Part shown: positions 1 through 64,000 of the stretch, piece after piece
Numbering within the stretch: the stretch's first letter is position 1
Layout: each line of letters begins with the position of its first letter
Virus record (IMG/VR): IMGVR_UViG_3300032241_003073
Coordinates: 1 to 64,000 of that record
From: a virus
Length of the DNA stretch: 64,000 bases
Strand: one strand, 5' to 3'
Notes under the pieces: model-generated
What the model was told of the DNA's origin: nothing
Databases searched by the model: none
The model's input: the letters and a program-made list of their open reading frames with translations, nothing else
Position numbers and translations under genes: made by a program

Positions 1-323
1 AGAATACCAGCAGAAGGAGTTGAAGTTGATCCTGATCCAGATATTGTATAAATACTTGTAGGAGTTGCAACAACAGTTCCCGTGTTAATCGTGGCACCAG
101 TAATAACACCAGTTGTTGTATATGTTCCATTAGGAATAGCTGTCGTAGATCCAGATACAGTGTATATGCTTCCCGACCCTGGTGTTATTGTAAATGTTCC
201 GGTTGGAGATACTGGTTGGGTAGCAGTAGATCCATCCACTTTAAGCGCAGATGAAGATGTAATACCAACAGTGTATGTGTTATCTGTTAGTTTAACAGGC
301 ATCTGTGTTTGAATATCAGCCAT
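1..323 (-). CDS. Thr/Ser/Gly-rich putative virion surface or fibre protein (5' part; runs off the window)
   Basis: ATG at 323 after AAAGGAG; open frame MADIQTQMPVKLTDNTYTVGITSSSALKVDGSTATQPVS to the window edge; not in the ORF track. Confidence 0.7.
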   Translation of the reverse strand, partial: MADIQTQMPVKLTDNTYTVGITSSSALKVDGSTATQPVSPTGTFTITPGSGSIYTVSGSTTAIPNGTYTTTGVITGATINTGTVVATPTSIYTISGSGSTSTPSAGI

Positions 324-358
324 TTATATCTCCTTTTATTTTTTTTTTTTTTTTTATT

Positions 359-601
359 TTACTTTGATTCTGCTGGCTGGTCTTTCTTTTTAGCTTCTGC
401 TTCTATTTGAATTTTAATATTATTATCTTGGTCAGATATTAATTTTTTTTGTGCTTCTATATCTACATTGCATCTTTCAATTTCTTCTTGAAGCTCTATA
501 ATTCTAATTTTTCTTGCCTGAATGTTTGTTTGAGCCACAAGTTTAATGTGTTCAAATCTCATAACTGTTAAATTATTGTTTGTACTGAATAAATCTGCCA
601 T
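359..601 (-). CDS. small coiled-coil hypothetical protein
   Basis: AAAGGA RBS; E/Q/K/I heptad-like composition. Confidence 0.7.
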   Translation of the reverse strand: MADLFSTNNNLTVMRFEHIKLVAQTNIQARKIRIIELQEEIERCNVDIEAQKKLISDQDNNIKIQIEAEAKKKDQPAESK

Positions 602-660
602 TGGTTTTTTCCTTTCTTTACTTATTTATGTTTGATAAATTTTTTTTCAAAGGTAGTTAT

Positions 661-2022
661 ATGAATTTAGATAATTTTTTGTTTAAAATGTATGAAGAGT
701 CTTCAATTTTAAATTCTGAAGGAAGGGATTCTGAAGCTATATATTTTTCTGAAAGCGTTGCTGTTCAAGCACTTAATTCTTTAGGGTTAACATATTGTCG
801 TAATTCTGAAAATTGGAATAAATCAATTAATTGTTTTAAGGATGCGCTTAAAATTGATCCTGGAAGCTGGCTTTTATGGTCTAATATGTGCCATGCTTTT
901 AATATTCAAGAAAAAGATGAAGATGCATTGAACGCATCTTTTCAAGCAATTAAATTTTCTGGAGGGATTCTTTTTGATCCTTATTATAATGCAGGAGTTA
1001 CATTAACTGCTGTTGGAAGATTAGAAGAAGCTGTGAATATGTATCGTGCGGCATTACAAATAAACCCTGAGCACAATCAAACAATTTATAATTTAGCTCT
1101 TTGTTTATTAAGAATGGGCAATTATAAAGAAGGCTGGGAAAAGTATGAATACCGATTTAAAACTGGGGAGTTTACTCAAAAATTTAAAGATAGATTTGTT
1201 CAAGATCATTGGGATGGAAGAAAATATAAGAAAAAATCTATTTTGGTTTATAACGAACAAGGAATTGGAGATTTTATATTTTATTCAAGATTTTTTCCTC
1301 AACTAAAATCTTTAGGTGGAAAACTTTTAGTAGAAGTACAAGATGTATTATCTCCAGTTTTGGGAGAAAATTTAAAAATTGATAAAATTTTTACTCGTCC
1401 AAACACGATTGATTGGCCAACACCTCCTGATTCTGATTATTGTGTTTCTGTTTCTAGTTTGCCTTTTCTACTAAAAATAGATTCTACAGACAAGATACCC
1501 AATGATCCTTATATAATTGCTCCCAATAGACCAAAGCCTAGAAATTTTAGCTCTAAAAAGTTTAAAATTGGAATATGTTGGGCTGGAAATTCTGATCACA
1601 AAAGAGATCACACTCGCTCTATGTTTTTAAATCAATTTAGACCTCTTGCAAACAATCCTAAAGTTCAATTGTTTGGATTGTTAAAAGGTGTAAATTCTTA
1701 TAGAAAGTGGCCACAAGGAAATTTTAATTTAAATGAAGGAATAGAAAATTTTCCTATGATTAATTTGCACGATGAAATTAAAGATTTTTCGGACGCTGCA
1801 CATTTTATTAATCATTTAGATTTGGTTGTGACTGTAGATACTGGATTAGCACATTTAGCGGGAGCCATGGGAAAACCAGTGTGGACATTGATTGGAAAAG
1901 AAGTAGATTGGAGATGGGGAAATGATAATTCATCTATTTGGTATCCATCTATGCGTTTGTTTCGTAGAAAAGATACTTGGGAAAATCTCATTCAAGAAGT
2001 TTTAGAACAATTGCCAGTATAA
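661..2022 (+). CDS. TPR-repeat protein with C-terminal GT9 (heptosyltransferase-like) glycosyltransferase domain
   Basis: N-terminal TPRs (YYNAGVTLTAVGRLEEAVNMYRAALQINP); EQGIGDFI, IGICWAG and DLVVTVDTGLAHLAGAMGKPVW motifs; start taken at ATG 661. Confidence 0.85.
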   Translation: MNLDNFLFKMYEESSILNSEGRDSEAIYFSESVAVQALNSLGLTYCRNSENWNKSINCFKDALKIDPGSWLLWSNMCHAFNIQEKDEDALNASFQAIKFSGGILFDPYYNAGVTLTAVGRLEEAVNMYRAALQINPEHNQTIYNLALCLLRMGNYKEGWEKYEYRFKTGEFTQKFKDRFVQDHWDGRKYKKKSILVYNEQGIGDFIFYSRFFPQLKSLGGKLLVEVQDVLSPVLGENLKIDKIFTRPNTIDWPTPPDSDYCVSVSSLPFLLKIDSTDKIPNDPYIIAPNRPKPRNFSSKKFKIGICWAGNSDHKRDHTRSMFLNQFRPLANNPKVQLFGLLKGVNSYRKWPQGNFNLNEGIENFPMINLHDEIKDFSDAAHFINHLDLVVTVDTGLAHLAGAMGKPVWTLIGKEVDWRWGNDNSSIWYPSMRLFRRKDTWENLIQEVLEQLPV

Positions 2023-2052
2023 AAAAAGGTGCCATTTTGGCACCTTTTTTTA
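2021..2052. terminator. bidirectional intrinsic terminator
   Basis: AAAAAAAGGTGCC-ATTTT-GGCACCTTTTTTT between convergent genes. Confidence 0.85.
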
Positions 2053-2059
2053 TTATTTT

Positions 2060-2866
2060 TTAATTTACTTTTGCCATTCCAAATTTATTTGTGTCAATTG
2101 GACAATCAATGCTTTTGTGATGACAGAATAAATTTATTGATACTATTTGAGAATATATGTCTCCTTCTTCTTTTGTTACAAATACATTCTCTTTTTCTTC
2201 ATAAAAATTGTTAGAATTATATAAAGGAGCATAATGTTTGTAGCAAACATAATCCATAGATTCTAATAGTTCTAATAAATCTTTTGATTTTTCTTGTCTA
2301 TCATCTTCTATGTAAAGCAAAGGCTTTAATTTTTCAATTGTTTCTTTCCCTCCTTCTAGGGCCAATTTCTCCATTCCTTCTATATCAATTTTAACAAAAT
2401 CCAATCTAATAAAATTTTGTTCGTCTAAAGTTATAAGAGGAACTGGATAGTTTTGAGATGAAGAGTAATCTTCACAAAGCGAAAGTGCTCCAAAATTTGT
2501 TGTTCTTTCTTTATCAAGTTCAGGTACGGAAATAAAACCAGCAGATGATCCTACTGCTTTTTGGAATAAATAAACATTGTGTAAATTGTTTATTGATACA
2601 TTTCCGGCCAAGGTGTTGAAATTAGTTCTTTCAGGTTCATAAGCAAATACCAGTCCGTTTGGTCCAACAATTCGAGATAGAGCGATTGTATGCGATCCAA
2701 TATTTGCTCCAATATCTAAAACAAAACTTCCTGGTTTGATTGCGTCAGAAAAAACTTGAACTTCAGCTTCTGAATATTCTCCGTATCTTTCAAAAGATCT
2801 TCCAACCCAAATGTCTTTGCTGTTGTAGATCATAAGCCCGTATTTGCATTTTTTGATTAAATTCAT
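2060..2866 (-). CDS. FkbM-family methyltransferase
   Basis: VLDIGANIG SAM motif, AYEPE, KIDIEGME. Confidence 0.9.
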   Translation of the reverse strand: MNLIKKCKYGLMIYNSKDIWVGRSFERYGEYSEAEVQVFSDAIKPGSFVLDIGANIGSHTIALSRIVGPNGLVFAYEPERTNFNTLAGNVSINNLHNVYLFQKAVGSSAGFISVPELDKERTTNFGALSLCEDYSSSQNYPVPLITLDEQNFIRLDFVKIDIEGMEKLALEGGKETIEKLKPLLYIEDDRQEKSKDLLELLESMDYVCYKHYAPLYNSNNFYEEKENVFVTKEEGDIYSQIVSINLFCHHKSIDCPIDTNKFGMAKVN

Positions 2867-2946
2867 TTTTTTTATTCCTCAAAATAAGATTTTAATTAAC
2901 ATAGTGAACTCGATGAAAATTTAATATATATTATAAAGGAGTAAAT

Positions 2947-3606
2947 GTGCCGTTAATTCAATGGATAATGCAAAATCTTTCACCGACAGCCATTCAAAAA
3001 GAAGGCGTTGTTGTTGGAGGTACTGCTGATGTTGCAAAACAATCATATATTATACCAAAACCAGCAGGATTATTGGCTGGAGGTGGGGCTTTTTATTCAA
3101 AAATTTCTAACATAATTGCTTCTGGAGGAATAGCTGTTGGTGGAAATGCAATTGTTTCTAAAAGATCAACAAAATATAAAGAAATTAAGCATATTCCTGG
3201 AGATACAGTTTACGATAAATGCAATAAATCTTGGGTTGTTGTTAGTTTTGAGTTTGCTCCATCTGGAGAGCCTAAATTTAATTTATCCAATAGCACTGGA
3301 CAACAAAAAATACTTTATGAAAGTCAACTATCAGATCAACCAGTATATGTTTTAGGCGAAGGTTTTTTAGATTGTCCTATGGCTCAATCTCAAGTTTTTT
3401 CGGGAAGAAGGATTCAAAAATTTGGATCTATAGATCTTTCTTACGAAAAAGAAATGATAGAATCTAAAATAAATCATTTACATCAAGAAATAATTCCTTC
3501 CGTGGTCAATCCTGGAAAAAAAACTTTTACATCAAATTATTGTTCAAGTTACGAGCAAAAAAAATATTTAATTGAATCTAAGATTTCTGATCTTATGAAT
3601 TCATAA
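2947..3606 (+). CDS. hypothetical protein, possibly virion-associated
   Basis: AAGGAG RBS, GTG start, repeated G-x-x-x-GG-x-A motifs. Confidence 0.6.
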   Translation: MPLIQWIMQNLSPTAIQKEGVVVGGTADVAKQSYIIPKPAGLLAGGGAFYSKISNIIASGGIAVGGNAIVSKRSTKYKEIKHIPGDTVYDKCNKSWVVVSFEFAPSGEPKFNLSNSTGQQKILYESQLSDQPVYVLGEGFLDCPMAQSQVFSGRRIQKFGSIDLSYEKEMIESKINHLHQEIIPSVVNPGKKTFTSNYCSSYEQKKYLIESKISDLMNS

Positions 3607-3626
3607 ATTTAATTGAAAGGAATAAA

Positions 3627-3956
3627 ATGCAAGAATACGTTGGATCTGGTATTGCAAGATTTGGAGGATGTGCAAAAACAACAAAAACAGTTTATATTGG
3701 ATATAAATGGGGAGAAAATTCAATTTTGTATGTAAAATATAAAGCTCAAAAAGGAATTTTAGAAACCGTTGCAATTAAAAGAGTTTTGCTTAATGGTGGA
3801 AAAAAAACCTTTAATAAAATTATTCCAATTTATCAGGACACATTAAACAGTCTTTGGAATGAAAATGATTTAATTTTAGCGGAAGAGGCTCGTAGTTTGG
3901 CACTGGATTATTGGCAGAAAAGACAAGAAGAAATTAACGCTCATTCTTGCGGATAA
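3627..3956 (+). CDS. hypothetical protein
   Basis: AAAGGA RBS; GSGIARFGGCA resembles the motif in the upstream gene. Confidence 0.65.
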   Translation: MQEYVGSGIARFGGCAKTTKTVYIGYKWGENSILYVKYKAQKGILETVAIKRVLLNGGKKTFNKIIPIYQDTLNSLWNENDLILAEEARSLALDYWQKRQEEINAHSCG

Positions 3957-4576
3957 TTCATGTATTCATCTAATTTTTGAGAAAGACTTTCTAAAAAATC
4001 TGAATTTTCAGCGGGACCACCAATAAAAGAAATATCCCAATATATTGTATCCAAAACATCTAAAAGACTAAAATCTGAATTTCTTTTTTCTATGGCGTTA
4101 TTTTCTAAATTTTTATATAAAGTAACCTCTTCTTTTAATTTAACTGGTGTGTCTGCGAATTGCCAAAGAGGACTATAGGAAATTGAATATGTTTCTTTTT
4201 CTCCAACACCATAGAATTCAGTATAACTAGTGAAAAACTTTTTATCTAAATATTCAGATAACTTTACGAAACGACAAATTTCCAAATGAGTAATTTTATT
4301 GTTTTCAATTTGTCTCATCGGTTCTTTTACTTGTGCCTGAAATTCTTCAATCTGTGGACACCAAGAATATTGAGAAATAAAAAATTTAAGGGTTTTATAG
4401 CGATCTATAGTTTTGAATATTTGTTTTAAAGTTGTTCCTTCTGCAATTCGACACTCCCATCGCAGATATGTAAGAATTTTGCTTTTTTTAACTTTTTTCT
4501 TAACATATTCTTTTTTAGACTTGTCCCATTCATTTAAAATAAAGCCATTAGAAGTAAACTCAATATACTCAGACAT
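3941..4576 (-). CDS. hypothetical protein
   Basis: long ORF; likely start MSEYIEF overlapping the upstream stop. Confidence 0.65.
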   Translation of the reverse strand: MSEYIEFTSNGFILNEWDKSKKEYVKKKVKKSKILTYLRWECRIAEGTTLKQIFKTIDRYKTLKFFISQYSWCPQIEEFQAQVKEPMRQIENNKITHLEICRFVKLSEYLDKKFFTSYTEFYGVGEKETYSISYSPLWQFADTPVKLKEEVTLYKNLENNAIEKRNSDFSLLDVLDTIYWDISFIGGPAENSDFLESLSQKLDEYMNYPQE

Positions 4577-4919
4577 TTTTTCTTTCCTTGGTTCTGGAGT
4601 ATTTGCAAATTCCAAAGTTGCTATTCAAATTCTTTCTGGGAATAGAATCATGGCTAATTACTGTAACAAGACGGTACTCGTCAATTGTTATAGATTCCAT
4701 TACAAACAGTATGTTTATTTCATTGTTAAAACTATAAACAGTTCCATTCTTTCTAGGAGTTCCAAATGGGATATATTCTTTTTTTTTGATAATTTTTGAA
4801 AATTTTACAGATTCTGTAATTTCATCAAACAATGTAAATCCATTTTTTTTCTTTTTTTTTACACGTTCTTTCCATCGTATCAGTGCATGATCTGTTATGT
4901 GGAGAATATTAAATTTCAT
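4569..4919 (-). CDS. hypothetical protein with ITDHA..R..ER motif (DUF4258/RelE-like fold possible)
   Basis: N-terminal HITDHALIRWKER and C-terminal LVTVI strand. Confidence 0.5.
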   Translation of the reverse strand: MKFNILHITDHALIRWKERVKKKKKNGFTLFDEITESVKFSKIIKKKEYIPFGTPRKNGTVYSFNNEINILFVMESITIDEYRLVTVISHDSIPRKNLNSNFGICKYSRTKERKNV

Positions 4920-4966
4920 TTTTAAACTTTCTATTGTGGCAAGTTAATTTCCCCTTTCGTTGTTTA

Positions 4967-4994
4967 ATTTTATCACAATCCTCAATAAAATCAA
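4967..4994 (-). promoter_or_regulatory. sigma70-type early promoter
   Basis: TTGATT-16 nt ending TGA-TAAAAT. Confidence 0.55.
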
Positions 4995-6076
4995 TTCAAA
5001 TATTTTGGAATGTATGTTTGAAGGGCAATCCAAATAAGCGATCTTTTTGCTCTGGATGCTACAGTATAAGACCAGCGATAATGATTCCAATTTTCATGTC
5101 TTTGTTCGTATGCAATTACAGAACCGAATTCTGCCCCTTGAGACTTGTGAGCCGTAATTGCATATGCATAATCAAATGGATTTGGAGTTTGCCCAAAGTC
5201 AAACTCATTCGTTTTTTTGCCAAATTGTTCAATGTCGTAGTGAACTTTTTCATAAAGAACACCATCTGAAATGAAATCAAAACGATCATTTTTATGAATC
5301 TTTGTTACTACGCCTTGCATTCCATTGAATAATCCTTGTTTTTTATTATTTCTTAATGAAATTATTTTTTCATCTTTTCCTACAAATGTATATTCAATTC
5401 TTTTTTGTCTTCTGACTTTTTCATTGATTTCAACACGAGTTTTATTGTAAGCACAAATAACTTGATCGACGGAAGCCAAATGGCGGTCCTCAATTGCCGA
5501 AGAATTTACAATTTGTACATTGTTTTCACATTTAAATGTCGTTGATGGATTTCCATTTCGAAGATGAGCAGCAAAATGAGCAATTTCTCCAGCATTTCTA
5601 TGTATAGTTTCTAATTTATACATAGGATCTTCCATTAAATTGAATTTGGTTCCAATAGGCTCTAATTGTCCATGATCACCGACATATATGATTGGAAGAT
5701 TGAAAGATAGCAAATCCATATGAATTTCTTTGCTTACAAAAGATCCTTCATCAATAATAAATCCTTCTATTCCTTTGGAATTTAAATCATAAGCATCAGC
5801 AATCATCCAAATTGTTTCATCTCTATCGTTCTTGTAGGGTTTATAAATTGTTCCATGAATTGTGTTGGAATCAAGACCTTTTTTTCTTAATACATTCGTA
5901 GCTTGTCCAGTAAAAGCACACACAGCGAAATTTTCAAAATATTTAGATAAGTAGGTCAAACAAGTTGTTTTTCCACATCCTGCATGACCTCCTAAAGTTA
6001 CAACTTGATTGTTGCCACTTTTTATTTCTTTTATAACGTTTTTGACTGCATCTTTTTGTTCTGTTGTAAGAATCAT
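4991..6076 (-). CDS. RecD/Dda-like SF1B DNA helicase
   Basis: GHAGCGKTT Walker A, IIDEGS, VGDHGQLEP, AYAITAHKSQGAEF, YTVASRA. Confidence 0.92.
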   Translation of the reverse strand: MILTTEQKDAVKNVIKEIKSGNNQVVTLGGHAGCGKTTCLTYLSKYFENFAVCAFTGQATNVLRKKGLDSNTIHGTIYKPYKNDRDETIWMIADAYDLNSKGIEGFIIDEGSFVSKEIHMDLLSFNLPIIYVGDHGQLEPIGTKFNLMEDPMYKLETIHRNAGEIAHFAAHLRNGNPSTTFKCENNVQIVNSSAIEDRHLASVDQVICAYNKTRVEINEKVRRQKRIEYTFVGKDEKIISLRNNKKQGLFNGMQGVVTKIHKNDRFDFISDGVLYEKVHYDIEQFGKKTNEFDFGQTPNPFDYAYAITAHKSQGAEFGSVIAYEQRHENWNHYRWSYTVASRAKRSLIWIALQTYIPKYLN

Positions 6077-6077
6077 A

Positions 6078-6296
6078 TTAATGAATGCAAGAAGCTATGA
6101 TGTGGGATAGTGACAAAAACATTGCAGCTATGACAATTGCCATTGCAATCGGATTATCCTTTAATCCTGCTTGAAAGTCAACCTTTGGCAATAGCCAATC
6201 AAATACTTTAAATCCACCAAAAAGCAAGAATATACTAGATACTCCAAAAATCATTGATCCAGCTAGACCAATCCAAAAGTTATTAGGCAAGTTCAT
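6078..6296 (-). CDS. small two-TM membrane protein (DUF350-like)
   Basis: AAGGAG RBS; two hydrophobic helices flanking FDWLLPKVDF...NPIAMA. Confidence 0.65.
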   Translation of the reverse strand: MNLPNNFWIGLAGSMIFGVSSIFLLFGGFKVFDWLLPKVDFQAGLKDNPIAMAIVIAAMFLSLSHIIASCIH

Positions 6297-6333
6297 TGTT
6301 TGCTCCTTATAAAAATCTACATAATTAATATAG

Positions 6334-6864
6334 TTACCATGCACTTTCAAATGGTTCAAAAATTGATCTTACTAGATTTTCTTTTTTCTTTTTTGGAGGT
6401 TTATGTGATCCAAAACCATATTCTTCATAATAATTTAGCATCCAAAACATATCTCTAAACAAAACAAAATAATTTCTTGGACTATAAAAAATATCGCCAG
6501 TTGGAATGCTTGTTAAAATGTGGACCGACTCTCCATCTTTATGGTTGTCTTCAGCCCATAAATTGTAAGAAGGGAGCCAACCTTCAGGATCTGATACAGT
6601 TCTTGAAAAAGCCGGAAATGGATCATAAATTAAAGTCCATTCTTCAACATCTTCAATTTTATGCTTTTTTGAATCTTCTCCAATAGCTGGCAAGTCAATT
6701 AAATTTTTTCTTGGAGTGTGGATGTTACAGAAAATTCTTTTATGGTTCCAATCATGTTTGTAGCCATTATATCCATTTTTTTCTACGTTTAATTTAAAAT
6801 TATTCCATTTTTCAATATGTAGGTAAACTTTGCCATTGTCCCAATGTTCAAATTCCCATTGCAT
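6334..6864 (-). CDS. hypothetical protein
   Basis: ORF from MQWEFEHW; the track's longer N-terminus overlaps the tRNA and terminator. Confidence 0.65.
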   Translation of the reverse strand: MQWEFEHWDNGKVYLHIEKWNNFKLNVEKNGYNGYKHDWNHKRIFCNIHTPRKNLIDLPAIGEDSKKHKIEDVEEWTLIYDPFPAFSRTVSDPEGWLPSYNLWAEDNHKDGESVHILTSIPTGDIFYSPRNYFVLFRDMFWMLNYYEEYGFGSHKPPKKKKENLVRSIFEPFESAW

Positions 6865-6892
6865 ATTTAAATTTCCCAAAAAATGATTAAAT

Positions 6893-6922
6893 AAAAAAAC
6901 TCCTAAAAAAATTAGGAGTTTA
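6893..6922 (-). terminator. intrinsic terminator after tRNA-Leu
   Basis: AACTCCTAA/TTAGGAGTT hairpin followed by a T-run on the minus strand. Confidence 0.7.
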
Positions 6923-6923
6923 G

Positions 6924-7213
6924 TCGCCTCGGTGGGAATCGAACCCACACTCCGGTTTCCCAGAAACGGATTTTCTTACCACTACGACTTTCGTCGCCTC
7001 AAAAATGAGTTTGTGGTCTGGACTATGCCTTCACCATATCTTGCGATTTAGGTGGATGCCGTCTAGTCTCTACACCTTCCTATTTCTAGGCTTGGCTCGG
7101 CGTTGCCATTTGAAAGGTTTCACCGAATTTGACATCATCCCACCAGAAGTTTCCTATCTGATGGCTCATTAGGTAGACAAGTCCGTTGCGTCTGCCAGTT
7201 CCGCCACGAGGCG
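6924..7213 (-). tRNA. trnL: tRNA-Leu(UAA) interrupted by a group I intron
   Basis: Exon 1 7213-7179 CGCCTCGTGGCGGAACTGGCAGACGCAACGGACTT; exon 2 6974-6924 AAAATCCGTTTCTGGGAAACCGGAGTGTGGGTTCGATTCCCACCGAGGCGA; spliced anticodon arm ACGGA-CT-TAA-AA-TCCGT; long variable arm; A73; no encoded CCA. Confidence 0.93.
6975..7178 (-). mobile_element. group I self-splicing intron (IC3-like, 204 nt, no ORF)
   Basis: Exon ends in U, intron ends in G; IGS TGAGCC; core elements AAATTCGGTGAAACC (P), GGCAACGCCGAGCCAAG (Q), GTAGAGACTAGACGG (R), GCATAGTCC (S). Confidence 0.9.
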
Positions 7214-7225
7214 TCAACACATATA

Positions 7226-7253
7226 ACTATATCACATTATTTTAGAATGTCAA
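7226..7253 (-). promoter_or_regulatory. sigma70-type promoter for tRNA-Leu
   Basis: TTGACA-16 nt ending TGA-TATAGT, 12 nt upstream of the tRNA 5' end. Confidence 0.75.
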
Positions 7254-7447
7254 TCTTTTAAAATTCTGAAATCTTGATAATTTCTCATAAAATCCTCAAG
7301 TTCCCTAATGCAGTCTTTTAGCGACAATGTGCGTCCATGCTGCACGCCCATAGCGATATTTGAATCCATATCTTTTGCAACATGAGGATTGTTTTCGAAC
7401 ATCTTCAATTTTTCTTTCCAATGTACAATCAATTCTTCTATATTCAT
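7250..7447 (-). CDS. hypothetical protein
   Basis: ORF in a co-directional cluster. Confidence 0.55.
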   Translation of the reverse strand: MNIEELIVHWKEKLKMFENNPHVAKDMDSNIAMGVQHGRTLSLKDCIRELEDFMRNYQDFRILKD

Positions 7448-7482
7448 TTTATTGCCTTGATTGTTGGTATTATGCTATTTTT

Positions 7483-8148
7483 TCAATCAAAAAATTGTAA
7501 TTTGATATCACCATCGCCTTTGTTTAAGCGAATTGTTTTCGTCAATGTTATTGTTGCATTAATTGATTCTTTTTCTTCGTTGGTTTTTCTAGAGAATGCG
7601 TCTAACTTTACACATTCTTTTAAAGATAGATTATGAGGGATTTCATAATATCCCCATTCTGGAATATTTTTTATGATTCCTTCATGTGTTTGAGAAATGT
7701 CTCTAATTTCTATTTTCCATGAGTTGTCATCGCCCCAAACACAACCAGCAACAAAAGCGAAGTTTTCATAAAAAATTTCTTTTTCTGGTTCAAAACATTC
7801 AGGATCGTATTCTTTTACTTCTTGTATCTCACCATCCTTGTCAGTCCATTCATGTATTTGATATTGAGGTACAAAAATATCAACTGGACAAAATCCATAA
7901 GCACTTGATTTTTCACCTCCAATTTCCTGACAGTCAGGAAGGCTCATTATTTTTATACAAGTATAATTAGGACTATACAGAGCGAACCATTGATCTTTAA
8001 TTTTAAAAGGTGCAAATGTTCTTACTCCATATGAACTATAATTTCTTAAAAATTCTCCAACCTTTTCTTCATTTTCAAAGATGCCAATTTTGGGGTATTC
8101 CCTACCATTTTCATCTTTCACTTTTTCAATTTCTTTTGCTGTGTACAT
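7483..8148 (-). CDS. hypothetical protein
   Basis: long ORF; GGAG upstream of ATG 8148; AFVAGCVWGDDNSWKI motif. Confidence 0.7.
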   Translation of the reverse strand: MYTAKEIEKVKDENGREYPKIGIFENEEKVGEFLRNYSSYGVRTFAPFKIKDQWFALYSPNYTCIKIMSLPDCQEIGGEKSSAYGFCPVDIFVPQYQIHEWTDKDGEIQEVKEYDPECFEPEKEIFYENFAFVAGCVWGDDNSWKIEIRDISQTHEGIIKNIPEWGYYEIPHNLSLKECVKLDAFSRKTNEEKESINATITLTKTIRLNKGDGDIKLQFFD

Positions 8149-8150
8149 TT

Positions 8151-8543
8151 TCACTCCCAAATTCTATGATTTTCAACGATTTTTTCCCAACCATCATATT
8201 CATCAACATACCAGCCTTCAATGCTATCAAATGGAATTTCAATTATGGCTAATTTTGAAAAACGTGCATTGGCTTCTTCTTTTAGCTCTGTAATTGATTG
8301 AATTAATCTTTTGTCTGTTCTAAACGTATTGTTATTAAGTTTATTTTTAATATCATCTTCATCATAATTCAAAGTTACTCTATAACTTTGTCTATCTTTA
8401 TTATAAACAAAATCAGCATTTTCGTTGATGTAGTTGCCGTCTTGGTCATACTCTGTCACAGTCATTCCTAACTCTATGCACCTTTTGGCGTCTTTGTCTG
8501 ATAGTCCAAAGCCGCCAAAACATTTGTTTATTGCAACTTTCAT
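8151..8543 (-). CDS. conserved phage hypothetical protein
   Basis: KVAINKCFGGFGLS...EYDGWE signature seen in many phage proteins. Confidence 0.75.
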   Translation of the reverse strand: MKVAINKCFGGFGLSDKDAKRCIELGMTVTEYDQDGNYINENADFVYNKDRQSYRVTLNYDEDDIKNKLNNNTFRTDKRLIQSITELKEEANARFSKLAIIEIPFDSIEGWYVDEYDGWEKIVENHRIWE

Positions 8544-8561
8544 TTTAGTTCTTTCTTATAA

Positions 8562-9032
8562 TTAGTAATTTGTAAGTGTTTCTGGGCTTTCGCTGGATAT
8601 TTTTTTATCTTCAGGATCGGGAGCAAGCCATCTGTTCATGGATGCTGGTTTTGTATAGCCAAATTGATTGATTGCGGCATGATAACCATCTGCATAACTT
8701 AGCTTTCCATCGACTCTTTCAAAAATTCCATATGCTTTGGTTGCATCATCCCATCCTTCTTGGTAAGAGCCAGCATTTTGAGGTCCACCCAATTTTACTA
8801 ATGCATCTTTATAGCCTTGATCATAAGTTGGCTTTTCTTTGTATTCAATAATTTTTTCTCGAAGCTCTTCCATTCCGTCTTTAATGATTCGATGCTCATG
8901 CTCAAAAATTGTATTAACAATCGAAAGTTTTTGATTTTCTCTTTGAACTCTCCATGTGACGTATGCCATCACAGCACAAAAAATAAGTGACATTGTTGCG
9001 ATGGTGCGTAGAACTTTTGGATTGTCGGTCAT
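8562..9032 (-). CDS. membrane-anchored hypothetical protein
   Basis: N-terminal TM helix, coiled coil, three Y-x-x-G-(Y/W)-x-x-A repeats. Confidence 0.65.
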   Translation of the reverse strand: MTDNPKVLRTIATMSLIFCAVMAYVTWRVQRENQKLSIVNTIFEHEHRIIKDGMEELREKIIEYKEKPTYDQGYKDALVKLGGPQNAGSYQEGWDDATKAYGIFERVDGKLSYADGYHAAINQFGYTKPASMNRWLAPDPEDKKISSESPETLTNY

Positions 9033-9075
9033 TTCTTTTGCCCTTAAAAGGATGACGGTCTGTTAAAGTTCGTTT

Positions 9076-9103
9076 ATGCTACCACTTATGAGAATAATGT
9101 CAA
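9076..9103 (-). promoter_or_regulatory. sigma70-type early promoter
   Basis: TTGACA-16 nt ending TGG-TAGCAT. Confidence 0.6.
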
Positions 9104-9489
9104 GCTTGAGCTATTAGTTTTTGACCACGTTCTCGAACCGCCAAATAAAACACATAAGATGTTTTTACCTCTCCAATTTCTGCTTTACTTGGCGATTGCG
9201 TTTGTCTATAGACTAATTGCAGCTTTGTTGCCGCAGATTCGTAGTTTGACATGTCTTTTAATCGTCCAACGACAGATGCTATAAACTGAGGACTTCCTGT
9301 GATTCTAATGCCATCTTCTCCATAGGTCGATCCTTTGTGCGAATATGGAATGGGTTTGATTAAAATCGGACTATCGGATCTTAATGTCTTCCAATAATTC
9401 AAAATTTGAGGCTTTGTAGCCTTCCACAAATGAGATACTTGTTGTTCTTGAATATCTCGGGATTTTAAAAACTCATTGAACGTTTCCAT
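9100..9489 (-). CDS. hypothetical protein with capsid-targeting-like N-terminus
   Basis: METFNEFLKSRDIQE start. Confidence 0.7.
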   Translation of the reverse strand: METFNEFLKSRDIQEQQVSHLWKATKPQILNYWKTLRSDSPILIKPIPYSHKGSTYGEDGIRITGSPQFIASVVGRLKDMSNYESAATKLQLVYRQTQSPSKAEIGEVKTSYVFYLAVRERGQKLIAQA

Positions 9490-9493
9490 AATG

Positions 9494-9694
9494 TTATATA
9501 GATTTTTTATTTTTGTTTTTACTTTTAACTTTTTTATGAGTTATTTCGCCATTTCTATATGCTAAATTGGTTTTATTAGAATTCTGATCACTACAGGCAC
9601 CTAAAACTTGATAATCGTTTGTGTCTGTGCAATTGCCGATATATGGCCCAACACCCATTTCTCTTATTTTAATCCACTCAGAAAATTTTATCAT
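9494..9694 (-). CDS. small hypothetical protein with capsid-targeting-like N-terminus
   Basis: MIKFSEWIKIRE start. Confidence 0.65.
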   Translation of the reverse strand: MIKFSEWIKIREMGVGPYIGNCTDTNDYQVLGACSDQNSNKTNLAYRNGEITHKKVKSKNKNKKSI

Positions 9695-9697
9695 ATT

Positions 9698-10426
9698 TTA
9701 TATATTGCTTGATAAGTCTGAAATTACCCCCCAATTTTTGTTTACATTGGCAATATAGTTTTTATTTTTTTCCAGTTCATAAAGAGATTCAATGCTTATT
9801 AGTTTAGTCTTTTCGATGTCCTTATCTTTAAAGTTTTTAACTCTATCTTCGTTCGAATGATCTATTGTTCGGCAAAACTTTTTTTCTGTATTAATATAAA
9901 ATAATCCATTTTGCATTTTTACTCTATATTGAAAGTTTGTATCATCCCATCCCCATCCTAAATTTAAATTTTCATCATATCCATTGACGCTATAAAAGTG
10001 CTCTCTACGTACAGCTATTTTGCCACAACTTCCATGATTGTTCATCGAATCTAATGAAGGCGAACACACAAGACAATTATATTTTTTAAAAGAATGGGCC
10101 AAAAATTCAACGAATCCTGGTACGATATAGTTGTCTGCATCAATATTACAAATAATATCTCCGACTGCTTGTCTGTGTGCTATGTTTTTTGAATGTGTTG
10201 CAACAAAATATTCAGGCATTTGCGTTCTATAGTATTTTAATTTTCCTGTTTCTATGTATTTATTTAAATTGTTCTTAACCCAATCATGCATCCCGTCTCT
10301 ACTTCCGTAATTTAAAACGATAAATTCACAATTGGGATAACTTGAAGTATTAATAATATTAATTGGAAGTGTTTGTTTTAAATGATGCAACCTTCCCATG
10401 CAAGTTGTGCAGAATGATATTTTCAT
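9698..10426 (-). CDS. GT2/GT7C-like glycosyltransferase
   Basis: ISFCTTCMGR, NIDADN (DxD), VNGYDE...GWGWDD. Confidence 0.88.
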   Translation of the reverse strand: MKISFCTTCMGRLHHLKQTLPINIINTSSYPNCEFIVLNYGSRDGMHDWVKNNLNKYIETGKLKYYRTQMPEYFVATHSKNIAHRQAVGDIICNIDADNYIVPGFVEFLAHSFKKYNCLVCSPSLDSMNNHGSCGKIAVRREHFYSVNGYDENLNLGWGWDDTNFQYRVKMQNGLFYINTEKKFCRTIDHSNEDRVKNFKDKDIEKTKLISIESLYELEKNKNYIANVNKNWGVISDLSSNI

Positions 10427-10614
10427 TAGTTTTCATTTGGCAAATCTATGTATTCTGTTGTGAATTCTTCATTTTCAATGCTAATAGATATTGTTACGGT
10501 TGATGATCCTCCATAATATTTGGATGATTGATTTATTCTAATTTTTAGATTTTTTTGAATATACTCTTTGATGAAATTATTCAATTCTTCTTTTGTTTTT
10601 GGAATTTCATTCAT
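10426..10614 (-). CDS. hypothetical protein
   Basis: start and stop overlap the neighbouring genes. Confidence 0.55.
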   Translation of the reverse strand: MNEIPKTKEELNNFIKEYIQKNLKIRINQSSKYYGGSSTVTISISIENEEFTTEYIDLPNEN

Positions 10615-10997
10615 TTTATTTCTTTTATTTCACCTTCATCAGTAGAATAATAAACATTGTCAAAAATGTTTTGAACCCAAGGTAAACAAAGGTCACACGG
10701 AAAACTATTCCTCATTTGACCTTTTTTGTTGAATCTAAAATTAATTAATGTTAGTTTTTTATTTTTTGGACACTTTATAAAAGCATCTATTTCTGAATGG
10801 ACTTCGTTGAAGCGATAGCCGATTTCGTGAGCCGCAGGATGTGTTTTGAAGGCGTTTACACCTATAGATATTAGTTTTCCTTTACATAAAATAAGACTTA
10901 TGTGTTTTTGTTTTCTTAAACAAAAAAATTCATGTTTTTTGTATTCATTTATTGCTATCTTTGTTAGTTTTTTTATTTTCTTTTCTGATAAATTCAT
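10611..10997 (-). CDS. zinc-dependent cytidine/dCMP deaminase-fold protein
   Basis: HSE (HxE) and PCDLC (PCxxC) motifs. Confidence 0.8.
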   Translation of the reverse strand: MNLSEKKIKKLTKIAINEYKKHEFFCLRKQKHISLILCKGKLISIGVNAFKTHPAAHEIGYRFNEVHSEIDAFIKCPKNKKLTLINFRFNKKGQMRNSFPCDLCLPWVQNIFDNVYYSTDEGEIKEIK

Positions 10998-11265
10998 TTA
11001 AATTTTCTTTCCAAAGATCGTGAAATGTTTCTTCAGAATCATCGCCACAAACAAGCCAATCAATTCTTTTCACCATTATAGATGAAATTTCTAATAACTG
11101 AATAGTTTTTTCAAATTTTTTAATGGTTTCTTCTGAATAATGTCTTCCTTTAATTTCTCCATATTTATTCAAATCTTCATCTTTGTTGGTGACTATAAGA
11201 TCTTTAATTGTATTGATAATGTCATCAATATGAAATTGCTTGTAGTCAAAATGACCGCCAGACAT
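10945..11265 (-). CDS. conserved phage hypothetical protein
   Basis: MSGGHFDY...RIDWLVCGDDSEE signature. Confidence 0.7.
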   Translation of the reverse strand: MSGGHFDYKQFHIDDIINTIKDLIVTNKDEDLNKYGEIKGRHYSEETIKKFEKTIQLLEISSIMVKRIDWLVCGDDSEETFHDLWKENLNEFIRKENKKTNKDSNK

Positions 11266-11388
11266 GATTTTTGCCTTTCTTGAAATCAAAATTATTCGTA
11301 AGGATGGTTCCATTATTGCAAAAATCAAAATTTTTTGCAATAATTTTTTTTTGAAACATTAAATACATATCGCTAAAAAGGAAAAAAA

Positions 11389-13506
11389 ATGAGTTTTAAA
11401 TCTTGGATTTTAGCAGAAAACATTATTGTAAAGTACGGAAAAGACGAAGCATCTTTAGTGCCAGCAACAACTAACATTCTTCCATATGATTTTCATTATC
11501 AAAGTGAAAATGATTATGCAACATACTTTATAGGATTTTATCGAGCAGAAAGAACTGGTTATGTTTCTTTAGGTTCCCAGCCAACCCATATTGGAATCAT
11601 AAAGACAAATTCTATTAATCATGGAAATGCAGTTGATATTGGTTTTATCAAAAATTTAATTGGTGAATTGTCAAAAATGGGTTTTAAATCTGTTCCTTAT
11701 AAAGAGGTTGGAACCAATTTTGACAAGGCTTTTTCAAATGTAGGATACAAACCAGAAAATCCAGCACAAACAGGATACACTACTGGAGAAAATATTCCAG
11801 ATATAGATTTAGGACAATCTTCCACTCATTCAATGTCTCCTGGAATTTCTGTTTCTAGAGCGGCAGGATCTTGGGCTTATTTTATTGAAGTTGGTACAGG
11901 AAGTTCCCAATTTTATTTGTCAAAATTAATTAATGCTATTAAACAAGCCGCACAACCTCTGGTAAATAATGATTTAATTGATTTTTATAGTTTTCATAAT
12001 CGCACATCAGGAAAAGACGAAATTGTTTATTCTTCTAAAGGCAAAGAATCAAAAGAAAATTATTCTACACAATTAAGCCAATGTATGTCTCAATTAAAAT
12101 ATATGGCTTCTGTCATGCAAAAAGAAATGCCATCTTATATTAAACAACTACTCAATAGAATTAATCTTGAAGGTGCAAAAAACGCAGAAAACTGGACAGG
12201 AAGATTGGCAGAGCCTAAAAATTATAAGTTGAAATTTTCTAAGATGTATGAATTGATTCAGTCTTCTTTAGGTGACGATATTATAATTAAATCATTCCTA
12301 GATGCGATGAAACTACAAGATACAGAAAGGTTTAATCAATTAGAAAAAATCGCAAAATGGTCTGAAAATAAAGATTCTAATCGTTCTTGGATTGGTGGGG
12401 CTCTAGAAAACATAGAAAAATTTTGGGGCAATGACGAGTCCAAACTTGTTCGAGCATATTCAGACCCAGAAAAAGTTTTTCTCTATATTTCTAGTCTGTA
12501 TGAGACTCTTGTTGTTTATGGCGATTTATTAAAAGAAATTGAACCAGACGAATATGATCATTTGGTGCAAACTGCTAAATACTCAATAGAAAAAGGATTT
12601 GAAGAGGGTCATGCTCGTGGGTTGTCTAGGCATGAAATTGTTCGTCTGAATGATTTAGCAGATGTTTTAGATTTAAATCCAAAAATTAAACATGAATTAG
12701 AACAAAATTCTCAAGAGCTTAAAGATCAAGAAGAAAAAAGACAGAATAAAATGAAAGAAGAAAGATTGTCTCAAAGGTTCTTAATTCCCGAAGGTCAATT
12801 TTCATATCTTGAAAAAGATGTTTGGAAAACTATACCTGATAAATTTCTTGAATATTATAATGGAAAATATGAAATTAACTTTGGTGAATTAGCATTGGAT
12901 TTTATTGATGACGATACCAAAGAATCAATAAGTCATGACGCTTATGAAAAAGCAGAAGAAGAGGCTCATGGAGATGTTTCTGAAAGACCTTCAGAAACAT
13001 ATGGGCAGGATAAGAAAGAATTATTTGACGATATTGATTATTATTGGGATAAATTCATAGAAGATTATGAATTGGATGATATCAACGAAGATACTCCTGA
13101 ACAGGAAATTCCAGAAATAATTAAAAAGCATTATGTTGATGATTTTATTGATTGGCGAAAAGAAAAAATGCAAGAAGACGAAGATAGTGATGGTAGATAT
13201 ACACCAGACACGGAATCACATGAATTCCAAATGAGAATTCACGAAATTGAAAAAGAATTGGCCGAGGAAAAAGCTTGGGAACAAGGATTGGCAACAATAT
13301 ACAATGATGATGGGGATATATTCATCCAAACTCATAAGAATAATTATGAAAAAATTAAGTCAATTATCAAAAAAACTATAGAATTAAATCTTTCTAAAAA
13401 AGACAATGATGGAATTCCATATTGGAAAAGTAGTACACCTATAAATATTGATTTTATACCTCAAGGGGGATTTAGAAAATCTGCTTATGATATGCTAAAC
13501 ATGTGA
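11389..13506 (+). CDS. large acidic hypothetical protein, candidate internal head protein
   Basis: 705 aa; MSFKSWILAE N-terminus; TAAATA and AAGGA upstream. Confidence 0.75.
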   Translation: MSFKSWILAENIIVKYGKDEASLVPATTNILPYDFHYQSENDYATYFIGFYRAERTGYVSLGSQPTHIGIIKTNSINHGNAVDIGFIKNLIGELSKMGFKSVPYKEVGTNFDKAFSNVGYKPENPAQTGYTTGENIPDIDLGQSSTHSMSPGISVSRAAGSWAYFIEVGTGSSQFYLSKLINAIKQAAQPLVNNDLIDFYSFHNRTSGKDEIVYSSKGKESKENYSTQLSQCMSQLKYMASVMQKEMPSYIKQLLNRINLEGAKNAENWTGRLAEPKNYKLKFSKMYELIQSSLGDDIIIKSFLDAMKLQDTERFNQLEKIAKWSENKDSNRSWIGGALENIEKFWGNDESKLVRAYSDPEKVFLYISSLYETLVVYGDLLKEIEPDEYDHLVQTAKYSIEKGFEEGHARGLSRHEIVRLNDLADVLDLNPKIKHELEQNSQELKDQEEKRQNKMKEERLSQRFLIPEGQFSYLEKDVWKTIPDKFLEYYNGKYEINFGELALDFIDDDTKESISHDAYEKAEEEAHGDVSERPSETYGQDKKELFDDIDYYWDKFIEDYELDDINEDTPEQEIPEIIKKHYVDDFIDWRKEKMQEDEDSDGRYTPDTESHEFQMRIHEIEKELAEEKAWEQGLATIYNDDGDIFIQTHKNNYEKIKSIIKKTIELNLSKKDNDGIPYWKSSTPINIDFIPQGGFRKSAYDMLNM

Positions 13507-13556
13507 TCTAATTATTTCACTAATTTTTTCCAGTTTTCCTGTTCGGACATATAAAG

Positions 13557-13631
13557 TGGGCTGTCTCAGAGTCGAACTGAGTTCTCATGTTCTTCAGACA
13601 TGCGATAAATGACCGCACTAGCTCACAGCCC
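13557..13631 (-). tRNA. trnF: tRNA-Phe(GAA), atypical D-arm
   Basis: Acceptor GGGCTGT/ACAGCCC, anticodon arm CATGT-CTGAAGA-ACATG, T-arm CTCAG-TTCGACT-CTGAG, A73. Confidence 0.85.
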
Positions 13632-13920
13632 AAACAATCTCTTTAACATCAGACGATGGATCGCAGTCATAAACTACGGTTGTAAAATTAGATTCAGAAA
13701 TGACATAAATCATTCCTTCAAAATCATCGTCGGATTTTTTATACGCAGATTCATCACGATATAGGAAAAATTCATTTTCGAGAGAAATATCATTGGTATA
13801 AGGTATCGCAACATCATCATCCACCCCTTGATACCACATATTTTTCCATTTTTTGAAACAAATCTCGACAATATATTCTTTTGAAAGATTTGTCAAAATA
13901 TCAATGCCGCCTATTTCCAT
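13618..13920 (-). CDS. acidic hypothetical protein inside the tRNA cluster
   Basis: AGGA RBS; 100 aa; stop codon lies 14 nt inside tRNA-Phe. Confidence 0.6.
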   Translation of the reverse strand: MEIGGIDILTNLSKEYIVEICFKKWKNMWYQGVDDDVAIPYTNDISLENEFFLYRDESAYKKSDDDFEGMIYVISESNFTTVVYDCDPSSDVKEIVWAVS

Positions 13921-14157
13921 TATTATTTTCCTAAAAAGTGTTTAATCGCATCTTCCTTCGCATATCGTTTTTAATTCGTCGTTAACCATTCCAGATATTG
14001 CCCACTTTGGTAATTTTAAAGACCAAGCAAGACGAATACTTGCAACCCATATCTACAATGCCTTCTTTTCCAGGCTCAGTGCAGCCTAGAATAAAAGCAC
14101 CAACAATTTTCACTTCTTCTTTTTTCATTTTTTAATTATTTTCTGAAAACAAGGGAG

Positions 14158-14244
14158 CGGAAGGCTGAGGTCTCGATCCCCAAACCCGTTAGGATTCCAA
14201 CCGTTTTCAAGACGGTGTTGGCACGCCAGTCCAATTAACCTTCC
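14158..14244 (-). tRNA. trnS: tRNA-Ser(UGA), atypical T-loop
   Basis: Acceptor GGAAGGT/GCCTTCC, anticodon arm ACCGT-CTTGAAA-ACGGT, long variable arm, T-loop ATCGAGA, G73. Confidence 0.88.
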
Positions 14245-14251
14245 AATTTAA

Positions 14252-14334
14252 TGGGCAGAGAGGGATTCGAACCCCCGAACTCATAAGAGACCTGATTTAC
14301 AGTCAGGTGCATTTAGCCACTCTGCCACCTGCCC
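14252..14334 (-). tRNA. trnY: tRNA-Tyr(GUA)
   Basis: GGGCAGGTGGCAGAGTGGCTAAATGCACCTGACTGTAAATCAGG...GGTTCGAATCCCTCTCTGCCCA, canonical cloverleaf. Confidence 0.95.
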
Positions 14335-14350
14335 ATTATTTTTCCAAAAG

Positions 14351-14434
14351 CGGAAGTGACAGGCGACGACCCTGTAAGGCTATTAAGCCCACCTGTTTAG
14401 CAAACAGGCTCCTAAACCACTTCGGGTCACTTCC
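14351..14434 (-). tRNA. trnS: tRNA-Ser(GCU), atypical T-loop
   Basis: Acceptor GGAAGTG/CACTTCC, anticodon arm CCTGT-TTGCTAA-ACAGG, variable arm GGCTTAATAGCC, T-loop GTCGTCG, G73. Confidence 0.85.
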
Positions 14435-14451
14435 ATTTGGAATTAATCAAA

Positions 14452-14464
14452 TTTTCAAAGATCA
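14452..14464 (-). promoter_or_regulatory. boxA-like antitermination element
   Basis: TGATCTTTGAAAA between the terminator and the first tRNA. Confidence 0.55.
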
Positions 14465-14465
14465 A

Positions 14466-14512
14466 ATAAAAAACCCTCAGCAACCCTCTTTTGAAAGGTT
14501 GCTGAGGGTTTT
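14466..14512 (-). terminator. intrinsic terminator (attenuator) upstream of the tRNA cluster
   Basis: 12-bp stem CCCTCAGCAACC/GGTTGCTGAGGG followed by TTTTTTATTT. Confidence 0.92.
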
Positions 14513-14534
14513 ACCCCACAATTGTTCCTTTAGT

Positions 14535-14609
14535 CTAGGAAGCAACCTTCATCTTGTCATTGGATGACAAGTAATAATAGGATGACGAACTAAAGGATGA
14601 CTTACTCAC
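14535..14609 (-). CDS. Ser/Tyr/Phe-rich attenuator leader peptide MSKSSFSSSSYYYLSSNDKMKVAS
   Basis: GAGG RBS 6 nt before GTG; 10 Ser, 3 Tyr and 1 Phe in 24 codons; overlaps segments complementary to the terminator 5' arm. Confidence 0.82.
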   Translation of the reverse strand: MSKSSFSSSSYYYLSSNDKMKVAS

Positions 14610-14658
14610 GATTTGCCTCAATTGTGTGTGTTTGAAACTTTATCAATGTTGTGAAGGT

Positions 14659-14687
14659 ATATTAGCATCTCAGATTCAATTTTTCAA
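14659..14687 (-). promoter_or_regulatory. sigma70-type promoter of the leader/tRNA operon
   Basis: TTGAAA-17 nt ending TGC-TAATAT. Confidence 0.65.
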
Positions 14688-14713
14688 GGTTTTTTTAAAA
14701 ATTTTTTAAAAAA

Positions 14714-15289
14714 TTATTTTTCATCTGTTTCTGTGGCTCCTTTTGGAAGATTCATTTTGTAAATTCTATTTGAGATTGCTTGAAGTTTTGATGCCATTAA
14801 ATTGTAAATTTTATTGCAAATTTTTCTAATTGTATCATTTAAAATCGTGTAAATAAAAGATAGTGGCCAAAATAAAATTCATCCAAAAAATACTTCTTTG
14901 TGTGAAGATATCCGTGGCGGATCGAGCGAAATTCTAGAACTTTGTTTATAAGCATTCCAAGAACTTGCATCTTCTGGAATTTTTGTATATTCGCAATATA
15001 GGCGAAATTTTTCTTTAATTTCATCAACTTGATTTTTGACATATACTATCCATTTGATAATTCCCCATAAAGTTCCTATCAAAAAATATCCCGCTATAAT
15101 TCCTAAAGTCATAAATGGATGAATTTTTATAAATCCCCATGTATCTAAAATCCCAAACCATTGAAGCATTGTGATGTATAAAAACGAACAAATAGTTACG
15201 CCAAGATATAGATAAAATGAATCGTAGACAATGCACAAAAGAAATAAAAGCACACAAACTGATGTGATTGGAAAAAGAATATATGGCAT
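14714..15289 (-). pseudogene. multi-TM membrane protein gene with one in-frame TGA (14879-14881)
   Basis: Frame stays open for 54 codons after the TGA (..VFFG*ILFWPLSFIYTILNDTIRKI..), ending at TAA 14714. Confidence 0.6.
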
Positions 15290-15352
15290 TTTATTCTCCA
15301 AAAAAAAATAGATTTTTGTTTGATGGCACAAAAATCTAAAAGCCTTTAAATT

Positions 15353-16177
15353 TTAGTGATATTCGTGAGCATTAAAGGAAATGTAATTATTTCTAATCAA
15401 AATAATTCCTATTCCTGTAATTCCTTGGAAATCACCACTTCCACTCGTAATGGTATAGTTTCCGCCTGTAACATCGTAAATTGTCATCACATTCATTTCA
15501 ATTGTTCCACTTGATGTGGTAATTGTAATGTTTCCTACTTGATCTTTTATGCTGCCAGCAATCGTGCTGGGGTAAATATTTCCACCAATTCTAATATTGG
15601 CAGATCCAGAAAAAGTCCAATCTGAACTAGATGGAGAATCTACATTGACTTGTCCTTGAATCAATGTTCCTGATGCAAACGAAGGTCTGTATTCATGTGG
15701 ATTAAAACTTGTGTTTGAACCACTAAAAAACAAAACACCAGTGCCTACCGAATTGACAAAATTACCAGTTCCACCAGTAATTTTGTAATTTCCTGCTGTC
15801 ATATCGTTTAATGTAATGACAGATAGAGTCAAATTGCCATCACTGGTAGCGACAGTCAATGTTCCGGTGTATGTTTGGGTTGAAATTGTGCCTTCAACTG
15901 AGGCTGAATTATAAGAGATCCCATTAATTATAATGGGTCCAGTATAAAATACAGTATAAGGAGCATTTGCAAGGGCTGGAGGTGTCAGTGAATCACTTAG
16001 AGATCCTGTGATTTTAGTGGGCAAAGCAACATCGGTATGCGGAGAAACATGATTTTTATGATTTTGTGATACATGCGATACAGGATGGTGAATGGGATTG
16101 TGAATAGGATGATGAACAGTTGTCGAAAGAAGCTCAATCTTTTCAAGATTTTCAAGAACTGGCTTAAACTTTTTCAT
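15353..16177 (-). CDS. Planctomycete-type extracellular protein with two tandem beta-rich repeats
   Basis: N-terminal FKPVLENLEKIELLS resembles the planctomycete LExLExRxLLS motif; His/Pro linker; two repeats ending SFNPHEYR and SFNAHEYH. Confidence 0.7.
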   Translation of the reverse strand: MKKFKPVLENLEKIELLSTTVHHPIHNPIHHPVSHVSQNHKNHVSPHTDVALPTKITGSLSDSLTPPALANAPYTVFYTGPIIINGISYNSASVEGTISTQTYTGTLTVATSDGNLTLSVITLNDMTAGNYKITGGTGNFVNSVGTGVLFFSGSNTSFNPHEYRPSFASGTLIQGQVNVDSPSSSDWTFSGSANIRIGGNIYPSTIAGSIKDQVGNITITTSSGTIEMNVMTIYDVTGGNYTITSGSGDFQGITGIGIILIRNNYISFNAHEYH

Positions 16178-16241
16178 GCTCTTGGTTTCTCCGTTTGAGT
16201 TGGCGTTGGTAATTGTTGCTTTTTGTGTGGCAACGATAATG

Positions 16242-16269
16242 ACTATACCATTACTTTTTTTATTGTAAA
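16242..16269 (-). promoter_or_regulatory. sigma70-type early promoter
   Basis: TTTACA-16 nt ending TGG-TATAGT. Confidence 0.6.
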
Positions 16270-16305
16270 GAAGAAAATTTAGAATTCTTTAGACTAAATA
16301 ATTTA

Positions 16306-16632
16306 ATGAATACTTTTAAAGAATTTCTAGAGTCTAAGTTAATAAATGAAGATGCTCCTCCTCCTGGCGGTGCAGACATGGGAGGAATTAGTTCTCCTGG
16401 CTCTTTACCTCCGGGTGGGGGAATGGGTTCTTCTCCTATGCCTGGAGGATTAGGTGCTGGTTTAGGTGACCCTCCTATGGGTGGTGGTCTTGGTGGTGGT
16501 CTTGGTGGTGGTCTTGGTGGTGGTCTTGGTGGTCCATCTATGGGTGGTGGACCCACAGGAACAGCCCCAACAAAACTTAAAGCGTATAATGTTTGGGATG
16601 TCTTGGAACGAGTGCTTGGCGATAAAAAATAA
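16306..16632 (+). CDS. Gly/Pro/Met-rich protein with capsid-targeting-like N-terminus
   Basis: MNTFKEFLESKLINE; GGGL repeats; TAAATA 5 nt before ATG. Confidence 0.75.
   Translation: MNTFKEFLESKLINEDAPPPGGADMGGISSPGSLPPGGGMGSSPMPGGLGAGLGDPPMGGGLGGGLGGGLGGGLGGPSMGGGPTGTAPTKLKAYNVWDVLERVLGDKK
16480..16533 (+). repeat. 12-bp tandem repeat (GGTGGTGGTCTT) x4 encoding GGGL
   Basis: read directly from the sequence. Confidence 0.9.
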
Positions 16633-16704
16633 TTGTTCTATTGATTTATTTTCAAAATTTCTGTAAATTTATCGCTTCAAGTTTGTTTTTTTGGAGCAAT
16701 CCCG

Positions 16705-17763
16705 ATGAGTGATGAAGTTTTGCTTTTTTCCGATCTGCATTGTCATTGCCACAAAAGAAAAAACGAACGATTGGAAGATTGTTTAAAGGTTTTGAATTGG
16801 GTTTTTGACACAGCGGAAGATAAGGGCATAGAAAACATATTATTTGGTGGTGATTTTTATCATGATCGCCAAAAAATAGACGTTTATACATACCAAAAAG
16901 CTTTTGAAGTTTTAGAAAAAAGACTTAAATCAAATCGTTTTAAATTGTATCTTTTATTAGGAAATCACGATCTGTGGTACAATGAAAACACGTCTGTTAG
17001 CAGTACAATTCCTCTTTCATCCCTTCCTGGCATAAAAATTATATCCAAGCCAGAAAGAATTAATATTTCAGGTTGTAATTGGGACTTTATACCTTTTACT
17101 CATAATCCCATTGCTTCGTTGGAAGATTTGAATCAAAGTCCGGGAAATCCTGAATATGCTTTAGGTCACATTGCAATTGATGGTGCGATTTTGCATGGAT
17201 CTCAGCACTCTGAAGTTTCCGTCGAACATGATGGAGATATGATCAGCATAAGTCCAAGTATTTTTAGTCGTTACAAACATACTTTTCTTGGACATTACCA
17301 CGCTGCACAAAAAATTAATTCAAACGTTGAATATATTGGATCGCCTCTTCAGCTTTCTTTTGGAGAAATGTTTCAAGATAAGCACATTATTGTGTTTAAT
17401 GGATCAACAGGAAAAAAGGATTACATTTTAAATTCTTTTAGTCCTGTTCACTTGTACTTGGACGCAAATGATATAGATAAACACAATCTTGATGGCAATT
17501 TTGTTAAAATTAAAGTTGACGATATTGGATCAACAGACTTAGTTGCACTAAGAAAAAAAATAAATGATTCCAATAATCTTGCTAGTTTGGAAATTAAACA
17601 GCAAAAAAAACCAATCGAAGACCATTTAATTCAAGATGCCAAAGCTATTTTATATAATGGAAGTTTAATGTTTTCAAAATATGTGGATGAAGTTGGATGT
17701 AATGGATTAGATCGTGATAAACTTCTTCAATTTGGACAAAAGATATGTCAAAAAACCAATTAA
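16705..17763 (+). CDS. Mre11/SbcD-like nuclease (T4 gp47-like)
   Basis: SDLH, GGDFYH, GNHD, GHYH, YIGSP metallophosphoesterase motifs. Confidence 0.92.
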   Translation: MSDEVLLFSDLHCHCHKRKNERLEDCLKVLNWVFDTAEDKGIENILFGGDFYHDRQKIDVYTYQKAFEVLEKRLKSNRFKLYLLLGNHDLWYNENTSVSSTIPLSSLPGIKIISKPERINISGCNWDFIPFTHNPIASLEDLNQSPGNPEYALGHIAIDGAILHGSQHSEVSVEHDGDMISISPSIFSRYKHTFLGHYHAAQKINSNVEYIGSPLQLSFGEMFQDKHIIVFNGSTGKKDYILNSFSPVHLYLDANDIDKHNLDGNFVKIKVDDIGSTDLVALRKKINDSNNLASLEIKQQKKPIEDHLIQDAKAILYNGSLMFSKYVDEVGCNGLDRDKLLQFGQKICQKTN

Positions 17764-18401
17764 ATTATGTTATTACAGGATTTGATTCTAGCTACTATTG
17801 GAACTGGGGGGTGTCTTGGCTCACATCCCTAAGTTCCAAACACGACCCCAGCCACACGATTGTTATAGATTGTAATTTAAATTATAATATAAAAAAAAAG
17901 ATATCAGATATGGGAGTTAAATTAATCCCATGTGAATATCAATATGATGACATTAAATCTTCTATTTTATTTACAATTATAAATTTTAGTAAAAAAACGT
18001 CTGGAATATTTGCGTATTGGGACGCAGACGTTTTTTTTCAAGATGATATATCAGATATTTTTGAATTGTCAAAAAATGGTTTAATCGTTTCAAAAAATAA
18101 TAATTCAGGGTTTATTTCTGGACCAAGTTCCGAATGGAGTGAATTATTAGACATTCAAAATATAATCAACTTTGCTGGAGATAAAAACAATTTGTGTGAT
18201 TGTTTAATTGAGCATTTTGGCCAATTAATATCTAAAGTTGACAATACATGGAATTTTATAGAATTGCCCGAATTAAAAAATATTGATGGGAAATTATATT
18301 TTGAAAATAAATTACAAAAAGTGATTCATCCTTCTGGAGTGATTAAAGACTATTTGCTTGGAAGCAATATTGATTGTTGGGAAAAAGTTTGTTGTAAATA
18401 G
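17745..18401 (+). CDS. GT-A fold glycosyltransferase-like protein
   Basis: ITGFDSSY, YWDADV (DxD), NSGF, WNF, VIH motifs. Confidence 0.6.
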   Translation: MSKNQLNYVITGFDSSYYWNWGVSWLTSLSSKHDPSHTIVIDCNLNYNIKKKISDMGVKLIPCEYQYDDIKSSILFTIINFSKKTSGIFAYWDADVFFQDDISDIFELSKNGLIVSKNNNSGFISGPSSEWSELLDIQNIINFAGDKNNLCDCLIEHFGQLISKVDNTWNFIELPELKNIDGKLYFENKLQKVIHPSGVIKDYLLGSNIDCWEKVCCK

Positions 18402-18453
18402 AAAAATTTATGTTGAGATTGCATTTTTTTTAAATAACAATATTATTGTTTTT

Positions 18454-20496
18454 ATGAAAAACCTCAAATTCAAAATTATTTCTGCTCAGAATTTCATGCC
18501 TTTTGGTCCAGAAGGCATCCGTTTGGATTTTAGCCAATATCAGAACATTATTCTGATACGGGGAGAAAATCGAGATGCCAAGCAGATTGATCCGGCATTT
18601 AATTTTTCCGACGAATTTAAAATTAGCAGTAATGGATCTGGCAAAAGCTCCATTCAAGAGGTTGTTTCTTGGACTTTATTTGGGAGAACCATTAAACGTC
18701 CTGAAAAAGTTAAAGCAAAAAGTGTGGTTCACTTCAAGGTTGGAAAAGATTGTAAAACTGAAGTCTTATTTGATGATTATCGAGTTGTAAGAACTCGATC
18801 AGAAGGTGGAAATGACAATAAAAACTCTTTGAGGCTTTGGAAAAGCGATCAAGGAATTTGGGATAAAAGTACCGAATTAACTCAAGGTACTATGGCGATG
18901 ACCCAAAAAGAAATTGAGAACATTATTGGATTATCATATGATTCTTTTGTAAATATTTGCGTATTTACAGACGATCAAAGAAATTGTTTTTTAGAATGTG
19001 AAAATAAACAAAAAAGAGAAATAGTAGAAAACCTTCTATCTTTGGGAGAATATCGAGAATGGAGTGAGAATGCAAAGAATTTAAAAAAGGAAGTTAAATC
19101 GAAAATTGATTTAAAATCAAAAGAATACAACATTCTTTTAAACAATAAGGATGACGCCAAACGCAGATTGGATCTTTCTCAAAAGAAAGATCAAGATTGG
19201 AAGTCTTCTAAAAAAAATGAAATAACTGTAATTGAAAAATCTATTGAGTCCAAAATAAAAGAACTCACATCGACAGATGCGGGATCTGCAATTATTGCTT
19301 ATCAAGAAGCACAGGCAAAAATTAAAGAAATTAATGAAAATTTACCAAATTTAGAAACAACAAAAGATTCTTTATTAAAAAACCTTCAGGCTGTTCAAAA
19401 TAAAGAGACAGAACAAAAAAATGAAGCCCAAGAACTTTTAAAACAATACAATGATTTTTCTAATCAGGCCAAAATTAAATTATCGGAAAGGAAGAAAAAG
19501 GAGTCCGAAATCCTTGACCTTCAGTCTAATAATCCAGGAACTAACTGTGAAAAATGTCGAGGATTGATTGAAAAGGAAAATATTGATTTATACGTTTCTA
19601 AATTAAAAGATGATATTGGGAAAATTAATTTAGAAATAAACTCTTTGATGGAATCTGCATCTGAAATTTCAAAAAGCATAGAAGATTTGAAGCAAAGGCA
19701 AGAAAAAGTCAAAAAGATGCTCTCTCAATTAAACACTAAGATTTCTGGTGTTGATATTGAAATACGCTCTCTAATGAGCCAATTAACAGCAGCAAGCAAA
19801 GTTCGTGAGCCTAAAGTTGAAAATTCTGAAGCTTTGCTAGAACAGCAAAAAAATGATCTAGAAAGCCAGCTTGAACAAAAAAAATTAGAATTAGCCGGTC
19901 GGTCTCCATTTCAAGATATCATTGACAATGATATTGTAGAAATGGACAAAGTGTCTGTTAATATTTCTGAAAAAGAAAAAGAAATTAAAGATTTAGAGGA
20001 AGATTTGCCATATTTTGATTATTGGATTGCCGGATTTGGGGAACATGGAATTCGTAAATGGGTTATTGAAGGTATTATTCCAGAACTTAACAATCGTATA
20101 AACTATTGGCTTCAATTTTTGATTGACAATAGAATTACTCTTAAATTCGACAATGAGTTAAATGAAAAAATTGAAAGAAATCCGGTTGATGGTGATCCAT
20201 ACGTTTATGATGTTATGTCTACAGGGCAAAGACGTAGACTTAATTTGGCTGTTAGTCAAGCTTTTGCACACATCATGACAATTAGCACAGGATCTATTCC
20301 ATCTATTGTATTTCTTGACGAAGTCAGCACGAATGTTGATCCTTTAGGTGTTCAGGGCATCTATAACATGATTTGTGAATTGGCAGAGGACAAACAAGTT
20401 TTTATTACAACACACGACCCAGATCTATTAAAAATGCTTCAGGGATCAAGCGTTATTAATTTAATGCATGAAGATGGATTTACAAAGTTAACCTAA
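18454..20496 (+). CDS. Rad50/SbcC-like ATPase (T4 gp46-like)
   Basis: NGSGKSS Walker A, coiled coil with CEKC zinc hook, MSTGQ signature, FLDE, TTH. Confidence 0.93.
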   Translation: MKNLKFKIISAQNFMPFGPEGIRLDFSQYQNIILIRGENRDAKQIDPAFNFSDEFKISSNGSGKSSIQEVVSWTLFGRTIKRPEKVKAKSVVHFKVGKDCKTEVLFDDYRVVRTRSEGGNDNKNSLRLWKSDQGIWDKSTELTQGTMAMTQKEIENIIGLSYDSFVNICVFTDDQRNCFLECENKQKREIVENLLSLGEYREWSENAKNLKKEVKSKIDLKSKEYNILLNNKDDAKRRLDLSQKKDQDWKSSKKNEITVIEKSIESKIKELTSTDAGSAIIAYQEAQAKIKEINENLPNLETTKDSLLKNLQAVQNKETEQKNEAQELLKQYNDFSNQAKIKLSERKKKESEILDLQSNNPGTNCEKCRGLIEKENIDLYVSKLKDDIGKINLEINSLMESASEISKSIEDLKQRQEKVKKMLSQLNTKISGVDIEIRSLMSQLTAASKVREPKVENSEALLEQQKNDLESQLEQKKLELAGRSPFQDIIDNDIVEMDKVSVNISEKEKEIKDLEEDLPYFDYWIAGFGEHGIRKWVIEGIIPELNNRINYWLQFLIDNRITLKFDNELNEKIERNPVDGDPYVYDVMSTGQRRRLNLAVSQAFAHIMTISTGSIPSIVFLDEVSTNVDPLGVQGIYNMICELAEDKQVFITTHDPDLLKMLQGSSVINLMHEDGFTKLT

Positions 20497-20573
20497 TTAT
20501 TATTTTTTTAAATAAAAATTTTTAAATTAGTAAACTATACCTACATGTCCATACACAAAGAATTGAGGTCAAC

Positions 20574-21548
20574 ATGAGCATTTTTGAAAAAAGAGTGGCG
20601 TTTAAACCATTTGAATATCCTGAAATTACTGCATACAAGGATGCAATCAATCATAGTTATTGGTTGGTTAGCGAATGGAATTTTTTAAGTGATATCCATG
20701 ATTTCCATATAAAGTTAGACGATGTTCAGAAGAATGCAATTAAAAATGCATTACTTGCTATTTCTCAAATTGAAATTAGTGTAAAGAAATTTTGGACAAA
20801 GTTAGGAGATAGATTTCCAAAAGCAGAATTTGAACAAGTTGGTGTAACTTTTGGCGAAAGCGAAGTTCGTCATGCTGATGCATATTCTCACTTGCTTCAA
20901 GTCTTGGGTCTAAATGACGACTTTGCCTTGCTTTTACAAAATCCGGTAATTCAAGGAAGAGTTGATTATTTGACTAAATATCTAAAAGGCGCATCAGACA
21001 ACAATAATGAAAATTACACTTTAACTCTTACTTTATTTTCAATTTTTATTGAAAATGTAAGTTTGTTTTCTCAATTTGTTGTTATAAAATCTTTCAATAA
21101 ACATATGAACATCTTAAAAGATGTTGATAATGTTGTGCAAGCGACTCAAAAAGAAGAAGCTATTCATGCATTATTGGGAGTTTATATTATCAAACAAATA
21201 CAAAAAGAATTTCCCGATTGGTTTAACGAAACTTTCTATAATAAACTTTATAGAGCTTGTAAAAAAGCTTATGATTCTGAATGTAATATCATTGATTGGA
21301 TTTTTGAAAAAGGAGAGCTTTCATTTTTACCAAAAGACGTTCTTAAAGAATATGTTAAATCACGTTTTAATGAAAGTTTGGAAATGATTGGTGGAAATAA
21401 AATTTTTGACATAGATCAAGACAAAGTATCTCAGTTAAAATGGTTTGAAACTGAAATTCACGCCGAATTGAATACTGATTTCTTTCATAAGAAACCAGTA
21501 ACTTACTCCAAAAAGATGCAATCAATTCAAGCAGAAGATTTATTCTAA
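20574..21548 (+). CDS. nrdB: ribonucleotide reductase class I beta subunit
   Basis: ESEVRHADAYS, ENVSLFSQF, EEAIH, DFF..KPVTY. Confidence 0.95.
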   Translation: MSIFEKRVAFKPFEYPEITAYKDAINHSYWLVSEWNFLSDIHDFHIKLDDVQKNAIKNALLAISQIEISVKKFWTKLGDRFPKAEFEQVGVTFGESEVRHADAYSHLLQVLGLNDDFALLLQNPVIQGRVDYLTKYLKGASDNNNENYTLTLTLFSIFIENVSLFSQFVVIKSFNKHMNILKDVDNVVQATQKEEAIHALLGVYIIKQIQKEFPDWFNETFYNKLYRACKKAYDSECNIIDWIFEKGELSFLPKDVLKEYVKSRFNESLEMIGGNKIFDIDQDKVSQLKWFETEIHAELNTDFFHKKPVTYSKKMQSIQAEDLF

Positions 21549-21564
21549 TTAAAGGGAAATACAC

Positions 21565-23211
21565 ATGAACAATTACAGATGGCTTACAGAACTTTCGCAA
21601 ATCTTTTTGGAACGTGATTACCTGCTTCCAGGTCAAACCGTTGATGAGCGTGTTGATATTATCTGCAATAGAGCAGAAGAAATTTTGCAAAAGCCAGGAT
21701 TTGCAAAAAAGTTTAAAGAAAATTTCCAAAAAGGGTGGTATTCATTTAGCACCCCTATTTGGTCCAATTTTGGAACAGAGCGAGGATTGCCAATTAGTTG
21801 TTTTGGCAGCTTTATAGAAGATTCTATGGAATCTATTGCATACACTTGGTCAGAAGTATGCATGATGACTAAGCATGGTGGAGGAACCAGTGGTTATTTC
21901 GGTAACTTACGTCATCGTGGAGCAGCAATCACAGATAACGGTGAAAGTTCCGGCTCTGTGAACTTCATGCAAGCTTTTGATAATTTGATTAATGTTGTAA
22001 GCCAGGGAAAAACTCGCAGAGGTAATTTTGCGGCTTATTTGCCAATCGACCATGCAGATATTGAAGAATTTTTAACTATTCGTCATGAAGGTGCAAAAAT
22101 TCAAGATTTGTCATTTGGCGTCTGTGTGCCAGATTACTGGATGCAAAGCATGATTGATGGCGATGTTGATAAACGTAAGGTGTGGGCAAAAGTAATCGCA
22201 TCTCGAACCAATACGGGATTTCCTTATATCTTTTTCACTGATAACGTCAACAATAACACCGTTGATGTTTATAAAGATAAAGGGATGAAAATTACACACT
22301 CCAACCTCTGCACAGAAATACTCGAACCTGACTCTGCTGATGAGTCCTTTGTTTGCGATCTTGCTTCTATGAACATTCTTTATTATGACGAATGGAAAGA
22401 TACAAACGCTGTAGAGCTTCTAACGTATCTTCTTGATGCTGTGATGACTGAATTTATTGAAAAAGCAAAAAAAATTAAATTTATGGAAAGAGCAGTACGA
22501 TTTGCAGAACGCCATCGTGCGGTAGGGATTGGATGGTTGGGTTATCATAGTTACTTACAGAGTAAGATGATTCCTTTTGAAAGCATGGATGCAAAGTACA
22601 TCAATACTGAAATAGCAAAAAACATCAAAGACGCAGCTTATAAAGCGTCTGCCAAATTGGCAGAAGAATATGGTGAACCTGAAGTTCTTAAAGGATATGG
22701 TAGACGAAATACAACATTGTGTGCTATTGCCCCCACAAAGTCATCGTCGTTTATTTTGGGACAGGCTTCTGAAGGTATAGAGCCAGCCAGAACCAACTAC
22801 TATATTAAGGATCTTCAAAAGGGTAAATTTACAATTAAAAATGCTCATCTTGAGGTTTTACTTAAAGAAAAAGGCAAAGATACTGATGAGGTATGGACGA
22901 GCATTTTGAAAAATGGTGGAAGTGTTCAACACTTAGATTTCTTGTCTGATCATGAAAAGAACGTGTTTAAAACTTTTGTTGAAATTTCTCCTAAAGAAAT
23001 TATCATACAGGCCGCTCAAAGACAGAAGTTTATTGACCAAGGACAGTCTTTGAATTTATTGATTGACCCAAAGACTCCGGCTAAAGATATTAACACTTTA
23101 TATATTGAAGCGTGGAAAATGGGCATTAAAACACTTTATTATCAAATTAGTGTTAATGCGGCTCAACAATTCACAAGAAATATTTTGACTTGTACTAATT
23201 GTGAATCTTAA
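21565..23211 (+). CDS. nrdA: ribonucleotide reductase class I alpha subunit
   Basis: PISCF, GGGTS, SNLCTEI, AIAPTKSSS, DQGQSLN, KTLYY, C-terminal CxxC. Confidence 0.96.
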   Translation: MNNYRWLTELSQIFLERDYLLPGQTVDERVDIICNRAEEILQKPGFAKKFKENFQKGWYSFSTPIWSNFGTERGLPISCFGSFIEDSMESIAYTWSEVCMMTKHGGGTSGYFGNLRHRGAAITDNGESSGSVNFMQAFDNLINVVSQGKTRRGNFAAYLPIDHADIEEFLTIRHEGAKIQDLSFGVCVPDYWMQSMIDGDVDKRKVWAKVIASRTNTGFPYIFFTDNVNNNTVDVYKDKGMKITHSNLCTEILEPDSADESFVCDLASMNILYYDEWKDTNAVELLTYLLDAVMTEFIEKAKKIKFMERAVRFAERHRAVGIGWLGYHSYLQSKMIPFESMDAKYINTEIAKNIKDAAYKASAKLAEEYGEPEVLKGYGRRNTTLCAIAPTKSSSFILGQASEGIEPARTNYYIKDLQKGKFTIKNAHLEVLLKEKGKDTDEVWTSILKNGGSVQHLDFLSDHEKNVFKTFVEISPKEIIIQAAQRQKFIDQGQSLNLLIDPKTPAKDINTLYIEAWKMGIKTLYYQISVNAAQQFTRNILTCTNCES

Positions 23212-23218
23212 TTTTCTT

Positions 23219-23254
23219 GGGTCGAATCCACTTAATTGAGGATTCGACCTTTTT
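23219..23254 (+). terminator. intrinsic terminator after nrdA
   Basis: GGTCGAATCC/GGATTCGACC stem plus T-run. Confidence 0.85.
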
Positions 23255-23267
23255 AAAGGTTTTTTGA

Positions 23268-23456
23268 ATGAGTAAACTATCAGGTCGTAGGTTTTCGATG
23301 TCGCAAGATTGTCGGCCTCTGCATGGATTGGGTCCAGATAAAAATTGGACGTTTACTGATATAAATGGACATGATCATTTTTATGAAGATGGTTATCCAA
23401 CTTTAAAAGAAGTTAAAAAAATTCATTATTTTGGAGATGATGAATCTTATGAATGA
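23268..23456 (+). CDS. small hypothetical protein (possibly truncated)
   Basis: AAGG RBS; 62 aa. Confidence 0.4.
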   Translation: MSKLSGRRFSMSQDCRPLHGLGPDKNWTFTDINGHDHFYEDGYPTLKEVKKIHYFGDDESYE

Positions 23457-23616
23457 TGCTGGTTGTCCTCAAGGTCGAGATGAAGAATTTTAGATTGAAG
23501 CACAAGAATGCTTCAAATTGCCAAACCATGATACTTTTGGTCATGGATTTGGTGCTGACGATCCTGACTTTCAGAAAATTTTAGAATATTATAAGAAATC
23601 TCATGATCATCTTTAA
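23449..23616 (+). pseudogene. DUF2934-like remnant with in-frame TAG
   Basis: MNDAGCPQGRDEEF*IEA resembles G-x-P-x-GRD-x-E-x-W-x-x-A; TAG at 23491 where Trp is expected. Confidence 0.4.
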
Positions 23617-23712
23617 TCTATGTGTTGAATTATTTGCCCAAATAAATTAGACTTTATTTGGGCAAATTACTACTTTATCAAAAACATCATTGCATTTTCT
23701 AAGAAAGAAAAA

Positions 23713-25371
23713 ATGGCTAAATATCTTGTTATTGCGGGTGGAGTTATTAGCGGTACAGGGAAAGGAATTTCTGCTGCTAGTATTGGGCTTTTGATGAAAC
23801 TCCGTGGCCATAAAATTACACTTGTAAAATTTGACCCTTATTTGAATGTAAACGCAGGTGTTCTTGCTCCACGAGAACACGGAGAATGTTTTGTTTGCAA
23901 TGATGGAAGTGAGGTAGATTTAGACTTAGGCAGCTACGAAAGAGTAGCTGGAATTGAAACTTCTGCTAAAAATATTTGTACTTCTGGGACACTTTATAAA
24001 CAACTTATTGAAGAGCAAGAAAAAGGTTCTTATTTAGGCCAAACAATCCAAGTCCAGCCACATATTACCAATTTAATTCAAGATAGATTGGAAGATTTAG
24101 GCAAAGAAAATGAAATCGTTATTGTAGAAATTGGAGGTTGTGTTGGCGATAGTGAAAGTTTTGCATTTTTTGAATCGGTCAGACAATTTAAACAAAAATA
24201 TAAAGATGATGTTTTGATTGCTATGGTTGCACCTATTCTTTGGGTGAATACAATTAAGGAATTTAAAACGAAACCGCTTCAAAATAGCGTAAAAGAACTT
24301 CAGCGACACGGACTTCAGCCGGATGTTATTTTTTGTAGAGTCGAAAAGCCAGTTCCAGAAAAAATTCTGGACAAGGTTGCAATGCTTACTAATGTCAAGC
24401 GTGAAGCAATTATAGAAGCTGTAGACGTACAAAGCATTTATCAGGTTCCTTTAGAGTTTTATAATCGTCATGTTGATGATCTTTTTACAGATTTGTTTCG
24501 TTTAAAGAGATCTTCTTGTCGAATTCAAAGGTATCGTGAAGTTGTTGAAAAGTATATTGCAAATGAATTGCCAGCCATCCAGATTGGAATATTTGGCAAA
24601 TATGATAATTGCGACGAAGCTTATGTTTCCTTGAAAGAATCTTTAATTCATGCTGGAATTGCAAATGATGTTAAAATAGAAATTAAATGGATTAAAGCAG
24701 AAGATATAGAAAAATATAAAGATCAAAGAGGGATGCACAAATATTTTGAAGGATTAAGTGGAATAATTGTTCCTGGTGGGTTCGATAACCGTGGAACTGA
24801 AGGAAAAATTAAAGCTATTCAGTATGTCAGAGAAAAGAAAATACCTTTTCTTGGAATTTGCTTAGGATTGCAGTGTTCTGTTGTAGAATTTGCAAGGAAT
24901 GTTTGTGGTCTCGATGGTGCCAACAGTTTGGAGTTTGATAAAGATACAAACTATCCAGTTGTACACTTTGTTCAGGGACAAGAGGGTCTTGATAAAAAAT
25001 CTGCAAATATGAGATTAGGATCATATAATTGTGAATTAAAAAAAGATAGTTTGGCGTTAGAGTTGTATGGTTCTAAATTAATTAGCGAAAGACATAGGCA
25101 TCGTTATGAGGTAAATTCAATTTTTGTAGACCAATATGAAAAGAAAGGTTTCAGGGTTACAGGAAGAAATCCTGAAACTGGTCTAATTGAAATTATGGAA
25201 TTGGATAGAAATATTCACCCTTATTTTATAGGAACACAAGCACATCCAGAGTTTAAATCTAGATTAATGCATGCTGCTCCTTTGTTTAAAGGTCTTATTT
25301 CTGCTGCTGTTAATTTTAGAAATAGTTTTTCTAAAGAAAAAGAACTATCAAATGCAATTATATCATCTTAA
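23713..25371 (+). CDS. pyrG: CTP synthase
   Basis: GGVISGTGKG, KFDPYLNV, KTKPLQ, PGGF, LGICLGLQ, ERHRHRYEVN, QAHPEFKS. Confidence 0.97.
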   Translation: MAKYLVIAGGVISGTGKGISAASIGLLMKLRGHKITLVKFDPYLNVNAGVLAPREHGECFVCNDGSEVDLDLGSYERVAGIETSAKNICTSGTLYKQLIEEQEKGSYLGQTIQVQPHITNLIQDRLEDLGKENEIVIVEIGGCVGDSESFAFFESVRQFKQKYKDDVLIAMVAPILWVNTIKEFKTKPLQNSVKELQRHGLQPDVIFCRVEKPVPEKILDKVAMLTNVKREAIIEAVDVQSIYQVPLEFYNRHVDDLFTDLFRLKRSSCRIQRYREVVEKYIANELPAIQIGIFGKYDNCDEAYVSLKESLIHAGIANDVKIEIKWIKAEDIEKYKDQRGMHKYFEGLSGIIVPGGFDNRGTEGKIKAIQYVREKKIPFLGICLGLQCSVVEFARNVCGLDGANSLEFDKDTNYPVVHFVQGQEGLDKKSANMRLGSYNCELKKDSLALELYGSKLISERHRHRYEVNSIFVDQYEKKGFRVTGRNPETGLIEIMELDRNIHPYFIGTQAHPEFKSRLMHAAPLFKGLISAAVNFRNSFSKEKELSNAIISS

Positions 25372-25386
25372 ACAATAGATAAAATT

Positions 25387-25917
25387 ATGAGATTCAAAGA
25401 ATTTATTTTAAATGAACAAAAGGCTTATCTTTCACAAAAAGTTGGAGATATATTAACTGCTGTACATGAATTACAAGATGATTCAAAAAATATGGGAACT
25501 AGAGATTTGATTCGATTCTCTGAAAGAATTGTTAATCAAATTAGACGAATTTTGCACAGCAATTGGCCTAGAGAAGAAAAAAAATATTTAAAAAGTCTTC
25601 AAAAAGTTGGAGTCGCTTTAATGAAAGCCATTGAAGATAAAGATGATCTTCCTGGCACGATTTCTGGTTCTGTATCAGTTCTTGAAAAATTAGTAGCTGA
25701 TTTGGGAATGCCAATCAATAAATTGGCAACTACTGATAAGCCGCCAGAAGAAGATGATAAGGGTGTTGATAAATCTGTTAAAGATCAATCTGTGCCTCCT
25801 CCTTCGCCTAAAAATATTGAAAATTCTGGACCGGCAACGCCTCCTACGGGTGGAACGGGACAAGATTTGACAACACCTCCATTGGGTGGAAGTAGTGGAC
25901 CTTTAGATGCTTTCTAA
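25387..25917 (+). CDS. hypothetical protein with capsid-targeting-like N-terminus
   Basis: MRFKEFILNE; Pro/Gly-rich C-terminal tail. Confidence 0.7.
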   Translation: MRFKEFILNEQKAYLSQKVGDILTAVHELQDDSKNMGTRDLIRFSERIVNQIRRILHSNWPREEKKYLKSLQKVGVALMKAIEDKDDLPGTISGSVSVLEKLVADLGMPINKLATTDKPPEEDDKGVDKSVKDQSVPPPSPKNIENSGPATPPTGGTGQDLTTPPLGGSSGPLDAF

Positions 25918-25933
25918 AAATAAGGTATAAACA

Positions 25934-27043
25934 ATGTGTGGTATTGCTGGTTATATTGGTCAATCTAATGATCTAAATATTACTTATAATCTTATAACAA
26001 AACTTTTTGAAAAAATTGAGATTAGAGGTATTGATGCTTCTGGTTATTGGGGAGCAGAGCCGGGGGCAAAAGGAAAGGTTTATTATCATAAAGAGCCAAT
26101 AAAGTCTAGTTTGTTTATAAAAAATTATTATTGGAAATCAGTCATGTTTAATGCCAATTTAAATATACTGTTGGTTCATTCTCGTGGTGCATCAAAAGGT
26201 GTTGGCGAACCATCAGAAAATTACAATAATCATCCTTTTACAAATTGTAACAAATCTATAGGATTGATTCATAATGGTCGAATAGATGATGTTGAATATA
26301 ATGCTTTTAAGCAAAAATATGAAATTAAAACTAAATGTGATTCTGAAATATTGCTAAGAATATTTGAATCTGGAGAAATGTATGATGAAGAAGATTTAAA
26401 TCATTTGAGGGATATTGATCATCCTCAAAGAATTGCAGGAATTAGTGATATTTTTAGTTTAATTAATGAAGGCCACATGGCCGTTGCTATTGGAGAAAGA
26501 GGATCTGGCAACAATAGAATGTTGTGGCTGTTTAGAAATTATCATCGTCCGCTATGGATTGTTGATTTGAGAGACATTTTAGGTCAGATTTTTTTTGTTT
26601 CTGAGCCTAGTATTTGGGAAAGTGCTATCAATGAATGTTATGATCTTAAAAGTATTTTTAAAAATCAAAGATTATATGAGTTGCCCACAGAAGAAATTTG
26701 GTATTTAAATGTCAATCAAGAAAATTTAATTCCAAATGTTGAAAGATATCAGGTTTTTAAAAATGATTTAAAACCTTGGGTTTTTGATGGAAAAAGAGTT
26801 TACTTAAAAGAAAAAGAATCAAATTTTGAAGTCATAAGCGGTCTTGATGATAATGATTTTTTAGATAATGATTATTATTTAGATGATTTTCATCAAGCTT
26901 GCGATGATATAATTGATTCGATTAATAATATTAGAAATGTTAATGAATTATCATTTCAAAATAATTTTATGTCTTATAATGAATTATATGAATTAACTGA
27001 AAATTTAGAAAAACAAAAAAATATTTTAGATAGGTTTTATTGA
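25934..27043 (+). CDS. class II (Ntn) glutamine amidotransferase
   Basis: MCGIAG, RGIDASG, HSRGAS, NNHPF, HNG, CDSE. Confidence 0.9.
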   Translation: MCGIAGYIGQSNDLNITYNLITKLFEKIEIRGIDASGYWGAEPGAKGKVYYHKEPIKSSLFIKNYYWKSVMFNANLNILLVHSRGASKGVGEPSENYNNHPFTNCNKSIGLIHNGRIDDVEYNAFKQKYEIKTKCDSEILLRIFESGEMYDEEDLNHLRDIDHPQRIAGISDIFSLINEGHMAVAIGERGSGNNRMLWLFRNYHRPLWIVDLRDILGQIFFVSEPSIWESAINECYDLKSIFKNQRLYELPTEEIWYLNVNQENLIPNVERYQVFKNDLKPWVFDGKRVYLKEKESNFEVISGLDDNDFLDNDYYLDDFHQACDDIIDSINNIRNVNELSFQNNFMSYNELYELTENLEKQKNILDRFY

Positions 27044-27063
27044 ATTTAAATATATAATTATGT

Positions 27064-27606
27064 ATGATTAATGAATTTGAAGATTCCGAAGACTTTATTT
27101 TGGAGCCATTAAAGCCTAAAAGAAAAGATAAAGTAAACGGCAAAAGAAAAGGTAATAGAGTAGAACTTGATCTAACTAAAGTTTTAAATAAAAGATTTGG
27201 TCAAGGGTTTAGCAGATCTGTAGGATCTGGAAATCGTTGGTCTCAAGTTAAAAATTTATCAGAAGAAGCAACTCAGATTTATAGCGGCGATTTAGTAACA
27301 CCAAAAAATTTTAAATTTGTTATTGAAAGCAAAGGTGGTTATGACGCTATAGATATGAGTTCTATTTTTATATGTGGCAATAGTGAAATCGACAAATTTT
27401 TAGAACAAGTAACAAAAGATAGTAAAAGATGTGGTAAAAAACCCATGCTTTGTTGGAAAAAGAATCACAAACCATGGCTTGTTTTTATTCACACACAAGA
27501 TTTAGTTGGTGATTTTAAATATAAAATGCAATATGGAAAATGGTCGATTGTTGCATTAGATCATTTTCTTAAATTAAATGATGATTTCTTTTTAGATAAT
27601 ATGTGA
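27064..27606 (+). CDS. Holliday junction resolvase, PD-(D/E)xK type
   Basis: KRKGNRVE, SGDL, VIESK. Confidence 0.8.
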   Translation: MINEFEDSEDFILEPLKPKRKDKVNGKRKGNRVELDLTKVLNKRFGQGFSRSVGSGNRWSQVKNLSEEATQIYSGDLVTPKNFKFVIESKGGYDAIDMSSIFICGNSEIDKFLEQVTKDSKRCGKKPMLCWKKNHKPWLVFIHTQDLVGDFKYKMQYGKWSIVALDHFLKLNDDFFLDNM

Positions 27607-27962
27607 TCAATCTCGAAATCATTCTGTAATCAACCACAATAGTTAAGATCACAACATTACCGAGTTGGTATTCCACGATTTGGATTTCCAATGTGATCCA
27701 TGTTTTTTGTATTTTTTCATTGTAATGGTTTTATTGTGTGAATTATTGTCGGGAATGATTTTGTGTCCGCAACCAAGAATGTGAACTTCGACATGAACCC
27801 GAACTTAATAATTTTTCTCCATGGTTAAATCATATTTTCTAGACATCGCTTCAAAATTGTAAGATGTAATAAATGCTCTAGACCATGGATGTGAAATAAA
27901 AAAATTTTCAGACCATGAAATTGATTTAAGCCATGATTTTTCTGACTTCATGGATTTTTGCA

Positions 27963-28226
27963 TCATGATGTGCCACTTTCTGGATATCTTATTAAGATAA
28001 AATGTTCAGCTAGAGAAATCTCCACAACATTGACGTTAACTGTAATGGATTCGTATTCTAATTCTAACGGACAAATAATTTCTCGTGCCGTTTTTTCGGC
28101 ATGATCCTTATTCAAGATTCCTTGCCCATTGAGGAAGAATGTTGGGATTTGTTTGGTGGCTGATACAGAGAGTCCGATTCTATCGGTTGTATGATGAACG
28201 ATAGTGGCTTGAACTTGGTAGATCAT
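27963..28226 (-). CDS. hypothetical protein
   Basis: AGGAG RBS; QIPTFFL motif. Confidence 0.65.
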   Translation of the reverse strand: MIYQVQATIVHHTTDRIGLSVSATKQIPTFFLNGQGILNKDHAEKTAREIICPLELEYESITVNVNVVEISLAEHFILIRYPESGTS

Positions 28227-28249
28227 TGCAATTCTCCTAAAGTTTGTTT

Positions 28250-29350
28250 TTATGTGTCTTTATTTTTCATTGTGTAGGTAACACTAGTATTTTTATTTTC
28301 TCCAATAAAATACTTAGCTCGAATTAATACTGGTTTTCGGAATATCATTTTTCTTTCTCTTCGTCCAACTCCATGTGCTTGCATTGCAAAGTGGCCTCTT
28401 CTCCAATGAGATTTTGGAGACTTGTGCAGCTTTTCAATGTCTGTGTTTTGTGCAACTTCAATTTGTTCTTCAATTTCATCATAGAATGATACTTTTTGAT
28501 CAAATTCTAAGATGTTAATTGTGGCTAAAAGTTTTTGTTTTGCTTCCGATGCTTTTCTTGTTGGAATTCCTCCACGTTTAGTTGCTTTGGCTTCATCTGT
28601 CCAAATTTTATAATTTGTTGGATCTAAGGGTCCACCAACTTTGACAGTATAAAGAGACATCATCATAGCGAAATTAATGCCTAATCTTTGAACATTCTCG
28701 GCTGCATCAAATTCGTTTTGATGAGAATATCCTTGTCTTCGATTTCTATTTCGAACAATGCTGTCTTCAATTGTTTCATATTCTTCACGATCAGGAGTAA
28801 TATGAGTGATAATATTGTTTTTGTTGTAAAAAGCACTAACTGCAATATAGTGATTTTTTTCATCATGATGTACAAAAACATATTTTGGAGACTCTTCAAT
28901 TTTGTATTTTTCTTTGAGTTGTTCCCTATAATTTTCAGGAATTTCTAAAATAATGACAGGAAATGGCTGTTTGTAATCTTTGAAGCTATATCTTGCTTCT
29001 GCATTTTCCAAGGCTTCACATTGAAGTGCTGTGGGTTGGAAAATCTTAGGACCATCAGCCAAAGACTTTGAAAGTGTGTAGTACCATAGTGTTCCAACTA
29101 CATCGAATTCAATAACGTTTATAATTTCATGAAATACCTTCCACATCATTGTTGGTTGAGAATTAAATTCTTTTTCACTAACGACAATGTCTTGTGGGCT
29201 TGCAGCGATTTCATTGTGAAATACAAATCTACGTGGTCTTGCTTTAATCGCACGTTGCGAAGGAATATCTTCATAAATTATCCAATCTTTTTTCCCAATC
29301 CAGTTTAATGTCGGGATATGCTCACGATGATCAAAAATTGTAAAATCCAT
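28250..29350 (-). CDS. hypothetical protein with C-terminal HWRRGH motif
   Basis: GGAGG RBS before MDFTIF; SPKSHWRRGHF..Q..G motif common in phage proteins. Confidence 0.75.
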   Translation of the reverse strand: MDFTIFDHREHIPTLNWIGKKDWIIYEDIPSQRAIKARPRRFVFHNEIAASPQDIVVSEKEFNSQPTMMWKVFHEIINVIEFDVVGTLWYYTLSKSLADGPKIFQPTALQCEALENAEARYSFKDYKQPFPVIILEIPENYREQLKEKYKIEESPKYVFVHHDEKNHYIAVSAFYNKNNIITHITPDREEYETIEDSIVRNRNRRQGYSHQNEFDAAENVQRLGINFAMMMSLYTVKVGGPLDPTNYKIWTDEAKATKRGGIPTRKASEAKQKLLATINILEFDQKVSFYDEIEEQIEVAQNTDIEKLHKSPKSHWRRGHFAMQAHGVGRRERKMIFRKPVLIRAKYFIGENKNTSVTYTMKNKDT

Positions 29351-29360
29351 GATGACCTCC

Positions 29361-30632
29361 TTATTCAAAGTCCGATAGTTTGTAAAAATTACAGTTTTTA
29401 TCAATACAATTCTTTGTTGCACCTTCGGTAAGAAACCAATGCCAATATTTTGGCTTAGATGTCTTAATGGTGTTAATACTAAGTCCATCTGTTATTACAA
29501 AAATCGCTTCAGGATGTTTTTCCCCATTTGCAATTTCTTTTTGAATTTTTTCTTCTAAAATCGAAAAGCTTGTTCCTCCTCCTCCATATATTTTTTTACT
29601 TTCTATTGTTGTTTCTTCAACCTTGGTATCGAAACAAAACAATCTAACATTGAATCTTTCTTCTGGAAGACTCATTGCTGCTGTAAAGAAGCGATCTTTT
29701 AAATGACCGCAAGATCCAGAAGTGTCCAAATAAAAATAGACATCAATTTTTTTATTGTCGTCTGCTTCTTCAATTTCTCTTTCAGAAGGCAGAAACATAT
29801 GTCTTGACATTGCGTTCAATCTTCGGTCAATTGTTGCCCATTGCTCCTGATCTTTATCTTTGTCAGATAGATATTTTTTACTCCATTTTTTGATAATGCT
29901 TTCCCACTTCTTTTTCTTTTGAGGTTGGCTTACATTTACAAAATCCCATCCTCCTGTGCCAGAGCCAGCAGTGGGATTTTTTTCTTTTTCTTGAAAGTGT
30001 TTTTCTATGATTCCTTGTAAAGATTTTTTTTCTTCTGGAGAAAGTTTTTTATTAAGTTCTTCAATAATTTGTGAAGACTCTTCCATTAAATCGTGATCAT
30101 CCACAAGAACAGGTGTTCCTCCACCTTCTCCATCTCCGATCCATCCATCACCATAAGTTTTATCAAAAAGGTTGTAATAAAATTCAAAAGTTTCTGTTGT
30201 CGGTGGCAATGGATTTTTATGCTTAAAAATTGTATCTACCCAGCAATAGTTTTCTTGTCCAAAAATATTCTCTCTAGAGAATCCAAAATTTTCTACTAGC
30301 GAATGATTGACAACAATATCAATCGCATAATTTACCGCTAAATTATTGGCTTTTCCAGAATCCTTTGCTCTCAATCCATGATTTAATATGATATGTAGTG
30401 CTTCGTGTGCAATCACAAATAGCTTGTGTTCAAATTCAATTTTGCTCCAAAATTTTGGATTAAAAGTAAATAAAACAAACTTTCCCATTTTGTCAAAACC
30501 TACGGCAGCAGTTTCTATTTCTTCGGAAAATACTGGTTTCCCCATCTGCCAAATTTTGTAAAAAACAGCATGATGCTGCTCTAAAGCAAGGCTAATTTCC
30601 AACCATTCTTTGTTTGAAACAACTTCTTGCAT
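29361..30632 (-). CDS. metallopeptidase (DUF2201-like) plus vWA domain protein
   Basis: HEALH (HExxH), N.A.D..VN, DTSGS MIDAS, GGGGTSF, VITDG. Confidence 0.88.
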   Translation of the reverse strand: MQEVVSNKEWLEISLALEQHHAVFYKIWQMGKPVFSEEIETAAVGFDKMGKFVLFTFNPKFWSKIEFEHKLFVIAHEALHIILNHGLRAKDSGKANNLAVNYAIDIVVNHSLVENFGFSRENIFGQENYCWVDTIFKHKNPLPPTTETFEFYYNLFDKTYGDGWIGDGEGGGTPVLVDDHDLMEESSQIIEELNKKLSPEEKKSLQGIIEKHFQEKEKNPTAGSGTGGWDFVNVSQPQKKKKWESIIKKWSKKYLSDKDKDQEQWATIDRRLNAMSRHMFLPSEREIEEADDNKKIDVYFYLDTSGSCGHLKDRFFTAAMSLPEERFNVRLFCFDTKVEETTIESKKIYGGGGTSFSILEEKIQKEIANGEKHPEAIFVITDGLSINTIKTSKPKYWHWFLTEGATKNCIDKNCNFYKLSDFE

Positions 30633-30699
30633 ATATTTTATCCTTTTTTTTGGTGAAAATGAAACAGAGATATCCAAAGATATCTCTGTTTTTAAGCAA

Positions 30700-32265
30700 T
30701 TAGATGTTGGTTGTTGTTCTAACTAATTCGTCCCATAATTGTAAATTCGGCCATTTTTCTTTGGGTGTTAGAGCCTCCTCTTTGATATTCAAATAAGCCT
30801 CGATCGCTTGGAAGCAGTTTTTTGCAATTCCCCACAAATTAGGAAATAACCGCACTGAAGAAGCAAACTCGTTTGCAGCAATTTTTTCTAAAATTGTTAG
30901 TGTTACTAGGCATTGTGTTTCTGATGGTATTTTTGGAACATTTTTTTCAATTTCGGTGTAAACTTTTTTCTTGTCTTCAAGATTTTGAATTGGTAGAAGT
31001 ATGATTTTTCTAAGTGCTTTTTCATAATCTTCCTTGGATTTATTTGGGTTATAATAAAGTTGTGTTGCGGCACTAGATTCTGAATCGCTAAAGACATTTG
31101 CAATGTCTTGATTGTTTGTTAAAAATCTTTTAATTTGAGTTGATAAATTTTTGTTTGTATTTGCTGCTACGATTTCTTTGCAAATGTTCATGTAAACAGG
31201 AACATTTGCAGAATTATCAATAATATGTCGGCAGATGGCATCATTTTCAGCCATAAGCTTAGAGATTTTTTCTTTGGGTAGTAAAGGAATAAAGTATTTT
31301 ATGAATGAATTTGATTTAAGAATATAATTCATTGCTGAACTATAATTGTTTTCATTTTTAAGAAACTTACGAGCGTCTTCTGAATTGCCTGATTGCATGA
31401 GCATTTCAAGTTTTTCAGTAATTGGCCCATTGTTCAAAGCGTCAATAAGACGTGTAACATTACATCCCATAGGCAAAACATCTCTCATGTCGCCTCTGAG
31501 TGTATAAATGTTCAAAGCATATTCTAGCCTTCGTGGGCTAATTTTGTTTTGCCAATTTTGATCTAGTTCCTTCCACCATTGAACAGCCGAATCTGCCAAT
31601 CTATTCCCATATTTTTCACGAAACCATTCAATATTTGGCTCATAAGGAACTTCAATGTGAATGTGATATCTGTCCGTTTGAGCAACGTCCATTTTTTCTA
31701 CATTATATGCGATTTCGTTATCATCATCTGGGTTAATTGCCGCCCAAATGATTTTAAGTTTTGGAAAAGGAGTTCCATTAATAGTTTTAAATTGAGTTAA
31801 TTCCATCAATGCATTTTGAACTTTGGGCTTAGAACGATTTGCCTCATCAAAAAACATAGCTTCAACTGTATTGGGATCAATTCTATGTGGTCGGATTAGT
31901 TCGAGATGACTCCTTCCAGGATCAGCTTGCAAAGCATGCTCTACAATTGACAAAGAGTTTTTTTCTGACATTTTCCAATTATTGCTGACCCATTCAATTG
32001 CCAGATTACGATCAATCTTGTACAATTCTTTAATAATATAGAATTCTTCAGGGATCTTGTTCTCTTGTTTTTCGCAAGGAACGCCTACAAAATCAACCCA
32101 AGGGTCAATAGTAGCCGCAGAGAAATAAAGGAAATTTAACTTATTTCTTTTAAATGCATCTAGAACAATTGTGCTTTTTCCAACGCCTTGTCTTCCAACA
32201 AACAAGACGTTTTGATTGTGCTCAATCCACCAGTCCAATTTCTTTGCCAGCACAAAACTGCTCAT
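30700..32265 (-). CDS. MoxR-like AAA+ ATPase
   Basis: GRQGVGKS, FFDEANRS, AAINP, ISPRR; adjacent to the vWA gene. Confidence 0.88.
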   Translation of the reverse strand: MSSFVLAKKLDWWIEHNQNVLFVGRQGVGKSTIVLDAFKRNKLNFLYFSAATIDPWVDFVGVPCEKQENKIPEEFYIIKELYKIDRNLAIEWVSNNWKMSEKNSLSIVEHALQADPGRSHLELIRPHRIDPNTVEAMFFDEANRSKPKVQNALMELTQFKTINGTPFPKLKIIWAAINPDDDNEIAYNVEKMDVAQTDRYHIHIEVPYEPNIEWFREKYGNRLADSAVQWWKELDQNWQNKISPRRLEYALNIYTLRGDMRDVLPMGCNVTRLIDALNNGPITEKLEMLMQSGNSEDARKFLKNENNYSSAMNYILKSNSFIKYFIPLLPKEKISKLMAENDAICRHIIDNSANVPVYMNICKEIVAANTNKNLSTQIKRFLTNNQDIANVFSDSESSAATQLYYNPNKSKEDYEKALRKIILLPIQNLEDKKKVYTEIEKNVPKIPSETQCLVTLTILEKIAANEFASSVRLFPNLWGIAKNCFQAIEAYLNIKEEALTPKEKWPNLQLWDELVRTTTNI

Positions 32266-32304
32266 TGTTTCCCTCTAAATTAAAGTTTTAAAAATAACTC
32301 TGTA

Positions 32305-32332
32305 AAATTAACACTAAAATTTTATTTGTAAA
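32305..32332 (-). promoter_or_regulatory. sigma70-type early promoter
   Basis: TTTACA-16 nt ending TGT-TAATTT. Confidence 0.45.
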
Positions 32333-33427
32333 TCAGTTTTTTTTATTCCACCAAGATCCCTTTGGAATTTCCCATCCTTCTTCCCAATGGAAAATATCAT
32401 CTTCTTTTTCGTAGACTCGGTATTGTGGTTTTTCATTTATAACACTTTCAATGCTTGAAAGTGTCTTTTTGTAAGCAATTAGATGAATATTGACTCTGCT
32501 AATTTTTGCTTTATTTAAAACCAAATACAAAGCTTTAGCAGGATCTCCATCTTCAGAAAACTGAACGTCTCTCAATCTTGAAACAAAAGGTTCAATTTTT
32601 TCTGGTCCATACCACAAATATGCTTTGGCAACGGCAGCTTGAACTTCTGCTCGTGCAATTGGTAGTTTTTCACTTACCCATTCAATCACAGGTTGCCACT
32701 TATGGGCAAATTCAGCGATTTCTGTTTCAGTGTATCTAACCTTATTTTGCAGACCATTCATGATTGCTCTGCAAAATCCTGCTGTTCGATTGCCAAGTTT
32801 GGTATCAATAACCAATTTAAGTTTTTCAATTGAACTTCTTTTTGCTCCTGAATCTACTGTAAACTTGGCCTCTTCCAAACAATTAAATGTAACATAAAAT
32901 GGCCATTGTTTGCCAGACTCGACTAATCCTGTTAGTCGATGGCGACCATTGTAAACAACTCCATTATAATCAATTCCAATTGCTTCGTCAGATGGTATCC
33001 AACGATCATTTTCAATATCTCTTCTATATGAATCTTTTAGCCATGGTTTGATTTTTCGATTTCCATCTGACTCTTTCCATGTGTTTTCTAAAAGAGATTT
33101 GGCCATCTCTGTTGTCAACATGACGAATTCAGAGTATTGGCTCCCTTTTTTCACATAGTGAAACCAAGGAAGTTTTTCATCATCTTCTAGTTGTTTAAAA
33201 AGGTAATGATCTCTATTTTCGATAGCTTCAGCAAAGATCATCTCTTTGTGCTTTTCGCTTGTGATAATCTTTGGTTCTGGTTTTTTAATTCCTGATGGAC
33301 TGACAAGATGGATGTTGGGAGGATTTAATAGCTTGGTCCTGGCCAGAATCAGGTCAGCTACGGATGTTCTTCCTACAGTAGTAGAATTTTTAACTTCACG
33401 ACTTTTAATTTTTGGTCGCCTTGACAT
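32333..33427 (-). CDS. ParB-like N-terminal domain protein
   Basis: NRKI...YRRDI...W...IGID.NG...NGRHRL; AAGGAG RBS before MSRRPK. Confidence 0.7.
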   Translation of the reverse strand: MSRRPKIKSREVKNSTTVGRTSVADLILARTKLLNPPNIHLVSPSGIKKPEPKIITSEKHKEMIFAEAIENRDHYLFKQLEDDEKLPWFHYVKKGSQYSEFVMLTTEMAKSLLENTWKESDGNRKIKPWLKDSYRRDIENDRWIPSDEAIGIDYNGVVYNGRHRLTGLVESGKQWPFYVTFNCLEEAKFTVDSGAKRSSIEKLKLVIDTKLGNRTAGFCRAIMNGLQNKVRYTETEIAEFAHKWQPVIEWVSEKLPIARAEVQAAVAKAYLWYGPEKIEPFVSRLRDVQFSEDGDPAKALYLVLNKAKISRVNIHLIAYKKTLSSIESVINEKPQYRVYEKEDDIFHWEEGWEIPKGSWWNKKN

Positions 33428-33468
33428 AGAATGCTCCTTTTTTTGCTTTTGAAGCTGAACCCTATGCC

Positions 33469-33496
33469 ATAATATCACAAAAATTTTGATTGTAAA
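33469..33496 (-). promoter_or_regulatory. sigma70-type early promoter
   Basis: TTTACA-16 nt ending TGA-TATTAT. Confidence 0.6.
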
Positions 33497-33522
33497 TCAA
33501 ATTTCTCGTGAATTTTTTTCCT

Positions 33523-34269
33523 TTAGCTGTAAATCTGAATTGCGTTTTTGTCAGAAACAAATATATTCTCTCCAAAAGCAAGCTCAAACCAAATATTGTA
33601 TATGCCTTCGTCATAATCTTCTGTGTCTAAGAAGTAGTAGGCATATCCTTTTTCCCTATAGTCCACAAGAGCCCGATCCACTATCAATCTAAGGTCTTGT
33701 TCTGCTGGGACACAATCTCCGCAGGCAAGTTCTATAGAAACTCGTAAATCTGAGACTATGGCGAGATTTTCGTAATAAGGGAGTATATCGGACCCTCGTG
33801 GAACATTGGGAACAACTTGAATTAAAATATATCGCTTGCTGCCTTTGCGTATTTTATTTGGTCTAAAATTGAAATTAAAATCATATATGGGAGGTATTGG
33901 CGTAGTAAACCACAGGTCTGAATACAATTGAAAATTGTTTGTAATTTGTGCGGTTGAACATTCTCCGCTTTCAAAAACAACAGACCATACGTCTTTATAT
34001 TGTCCAATTGTGTATAAAGGATCTTGTGCCAAAACTTGAACTATATATTGTCCAGTTGCCTCTTGAACAACTTCATTGCCAAGAATTGTTTGAACTAATC
34101 GCAATCCTTGTGGATTGTCTGCTGATTTAAAAGTGTTATCTTGAGTGTAAATTTCTACTTTTTCAATAGATTGGACATCTCTTCGATTGTTACTGTTATA
34201 GGTAAACAATCGAAGATTGATTGTGTCTCCACATGTAGGATTTTGAAAACGCTCAACAGTTCTTGACAT
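33523..34269 (-). CDS. hypothetical virion protein with Ig-like domains
   Basis: two beta-rich halves with G.Y...W motifs; TAAATA and GGAG upstream. Confidence 0.65.
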   Translation of the reverse strand: MSRTVERFQNPTCGDTINLRLFTYNSNNRRDVQSIEKVEIYTQDNTFKSADNPQGLRLVQTILGNEVVQEATGQYIVQVLAQDPLYTIGQYKDVWSVVFESGECSTAQITNNFQLYSDLWFTTPIPPIYDFNFNFRPNKIRKGSKRYILIQVVPNVPRGSDILPYYENLAIVSDLRVSIELACGDCVPAEQDLRLIVDRALVDYREKGYAYYFLDTEDYDEGIYNIWFELAFGENIFVSDKNAIQIYS

Positions 34270-34645
34270 TTTTTCTCCAAAAATTATTTAACGACGCAAA
34301 ATTTTAACTTGAATTAATTGATTTTATTTTCTTTTTGTTCAATAAATTTTTCAATTAAATATTTTCTTAAATTAATTGGCAATTTATAAACTTTTTCAGG
34401 TTCTAATTCCATATGATACAAAAAGAAAAAAATTTCTTCAATAGTTATTGGCATTTTTTGCTCCAAAAATTATTTAACGACGCAAAATTTAATGTTTCTT
34501 TTTACGGGCAGCTTCCATTGCTTGATTTTCTTTTTCTTTTTGCTCAATAAATTTTTCAATTAAAAATTTTCTTAAATTAATTGGCAATTTATAAGTTTTT
34601 TCAGGTTCTAATCCCATGTGATACAAAAAGAAAAAAGTTTCTTCA
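34268..34645. repeat. tandem duplication of about 185 bp (34268-34440 and 34452-34645)
   Basis: identical 30-mer at 34275-34304 and 34461-34490 plus near-identical coding segments. Confidence 0.92.
34314..34454 (-). CDS. 46-aa stand-alone paralogue of the frameshift extension (gp51/gpT-like)
   Basis: TAAATA, GGAG and ATG; MPITIEEIFFFLYHMELEPEKVYKLPINLRKYLIEKFIEQKENKIN. Confidence 0.65.
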   Translation of the reverse strand: MPITIEEIFFFLYHMELEPEKVYKLPINLRKYLIEKFIEQKENKIN

Positions 34646-34704
34646 TTGGTTGCTGTCCAAAATTCTAAGCTTGGGTCTTGTCCTTCTTGCGTCGAGGGGA
34701 GAAA
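34489..34704 (-). CDS. -1 frameshift extension of the gp26-like gene
   Basis: Open -1 frame after A-AAT-TTT-TTC: FLPSTQEGQDPSLEFWTATNEETFFFLYHMGLEPEKTYKLPINLRKFLIEKFIEQKEKENQAMEAARKKKH. Confidence 0.75.
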   Translation of the reverse strand, partial: FLPSTQEGQDPSLEFWTATNEETFFFLYHMGLEPEKTYKLPINLRKFLIEKFIEQKEKENQAMEAARKKKH

Positions 34705-35780
34705 AAATTTGATTCAATTGGTAAATCAATTTCAAAATCCTGTAAGCAGCTTGGGCAAATGATTTCTACGCTTGTGTTTACTCCGAAAGGAGGTTCATTA
34801 ATGCAATTTCTAATATAAGATACATCGCTCATAGGAAGATTTTTAATTAAAATTTGCAATTCGTTTTTGTTTTCTATGCCATCAATATTGTTTAATAGCA
34901 TTGCCGTTCGATAGGTAAGAGTATCATCTGTGGCCGAATCGCCAAACATTTTTATTTTTCTTTCACGATAATTAGAAATTTCTTGTTCATCTCGTCCTGT
35001 AGAAAGTCGATAAGAAAATGGAAGTTTCGTAGTTGGAAGAACGTCTTGTAAATTTGGTCCAAATTCATCTGGACAACTGTCAACATAAAGAGCGTTTAAA
35101 TCAATGGATGTGCTGAATTTTCTTTCGCACTCAGGACATTTAATTTCAACATCGTAGTTTGACCCATAGGAAATGCCACGAAGATAAATTAAAAGATATA
35201 TTCTGTCAATACTTAGCAATTGATCTGTTCGGAATTTTTCTTTGATACATTTTTGAAAAATCATATCCATTGCTTGTCCCTTTTTGACAAGACGAGATGT
35301 TGCTAAAATTTGTTCTTCTTCGCCAGTCATAGTTCTAATCGAAACAATTCCATTAGAAGGTCCATTTGATCCATCATAAAACCTTCCCTTGGAAGGAAGT
35401 TCAATTTCTTCATAAACAGAATTTGTTCCTTTTAGTTCTTCTAATAGTTCTTTTAGGTGATTGGAAGAATTTCCCGAACTTCTATTTTGTGGTTGTGGCG
35501 ATGGGTTTTGTCCAAATCCACTCTTGGGTTCAGGCATCACTCCTTGACTTTTTTCTGCTCTAATCGCTTGAAGAAATTCAGGAGGAATATTTCCTTTAAT
35601 GTTTAATCCTTCTAATGGTCTAATATTCGTGTCTTCATGGGAACTTTGCTTTATTCTTTCTGAAACATTTAATTTGTTTAATTCATCTTCTTCTGTTTGA
35701 TGAGAATGAGATTCGTACATTCCTTCTTGATGAGGTTGCTCTTGATGGGGTCTTCTTGGGCGAAAGCTTTCATCTGCCAT
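34665..35780 (-). CDS. T4 gp26-like baseplate hub / tail assembly chaperone
   Basis: ELPSKGRFY, MTGEEEQIL, DR.YLLIYLRGISYG, two CxxC motifs, C-terminal NFF. Confidence 0.8.
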   Translation of the reverse strand: MADESFRPRRPHQEQPHQEGMYESHSHQTEEDELNKLNVSERIKQSSHEDTNIRPLEGLNIKGNIPPEFLQAIRAEKSQGVMPEPKSGFGQNPSPQPQNRSSGNSSNHLKELLEELKGTNSVYEEIELPSKGRFYDGSNGPSNGIVSIRTMTGEEEQILATSRLVKKGQAMDMIFQKCIKEKFRTDQLLSIDRIYLLIYLRGISYGSNYDVEIKCPECERKFSTSIDLNALYVDSCPDEFGPNLQDVLPTTKLPFSYRLSTGRDEQEISNYRERKIKMFGDSATDDTLTYRTAMLLNNIDGIENKNELQILIKNLPMSDVSYIRNCINEPPFGVNTSVEIICPSCLQDFEIDLPIESNFFSPRRKKDKTQA

Positions 35781-35839
35781 ATTTTATCTCCTTAGATTAC
35801 TAATTTATAATCAAGATATCTTATGGTTAATATAGCTTT

Positions 35840-36199
35840 ATGGAAATAAATTTAAAAAATATTGAAGAATTAATTTTTTTTGACAAAAAATTGCAAGATC
35901 TACTGCCAGAATACCGTCATATATTTGATCAATGGCAAATCGGACAAAGAGTTCCTGGAATGAAATCTCTAGGACAAAGAAGTGTTTTTGAATTGCTTAA
36001 TTCTTTAGGAAAAAAAGAAATTAGTGTTTTACAGAATTATTTTAATGATATAATTGTTTTAAACAGAATTAACAATAAAATTGTTGATCATTATCAATCA
36101 TTTTTTGATGATCAAAATGATTTATGTCAATTTTTTGATTATAAAGATTTTTGTTTAACTATGGATAAAGATAAATTTAATATTACTTTTTGGAGATAA
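35840..36199 (+). CDS. hypothetical protein
   Basis: first ORF of a co-directional cluster. Confidence 0.65.
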   Translation: MEINLKNIEELIFFDKKLQDLLPEYRHIFDQWQIGQRVPGMKSLGQRSVFELLNSLGKKEISVLQNYFNDIIVLNRINNKIVDHYQSFFDDQNDLCQFFDYKDFCLTMDKDKFNITFWR

Positions 36200-36202
36200 A
36201 TT

Positions 36203-36532
36203 ATGAGTTTGCAAGTTTTGATTCTATTTGTTTTAAGCACAATTGGAATGTGTCACATTATTGTTGATGGCTCTATTATGGAATGGTTTAGGAATTATTT
36301 AAAAGAATTTTGCACAAAAATTGGAATTCCTAGTTTTGGAGGAGTGGTAGATTGTTATCTTTGTTGTGGAACATGGTGCGGGTTTTTTATGGGATTAGTT
36401 TGGATTTCACACAATCCATTTCAAGTTTTTGCATGCGGTTGTGCTGGAGGTTTTCTTTCTAATCTTGCGGCTGTGATTCTTAATTGGGTGGAAGCTTCAA
36501 CTATGGTGAATTTGCCAAATGAAAATAATTAA
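36203..36532 (+). CDS. membrane protein (DUF1360-like)
   Basis: TM helices; CYLCCGTWCG motif; GGAG RBS. Confidence 0.65.
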   Translation: MSLQVLILFVLSTIGMCHIIVDGSIMEWFRNYLKEFCTKIGIPSFGGVVDCYLCCGTWCGFFMGLVWISHNPFQVFACGCAGGFLSNLAAVILNWVEASTMVNLPNENN

Positions 36533-36827
36533 TTTTTATCAATTTTTTTGTGATAATTGTAGTTATAAAAGAATTTCTACAGGATCTGATATTCAAGATT
36601 TAATTCAATTAAAACAAAATGCTATACCTCGTGGATCGCCATACCTAGATAAACATACAAATGAAAAAATTGTACCTCCTCCTATAAGTCGATCAAAAAT
36701 TTTTAAGTGTCCGAAATGTGGACATGCGATTAAACCTTTTAAATTAAAAGAGGAAAGTTCAAATGACAGGAAAATCAGTGGGATTGATGGAAGTGAAACA
36801 GGCTTTACGGGACAAGAGATTTCGTGA
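36519..36827 (+). CDS. zinc-ribbon protein
   Basis: CDNC...CPKCG. Confidence 0.65.
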   Translation: MKIINFYQFFCDNCSYKRISTGSDIQDLIQLKQNAIPRGSPYLDKHTNEKIVPPPISRSKIFKCPKCGHAIKPFKLKEESSNDRKISGIDGSETGFTGQEIS

Positions 36828-37146
36828 AAGTTTGCCGGGCGAACTACAACCAGAAATACAAAAATATTTACAAAATCCAGGGTGTGCCTGTAATGTTCCT
36901 ATTTATAAAAAAATTATGATTGAAGCCAAGCAACAACTTCAAAATTATTATCCAAACAGATCAATTGCTAACTTGGAAGAAGAAGCTTCTAAATTAGCTG
37001 AAAATCATTTTAGTGTGATAAATTGTCATGTTGATGAGTTAGAAGAAAAACTAAGAAGGCTCAATCCTGGAAGAAAACAATTAGCCGTAGCAAGGTATGA
37101 GGACAGAGTTACTGTGGTTGTTAATGAATTAGATTTAGTTTTTTAA
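36763..37146 (+). CDS. hypothetical protein
   Basis: GAGGA RBS; NPGCACN motif. Confidence 0.65.
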   Translation: MTGKSVGLMEVKQALRDKRFRESLPGELQPEIQKYLQNPGCACNVPIYKKIMIEAKQQLQNYYPNRSIANLEEEASKLAENHFSVINCHVDELEEKLRRLNPGRKQLAVARYEDRVTVVVNELDLVF

Positions 37147-37155
37147 GGGGAAATT

Positions 37156-38358
37156 ATGATAAATCGTAGTGAAATTGGAGATGTTCTGAATCATTTTGGA
37201 TTGGTTGGCAATGGAATTGAAATTGGTGTTCAAAAAGGAGAATTTTCTAAAGAAATTCTTTCTTCTTGGAAAGGCGAAAAATTATATCTTGTAGATTGTT
37301 GGCAAAAACAAGAAAATTATGATGATATTGCAAATAAAGATGATAATGAACAAGAAGAAAATTATAAACAAACATTAAAAAATGTGGAAAAATATAAAAA
37401 AAGAGTAAAAGTTATCAAAGCTTTTAGTAAAGATGCAGCAAACAGTTTTGAGGACGGGTTTTTTGATTTTATTTATATAGATGCTAATCATTCTTATGAA
37501 GCTGTTAAAGAAGATTTAAATTTATGGTATCCTAAGCTAAAAGATGGTGGAATGTTTTGTGGTCATGACTTTTTAGAAGGAAGATTCTACGATAGTGATT
37601 TTGGCGTAAAGTCTGCTGTTACAGAATTCGCAAGATATTTGAATAAAGAGCCTTATGTTTGCGGTTGCACGTCTTGGTATTTTTTCAAATCAAAAGATTC
37701 TAAAAAAAAAAAAATAGGGTTATTAAATGTTTATGATCAAAATTATCAGAGTTTAGCTGATATTACAATTCAAAATAAAAAAGATTATTGTGACTTACAT
37801 GGATATGAATTTATAGATTTTTCAATTGCAAAAAATAATACTGGAAAACATGTTGCATTTAGCAAATTTTATGCAGCACTTAAAAAGATGTATAATTACG
37901 ATTGGATATTTTATAATGATTTGGACTCATTGATCATGAATTACAATATAAAATTGGAAAGTTTTATAGACAATAATTATGACATGATTGTAAGTTATGA
38001 CATTAATGGATTAAATTCTGGACAATGGTTTGTTAAAAATTCTCCGTGGGCTCATAGTTTTATGAAAAAAGTTTTTTGTAGAGATGAATTTAATGAATTT
38101 GGAGGATGGGCAGACCAAATAGCTTTTTGCAACACTTGGTTATATTCAGGTGAAGCAATGCAAAAAACTAAAGTCGTTCCTCAAAAATTATTTAATTCTT
38201 ATTTGTATGAAACTTTTGGAAAAAACGATGAAGGTGATAGTCCATATTGGCCACAAGGTCAATTTCAAAAAGGTGATTTTTGTCTTCATTTTTGCGGCAT
38301 GCCACACGATATGAGAGAATCTTATATCAAACAATATTTACCAATGGTGATTAAATAG
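37156..38358 (+). CDS. class I SAM methyltransferase fused to GT34-like glycosyltransferase
   Basis: IEIGVQKG, DFIYIDANHSYE, GHDF; C-terminal NDLDS, NSGQW, DQ, DFCLHFCG. Confidence 0.85.
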   Translation: MINRSEIGDVLNHFGLVGNGIEIGVQKGEFSKEILSSWKGEKLYLVDCWQKQENYDDIANKDDNEQEENYKQTLKNVEKYKKRVKVIKAFSKDAANSFEDGFFDFIYIDANHSYEAVKEDLNLWYPKLKDGGMFCGHDFLEGRFYDSDFGVKSAVTEFARYLNKEPYVCGCTSWYFFKSKDSKKKKIGLLNVYDQNYQSLADITIQNKKDYCDLHGYEFIDFSIAKNNTGKHVAFSKFYAALKKMYNYDWIFYNDLDSLIMNYNIKLESFIDNNYDMIVSYDINGLNSGQWFVKNSPWAHSFMKKVFCRDEFNEFGGWADQIAFCNTWLYSGEAMQKTKVVPQKLFNSYLYETFGKNDEGDSPYWPQGQFQKGDFCLHFCGMPHDMRESYIKQYLPMVIK

Positions 38359-39313
38359 TGACATATCCTTTTGTTGAATCTTTAATTCTTTCGCAAGAAT
38401 TAATCATTTTTTCAGGATATTCTTTGTATTTTGATATTTCTACCGGATAATCATCATCTCTTCTTCTTTTTTGTCCAATAATTAAAGCGTTTTCATAAAA
38501 ATCTTTGGCTTTTTCATAATCCTTTACAGCGTAATAAATATCACCAAGTAAGCACCAAAATTCAGACATGGTTGGCATTTTCGCAATACAAGGAACTATA
38601 AATTTAATTGCACTATGATAATCTTTTTTAATGTAACAATTAACCATTGAACAATAGTAATTTGTCATATAGACAGATACTCCGTTTGATTTTTCTTGAT
38701 GTAGATAAAGATCTGCTAAATTTAAAAAAGAATCCCAATTTTTATTTATTAGGTGGAAGCATGCTGTGTAATATATTGGTTCTGTCGCTAAAGGGTTTTT
38801 AGATTGCCATTTTTTAAGTAAATCTAAATGTATGTCTGAATTTTGATTATTGCCAGAAGATATATAAATTTCTGTGGGTTTTGAGTTTTTAAAATTGATT
38901 GTTTCGTAAACGGGGTTTTTAAATTTAATTTCCATTTCTTTATGAAACAATCTAATTTGCTTTGTGATTATGTCATTCTGTATTATCGAGACATTATAAA
39001 CATCTTCTTTTTTTTTGATTAATTCTTTTATTTCATCTTTTCCGCTTATTAGTATTTCCCATGGTTCTATATAAAAGTTCCATGGACTTTCTGAAATTTT
39101 TAACATTTCATTTTTAATTTGAGATAAGTCATTATTTAATTCTATTTTAATTGGATTTAATTTATATTTGTTACATAGGCTTACAGTGTTATCTTTAGAT
39201 CCGATATCGCAAATAATTATTTTAGAATTTAAATTAAAAACAGATTCAATAGTCTTTTCAATTGTGCTTTCATTGTTCCTGGTCATGATGTGAATCGTCA
39301 GAGGTGATATCAT
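38351..39313 (-). CDS. GT2-like glycosyltransferase with C-terminal TPRs
   Basis: IMTRNNE, DIGSKDNT, VYET; TPR EFWCLLGDIYYAVKDYEKAKDFYENA; DxD appears degenerate (IEPWE). Confidence 0.75.
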   Translation of the reverse strand: MISPLTIHIMTRNNESTIEKTIESVFNLNSKIIICDIGSKDNTVSLCNKYKLNPIKIELNNDLSQIKNEMLKISESPWNFYIEPWEILISGKDEIKELIKKKEDVYNVSIIQNDIITKQIRLFHKEMEIKFKNPVYETINFKNSKPTEIYISSGNNQNSDIHLDLLKKWQSKNPLATEPIYYTACFHLINKNWDSFLNLADLYLHQEKSNGVSVYMTNYYCSMVNCYIKKDYHSAIKFIVPCIAKMPTMSEFWCLLGDIYYAVKDYEKAKDFYENALIIGQKRRRDDDYPVEISKYKEYPEKMINSCERIKDSTKGYVTI

Positions 39314-39464
39314 CTTTTTTCCTGAATTTTTGTTGTATTAGCCAATCAATTGCGGAAGATTCTAATGGCATTTCTTCTTTTTTGTATTGATCACGTAAAT
39401 TTCTGTAAAATTTTGATACATTTGGTTTTTCTAATATTTCAATTAATATTTCATATATTTTCAT
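39270..39464 (-). CDS. hypothetical protein
   Basis: ORF overlapping the downstream gene start. Confidence 0.55.
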   Translation of the reverse strand: MKIYEILIEILEKPNVSKFYRNLRDQYKKEEMPLESSAIDWLIQQKFRKKDDITSDDSHHDQEQ

Positions 39465-39554
39465 ATTTGTTACTAAAATAGTTTAAGAAAGAATAAATTG
39501 TCGGCAGTATATAGATATCCTTTCTAAGATCTTTTGATAAATTTAAGGAGTTTG

Positions 39555-40103
39555 ATGGCAACAGAATATCTGAACAATAAAGTCTTTGAAATACTTATTG
39601 TTAAATTTCAACAATCTAAGAAAAATAGAAATAAGTATAAAATGTTTATGGATGATATTATTGCCACAGAACAAAGGACTTTAAAAAGAGGAAAGTTTAA
39701 AAAGCCAGAATCTTGGATAGAAGCAGAAAAAACTTATTTATTGGTAGATTCTGAATTTCAAGAGATACAAGGACAATTAGCTATAGCATTTTACACTCTT
39801 TCTCAAAATATTGTTAGATATGCTAAATTTAATCTTATTGATCAAGACGATGCAATTCAAGATGGTGTAATGGTTTGTTTTGAAAAAATAGATAGATTTG
39901 ATCCCAAAAAAGGCAAAGCATTTAATTATATGACAACTTGTATATTGAATGCTTTTCGTCAGCTTTATAGAACGGCAAGAAATTATAATGAATTAAAAAG
40001 AAAATATTTAGATCTTATGCAGATTCAGATGGAACAACAGTTGCCCGCATCGAAAAACAAAGGATATATTAAAAAAAATTATAATTTCAATGAAATGTTA
40101 TAA
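39555..40103 (+). CDS. phage late sigma factor (T4 gp55-like)
   Basis: YLNNK N-terminus; DDAIQDG..CFEKIDRFDPKKGKAFNYMTTCILNAF region 2; no region 4. Confidence 0.85.
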   Translation: MATEYLNNKVFEILIVKFQQSKKNRNKYKMFMDDIIATEQRTLKRGKFKKPESWIEAEKTYLLVDSEFQEIQGQLAIAFYTLSQNIVRYAKFNLIDQDDAIQDGVMVCFEKIDRFDPKKGKAFNYMTTCILNAFRQLYRTARNYNELKRKYLDLMQIQMEQQLPASKNKGYIKKNYNFNEML

Positions 40104-40157
40104 AAAATATTTGAATTTTTTGATTTAAATTTTATAATTATATGTTATTTAAATTAT

Positions 40158-40427
40158 TTGGCTGGTAAAATGAAAAATTATATTAGTAATTCTTTTGATC
40201 AATTGGAAAACCAAGAACTTATTCAAAAATTAGTAGATAATGGATATGGATCTCTTGTAGATGCTTTTTTGCTTAATGACAGTAAAGTTTACACAAAAAA
40301 GGGAAGATTGAATAAAAGCGGCGCATGTCGGGTTATGAAGTGCAAACCTAAAGATCTTGAAGATGCAATTAAGGCTTGTCAAGAATTGTTGCAAAAAGAA
40401 ATGGATTTTGAAGAAAACGTCGATTAG
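40158..40427 (+). CDS. small helical (HTH-like) protein
   Basis: YTKKGRLNKSGACRVM; directly after the sigma gene. Confidence 0.6.
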   Translation: MAGKMKNYISNSFDQLENQELIQKLVDNGYGSLVDAFLLNDSKVYTKKGRLNKSGACRVMKCKPKDLEDAIKACQELLQKEMDFEENVD

Positions 40428-40467
40428 GCCGTTATCATAATCAAGTTGGGTTGTATTTTGGGTTCGT

Positions 40468-40989
40468 TTAAAGAGATCCTGCATAATCAATGTATGCTCT
40501 ATCATATCTAATTGTCAGATCGCAAGTAATAACTTCTGACGTAGACATGTCTAGTTCCCCGAATTCTACTGATTGAGGCCATATTGACTCAAATATCCAC
40601 GATTCAATTGCTTCTCCGCAACCATCATAAAGTTCCAATATGCCTTGTGGTTTTTTAAAATTATTTAGCGTGGGGTTAAACTCTCCTTTGTCTGGATTAT
40701 ATGCTAATTTTATCCATTCAAAAACTGGATGAGATATATTATTTTTAAGATCGTATAGTGTTAATGTGATTGGCTTCCATTCAGGTCTTCCTGGAAAATA
40801 AACAGTTTCTGTAACATGCTGTGCTTCAATTTCTTTAAAAGAAACTGATGGTCTCGCCCCTTTAGATGGAGGCAAAGAATTGACGCCTTGGGCACTAACT
40901 CCATCAATTTTAAACAGCCAACGATTTTTTCTTTTAAAACAAGCATTTGGACTCTCTAGTCCAAAGTCAAATCCCATTGATCTTGCCAT
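40468..40989 (-). CDS. tail tube protein (gp19-like), copy 2
   Basis: KRKNRW, RPSVS, PGRPEWKPITLTLYD, WPQSVEFGELD, IRYDRA. Confidence 0.88.
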   Translation of the reverse strand: MARSMGFDFGLESPNACFKRKNRWLFKIDGVSAQGVNSLPPSKGARPSVSFKEIEAQHVTETVYFPGRPEWKPITLTLYDLKNNISHPVFEWIKLAYNPDKGEFNPTLNNFKKPQGILELYDGCGEAIESWIFESIWPQSVEFGELDMSTSEVITCDLTIRYDRAYIDYAGSL

Positions 40990-41007
40990 TTAAACCTCTT
41001 GATATAT

Positions 41008-41052
41008 AAAAACACCTTGCTATCAATATAGTTTGATAGCAAGGTGTTTTTA
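41008..41052. terminator. intrinsic terminator between the tube genes
   Basis: AAAACACCTTGCTATCAA/TTGATAGCAAGGTGTTTT inverted repeat. Confidence 0.85.
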
Positions 41053-41061
41053 TTTTTAATT

Positions 41062-41742
41062 TCACGCAACAGAGTTTCCGCCCAATCCTGGAGGAAAAGA
41101 CCCAATTGGACCACCACCAGTGCCAGTACCAGCACCAGATCTTCCACCAGATCCTCCTCCAGAAGTACATCCACTGCAAATAGAGTATGGGTCTTTTGAT
41201 CCACATAGATTTGTGTATGTCACTTCTGAATAACGAAGAGTCGCTTCAATTGTAACTTCTTCAGAAGAACTAAAATCAAGTTCTCCAAAATTAATTGCTT
41301 GTGGCCACATGTTGTCAAGATCCCATATTTCCAACTCAGTTCCACAACCATCATATAGTGTTAATATACCTGCTCCAGAATAACCTTTGCCAGTTCCTCC
41401 TTGTGGTCCTTTTCTTGACATTTGTTGCAATCCAACTGGGTCAAGAAAGTTATAAACAGAAGCTAACCAACTATAAAGAGTTGTTATGTCTGATCCTGGC
41501 CCAAACAAGTCATAAAAAGTAACTGTTATAGTTTCCCAAGATGCTTTGCCTGGAATCCACATTTTTCCATTAAGAAAATTTATTTCAGTTTCTTCAATGC
41601 TTACATTAGGACGAGATGCTATTTTAACCAAGTAAGGCGAAATGGTTGATCCGTTCCAATCTATTTGAAGCGTCCATCTAAATTTTCTTTTAAATCCTAT
41701 ATTTGGTCCGGCCAATGCCCCCATTCCCATATTTATTGCCAT
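41062..41742 (-). CDS. tail tube protein (gp19-like), copy 1, with Gly-rich C-terminal extension
   Basis: KRKFRW, PGKASWETITVTFYD, WPQAINFGELD; follows the sheath gene. Confidence 0.9.
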   Translation of the reverse strand: MAINMGMGALAGPNIGFKRKFRWTLQIDWNGSTISPYLVKIASRPNVSIEETEINFLNGKMWIPGKASWETITVTFYDLFGPGSDITTLYSWLASVYNFLDPVGLQQMSRKGPQGGTGKGYSGAGILTLYDGCGTELEIWDLDNMWPQAINFGELDFSSSEEVTIEATLRYSEVTYTNLCGSKDPYSICSGCTSGGGSGGRSGAGTGTGGGPIGSFPPGLGGNSVA

Positions 41743-41766
41743 TTTTTATCTCCTTTTTTAATTATA

Positions 41767-44151
41767 TTATAATGTTGTTGCAGGCTCCGTAAAACTTCCG
41801 GTTCGATGTATAGAAAATTCTAAGAAGATAAACTCAGCAGCACGTACTGGTTGAATCCCAATTTGAGCACGGAATTCATTTCTATCTACTACATCTGGTG
41901 TATTTAATGTTGCATCGGCTACAATGATAAAATCATTAATGCCACGACCAACTTTTACTTGATTTAGAATTCCTGACGCAACTCTAATAAATTTATTTTG
42001 GAAAATAGAATCATTTGGATCAAAAAGAAGTTGGCGACTAGCAATTCTAATTTCTTTTTCAATATAGAACATTAATCTTCTAACATTTACACGATCCAAA
42101 GCTGTTGGGGTTCTTTGCATGGTTTTTTGTCCCCATACCAAGAATCCATTGACATCTGGGAATTGAACAATTGGATTAATACAGTTACGATTTCCATACA
42201 TCAAGTCACGTTCGGCAAGTGTGGGTCTGTTGTAAATATCTGTAATTCCAGGAACAATGCCACGAGTCATTCCAGCAGGAGCAAACCAAGGAGCCGACAA
42301 ATTGTCGCTACGAGCAATTGTTGCTAATATTGCACCACTTGGAGGAATCCAAACATCTACTTGATTGTAATTGTCACGATACTTAACCCATGGCCAATAA
42401 AGAGCACCAAAATCCGAATCAAATCTGGTTCCATTTAATGGATGTGCTCCATTTTGCCATGCTGTTATTTCATCTACCGTTAGACCAAAAGGAGGGTCAA
42501 TAATTGCCAAGCAATCTTGTCTATAGTTTTGACAAAAATCTAATAGTGCGGAAACAACTGATGTGCTTGGGTGTCCAGGAACAGCAATTAAGTCAATATC
42601 AATTTGTTCTGGTTCGGATAGAGTATAAATTCCTGTGTATCCAACGCTGTTTCCTATTAGCAAAGAGTCTTGTTTATCTGGATCGGCAGGAATACCATCA
42701 GTTCCTCCAGAAAGGCTATATGTTCCATTTAAAGGGCCAGCACCTTCTGCCATGTTGTCTGTCACTCTGATATAGTCAGAAACTAGTGAAATATATGTTT
42801 CAACATAGTAGCTGCTTGTTTGATCTTTACTTAGATTTCCCCAAGATTCTACTCCAACCCCATTGTTGAAAACCTGAAGAACAAAGTGTCCCTGGCGGGT
42901 ATCGTTTGTTATGACAACTTGAGTTGAGTTTCCATCAATACCTGGGCTATCTGCAAAAACAGAGAACGAATTGCTTCCAGTTGTGTTTGCGGCACCTGTT
43001 ACCAATCCATAGCTTGGAACACCAACATTTCCAGTGACTCCTTCTGGAGTATAGCCACTTTGTGTAATTGTGGTTAAACCAAAAATATCTTGTGCGGTTC
43101 CATCTGGTTTAACTCTAATTCGGGCATCAGTTCCGGTGTGATTTGTAGTAAATTCAAGATTATTTCCAACAGCTTTTGCAGTCCATCCTCCTGGTAAGCT
43201 ACCACCATCAGAAACTTTTTCTGCATTAATTGCTGTTACAATATTAGAAATTGTATTTGTTGATCCTTCTAGAGAAGACAAATCAATAACTTGAACGACT
43301 CCGTCAATTAAAACATTATCTGTTCCATCTACAACAATTTCTAGATTTAATCCGGTTAGTCCTGTGAAGTCATAATTTCCGCTAGTTTGATAGCTAACAT
43401 TAGGATATTGTCCCATGGTTCCAAGAACAGTTGCTTTGGTCATTCCTGTTCCTAAACCAGTTACGTTTCCGTTAAGAACAGTGTCTCCGTAAATAGCATT
43501 TTGAACAGAAACTAGTTCGATAGAAGCGTTTGGACCATATGCCCAGAACGATTTTACTCCAATTGTTTCGCTTGATGTTACGTAAAATTCAATTCCGTCA
43601 TTTTCATAATCAAGTTGGCTGTTTAGTTCTGCAACTAATTCGGCAACAGTATATGCATTTCCAGTGTATGGTGCTGGTCTATTAGCATCAGAAAAAACAA
43701 CTAAAGTCTTTGATGATAGATTCTCGTTTAATCTCCATCTGAAGAATGAATCAACATCAAATGAATAAGGTCCAGTTGTTGCAGATTCGATTTTTACTAG
43801 TGTTCCAGCAGCGGGAACATTGACCATTGCTGTTAATGCTTGCTCATCACTTACTGGATCAACATCAGCAACACGAACAACGAATAATTCTGTCGCTACT
43901 AACAAATAAAGTTGAGCCGCATAGATTAGGAATGGATCGCTCACGTCTGGATGTGGATTTCCGAAGGTTTGTTTAAGCTGGCGACTTGTTGTAATAAGAG
44001 TCGGCAGATTAACTGGACCTTTGGAAGCGAAACCAACCAAGCCCGCACGATGAAAAGATTGATTGGGCGCAATATAGCTTAAATCTTTTTCAGTTATTCT
44101 AACACTTGGGCTAATTGTGTTTGAAGGCGGGAACCCTTGTAAAATCGCCAT
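41767..44151 (-). CDS. contractile tail sheath protein (gp18-like)
   Basis: SPSVRITEKD, GFASKGP, ALYWPW, PWFAPAG..RG, WGQKT, RVNVRRL, EFI. Confidence 0.95.
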   Translation of the reverse strand: MAILQGFPPSNTISPSVRITEKDLSYIAPNQSFHRAGLVGFASKGPVNLPTLITTSRQLKQTFGNPHPDVSDPFLIYAAQLYLLVATELFVVRVADVDPVSDEQALTAMVNVPAAGTLVKIESATTGPYSFDVDSFFRWRLNENLSSKTLVVFSDANRPAPYTGNAYTVAELVAELNSQLDYENDGIEFYVTSSETIGVKSFWAYGPNASIELVSVQNAIYGDTVLNGNVTGLGTGMTKATVLGTMGQYPNVSYQTSGNYDFTGLTGLNLEIVVDGTDNVLIDGVVQVIDLSSLEGSTNTISNIVTAINAEKVSDGGSLPGGWTAKAVGNNLEFTTNHTGTDARIRVKPDGTAQDIFGLTTITQSGYTPEGVTGNVGVPSYGLVTGAANTTGSNSFSVFADSPGIDGNSTQVVITNDTRQGHFVLQVFNNGVGVESWGNLSKDQTSSYYVETYISLVSDYIRVTDNMAEGAGPLNGTYSLSGGTDGIPADPDKQDSLLIGNSVGYTGIYTLSEPEQIDIDLIAVPGHPSTSVVSALLDFCQNYRQDCLAIIDPPFGLTVDEITAWQNGAHPLNGTRFDSDFGALYWPWVKYRDNYNQVDVWIPPSGAILATIARSDNLSAPWFAPAGMTRGIVPGITDIYNRPTLAERDLMYGNRNCINPIVQFPDVNGFLVWGQKTMQRTPTALDRVNVRRLMFYIEKEIRIASRQLLFDPNDSIFQNKFIRVASGILNQVKVGRGINDFIIVADATLNTPDVVDRNEFRAQIGIQPVRAAEFIFLEFSIHRTGSFTEPATTL

Positions 44152-44155
44152 AGTC

Positions 44156-44377
44156 TTATTCTCCCTTTCGTATCTTGTTTGATATGTGTCTTGTGGAAAT
44201 TAATCCATTCTTCTCTGCTCTATCTATGTATTCAGTTGCTCTTTCTTCTTCTAAAAGATAAACATTTTTTCCTGAACCTATCCCTGGAATGTTTAGTACA
44301 GTAGAAGAGCGTGTAGCCGTCCTGGACTTTACAATTAACTGAACTGGGAACTTGTTTTTGTTTCTAATTTCTAACAT
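44156..44377 (-). CDS. hypothetical protein in the tail operon
   Basis: coupled to the flanking genes. Confidence 0.6.
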   Translation of the reverse strand: MLEIRNKNKFPVQLIVKSRTATRSSTVLNIPGIGSGKNVYLLEEERATEYIDRAEKNGLISTRHISNKIRKGE

Positions 44378-45339
44378 TCTAATTCCTTAACAGATTCTTC
44401 TATTCTTGAGATAACTTGAGTTATTTCTTCTTCGCTCATGCCATCAACAAAATCAATTTTTGTTCTCAGCACGGCTTTTTTGCGTTCAATCGGTTGAGGT
44501 ATATATGTTTCTACTGTCAAATTAAATTCATATTTAATTATTCTTATTGCTTGATCTCCAGGTTCAGACTCTAGATTATTGGCAATAGAATCCAGTTTTA
44601 CTATGACTTCCCAAGGAACGCCAGTTACTCTTATGTATGCTGTTTGGCTAAATTTTAACAAAATTTGTTCAATTATTTGATTCATATCTTCACGATACAT
44701 TGTCCAAGATGTTATTGTGTATCCAATGTTAATTGGAACGCCTCTGGAAAGTCCAAAAATTGTATCTCTTTTATATTTTTCGTTAATTGTTAGTCCTGGT
44801 TTTCCATTTTCTCTAAAATAATTTATTGCTTTATGATAAGTGTATCGGTTTAAATCATAATCAATTTGTGTTTGAGAAATTGCAATCATTGGAAGTTTAA
44901 TTCGATCCACCACTAGTGTTTCATCTTTTCTTACATTATCTTGAACAATTGCAGCTACAGCTTTTTCTGGTGGTCCCAAAATAACAGGTATTGGCCATGC
45001 TTTTCCGTCCTCATCAATTACAACCACATTGCTAAATAAATCAATCATTGCTTCATCTGTGCCACGAATTGATTTAGAATAACGATAGAGGACATTTCTG
45101 TCGGGATTTTCAGGATCATCAATAATCAATCCTCTTTGGGCTGGATCACAATCTACCCTTGTTCCGAATCCCCTTTTTTTCATGGTTTCATTTTTAAGAA
45201 ATCCCAAGCTATCAGGATCTCTTAAATTTTCTGAATCGTCTTTGCCACAATATGGTGGAGAAACATCAAAATTTGGATCGTTAAAAGATGTTCCTTTAAT
45301 TCCGCAATCGTTTAAATTTTTTTGTTGATGATTTAGCAT
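44371..45339 (-). CDS. tail terminator / sheath stabiliser (gp15-like)
   Basis: position upstream of the sheath; IKLPMIAI, VPINIGY..W...DMNQIIEQI. Confidence 0.7.
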   Translation of the reverse strand: MLNHQQKNLNDCGIKGTSFNDPNFDVSPPYCGKDDSENLRDPDSLGFLKNETMKKRGFGTRVDCDPAQRGLIIDDPENPDRNVLYRYSKSIRGTDEAMIDLFSNVVVIDEDGKAWPIPVILGPPEKAVAAIVQDNVRKDETLVVDRIKLPMIAISQTQIDYDLNRYTYHKAINYFRENGKPGLTINEKYKRDTIFGLSRGVPINIGYTITSWTMYREDMNQIIEQILLKFSQTAYIRVTGVPWEVIVKLDSIANNLESEPGDQAIRIIKYEFNLTVETYIPQPIERKKAVLRTKIDFVDGMSEEEITQVISRIEESVKELEC

Positions 45340-45377
45340 TTTTCCTCTATAATTACATATTCAACTGAGATTAAATT

Positions 45378-46205
45378 ATGGACAAGTTAGAAATTAAATA
45401 TAGGTTGTGGCATAAAGGAGTTCCCCCACGTCAAATTAAATTACAGATTCCTGGATGGTCTGGTGAACAAAACAGCCATACAGATGGAGACAAACCACAG
45501 CCCTGGCACTGTCCCCCGTTTGTTGATGGTGCCACTTATGGATTGGAGCTTTATTATCCATTTGAAACTGAGTGTCATGTGCGATTAGTAGATGGAAAAG
45601 TTGTATTTGAAGGTGATTTTGATAAAGATCAAATACAATGTCCCGATGTGAAATTGCCTCCTTTTATGTCTTTTGCTCCCGGTCATTTTGGGATGACTTC
45701 TGCTTTGGATATTCAAGTTCCTACAGGTTATGTTTTAAGAACAGAGCCTCACCCAAGGTATTACACAAGTGAATGCAACACAGTTCCTTGTTGCATTCCT
45801 GGCCACATTCAAACCGAGTGGTGGCCAAAATTCTTTTTTGTTGTTTTTAAGAATCCACTTCCAGGGCAAACTATTATTTTTAGGCAAGGGGAGCCATATG
45901 GACAAATTCTTATAATTTCAAAAAAAATAAGCTATGATATAAAAGAAATGACTTTAGGCGAATCTTTAGAACGAGCAGATTGTGATAATAAAATCAATAA
46001 ATATTGTAAAAGATTTGTTAAAAATGATTGGCATGATCATTTGGGTCATAATTTTGATGATAAATATAAAGTTTTAAGCTCAATTTGCTCCAAACACGGG
46101 GCAGATTCTGTGAAAGACTTTATAAAATCAGTTGCAAAAAAAATAGAAGAAAAGAAAAAGATCCCATTTAAATTTTTCAAAAAAGGAAAAAATGAAAAGC
46201 TTTAA
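45378..46205 (+). CDS. hypothetical protein (DUF6065-like)
   Basis: HCPPFVDG...G, GHIQTEWWP, FRQGEPYGQI. Confidence 0.6.
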   Translation: MDKLEIKYRLWHKGVPPRQIKLQIPGWSGEQNSHTDGDKPQPWHCPPFVDGATYGLELYYPFETECHVRLVDGKVVFEGDFDKDQIQCPDVKLPPFMSFAPGHFGMTSALDIQVPTGYVLRTEPHPRYYTSECNTVPCCIPGHIQTEWWPKFFFVVFKNPLPGQTIIFRQGEPYGQILIISKKISYDIKEMTLGESLERADCDNKINKYCKRFVKNDWHDHLGHNFDDKYKVLSSICSKHGADSVKDFIKSVAKKIEEKKKIPFKFFKKGKNEKL

Positions 46206-46353
46206 AATAAAAAAAAGAGAAAATAGGCAGCCAATTTTTATTGCTGGTCCTTCTATAGTCTCTTTCAAGAAGCCGAAATTGCCATTTTTACTTTTTACAA
46301 AAATTCATAAGCCAGGAATCCAAAATAATTCCAAATTTATATTTTTGCCTTAA
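46192..46353 (+). CDS. small basic hypothetical protein (53 aa)
   Basis: AAAGGA RBS; ATG overlaps the upstream gene end; below the ORF-track cutoff. Confidence 0.45.
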   Translation: MKSFKIKKRENRQPIFIAGPSIVSFKKPKLPFLLFTKIHKPGIQNNSKFIFLP

Positions 46354-46721
46354 CCTTGTGCTTGTTGTTGTGAAAATTGTTGATTTTGGTCTTGGTTGGA
46401 TTGATCGGGCTGATTTTGAAATTGGTTAGATTGATCGGTTTGATTTTGATCAGATGAATTGTCTGCGTTTGCTCCAATTTCTTTGGAGAATTTGTTAAAA
46501 GCATTTTTGAATGAGTCATCTGAAACATTTTTTAAAGTTTCAAGGGCTTTTTTAACTTCAGGATCATCAAGAGGATTTCCAATTGCTGGAGATGTTTGTC
46601 CTCCTTGAACATCAGGGGTAGGAGGCGATTGTTGTTGTGATTGCTGCTGCATATCATTTGAATTTTGCATCATTGCATTTTCTTTTAGTATTTTTTGATA
46701 AAATTCATAAAACGATTTCAT
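46350..46721 (-). CDS. Gln-rich protein with capsid-targeting-like N-terminus
   Basis: AGGTG RBS; MKSFYEFYQKILKE. Confidence 0.7.
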   Translation of the reverse strand: MKSFYEFYQKILKENAMMQNSNDMQQQSQQQSPPTPDVQGGQTSPAIGNPLDDPEVKKALETLKNVSDDSFKNAFNKFSKEIGANADNSSDQNQTDQSNQFQNQPDQSNQDQNQQFSQQQAQG

Positions 46722-46729
46722 TTTTTCAC

Positions 46730-47272
46730 CTATACAATTTTTATTTTTAAGTCTGGTTGTTTTTGGGTAACTTTGCCTTCTCCAGTAACCACGTCTTCTT
46801 GGAATCTTTGGCAAATTAATTCAATTCTCAAAACCCCCCACATTTTAAATTCGGCCAAGTTTCTTTGAACTATTACCCAATTTTCACGCAAATGTGGAGT
46901 GAATAATCTTGATCCAATTTTAGGAGGATGTCCTATATTTTGCAAAACTGCTCTATAGTTTAATTCAAACTTCATTTCATCTGGGGCATCAATTCCAAAT
47001 TGATTTAATAAGTTTTGTGATGGAATGGGTTCATAATTACACCATAATTGAACAGGATTGTTTGAAAAAATCTTTCCTCTTGCTTCCAAATACACTGGAT
47101 CTATCATATTTGGAGTAATAATTACTTCATAATAATAAATTGGAGATCCGCCACGCAATAACGCTTCTTGATCCCATAAATTAAAAAGATCAAATGTACG
47201 GTCATTTGGATCATACATTTGTGTGCTTCCACGCAGTTGATAGCAAGTTCCGTCTAGATTTTTTAATGCCAT
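46730..47272 (-). CDS. neck / head-completion protein (gp14-like)
   Basis: DPVYLEAR.K, QFGIDAPDE, PKIG; location in the virion module. Confidence 0.7.
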   Translation of the reverse strand: MALKNLDGTCYQLRGSTQMYDPNDRTFDLFNLWDQEALLRGGSPIYYYEVIITPNMIDPVYLEARGKIFSNNPVQLWCNYEPIPSQNLLNQFGIDAPDEMKFELNYRAVLQNIGHPPKIGSRLFTPHLRENWVIVQRNLAEFKMWGVLRIELICQRFQEDVVTGEGKVTQKQPDLKIKIV

Positions 47273-47283
47273 AATTTATATAG

Positions 47284-47712
47284 TTAATTAAGTGTTATTT
47301 TAGGAGTTATTGCTATTTGTCCACCATCAGTCGTTGGCAAAACATAAGGAGAAACTGTAAATCTTTCCACCCACAACAATTGAGGAGTTGCCTCGCTTGT
47401 TGTTACATAATATCCATAAACAGTTGCAATTGCTGTAAATGTAAAAATTTGTTGAGGATAGGATGCAGAACTTACTCCTCCTGAAGTTCCTACTGTCCAA
47501 TTTGTTCCTGTTAAAGTAATTGGACTATATCCAGCTTGTGTTGCTTCTGTTAGGTCTCCAATAACAGTATTTTTTCCTGGTGTAATATTGTTTGTAAAAA
47601 GTCTAAGTAATCTCTGACCTCCAGATGGGGCCGATCCTCCATCTTGTGCTTGTTGATTGATAATATATTGAAGCATTAAAACATCTGCTGTATTTGGAAC
47701 TACTAAAGACAT
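47284..47712 (-). CDS. virion structural protein
   Basis: LRLFTNNITP, TEAT.AGY, FTFT, VYGYYV, LLWVERF pattern typical of phage structural proteins. Confidence 0.65.
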   Translation of the reverse strand: MSLVVPNTADVLMLQYIINQQAQDGGSAPSGGQRLLRLFTNNITPGKNTVIGDLTEATQAGYSPITLTGTNWTVGTSGGVSSASYPQQIFTFTAIATVYGYYVTTSEATPQLLWVERFTVSPYVLPTTDGGQIAITPKITLN

Positions 47713-47754
47713 AATTTTTTCCTTTTTTATTTTTTTAAATGACTAATATATTAT

Positions 47755-48420
47755 ATGGCAATTCGTAATAAAGATGGCACTGTATATAGATTATCTGCAC
47801 CGAATCCTGTTATGAATACTCAAGAACTATGGAAAGAGTATCAAATTCACAATATGGAATGGGATACTGAAAAAATTGAAGAAGTTGAATTTATTCAAAA
47901 AAATGATGAACCGCAATATCAAGATGATTTTATTTCTAATTTAGACAAAGCAAAAGAAGAAATAAATGAAAAAGAAGAAATAAAGCCTAAAGAGGAAATA
48001 AAAGCAAAAGAGGAAAAGTTTGATTATATTTCTGAAGGAGAATCAAAAGTAGAAGGCTTTTCAAGAAAATCTATTATTAAGCCTGATCCTAAAGATGATG
48101 ATGAAGAACAAGATGTCATTAAAAAAGTTTTTATTCATTGTCTTCCTGCAAAGATTCGAGAGAGAAAAGATTCACTTTATGGTGATTCTTATAAAACTGT
48201 ACAATACGATGCTCCAACATCTTTTGAAGGTGTGGTTTTGCGTCAAGAGGATTTATTTATAGATGTTTGGGTAGATTTTGATGGCATTGGAATTGGTTCT
48301 ATTCTTTATCCAAAAGAAAATTTTAAAAGATGGTGGAGAGTTCAAGAAAAAATGAAAAAAGCAGGAGGTTGGATATTGACGGCAGTTCCATCAAGTTTCC
48401 AACCTTCTTTCGAATTATGA
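47755..48420 (+). CDS. hypothetical protein
   Basis: N-terminus MAIRNKDGTVYRL resembles that of the divergent gp14-like protein (MALKNLDGTCYQL). Confidence 0.7.
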   Translation: MAIRNKDGTVYRLSAPNPVMNTQELWKEYQIHNMEWDTEKIEEVEFIQKNDEPQYQDDFISNLDKAKEEINEKEEIKPKEEIKAKEEKFDYISEGESKVEGFSRKSIIKPDPKDDDEEQDVIKKVFIHCLPAKIRERKDSLYGDSYKTVQYDAPTSFEGVVLRQEDLFIDVWVDFDGIGIGSILYPKENFKRWWRVQEKMKKAGGWILTAVPSSFQPSFEL

Positions 48421-48687
48421 TTTTGTTTCTCCCGGCACAATTCTGGCAACCAATCCTGCTTTTTTAAGTTGCTCTCGATGATCTTCTACAGCTTTTGTGT
48501 ATGCTGTTTCATACACATCTCTTATTAGCTTTAAAAAAGAATTTAAATCACCTTCAGTCATTAGGGAAACACTCAGTCTTTCAATAATTGGTTCGTTTGA
48601 AGAGTATTTTTCTTGCAATACTTCAAACATTGTTTTTTTTATATAATGACTACGAGGATTACTCATAAAGTCCATCCAATTTGCCAC
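48415..48687 (-). CDS. hypothetical protein
   Basis: GAGGAG RBS, GTG start. Confidence 0.65.
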   Translation of the reverse strand: MANWMDFMSNPRSHYIKKTMFEVLQEKYSSNEPIIERLSVSLMTEGDLNSFLKLIRDVYETAYTKAVEDHREQLKKAGLVARIVPGETKS

Positions 48688-48688
48688 T

Positions 48689-51496
48689 TCAATCTCCTCT
48701 CTCTTTTAATGCTTTTTGAATGTTTTGAATTGAAGATTGGTATTGTTTCATCTCTTCTTCGTTTTGCGTTAATTTTATTTTTGTTTCAAACCATTGCAAA
48801 AGATTGTTTAGAGATTTTGGATTGGTTGTTTTGTCATATAACCATAATGAATTATGAGCAATTCCAACATAATCTCCTTTTGCTTTTTGTTCTGCAAAAT
48901 TACCATTGTTCATTGGTATCGTTGGAACAGATAAAGTTGGTTTTGGCGTTATTATTCTTGCAGCTTTTTTAATTTCTTCAGGCTTTTGTGAGAATCCAAA
49001 TTTTTTGTCAATTTCTTTTTGTAGTAGTGATAATATTGATTCGTCGTTTGAAGCATTTATTTGGGCTGCAATGCCAAGTGCGGCTTTGCTGTATTTTTCT
49101 CCTGTTTTTGGTTTCGCTATTTTTTCTATTTGTGATTCTTCCATATTTTGTTTTTCAACCAAATCTAAAAATCTTTCTAAAGAATCTAATGCTTCTTGTT
49201 CTTTTGGATTTTTTTGCATTGTAATAATGCCTTCTGATTCTTTTGCTTGCACAACCAAAGGATGTTTTTCAAATGCTTGCAATAAAGACTCAGATGTTTT
49301 ATTTCCTTCTTTTATCCAAGAAATAATTGTTTTTTGTGCTGTATTGTCTGCTTGTTCTTGAGATGTTCCTGTTTTTTGTTGAATTAATTCCGCAAGTGTA
49401 TTTTTAAGTTTAACTTGGAATATGATTTTATCATGAAGTCCCAATTCATAAATATCTGCATTTTTTTCTGCGTCTGTGCTTTGAGCAACTGTTTGCTTTG
49501 CTGCTGTGTTGATTTCATCTGTCATTTTTGCATCTTTTCTTATGGAAGATAATGAAGATCTTAAATTTTGTAAATCATAAGGAAAATTACGACCAGAAGT
49601 GTCTAGTATTTTTTGTCCTTTTTTCCTTTTTTCTTCAGAAGACGATCCATATAAAGATGCAGGGCCTTCTTTCGTTCGTGATTCAATTTCTGCTGTAATA
49701 TTTTTTTCTTCTCCTCCTCCTGAGAAGTATTGTGTTTTTTGGATTTGTCCTAAAATCCTAGTTCTACGAGTTCCACCTCCAGATAAATCTTTTTGTAAAA
49801 CAACGCCGATTTTATTGCGTGCAAAGTCTCTTCTTCCTGCTGCATCTAATAATTTCTTGTTTCCTAGATCTGCTATCATTTTCATAAAAACTAATTGATG
49901 AAAATCTTCTATTTCACTTCTTAATATTTCTATTTCATGGTTTGTTGCACCGCCACATCCATGTTTTAAACATTGTCTAATTCCCATTATAATATCTTCA
50001 AGATAATCTCCTTTTCCTGGCTCAAAATTGTTTTTTGAATCAATTCCGCCTCTTCTTTGAGAATTAATTATTTTTTCATATAGTTCATTATATTGTGGAT
50101 CTGCTGGCGTGACTTTTGTTGATCTTTCGCTGCTTTTGTTTATACTCATAGACCCAGGAGATTCATGTCTTGTTCCTTGGAATTCTTCATCATTAACTTT
50201 AACAAATTGTTTGTTGTGTCCTCTTAATTTTTCTTTTGGAACATTAATGATTCTTTGTCCTGTTTGTGGATCTGTTATAAAATCATTTTTTTCTTTTCCT
50301 AATTCACGCAAATAATGAGCGGGATTTACAATTGGAACCATTTTTTCAACTAGGTTTCCGTTTTCATGCAGAATTCTTTTTTCAAAAGGTAAATATAATG
50401 GAGGGTTTTTAATTTTGCCTCCTTCTATTGTTGGAGAAAACCCATCTTCATTCACTCCGGGAATTGGCGGTCCTTTTAACTCTCCTGATTTTATCATCTG
50501 TTTCAGTTTAATATCTGTAATTTCTTCTGCTTTCTTTTTTCTTTTTGTTATATTTTTTGCATATTCTGGATCGTGTTCTAATTTTAATAATTCTTGATTT
50601 AAAATAATTTCTTTGGCTCGTGATACAGTAAATGTATCTTCAAATCCATTTACCTCTTGCCATACTACATCCTTTGGAAGATCTCCAAACATTCTATGAC
50701 TATTGGCATTTAAAAAATCTCTTAACGCACTTTGAATAACTTGATTTTTAGGAAAATTCATTCCTTGGGTTGTTCTTGTGGGATCTTTATCTTCTTCATC
50801 ATTATCTTCATATTCATCGGAAATTGGATTTGTCATGTCAAACCCATATAGACCTTTGCCAGAAGGAAGTCCTGACTCTGGATGAAAATCCTCTCCGTGT
50901 GTGGTTTCTAATTTGTGATATAAACGATTAAGATATGGTTTTGCTCTAAATTTTGTTACTTTTTTAACACCAACTTTTTTATCGCTTGAATTTAATGAGA
51001 ATTCTACTTCTTCATTTGGATCTTCTAAAAGATGTGGAGTTTTTTGTTTAACATAATAATGTGCAATTTGTTTTGCTTTTTCCATAATTTGATTATCACT
51101 TAATCCTTTTGTGCTTGTTAAATGATTAAATTCTTCTTTATCTAAAAAATATTTTTTAATTGAATCAAAATTTTTTTCTTTTATTCCTTGGTATATTTCA
51201 TCTATAATTTCGCCTTCTTTGTGATCTTCTTGTCTGTGATTATGAAGCCTTTCTACAGCTTTAAATAACATGTCATATCTGGCTTTTATGGCATTTTTCC
51301 AATAATCATGTGGAAATTGTTTTAGAAAATTAATATCTTCTTTGTCAATTTTGATAGGATATTCATTTCTTATATCACCAAATCTTGCCATTTCATGGAA
51401 AATTTTGAAATAGTTTGGCCTTAAAAATTCATATTTTGAATTTTCACTAAAATCTTTTAAAATGAAGTCACGAAATGATTTAATTAATGAAGCCAT
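48689..51496 (-). CDS. large hypothetical protein (935 aa), candidate internal head protein
   Basis: IKSFRDFILKD near the N-terminus; AAGGTG RBS. Confidence 0.75.
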   Translation of the reverse strand: MASLIKSFRDFILKDFSENSKYEFLRPNYFKIFHEMARFGDIRNEYPIKIDKEDINFLKQFPHDYWKNAIKARYDMLFKAVERLHNHRQEDHKEGEIIDEIYQGIKEKNFDSIKKYFLDKEEFNHLTSTKGLSDNQIMEKAKQIAHYYVKQKTPHLLEDPNEEVEFSLNSSDKKVGVKKVTKFRAKPYLNRLYHKLETTHGEDFHPESGLPSGKGLYGFDMTNPISDEYEDNDEEDKDPTRTTQGMNFPKNQVIQSALRDFLNANSHRMFGDLPKDVVWQEVNGFEDTFTVSRAKEIILNQELLKLEHDPEYAKNITKRKKKAEEITDIKLKQMIKSGELKGPPIPGVNEDGFSPTIEGGKIKNPPLYLPFEKRILHENGNLVEKMVPIVNPAHYLRELGKEKNDFITDPQTGQRIINVPKEKLRGHNKQFVKVNDEEFQGTRHESPGSMSINKSSERSTKVTPADPQYNELYEKIINSQRRGGIDSKNNFEPGKGDYLEDIIMGIRQCLKHGCGGATNHEIEILRSEIEDFHQLVFMKMIADLGNKKLLDAAGRRDFARNKIGVVLQKDLSGGGTRRTRILGQIQKTQYFSGGGEEKNITAEIESRTKEGPASLYGSSSEEKRKKGQKILDTSGRNFPYDLQNLRSSLSSIRKDAKMTDEINTAAKQTVAQSTDAEKNADIYELGLHDKIIFQVKLKNTLAELIQQKTGTSQEQADNTAQKTIISWIKEGNKTSESLLQAFEKHPLVVQAKESEGIITMQKNPKEQEALDSLERFLDLVEKQNMEESQIEKIAKPKTGEKYSKAALGIAAQINASNDESILSLLQKEIDKKFGFSQKPEEIKKAARIITPKPTLSVPTIPMNNGNFAEQKAKGDYVGIAHNSLWLYDKTTNPKSLNNLLQWFETKIKLTQNEEEMKQYQSSIQNIQKALKERGD

Positions 51497-51543
51497 ATTA
51501 CACCTTTACTAGTTTCAATCGGATTTATGATATATATGTTACT

Positions 51544-52413
51544 ATGAACAATAATATGCTATTTATTCCCCGGCCAACTTCTGATCAATATTCTCAACTT
51601 TGTTGTGGTGGTTGTAATGATTTAGGTCCAACAGATCCTATAGATAGAATTGGACCACGTAAAAATAGAGAAAAAGTTCGTGGGCAAATTAAAGATTATG
51701 TGTTAACAATGCTGGGAGCACCCGTACTTCCATTAGAGTTAGACGATCAACAAGTTGAAAATTCTATAGATTTTGCACTTCAAGTTTTTGAGGATTATGC
51801 TCCTATGGAATATTTTCAATATTATACTTTTTATACCGTTCCCGGACAAAGTGTTTATAAACTACCACCAGACGTTGGTTTTATAAGACAAATATCATAT
51901 AAAGAAACTGCAAACTATGCATTTTCGGCTTCAGATTTAGGAGGAGTAATTCCTTTAGAATATATGGGTGCTGGAGCTTACGGATCTATTGCAGGTGGTA
52001 TTAATCCACAACAACCTGTTTGGGGTAAAATGGCAGATTGGGTAATGTACAAACAATATGAAGATATGTATAATAGAATTTCAGGCCAGCAGGGAGGATG
52101 GGAGTATCTAGCAGGATATAATCATGTGAAATTGTATCCTATTCCATATAGAACATATCCTGTTGCTGTCCACTATTTACAAAGAAGACCCGACTTTAGG
52201 CTTGTCACTCAGGCAATGCAAGAAGGTGCCTTGGCATTTGCTAAAATTATTTTAGGAAGAATTCGCAGTCGTATATCCAATCCTCCAGGGCCAAATGGTG
52301 GAATTCAATTGGATGGAGCCACAATTCTTGCAGAAGGACTACAAGAAAAAAAAGATTGGGAAGAAAGACTGATTAACAGATTTGGTGATTTGCTCGGACC
52401 ACGCATGATGTGA
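51544..52413 (+). CDS. neck protein (gp13-like)
   Basis: KDYVLTMLGAPVLPLELDDQQV, ALAFAKIILG..R, P.GGIQLDG. Confidence 0.85.
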   Translation: MNNNMLFIPRPTSDQYSQLCCGGCNDLGPTDPIDRIGPRKNREKVRGQIKDYVLTMLGAPVLPLELDDQQVENSIDFALQVFEDYAPMEYFQYYTFYTVPGQSVYKLPPDVGFIRQISYKETANYAFSASDLGGVIPLEYMGAGAYGSIAGGINPQQPVWGKMADWVMYKQYEDMYNRISGQQGGWEYLAGYNHVKLYPIPYRTYPVAVHYLQRRPDFRLVTQAMQEGALAFAKIILGRIRSRISNPPGPNGGIQLDGATILAEGLQEKKDWEERLINRFGDLLGPRMM

Positions 52414-52438
52414 CGTGTAATTTTTATAAAAGGCAAAA

Positions 52439-53296
52439 ATGAGAAGAAAAAAAAATCAAATTTGTGCATTTTCTTGGTATGGTGGAAAAACTTATCACTT
52501 AGATTGGATTTTACCCATTATAAATCAAGTAGATCACAAAATTTATATTGAATCTTTTGGTGGATCTGCTGCTGTATTGCTAAATAAAAAACCAAGCCCA
52601 ATAGAAGTTTATAATGATATTCATGGAGATCTTGTGAATTTTTTTAGGGTTCTTAGAACAGAAGGAGAAGATTTGATTTCTCTTTTACAGTTGACTCCTT
52701 ACAGCAGAGAAGAATTTGTATTATCGTGCGAAATTCCAAAAAATTTATCACCATTAGAAAGAGCAAGAATGTTTTTTGTTAGAGCGAGACAAATTAGAAA
52801 TGGCCTTGCTACTAATGCGACTCCTGGAAAGTGGAGTTATACAAAAAAAGATGTAAGAAGAAATTGGGCATTGCCTATCAGTCAATGGTTTAATGCTATA
52901 GATTCGTTAGAAGATATTTGCACTCGAATTGGTCAAGTTCAAATTGAAAATTTAGATGCATTCGATATTATTCAAAGATATGATACTCCTGAGTCTTTGC
53001 ATTATATAGATCCTCCTTATTTGTTAAGTTCTAGAACTGGAGGAAAAAATTATGAATATGAATACAATGAAGATCAGCATGTTAATTTAATTAATTTACT
53101 ATTAAATTTAAAAGGCAAAGTTGTTATTTCGGGTTACAAGAATGAATTATATCCTTCTTTGTTGAAAGGTTGGAATGAATATAGAAGGGCTGAATCTTTT
53201 GCAAATACAACTTTAAATAATGGTGAAAAAAAGTTAAGACAAGAAGTTATTTGGACAAATTTTGAATGCTCATTAGGCAAAGAAGGTTGGGAATGA
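52439..53296 (+). CDS. Dam/D12-class N6-adenine DNA methyltransferase
   Basis: WYGGK, ESFGGSAAV, EVYNDI, YIDPPY. Confidence 0.92.
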   Translation: MRRKKNQICAFSWYGGKTYHLDWILPIINQVDHKIYIESFGGSAAVLLNKKPSPIEVYNDIHGDLVNFFRVLRTEGEDLISLLQLTPYSREEFVLSCEIPKNLSPLERARMFFVRARQIRNGLATNATPGKWSYTKKDVRRNWALPISQWFNAIDSLEDICTRIGQVQIENLDAFDIIQRYDTPESLHYIDPPYLLSSRTGGKNYEYEYNEDQHVNLINLLLNLKGKVVISGYKNELYPSLLKGWNEYRRAESFANTTLNNGEKKLRQEVIWTNFECSLGKEGWE

Positions 53297-53892
53297 AGAA
53301 CTTCCAAAATTGGCGAAACGAACAAAATATAGAAAAAAATAAAGATTTTTACGTTACCAGAGATGAGTTTTTAAATATTTGTCAAAAATATTTTGATTCT
53401 AATCTTCGTGGATCTATGAAAACTCATCATGAGTACATGCAAGAAAATTTAACAGAAGCTGTAGAAACTTCAAGATATTCAATTGAAGTTAATTATAGAA
53501 CTACGACTAAAGAAGCTTTGGAAGGGTTTGCCAAAATTTGTTTGGGATATGTTAGTGCAGCATTAAAGAATCATGGATATCATACAAAACATGTTTTTTC
53601 TGAAAAACCTTTAAGACTTTTAATTTCTTCTAGAAATTGGGATGATGGAGAGTGGACGGGAGTTGTGACATGGCATCCTGATCATAATTGTTTTGTAATT
53701 AGCAAAGGTTTTTATAATAAAGATCGTAAAACTGTGTCTATTCAAAGTTCACAAAAATGTAATGCAAATTCAGCCTCCGATGTCTCTAAAGAGTTACATA
53801 ACATGATGAATCATTTAAAAAATCAACCAGATAAAACATCAGAAAAAATTAAATTACGTCCTGTACCTTTGAAGAGAGGACCAAAAACATGA
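53293..53892 (+). CDS. hypothetical protein with capsid-targeting-like N-terminus
   Basis: ATGA overlap; MKNFQNWRNE. Confidence 0.7.
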   Translation: MKNFQNWRNEQNIEKNKDFYVTRDEFLNICQKYFDSNLRGSMKTHHEYMQENLTEAVETSRYSIEVNYRTTTKEALEGFAKICLGYVSAALKNHGYHTKHVFSEKPLRLLISSRNWDDGEWTGVVTWHPDHNCFVISKGFYNKDRKTVSIQSSQKCNANSASDVSKELHNMMNHLKNQPDKTSEKIKLRPVPLKRGPKT

Positions 53893-54374
53893 TTGAATTT
53901 TCAAAATGGCGAGAAAAAAAATTAAATGAACAATTTCACAGAATTGGCAAAGACAGTAAAAAATATTGGGGGCGACTTGGTGCTGGAATATTGTTTACAG
54001 ATGGAGAGCGTGTTCTTCTTTTAAGAAGAGATGGCAGCAGTGATAATAAAGGATGTTGGGGAATTCCAGGAGGTAGAGCAAAAGACGGAGAAGCACCAAT
54101 TGATGTTGCACGAAGGGAAACAAAAGAAGAATGCGGTTCGGCTGAAGGTCAAAGATTTGCACATTTTCACAGTGTGGATGGAGCCCATCATTTTCATACT
54201 TATTTGTTTGCAATAGCTTCGCCTTTTGATGTTGAGCTTTCTAAAGAGCACAATCAGTGGAAATGGGTCAAATTAGACAAAGTAAAAGATCTAGATTTAC
54301 ATCCTCGCCTTAAAAAAGATTGGCCTAGTTTTTTAAAGGCGATAAAGAAAAAATTTTCTTTAAAAGATGATTGA
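53889..54374 (+). CDS. NUDIX hydrolase
   Basis: WGIPGG...GE....ARRETKEECG Nudix box; MIEFSKWREKKLNE N-terminus. Confidence 0.92.
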   Translation: MIEFSKWREKKLNEQFHRIGKDSKKYWGRLGAGILFTDGERVLLLRRDGSSDNKGCWGIPGGRAKDGEAPIDVARRETKEECGSAEGQRFAHFHSVDGAHHFHTYLFAIASPFDVELSKEHNQWKWVKLDKVKDLDLHPRLKKDWPSFLKAIKKKFSLKDD

Positions 54375-54423
54375 ATTTATGATTTGTATTTTGTATATTT
54401 AAAATTTTAAGGAATAATGTCAG

Positions 54424-54819
54424 ATGTTTGAATTAATTCTTGTGGTTTTGATGCAAGTTCGGCCTGACACGACAACCGAAAAAATAATTGTTCAAAAAGT
54501 AGAAATTATTTTAAGAGACACAGACGAATCAAAAAACTTAATTCATCCAGAAGCCACCCAATTAAAAAAAATTAAAAAAGAAAGAATTTGGGTTGATTCT
54601 GGTTGTGTAAAAATTTTTGGTAACGATTGGTGTCTTGTTCCGATAAACATAACAGTTGGTCCTAAAAAAGTAGTAAGATCTTTTTTTATTGGCGAGAAAA
54701 TAAATGAAAATTGGAAATTTATTGATGAGCCTAATTATCGTGATATAGTTTCAAAAAATTCTTATTATATTTCAGATAATATAAAAATTTTTGTTGAAAA
54801 ACATTTTTTCTCATATTAG
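54424..54819 (+). CDS. hypothetical protein with hydrophobic N-terminus
   Basis: AAGGA RBS. Confidence 0.6.
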   Translation: MFELILVVLMQVRPDTTTEKIIVQKVEIILRDTDESKNLIHPEATQLKKIKKERIWVDSGCVKIFGNDWCLVPINITVGPKKVVRSFFIGEKINENWKFIDEPNYRDIVSKNSYYISDNIKIFVEKHFFSY

Positions 54820-54828
54820 AATTGTGAT

Positions 54829-55668
54829 ATGAAATTTTATAAGGACTTTCAAATGAAAGATAAAGATCCGTTGGGTGATCGAATGAAGGGTTATGAAAAA
54901 CAATACGATGGGAATTTAATGGATTTACTTCCCATTTGTGCAAGAATTGATGGAAGGTGCTTTCATTCTTTTACTGCTGGTCTAAATAGACCTTATGATT
55001 TAGGCTTGCAAAAAATAATGATTGAAACAACAAAATATCTCATAAATGAAACCAATGCTCTTATTGGATATACTCAATCAGATGAAATTAGTTTGATATG
55101 GTATCACGACAAATCAGAGAAAAGTCAATTGTTTTTTGGTGGAAGAATAATGAAATTGAACAGCATGTTGTCCTCGATGGCGACAGCTTTTTTCAATAAA
55201 AATTTATCTAATTTTATCCCATCTAAATCTGATAAAATGCCAATGTTTGATTCTAGGATTTGGCAAGTTCCAAATAAGACGGAAGCTGCCAATTATTTGT
55301 ATTGGAGAGAAGCTGACGCAATTAGAAATTCCATCAGCATGGCGGCTCAACATTATTATTCTCACAATCAATTGCATAAAAAAACTTCTTCTGAAAAGAA
55401 AAAAATGCTTTTAGAAAAAGGAGTGGTCTGGGAAAATTACCCAGACCATTTTAAAAAAGGTTGTTATTTGAGGAAGTCTTTGTTTAAAAGAAAGTTCACA
55501 TCAGAAGAAATTGAAAAATTGCCTTTGAAACATGAAGCGAGATTAAATCCAGATTTGTTAATTTCTAGGTGTGAAGTGTGTGAAATTGAAGACATTCCTT
55601 TATTTAAAAATATTTCTAATAAAAAAGAATTTATTTTTGATTTAGATTTTCCCTTAATTAAGGATTGA
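54829..55668 (+). CDS. Thg1-like 3'-5' nucleotidyltransferase (tRNA-His guanylyltransferase family)
   Basis: RMKGYE, RIDGRCFH, GYTQSDEISL, FDSR, WREADA.RNS. Confidence 0.93.
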   Translation: MKFYKDFQMKDKDPLGDRMKGYEKQYDGNLMDLLPICARIDGRCFHSFTAGLNRPYDLGLQKIMIETTKYLINETNALIGYTQSDEISLIWYHDKSEKSQLFFGGRIMKLNSMLSSMATAFFNKNLSNFIPSKSDKMPMFDSRIWQVPNKTEAANYLYWREADAIRNSISMAAQHYYSHNQLHKKTSSEKKKMLLEKGVVWENYPDHFKKGCYLRKSLFKRKFTSEEIEKLPLKHEARLNPDLLISRCEVCEIEDIPLFKNISNKKEFIFDLDFPLIKD

Positions 55669-55671
55669 CAC

Positions 55672-56040
55672 ATGTGGCAAATTGATGATCAATTTATTGA
55701 AAAAACCTCAATTGGTTCTTTGGAGCCAATTGAGGTTTTGTTTGAGGTTGGATGTGAAGCAATAACTTATGTTTCTTATGGTTTAAATCAAGAATTAATA
55801 TTGGTTCATATTCTTTGTGTCTCTGGTTCTACATCTCGTTATTTGGCCGTACAAATTGATAATCAAACATTTGAAGATTTAAAAAATGATCGAATTTATT
55901 TTTTTAAACCATTTAAAAATAAGAAATGTTGGATTGTTGATATAGTTCCCGATAAGTTAACACAATGGAGAATAGAGAATTTATTTCTTGTTGATTTTTT
56001 TTCAATCCCCAAAAAATATTTGCCAATTGATCGTGATTAA
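55672..56040 (+). CDS. hypothetical protein
   Basis: AAGGA RBS; ends IPKKYLP. Confidence 0.6.
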   Translation: MWQIDDQFIEKTSIGSLEPIEVLFEVGCEAITYVSYGLNQELILVHILCVSGSTSRYLAVQIDNQTFEDLKNDRIYFFKPFKNKKCWIVDIVPDKLTQWRIENLFLVDFFSIPKKYLPIDRD

Positions 56041-56522
56041 TCGTGTAAAATAATTTCAACACCATCAAGTGGATCTTCAGTTAGAAGAACTTCGGATCGC
56101 TTTTTGGTGGGATATGTGTTGTCATTTAGTGGTCGGCTTTCTTGATTCACAATGATAGTTTCTACTTTTCCATTGTGTGTAATTGTATCTGGCTGATCAA
56201 GTAATAATTTTTTTTCTTGAGACACGTTTTCCTCCATTGTTTGTGGTTGCAAATTTTGATTTGTTATTTTAGGAGATATTTCTTCTACAAATCTAAGAAG
56301 ATTCATTGGAGATCCAACCCATTTCATATAATAGCTATCTCCTTGAAATCTTTTTCTTGGTCCAACCATTCTAATTCCTGAATCTGTTGGTTTGGGAAGT
56401 TTTAAATCGCCATCGGTGTTGTTTTCATATACATAAACACCTGTTCCGCCCATATCATGCTTTAATTTTTCTTCATGAACTTGTCTTCGTTCATAACGAT
56501 TCAATCTTGGTGCATATTTCAT
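56037..56522 (-). CDS. hypothetical protein
   Basis: AAAGG RBS; 161 aa. Confidence 0.65.
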   Translation of the reverse strand: MKYAPRLNRYERRQVHEEKLKHDMGGTGVYVYENNTDGDLKLPKPTDSGIRMVGPRKRFQGDSYYMKWVGSPMNLLRFVEEISPKITNQNLQPQTMEENVSQEKKLLLDQPDTITHNGKVETIIVNQESRPLNDNTYPTKKRSEVLLTEDPLDGVEIILHD

Positions 56523-56626
56523 TTTTTTTACCTTTCTTTAAGCTTATGGTAATTATGAGGTTGAATATTTTTTCCAAACATCATAATATTATAATATGGT
56601 CGTTTGGTAATTTTTTGGAGAAAACA

Positions 56627-56962
56627 ATGAAAAATAAAATGAAAACGCCTCCTTCTTGGACAAATGTTTATCCGCAAGGAACAAAAGAGGGCGATGAAGA
56701 ACAGGGTTTTTTTATTGCTTTAAGCAGAAATCCTAAGTGGCAATGGCGTTCTACTGCACAAATTGCAAAAGAATCTAATTTGACGAGAGAAAGGGTGGAC
56801 GAAATACTGAATAAGTATTGGAAAAAAGGAATGGTTTTCCAAAATCCATCAAATGAAGACCAATGGGGTTACTGGGAACGTGTGCCTGAAATGCTGCCAA
56901 AAGACGAGAAATCTATAACAGAAAAAGATCATGAATATCGAATTAAAAAGGCAAAAAACTAA
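56627..56962 (+). CDS. winged-HTH-like protein
   Basis: GGAG RBS; WRSTAQIAKESNLTRERVDEIL. Confidence 0.65.
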   Translation: MKNKMKTPPSWTNVYPQGTKEGDEEQGFFIALSRNPKWQWRSTAQIAKESNLTRERVDEILNKYWKKGMVFQNPSNEDQWGYWERVPEMLPKDEKSITEKDHEYRIKKAKN

Positions 56963-56997
56963 AAAAAAAACCACAGCTTATGGCTGTGGTTTTTTTA
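56961..56997. terminator. bidirectional intrinsic terminator
   Basis: A-run CCACAGC-TTATG-GCTGTGG T-run between convergent genes. Confidence 0.88.
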
Positions 56998-57231
56998 TCA
57001 ACCAGATGTATCTGGTTTCTTTTTTGGATTTCCGTTCTTATCATACCCCATTTTAAATAAAGCATCAGCAGCATAAGGTGTAAAATAAGCATCTGGATAT
57101 TGGTGGCGAACATAAGCATCTGGATAAGCCCAATATGCAATTCCCGCTCTTTTTATTCCAGACTTTTCGTCGTGCTTATAAAGTGGCAATTCTTTTTTAG
57201 ATTCGCCTGCCCATTGAATAAATGATTTCAT
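56998..57231 (-). CDS. small protein with capsid-targeting-like N-terminus
   Basis: GAGGA RBS; MKSFIQWAGE; YPDAY x2. Confidence 0.7.
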   Translation of the reverse strand: MKSFIQWAGESKKELPLYKHDEKSGIKRAGIAYWAYPDAYVRHQYPDAYFTPYAADALFKMGYDKNGNPKKKPDTSG

Positions 57232-57339
57232 ATTTTTCCTCATTCTTACTGTTTGAGTTTAAACTCTCTTGTTATTATATATGAGTTTGTTTGTAATTTT
57301 AAAAATTACTGACTTTTTTAAATTTTTTATAAAAAAATA

Positions 57340-57368
57340 TTGATTTACAAGCAGTTAGTAACTAAAAT
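57340..57368 (+). promoter_or_regulatory. sigma70-type promoter
   Basis: TTGATT-17 nt-TAAAAT with an A-tract upstream. Confidence 0.6.
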
Positions 57369-57421
57369 TAAAAAAGTGATGGATTTGCATCACAGATTTT
57401 TAAAAGGGCATAGGAAAAGAG

Positions 57422-57727
57422 ATGAGCAACACACTTTCTGTTCGATTGACTGGCCGAAAGACTGAAACAAGCGAATATTATGAAGGAACTGTAAGCATTG
57501 TTGGGCTAAAGCCAACCAAGTTGGCACGCCGCAGCGATGGTGGAACTCAGTTCCCTAATAAGTCCGCAGTAGGTGGAGCAGCTAGGGCTTTGGCAAAGTC
57601 TTTGGGTTTTGCTGATGTTGCTGTTGAAGATACAACCAAGCCCAAGGTTGCTTCTGTAAAGAAGGCAGCGGCCAAGAAGTCACCAATTAAGAAGTCTGCA
57701 AATCAAAGTACAAATAATAATTCTTGA
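57422..57727 (+). CDS. small basic protein with Lys/Ala-rich (histone H1-like) tail
   Basis: KPKVASVKKAAAKKSPIKKSA. Confidence 0.75.
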   Translation: MSNTLSVRLTGRKTETSEYYEGTVSIVGLKPTKLARRSDGGTQFPNKSAVGGAARALAKSLGFADVAVEDTTKPKVASVKKAAAKKSPIKKSANQSTNNNS

Positions 57728-57747
57728 TTTTTACAAACTTTTTAAAT

Positions 57748-57792
57748 AAAAAAGGGACAAATAAGCAATAAGTGCTTATTTGTCCCTTTTTT
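57748..57792 (+). terminator. intrinsic terminator
   Basis: GGGACAAATAAGCA/TGCTTATTTGTCCC stem plus T-run. Confidence 0.9.
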
Positions 57793-57818
57793 ATTTTAGA
57801 TTTTTCATAAATACATAT

Positions 57819-58004
57819 ATGGATAATTCACAGACTACAAATGGATTAAATAGTTCTGGATGTGGTTGTGGTAAAAATAATTCTAAATCTATTGTTAAAC
57901 CAAAACCATTAAGCCAAAAACAAGAAGATTTAATTAACAGAATTCAAAAAACAAATCATAAAAATGATTCTGTTTATAAAACAAATACACGTTATTTTAT
58001 TTGA
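57819..58004 (+). CDS. small basic CGC-motif protein
   Basis: SSGCGCGK; TAAATA 5 nt before ATG. Confidence 0.6.
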   Translation: MDNSQTTNGLNSSGCGCGKNNSKSIVKPKPLSQKQEDLINRIQKTNHKNDSVYKTNTRYFI

Positions 58005-58013
58005 GGAGTTAAT

Positions 58014-58220
58014 ATGGCATGTGGATGTAAAAAAGGAAATTCTAAAGGTTCGCCTCCATCAAATGGAAATGCTGTTCGACGTGCAAATGCATTATCGCCT
58101 CAAGTTTTTAATCCGTCACAACAACCTCAACAGCCATTAAATTCGGCTGGGATAAGTGCAGAAAGACGTAAGGTTCAAGCAGTTAGAAGGGATGCAATTA
58201 GAAAAGCTTTTAATAAATAA
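58014..58220 (+). CDS. small basic CGC-motif protein
   Basis: GAGGAG RBS; MACGCKKG. Confidence 0.7.
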   Translation: MACGCKKGNSKGSPPSNGNAVRRANALSPQVFNPSQQPQQPLNSAGISAERRKVQAVRRDAIRKAFNK

Positions 58221-58224
58221 AAAA

Positions 58225-59046
58225 TTATTTTGAAATATCAATTGAATTATTTATTTTTGGCATATTCCAATATAAAGAATTCAATTCTTTGTTGATTGTT
58301 AAGTTAGAAACATTCCAATCCAATTTAATATCTTCCTCATGCCAAGTGATTAATATTCTGCTTGGCAAATTGTTTTCAAAATTATCATACTCAGTGCTTG
58401 CCATAATTTTTTTATATTCATCATATAAATATCTTCCAATTACATTTTTGCTGGTGGGATCTACTATTATTGTGACAATTACTTTTTTGTTGTTACTGCT
58501 GATTCTGTTTTGTTTTATGATCCAATAATTATTGGATTTTGAAATTTCTATATTTTTTGAATCAATTTCGTTAATTCCGATTGACTCCATGATCCAGAAT
58601 GGATTTAGAACTGTTCTAAGATTTGTTTTAGATAAATTTTCATATTGAGAATAGTACAAAGCAGAAGGAGTCATTCTTTTGGACCAGAACCAAAACAATT
58701 CTTCGTTTGATCCTATGTCCATTTCTGTTCCAGTAAAAAAAGTTTTTATTATAAGTCTAAACTTTTTTTCTTTTTCCATTGCCAGTTCTCCATTTGCTCG
58801 TGCAAAAAACTTTCCTTGTTTTAAAATAATTGGCATATTTGAAAGGTAAATATTTTTAATTTTTTTGTTTTTTTCATTAATTGTTTGAATTACTTCATAT
58901 ATTTCGTGTTTTTTATCTGGAATTTCTTGTTTTTCTAAAATATGTTCTGAAGTCGCTAAATAAATTGGCTTTATTTTTAAGCTGTTAAAAAATAAAACCA
59001 AATATAACATTAAATTTAAAAAAAATATGATAAGAAGTTTTTTCAT
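58225..59046 (-). CDS. membrane-anchored LolA-like-fold protein of a planctomycete-type family
   Basis: N-terminal TM/signal; EMDIGSNEELFWFW motif; LPSRILITW. Confidence 0.6.
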   Translation of the reverse strand: MKKLLIIFFLNLMLYLVLFFNSLKIKPIYLATSEHILEKQEIPDKKHEIYEVIQTINEKNKKIKNIYLSNMPIILKQGKFFARANGELAMEKEKKFRLIIKTFFTGTEMDIGSNEELFWFWSKRMTPSALYYSQYENLSKTNLRTVLNPFWIMESIGINEIDSKNIEISKSNNYWIIKQNRISSNNKKVIVTIIVDPTSKNVIGRYLYDEYKKIMASTEYDNFENNLPSRILITWHEEDIKLDWNVSNLTINKELNSLYWNMPKINNSIDISK

Positions 59047-59116
59047 TTATTTTACTTTTAAAATGTGAATTCAATCATATATAGATTTATCCAGTTTAGA
59101 TCGAAAGAGGAACATT

Positions 59117-60028
59117 ATGCTATCATACAAACAATGGAAAACTTTGAATGAATCAGTAATGCCTAGCTTCACACTTGGCATTGCATCTCCTTCAAATCTT
59201 GGAATTCAATCTCCATTTGCTATGGATTTGGAAGAAGCCAAAAAAATGGCAAAAAAGAAATATAAGAAAAAGTTCAAAGATGAAGAAGAAGACGATGATG
59301 AAACAGGCGATGGAGAAATGGTTAAGCCATCATCTGATAAAGATGAGCCAGATGTTGATGTAGATGTTGATTCGGACGAAGATTCAGATGAAGACAAAAA
59401 CGTTTGCTCTAAATGTGGAATGATGTCTAAAAAGAAATCAAAGATGAAGTCCAAAAAGAAAATGTGGTCTGATGACGATGATCAAGACGATGATTCTGAA
59501 GATGACGACGATCAAGACGATGAAGAAAAGTCTAAAGATGATGATGAAGAAGACGAAGAGGGCGATGATGAAGTTTCACCAAAGAAGATGATGTCTAAAA
59601 AGAAAATGAAGTCCGACGAAGAAGATGAAGATGAAGATGAAGACGATGGTAATGAAGAAGATGATGATGACGAAGACGAAGGCGAAGAAGACGAAGACGA
59701 TGAAGGCGACGAGGAAGATGACGAAGATGACGAAGAAGAAGGCGACGATAAGCCTTCAAATAAAATGATGTCTAAAAAGAAAATGCTTAAAGGCAATCAA
59801 CACAAGATTGACATGAACAAAAATGGCAAAATTGACGCTGAAGACTTTAAGATTCTTAAAAACAAAAAGAAGAAAAATAAAAAGAAGGATGATTTGTCGG
59901 AAGATTCTTCTTGGTGGAACAGTGTTCAAAGCATGAATGTTTCTCCTTACACAAAATACAGTGATGGCTGTGAAAGTTTATTCACACCAATTGACACTGA
60001 AAATTTAACTCAAGGTGTTCGCTCCTAA
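59117..60028 (+). CDS. highly acidic low-complexity protein with EF-hand-like motif
   Basis: MLSYKQWKTLNE; poly-D/E tracts separated by MMSKKKM; LKGNQHKIDMNKNGKIDAEDF. Confidence 0.8.
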   Translation: MLSYKQWKTLNESVMPSFTLGIASPSNLGIQSPFAMDLEEAKKMAKKKYKKKFKDEEEDDDETGDGEMVKPSSDKDEPDVDVDVDSDEDSDEDKNVCSKCGMMSKKKSKMKSKKKMWSDDDDQDDDSEDDDDQDDEEKSKDDDEEDEEGDDEVSPKKMMSKKKMKSDEEDEDEDEDDGNEEDDDDEDEGEEDEDDEGDEEDDEDDEEEGDDKPSNKMMSKKKMLKGNQHKIDMNKNGKIDAEDFKILKNKKKKNKKKDDLSEDSSWWNSVQSMNVSPYTKYSDGCESLFTPIDTENLTQGVRS

Positions 60029-60052
60029 TTAAATGTATCTAATTTTGTAAAT

Positions 60053-60085
60053 AAAAAAGCCACAATTTTACTTGTGGCTTTTTTA
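60053..60085 (+). terminator. intrinsic terminator
   Basis: AAAAAAGCCACAA/TTGTGGCTTTTTT. Confidence 0.85.
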
Positions 60086-60196
60086 TTTACAATAAAAATT
60101 TTAATTAAATTGTTTTTGATGTTTTTCATCAATGCATTTTTTGCAATAATTAAATCGTTCAAGGTTTTTTGCGATCTCAATTTTTTAGAGGTAGAT

Positions 60197-60355
60197 ATGC
60201 AGATAAATAATTTTTGGATTGATAGAATTAATGAGAAAAATGTTCTTAAAGTTGTTGAATGGGCACACAGACAGGGAATTTTGATTGAGAATTTGACAAT
60301 ATCTGATATAATTGAAGCTGCAAAGTCTTATCTTCGTGATCCATCTCATGCGTGA
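60197..60355 (+). CDS. small hypothetical protein
   Basis: GAGG RBS before MQINNFW. Confidence 0.55.
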   Translation: MQINNFWIDRINEKNVLKVVEWAHRQGILIENLTISDIIEAAKSYLRDPSHA

Positions 60356-60361
60356 AAATTT

Positions 60362-61090
60362 ATGTTAAAATGGTATGATGCTTATGTTTCTGTCGGACTA
60401 AAGCCAATTGCAATTTTTTGTGGAACAAAAATACCAGTTGGTCAAGATTGGAATAAAAATTGGGAACCAAATAAATGGCGAGATTATTTCAAGAGTGATT
60501 CCTATAATATGGGAATATTGCTTGGAGAAATAATAGATGTAGAAGGAGATACATCTGAAGCCAATAATTTTTTATTGGAAATGATTGGCGATACTGAACA
60601 TCCAATGTTTAGTAGCTCGAAATCAATTCATCATTTGTTTTTAAATCCAGATCCTAAATTAACTCGTTGGTCTTTTAATGGAATAGAATTTAGAGGTCAT
60701 AAACATCAATCAGTTGTTCCCCCATCTGTTCATGATGACGGAACTCCTTATAAATGGATGGTTAATTCAAATTCTTATTTTAAAATACCAAATTTACCAC
60801 CATCGCTTTTAGATTTTTATTTTCAAAATAAAAATCTAAATAAAAATAAATTTTCGCAAAAGCATAAAAATAAGCCAGGACACAAAAGAACAGAATGTAA
60901 AAAATGTGGCGGCTATTTTTACATTCATAAAAAAAGATTGATATTAGAAGTTAAAGCGTTTGCAATTATGGGGCAATTATGGTCATGTCACGGTTGTCGT
61001 CAAGCCGACGTTAAAGAGATGTGTCGATCTATTCGAAAAAATTTAAATAAGGATCAAAGTTCTCGTTTCTTTCCTGTATGGAAAGATTGA
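60362..61090 (+). CDS. bifunctional primase/polymerase (Prim-Pol) domain with C-terminal Zn finger
   Basis: KIP...W, NMGILLG..IDVE, H.LF, QSVVPPSVH..G.PY.W; CKKC...CHGC. Confidence 0.8.
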   Translation: MLKWYDAYVSVGLKPIAIFCGTKIPVGQDWNKNWEPNKWRDYFKSDSYNMGILLGEIIDVEGDTSEANNFLLEMIGDTEHPMFSSSKSIHHLFLNPDPKLTRWSFNGIEFRGHKHQSVVPPSVHDDGTPYKWMVNSNSYFKIPNLPPSLLDFYFQNKNLNKNKFSQKHKNKPGHKRTECKKCGGYFYIHKKRLILEVKAFAIMGQLWSCHGCRQADVKEMCRSIRKNLNKDQSSRFFPVWKD

Positions 61091-61691
61091 ATATTTCTGC
61101 GATCCATTCTCCAGCATCACTAATATTTTCTTTAGAAATATAATGTCCATCTGAATCATTTTCAATTGTTTTTATTTTATAGTTTTTTTCGATAAACGCA
61201 TTTTTCATTGGGATATATCTTTCTTTCCAATCAAAACAATCATCATTTTGATTGTGAAAAAGTAAAAATGGAGTTTTGTGTTTTGATGGAAGCAATTTAT
61301 CTGGTTCTAAAATTGCACCATTGTGAACCACAACGCCTCCAAAAGGTTCATCTGAAGTAGAGGCAATTTGAATTGCCATAACCGCTCCTGCTGAAAATCC
61401 CGCAAGAACTATTTCTGATCTATTAACATTGTGGTCTTTCTCAATTTTTTTTATACAAATGTCTAAGTCGGGAACTGAAATTTTTAACCCCCAAACCGCA
61501 TTCATTTGATCGTTTTCTCCATTGGGTATTGGATACCATTCATCAAATGGATCAATACCTATAATTTGCATGGGTACTCCAGAAAATTTAGAATACCCAT
61601 GCAACAAGTTATATGCAGTTTGTCCTCTTCCTGGCAATACTATGATTGTTCCATAATATGTGTCTGGAGTATAATTTACAATGTTATACAT
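61029..61691 (-). CDS. alpha/beta hydrolase (phospholipase/carboxylesterase)
   Basis: LAGFSAGA nucleophile elbow, D, GH. Confidence 0.88.
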   Translation of the reverse strand: MYNIVNYTPDTYYGTIIVLPGRGQTAYNLLHGYSKFSGVPMQIIGIDPFDEWYPIPNGENDQMNAVWGLKISVPDLDICIKKIEKDHNVNRSEIVLAGFSAGAVMAIQIASTSDEPFGGVVVHNGAILEPDKLLPSKHKTPFLLFHNQNDDCFDWKERYIPMKNAFIEKNYKIKTIENDSDGHYISKENISDAGEWIAEIFNLSIQERNENFDPYLNFFE

Positions 61692-62629
61692 TATTTAATT
61701 TTCCATTCAATATAGGGGTCTGGAAGATTTACTCCAGATAATTTTTCAATTTCTTGAAATAGATTTTCTGGTAAATAATTGCTGATAAAAATCATAAATT
61801 TTTGTGCTAACTTTTTATCGCACGTATCAATTGCTCTTCTTAGTGAATTTACATCATAGCCAAAGCAATGATAGGCTTCACTTGGATCTTCTTCTAGTAA
61901 ATCTTCATCTACTGACCAAAATCTTTCATGTTGTTTGGTTTCAACAAAATTTAAAGAAAATTTAGTCAAATCGTAAATTAGAGATGCTATTTTAGGCGAA
62001 GAAAACCAAAAATTTCCAAGAGTTCTGTATTCTATTCCATATTCTGGAGTTCTGTGAGATCCAGCATGACCATAAATTCTTCTTCTGGCTTTTGATGTTG
62101 GATCGGTGTCGATAAAAATAGATGGTATTCCTAAAAATAGGTCCATCATTCTGACCACGCTAAAAGCATTTGAAGGATCTTGAAGCATGTTCGATCCAAT
62201 ATGGATGTGTCCACCCGCTGAACGAAAAGGAGTTTTAAACTGAAAATATCCGTCCAAGAGTTCAACATCTTCATCTGGAGGATAATCGCACTCTAACGTG
62301 TACACATTCCATTCTGGGCTACATCCAGCAACTTTTGCATCCATACAATTTAATTCTTTTTTAGGATAATTCGCAGATGCTTTAATTGTAAATTTATTTT
62401 TCCCAATTGCATCTGATAATCCCTGTAAAGATTTTCTAATGTTTTCTATTGATTCATCTTTTGTGTTGGCTGGTTTGATTGCAATTTCGGCCAACACATT
62501 ATCAAAATAATAATGATTATTTTGTTTTACAATTGCACGCTCTTTTTTAGGAAGAATGCCAATTGCACTTTTTAATTCGTTTTGACTCGTAAGCATGAAT
62601 TCAGGATCAGATCCAAAAGAAAAGTTCAT
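61691..62629 (-). CDS. phiEco32-like COOH-NH2 ligase type 2 (amidoligase)
   Basis: GSDPEF, DNVLAE, GCSP, RSAGGHIHIG, RR.IYG.AG..R, GIEYRTLGNFW. Confidence 0.88.
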   Translation of the reverse strand: MNFSFGSDPEFMLTSQNELKSAIGILPKKERAIVKQNNHYYFDNVLAEIAIKPANTKDESIENIRKSLQGLSDAIGKNKFTIKASANYPKKELNCMDAKVAGCSPEWNVYTLECDYPPDEDVELLDGYFQFKTPFRSAGGHIHIGSNMLQDPSNAFSVVRMMDLFLGIPSIFIDTDPTSKARRRIYGHAGSHRTPEYGIEYRTLGNFWFSSPKIASLIYDLTKFSLNFVETKQHERFWSVDEDLLEEDPSEAYHCFGYDVNSLRRAIDTCDKKLAQKFMIFISNYLPENLFQEIEKLSGVNLPDPYIEWKIK

Positions 62630-62638
62630 TGCAAATCC

Positions 62639-63451
62639 TCATTTTTGATAGTGCCAGTACGGAACAAGAACGTTTTGGCCAAGAGATTTATACGTTAAAT
62701 CCTTAGCAAACCCGATAGCTCCCAAGCAATTGTGAATGGTGTCTACATTCATACTGCTTGGGTAGTTCAACTGAATATCTCGACAGAAGATTCGTCGATC
62801 TCCAACTCTCAAAATTTTTTGAAAAGCGGGATCAATTTTTTGTAAAAAAAATGCATCTTTTCTTTGGTAAGGTTTAATTTCGCCAGAAACAATTCCTTGT
62901 ATTGTTTCGGTAAAATGTTTTCCTTCTGTATGGCAAAACCCAGTTCTTAAAAAAAGAGAGTAAAGCGAAAGCATTGGAGGAGCTTGAATCCATCTTTTGC
63001 TTCCTTCAAACATAAAAATTCCAGATTTTTTGTAACAATCTGGAGGCGAGGCACACCTTCTTACAAATGATTTTTTTATTTTTAATTGATTTTCAATTTG
63101 ATTGATGAAATCAACAACCTTTGTAATTTTTTTTGAAAAACTTTTATCCTTTGGATTGGTTATTAGCAGTCTGGTTCGGTCTAAACAAGGAAGAGGATCA
63201 GTGAATGGATTAAACTTGAATTTATATATTGAAATATTTTTTTTGTTTGTTGCAGAATAAATTACATCTTGTAGAAAGTCTTTGCACCAAACAAAAGGGT
63301 GACATTGTTCGTAATTTGAGGAAACAAGAGAATATTCTAATCCCTTAGAATATATTTGAAGTATTTTATAATTTGCTTCAACAGGCTTCCATTTTATATG
63401 ACGACTATATCCTTCCATATAATCCTCTTTTGTTGTGGGGCAAAATTTCAT
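62639..63451 (-). CDS. hypothetical protein co-transcribed with the amidoligase
   Basis: CKDFLQDV and W...P.MLSLYSLFLR motifs. Confidence 0.7.
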   Translation of the reverse strand: MKFCPTTKEDYMEGYSRHIKWKPVEANYKILQIYSKGLEYSLVSSNYEQCHPFVWCKDFLQDVIYSATNKKNISIYKFKFNPFTDPLPCLDRTRLLITNPKDKSFSKKITKVVDFINQIENQLKIKKSFVRRCASPPDCYKKSGIFMFEGSKRWIQAPPMLSLYSLFLRTGFCHTEGKHFTETIQGIVSGEIKPYQRKDAFFLQKIDPAFQKILRVGDRRIFCRDIQLNYPSSMNVDTIHNCLGAIGFAKDLTYKSLGQNVLVPYWHYQK

Positions 63452-63522
63452 TTTATATAATATCTTTTAAATTTCTTCGATCAATATATTTTTAGAAAAA
63501 AAATTTAAAACGTAAATAATGT

Positions 63523-63828
63523 ATGTTTGGATTTCGTCAATTTATCGCTGATCGGGGCAACGACTCAAGTATAATTAATTTATACCTCAACAATCCCAAA
63601 ATGAGGATTTCTGAAATTGCAAACGAATTTGGGAAGTCAGATGCGGAAATATACCGTATTCTTCACACACATCAGGTTTCCCCCAATCGTTTGAAAATTA
63701 ATCATCAAAAAGTTCATAATCTTTTTAATTTAGGTTGGAGTATTAAAGAAATTGCACAATTTACAGGATACACTCCTAGAAATGTTCGATATATAATTTC
63801 AAAAAATATTTCCGAAGGTGGAAAATAA
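63523..63828 (+). CDS. tandem HTH DNA-binding protein
   Basis: ISEIANEFGKSDAEIYRIL and SIKEIAQFTGYTPRNVRYII. Confidence 0.8.
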   Translation: MFGFRQFIADRGNDSSIINLYLNNPKMRISEIANEFGKSDAEIYRILHTHQVSPNRLKINHQKVHNLFNLGWSIKEIAQFTGYTPRNVRYIISKNISEGGK

Positions 63829-64000
63829 TGGCAATTGGAGAAAACGATATAATTTTGTCTTATTCTGGTGGATCGTCAAATGCCGATCCCAATCTTTCAT
63901 TGGGCGGGGATATCTCGGAGCAGCCTATTTTAAGCACAAGATTGTTTAATGATGTTTCAGAAGCACAGTCGGCATCTGGATCTATTAATTATCGGTGTAT
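63828..64000 (+). CDS. virion structural protein (5' part)
   Basis: TAATG overlap; MAIGENDIILSYSGGSSNADPNLSLGGDIS...LFNDVS; runs off the window. Confidence 0.6.
   Translation, partial: MAIGENDIILSYSGGSSNADPNLSLGGDISEQPILSTRLFNDVSEAQSASGSINYRC

Follow-up and report, generated by a model that had tools for sequence, protein, structure and literature searches.

What controls a set of phage tRNA genes that lies behind a short open reading frame (ORF) and a strong intrinsic terminator? The question is raised by the minus strand of a viral record (IMG/VR IMGVR_UViG_3300032241_003073), of which we analyzed positions 1 to 64,000 (the window). Debate over why phages carry tRNA genes goes back 50 years, and to our knowledge the regulation of these genes is almost unstudied. 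Leader-peptide attenuators are familiar from amino-acid operons (trpL, hisL, pheL and leuL, and the multivalent thrL and ilvL), and all of those that we know to have been described act on amino-acid biosynthesis, transport or synthetase genes. A sequence-only reading of the locus had claimed for it the geometry of the trp, his and pheA attenuators, and the leader ORF, the run of cognate codons, the terminator and the protector pairing of that geometry are all present. We consider it probable that the unit is a ribosome-mediated leader-peptide attenuator that gates tRNA genes. The parts, their conservation in other phages and the co-variation of leader and tRNAs are observed; that the leader is translated, in which direction the switch works and what triggers it are inferred, and there are no experimental data.

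Organization of the leader and tRNA unit

The promoter, GAGG ribosome-binding site, GTG-initiated ORF, terminator and order of tRNA genes each lie where the sequence-only reading had placed them, and every coordinate and string that it gave was verified in the sequence. The minus-strand unit begins at a σ70-type promoter (14659-14687) with a TTGAAA element, a 17-nt spacer, a TAATAT element, a TG extension and an A/T-rich stretch upstream; the region overall has about as many promoter-like sites as expected (17 versus 15.9). The Shine-Dalgarno sequence (GAGG, 14616-14619) lies 6 nt upstream of the GTG and is consistent with the phage's own usage, an SD-like 4-mer at -20 to -4 being present in 49% of its long ORFs and at 10% of random positions. 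The leader ORF (14535-14609) comprises the GTG and 23 sense codons (24 in total) followed by TAG, and encloses an 8-bp hairpin across codons 13 to 19 (14553-14571). It is followed by the intrinsic terminator (14466-14512), with a 19-bp stem and a 5-nt loop (stem-loop 14512-14470), a U-tract and a predicted energy of -30.6 kcal/mol (z -8.4).

Downstream on the same strand lie tRNA-Ser(GCU) (14350-14434), tRNA-Tyr(GUA) (14251-14335) and tRNA-Ser(UGA) (14157-14244), then ORFs of 48 codons (13982-14128) and 100 codons (13618-13920), neither with a family match, and tRNA-Phe(GAA) (13556-13631) as the last gene of the unit. The next gene is convergent (11389-13506, plus strand). A promoter-like site (13896-13868) lies at the start of the 100-codon ORF; tRNA-Phe may have its own promoter, and its co-transcription with the leader is uncertain. 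A separate promoter between the terminator and tRNA-Ser(GCU) would refute control by the leader, and a promoter scan of this spacer in the window found no σ70-like site.

Four tRNA genes had been claimed, and three of them, tRNA-Tyr (Rfam 59.9 bits), tRNA-Phe (38.1 bits) and tRNA-Ser(UGA), are called by both ARAGORN and Rfam, the last by Rfam only through the tRNA-Sec model, at 35.7 bits and under the model cut-off. The fourth, tRNA-Ser(GCU), was recovered only when ARAGORN settings were relaxed; default ARAGORN does not call it, nor does Rfam at a threshold as loose as E ≤ 10. It has a weak D-arm and a non-canonical T-loop. Its acceptor, anticodon and variable arms are intact, and it is 70% identical to the ARAGORN-called tRNA-Ser(GCU) of phage LR756511.1. 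Since the odd T-loop is shared with the tRNA-Ser(GCU) of a related locus (L013, below), the gene is probably real but atypical. A pattern search with the atypical T-arm returned chance matches only, outside tRNAs. The sole Leu tRNA detected in this phage lies 7 kb away, with its own promoter and no leader.

Leader codons and the amino acids of the tRNAs

As claimed, 13 of the 15 codons at positions 2 to 16 of the leader (14562-14606) specify Ser, Tyr or Phe (9 Ser, 3 Tyr and 1 Phe, alongside 1 Lys and 1 Leu). This density is reached, in any frame, at only three loci in the 98-kb record, one of which is a simple repeat. Under strict wobble, 10/14 control codons are read by the operon's own tRNAs, against a background of 13% in the ORFs of the phage (binomial P = 8.5e-7); TCC (codons 5, 10 and 16, and also 24) and TTG (codon 14) are read by none of them. 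The observation that both Ser boxes are sampled was correct, but its interpretation as a match to the two Ser isoacceptors could not be sustained, as this is expected of any Ser-rich peptide. Recoding the peptide according to the codon usage of the phage gave isoacceptor coverage as good as that observed (P 0.19-0.93), and the match between leader and tRNAs therefore holds at the amino-acid level only. A synonymous design of one codon per isoacceptor, for which these P values gave no statistical support, was dropped.

The module in other phages

The same module, consisting of a promoter, a Shine-Dalgarno sequence and start codon, a short ORF, a strong terminator and a cluster of Ser/Tyr/Leu/Phe tRNAs, was identified at four other loci: L003 in the 595-kb phage LR756511.1 (short ORF 2364-2447, plus strand), L012 in a 436-kb IMG/VR phage (6294-6214, minus strand; found through a 47%-identical SbcD and conserved synteny), L013 on a metagenome contig (6252-6175, minus strand) and L092 (1109-1180, plus strand). 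Frame and architecture are thus conserved in distant phages, the absence of which would have told against the sequence-only reading. A strong terminator is present in all homologs, and L003, L012 and L013 have a comparable promoter at the matching place. The spacer from terminator to first tRNA is only about 5 to 20 nt in L012, L013 and L092, too short for a promoter. Other searches were less productive: a protein-guided search with the two upstream genes gave no close relatives, IMG/VR yielded no match to the exact pattern of the terminator or to either of two patterns for tRNA-Ser, BLAST searches of GenBank phages with the region gave, apart from LR756511.1, matches to tRNA genes alone, and a crude scan of the other tRNA clusters of LR756511.1 revealed no convincing leader-plus-terminator module.

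The fit of leader codons to the operon is closer in three of these homologs, with 14/15 cognate codons in L003 (an operon with Ser, Leu and Tyr tRNAs), 14/14 in L012 (a 15-tRNA operon with only Ser, Tyr, Leu and Phe tRNAs) and 15/15 in L013 (only Tyr, Ser, Leu and Phe tRNAs), giving P values of 4e-10 to 2e-9. Their leaders have 5-6 Leu codons each, and their operons have Leu tRNAs; in the window operon, which lacks a Leu tRNA, a single Leu codon occurs in the leader. We surveyed 86 phage tRNA loci, picking leaders by a rule blind to the tRNAs. Leaders fit their own tRNA set better than in shuffled pairings (0/20,000 permutations), and in an independent subset of 9 loci the observed value was reached in 0/50,000 permutations. 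The amino-acid content of the leader thus co-varies with the downstream tRNAs across phage tRNA clusters, a check that the sequence-only reading had itself proposed.

Conservation of this kind could also be expected of a product that acts by itself. The leader could be a conserved Ser/Leu/Tyr-rich micro-protein, or the unit a 185-nt sRNA ended by the terminator, with the tRNAs supplied by constitutive leak-through or from an unrecognized phage-specific promoter. The class-II leaders appear homologous at both the peptide and the DNA level, so that this family alone does not exclude a conserved micro-protein; the whole 185-nt transcript is strongly structured (z -6.1), the window and L003 share a conserved 13-nt stretch 3′ of the terminator, and conservation of the antiterminator is not clear. 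However, the window leader has exchanged Leu for Ser and Tyr alongside the missing Leu tRNAs, which a functional peptide would hardly tolerate, and unrelated arrays with quite different tRNA sets still have matching leaders. The conserved post-terminator motif does not behave as a repeated promoter-like element in the window (35 matches versus 31 expected), a promoter cannot fit the spacer of three homologs, and the leader matches no Rfam family. We regard this explanation as unlikely, though it is the best placed of the alternatives.

Predicted RNA switch

The alternative pairings that had been claimed exist in the sequence as two perfect 9-nt complementarities, one between 14549-14541 and 14503-14495 (antiterminator) and one between 14597-14589 and 14534-14526 (protector), together with the hairpin at 14571-14553. 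Two perfect 9-bp pairings arose at this leader composition in 23/2000 shuffles. The 5′ strand of the predicted antiterminator is formed by the last leader codons (14539-14552) and pairs with 14505-14495 in the 5′ arm of the terminator; its best duplex, at -14 to -3 from the stop codon, has a predicted energy of -14.0 kcal/mol (matched by 7/300 shuffles), and the whole domain one of -20.4 kcal/mol (z -2.7). In both minimum free energy (MFE) and centroid structures, the 3′ half of the protector (14514-14534) pairs with codons 5 to 7 (14597-14589) and with the 5′ UTR (14626-14619), for a domain energy of -30.3 kcal/mol (z -2.4) in the window; the corresponding protector energy in L013 is -22.6 kcal/mol. 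In the MFE structures of all four modules that were folded (the window, L003, L012 and L013), the control codons are paired with sequence that surrounds or follows the stop codon. The claim that the protector excludes the antiterminator needs rewording: the antiterminator strand is enclosed rather than overlapped by the protector, and the two compete through the protector's 3′ half. The hairpin within the leader is present in each predicted state unless covered by the ribosome; it is possible that it acts as an RNA polymerase pause hairpin, a role that is inferred.

Folding of the window with a masked ribosome footprint reproduced in silico the switch that had been proposed, a stall giving the antiterminator and a ribosome at the stop codon the terminator. 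With the footprint at codons 4 to 17, 13-14 of the 19 nt of the terminator 5′ arm were predicted to pair upstream, compared with only 4/19 without a ribosome or with one at codons 18 to 22 or the stop codon, and 10-11/19 with one at codons 23 to 24. This switch was equaled by 1/100 shuffles. The terminator is far more stable than the antiterminator and wins in every full-length MFE structure (-30.6 versus -20.4 kcal/mol), and the switch must therefore be kinetic. The prediction depends on a 5′ UTR helix: when the window leader was folded without its 5′ UTR, the predicted switch vanished. Among the homologs, L092 has a predicted antiterminator in the corresponding position, formed by the final codons of its leader, that is significant (0/300 shuffles); the predicted switch is only moderate in L003 (equaled by 5/100 shuffles) and indistinguishable from shuffles in L013 and L012 (11/100 and 42/100, respectively).

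The dominance of the terminator would also suit coupling in the opposite sense, in which termination would be suppressed by a ribosome that translates the leader efficiently and follows closely on the polymerase, such that tRNA synthesis rises with good decoding and falls on stalling. A Ser/Leu-rich ORF at another locus (L077) runs through the hairpin that precedes the tRNAs, a geometry favorable to such coupling, but this hairpin, whose T-tail is weak, is possibly not a terminator. In the window, 22 nt separate the stop codon from the terminator stem, which is therefore out of reach of a terminating ribosome, and the terminator is opened in the folds with a stalled ribosome, not in those with completed translation. 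Coupling of this sense seems to us less likely still than a micro-protein or sRNA. This AT-rich DNA abounds in promoter-like and terminator-like sites, and its frames often carry Ser, Tyr and Phe codons, but an incidental open frame in an untranslated gap, with an ordinary terminator next to a tRNA cluster, is very hard to reconcile with just 3 loci in 98 kb reaching 13/15, four further modules of shared architecture (P ~1e-9) and permutation tests of 0/50,000.

Proposed mechanism

Under the attenuator model that we favor, host RNA polymerase would start at the promoter and transcribe the 24-codon leader. If the Ser, Tyr and Phe codons are read fast, the ribosome would arrive at the stop codon and cover the antiterminator strand in the last codons; with the leader covered in this way, or untranslated, the 19-bp terminator would form and transcription would end before the tRNAs. 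The untranslated leader is predicted to terminate because its control-codon region then pairs with the post-stop region. When charged tRNA-Ser, -Tyr or -Phe is scarce, a ribosome stalled within codons 4 to 17 would hold the protector open, the antiterminator could take the 5′ arm of the terminator, and polymerase would read on into tRNA-Ser(GCU), tRNA-Tyr, tRNA-Ser(UGA) and perhaps tRNA-Phe. Fresh tRNAs would speed translation of the leader and close the operon, a negative feedback on decoding capacity. That the trigger is a tRNA-cleaving host defense is a guess. Where stalling arises from amino-acid starvation, extra tRNA synthesis is no remedy.

We lean, by a narrower margin of confidence, toward the broader proposal that attenuation of tRNA genes is a widespread and old principle in large phages. 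Each block of tRNAs would be gated by a mini-gene written in the amino acids of that block, and the phage would thereby gauge decoding capacity for each codon family and refill those tRNAs that run short, be the cause host shut-off, tRNA cleavage by a defense system or the codon demand of the phage itself.

If the model is correct, this would be the first attenuator to yield the very molecule that it senses, and it would give a direct read-out of which tRNAs limit a phage. It would connect the tRNA arrays of phages with translational stress, and possibly with defenses based on anticodon nucleases; synthetic biology would gain sensors of the tRNA pool that are compact and programmable. Leader content could also help to annotate how far tRNA operons really extend in uncultivated giant phages.

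Comparison with known systems

Rfam searches of the region yielded no riboswitch, T-box, sRNA or known leader. Hits to the His_leader model were rejected: at 21 bits they fell short of the 49-bit cut-off, they were driven by the terminator and they lay on both strands. T-box riboswitches, as proposed for the window leader, sense the state of a specific tRNA and control a downstream terminator, but they do so by direct binding of uncharged tRNA, with no part for translation, and the genes that they serve are synthetase or amino-acid genes. The window leader instead has a Shine-Dalgarno sequence, a start codon and an in-frame codon run, and Rfam returned no T-box hit over 3.5 kb (E ≤ 1) or over the leader itself (E ≤ 10).

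Our literature searches found no prior account of leader-peptide attenuation controlling tRNA genes. Three reports (PMC10264068, PMC11555353 and PMC11464382) describe phage tRNAs as counters to tRNA-targeting defenses, which gives a reason for a phage to replace particular tRNAs, tRNA-Tyr among them; their topic appears to be tRNA function, and none of the three surfaced in our searches on attenuation or leader peptides of phage tRNA genes. A parallel in circumstance is a cryptic tRNA operon of Anabaena PCC 7120 that is induced under translational stress (PMC8421152, in which attenuation, a leader or a terminator is not mentioned) and repressed by TrcR (PMC10272220). Both would be accessory tRNA arrays turned on when translation is impaired, as proposed for the window, but the Anabaena array is bacterial and its control is reported to act via a protein repressor.

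The closest likeness in form is to the attenuators of amino-acid operons, for which a survey of pheL is available (PMC3082878). The module in the window shares with them a short leader, a regulatory codon run and an intrinsic terminator. Its predicted structures further include a protector pairing in which the control codons take part and, less clearly supported across the homologs, an antiterminator whose 5′ strand is formed by the last leader codons; like the thr and ilv attenuators, the module is multivalent, with codons for several amino acids. Unlike them, the module is phage-borne, and what lies downstream is tRNAs and two small unknown ORFs. As the regulated genes would be the tRNAs themselves, the proposed loop closes on decoding capacity, not on amino-acid supply.

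Organization of the leader and tRNA genes

The window derives from a 98-kb record (IMG/VR; CheckV completeness 23%, about 32% G+C) that we assign to a large tailed phage, as it carries genes for a tail sheath, a baseplate hub, SbcCD and a ribonucleotide reductase. The sequence-only reading had described a leader and terminator unit, and a check of the sequence located all of its elements on the minus strand: a promoter at 14687-14659 (TTGAAA and TAATAT separated by 17 nt, plus a TG extension), a GAGG Shine-Dalgarno site 6 nt upstream of a GTG start, a leader ORF of 24 codons (14609-14535), and a terminator with a 19-bp stem and U-tract (14512-14466; -30.6 kcal/mol, z -8.4). Thirteen Ser, Tyr or Phe codons do lie within codons 2-16 (the control stretch), neither 9-nt complementarity contains a mismatch, and the 8-bp hairpin internal to the leader is present. 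Shine-Dalgarno sites precede 49% of genes in this phage versus 10% of random positions, making the GAGG credible.

Among the four tRNAs claimed to follow, Tyr(GUA), Ser(UGA) and Phe(GAA) were identified by both ARAGORN and Rfam, whereas Ser(GCU) (14434-14350, minus strand) was recovered only by ARAGORN with relaxed scoring; its D-arm is weak and its T-loop non-canonical. We read this gene as atypical rather than decayed because it shares this odd T-loop with the Ser(GCU) gene of L013 (5465-5548, minus strand), an unrelated metagenome contig; judged from sequence alone, this suggests a conserved peculiarity. Non-canonical T-loops were noted in the window's Ser tRNAs at 14350-14434 and 14157-14244 (minus strand). 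A separate promoter between the terminator and tRNA-Ser(GCU), which would have refuted the proposal, was not predicted. In the same spacer, a 13-nt stretch is kept in the window (14450-14462, minus strand) and in L003 of phage LR756511.1 (about 2520-2535 of L003); it is not a repeated motif within the window and may be a processing signal. The unit ends at tRNA-Phe, since the next gene converges on the opposite strand. A promoter-like site precedes a 100-codon ORF upstream of tRNA-Phe, so this last tRNA may be independent of the leader.

A tRNA-Leu(UAA)-like gene missed by ARAGORN lies 7 kb from the operon (6924-7253, minus strand), with a group I intron in its anticodon loop (Rfam Intron_gpI, 6998-7188, 60.4 bits, E 1.5e-14) flanked by tRNA-like exons. 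This gene has a separate TTGACA/TATAGT promoter and a terminator and lacks a leader ORF.

Homologous modules and their codon content

Four further modules were found. BLAST matched tRNA-Ser(GCU) and the preceding spacer to LR756511.1 (L003), a 595-kb uncultured phage. There, four Ser, five Leu and two Tyr tRNAs follow a TTGACA promoter, a 27-codon ORF that starts with GTG (2364-2447) and a terminator of 17 bp (2471-2508). A 436-kb IMG/VR phage (L012), reached through an SbcD 47% identical to that of the window, has the same synteny. In it a promoter, an ATG ORF (6294-6214) and a terminator (6188-6153) stand before 15 tRNAs, of Ser, Tyr, Leu and Phe only, and a second terminator closes the array. 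L013, obtained by a tRNA pattern search of metagenomes, carries a promoter, an ORF (6252-6175) and a long terminator ahead of Tyr, Ser, Leu and Phe tRNAs only. L092 is the fifth module of this kind. The spacer from terminator to first tRNA is only about 5-20 nt in L012, L013 and L092. A crude scan of the other tRNA clusters of LR756511.1 revealed no such module; one tRNA of this phage (179588-179661 of LR756511.1, minus strand, in L004) has a CUA anticodon, is labelled 'Pyl' by ARAGORN and is possibly an amber suppressor. Within the tRNA array of L013, Ser(GCU) and Leu(CAA) are separated by an ORF (about 4845-5400, minus strand) of some 185 codons that resembles, by eye only, an HNH homing endonuclease.

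A codon was counted as cognate if some tRNA of the operon reads it by standard wobble. Cognate codons make up 14 of 15 in the control stretch of L003, 14 of 14 in L012 and 15 of 15 in L013, against 18-26% in each phage's own ORFs (P 4e-10 to 2e-9). These three leaders have 5-6 Leu codons each and their operons 5-7 Leu tRNAs; the window leader contains only one Leu codon and more Ser and Tyr in place of the others, and its operon has no Leu tRNA. Leader content follows the operon behind it and not the whole tRNA set of the genome, because the distant Leu tRNA has its own promoter and terminator without a leader, and the window leader is Leu-poor. Under strict wobble, no tRNA of the window's operon reads TCC (codons 5, 10, 16 and 24) or TTG (codon 14), and the operon lacks the Ser(GGA) tRNA carried by relatives. 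These codons could be of ancestral origin, or could serve as a gauge of host tRNAs. Both Ser boxes had been described as sampled to match the isoacceptors; the sampling stands, but all isoacceptors are covered no better than when this peptide is recoded with phage codon usage. We are highly confident that this is a genuine module, conserved and not random. The alternative that survives best is a small RNA or conserved micro-protein followed by an ordinary terminator, and we consider it unlikely.

Predicted RNA switch

Without a ribosome, the window leader is predicted to fold into two domains, the terminator and a protector (-30.3 kcal/mol). In the predicted protector, the partner of control codons 5-7 is 14534-14526, and the 5' UTR (14626-14619) closes the domain by pairing with about 14523-14516. 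The RNA was also folded up to the terminator loop with a 31-nt ribosome footprint masked. As had been proposed, a stall, here at codons 4-17, is predicted to free an antiterminator; it is three-way (-20.4 kcal/mol) and base-pairs with 13-14 of the 19 nt in the terminator 5' arm. Only 4 nt are paired without a ribosome or with one at codons 18-22 or the stop codon, and 10-11 nt with one at codons 23-24. The switch was equalled by 1 of 100 leader shuffles, and was lost when the 5' UTR was left out of the fold. The antiterminator 5' strand lies at -14 to -3 from the stop codon (7 of 300 shuffles), the classical attenuator position, and the L092 antiterminator is significant at the same place (0 of 300). 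Against shuffles, the switch is moderate in L003 (5 of 100) and not separable in L013 (11 of 100) or L012 (42 of 100). The terminator is thermodynamically favoured in every full-length fold, and control must therefore be kinetic, as in trp. We consider ribosome-mediated attenuation, in which stalling leads to transcription continuing into the tRNA genes, the most likely reading and a reasonably probable one; translation-transcription coupling in the opposite sense appears improbable.

Generality across phage tRNA loci

A pair of perfect 9-mer complementarities arose in 23 of 2000 shuffles, and 13 of 15 Ser/Tyr/Phe codons in any frame occur at only three loci of the 98-kb record, one of them a simple repeat. 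The window has just one other strong Ser-rich stretch, a long poly-Ser frame (about 59550-59750, minus strand) that runs antisense to the ORF at 59117-60028 and consists of a simple repeat. The proposed scan of other phage tRNA clusters covered 86 diverse loci gathered by a Ser(GCU) anticodon-arm motif. Strong terminators followed by a tRNA were taken, the leader being the longest ATG/GTG ORF ending just upstream, chosen blind to the tRNAs. Leaders matched their own tRNAs at 0.693, versus 0.569 +/- 0.02 in shuffled pairings (0 of 20,000 permutations), and the excess persists with one member per homologous family and informative sets only (n = 9, surely including some false positives; 0 of 50,000). 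Chance is hardly tenable as an explanation.

One phage, L098, has two leader and terminator modules (terminators 984-1016 and 5999-6031, scan orientation): 21 consecutive leader codons in one all belong to its eight tRNA amino acids, and 17 consecutive codons in the other, Trp, Cys, His and Tyr among them, are likewise drawn from the thirteen amino acids of its tRNA block. Two further loci were noted, both given in tRNA-sense orientation. At about 1470-1530 of L055, an open frame with Arg-Trp-Cys-Ser-Thr in a row and no in-frame ATG or GTG start precedes a His, Trp, Arg, Cys, Ser, Ser, Ser, Thr array. At about 920-1020 of L077, an ORF rich in Ser and Leu precedes Leu, Ser, Ser, Tyr, Leu and Leu tRNAs and crosses the hairpin in front of them, a geometry unlike that of the window that could act in the opposite sense.

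Comparison with known systems

A full-text literature search on leader peptides or attenuation with tRNA genes or phage found no attenuator of tRNA genes. The nearest case in print is the accessory tRNA operon of Anabaena, induced under translational stress, in a paper that does not mention attenuation, a leader or a terminator (PMC8421152); a later paper names the repressor TrcR as its controller (PMC10272220). PMC10264068, PMC11555353 and PMC11464382 deal, going by their abstracts, with the evasion of tRNA-targeting defences by phage tRNAs, and none of them was returned when phage tRNA genes were searched together with leader peptides or attenuation. The window module would work like a trp/his/thr-type attenuator, the structural criteria of which it meets, with the antiterminator as a prediction from folding, and tRNA genes would be a new kind of output for an attenuator.
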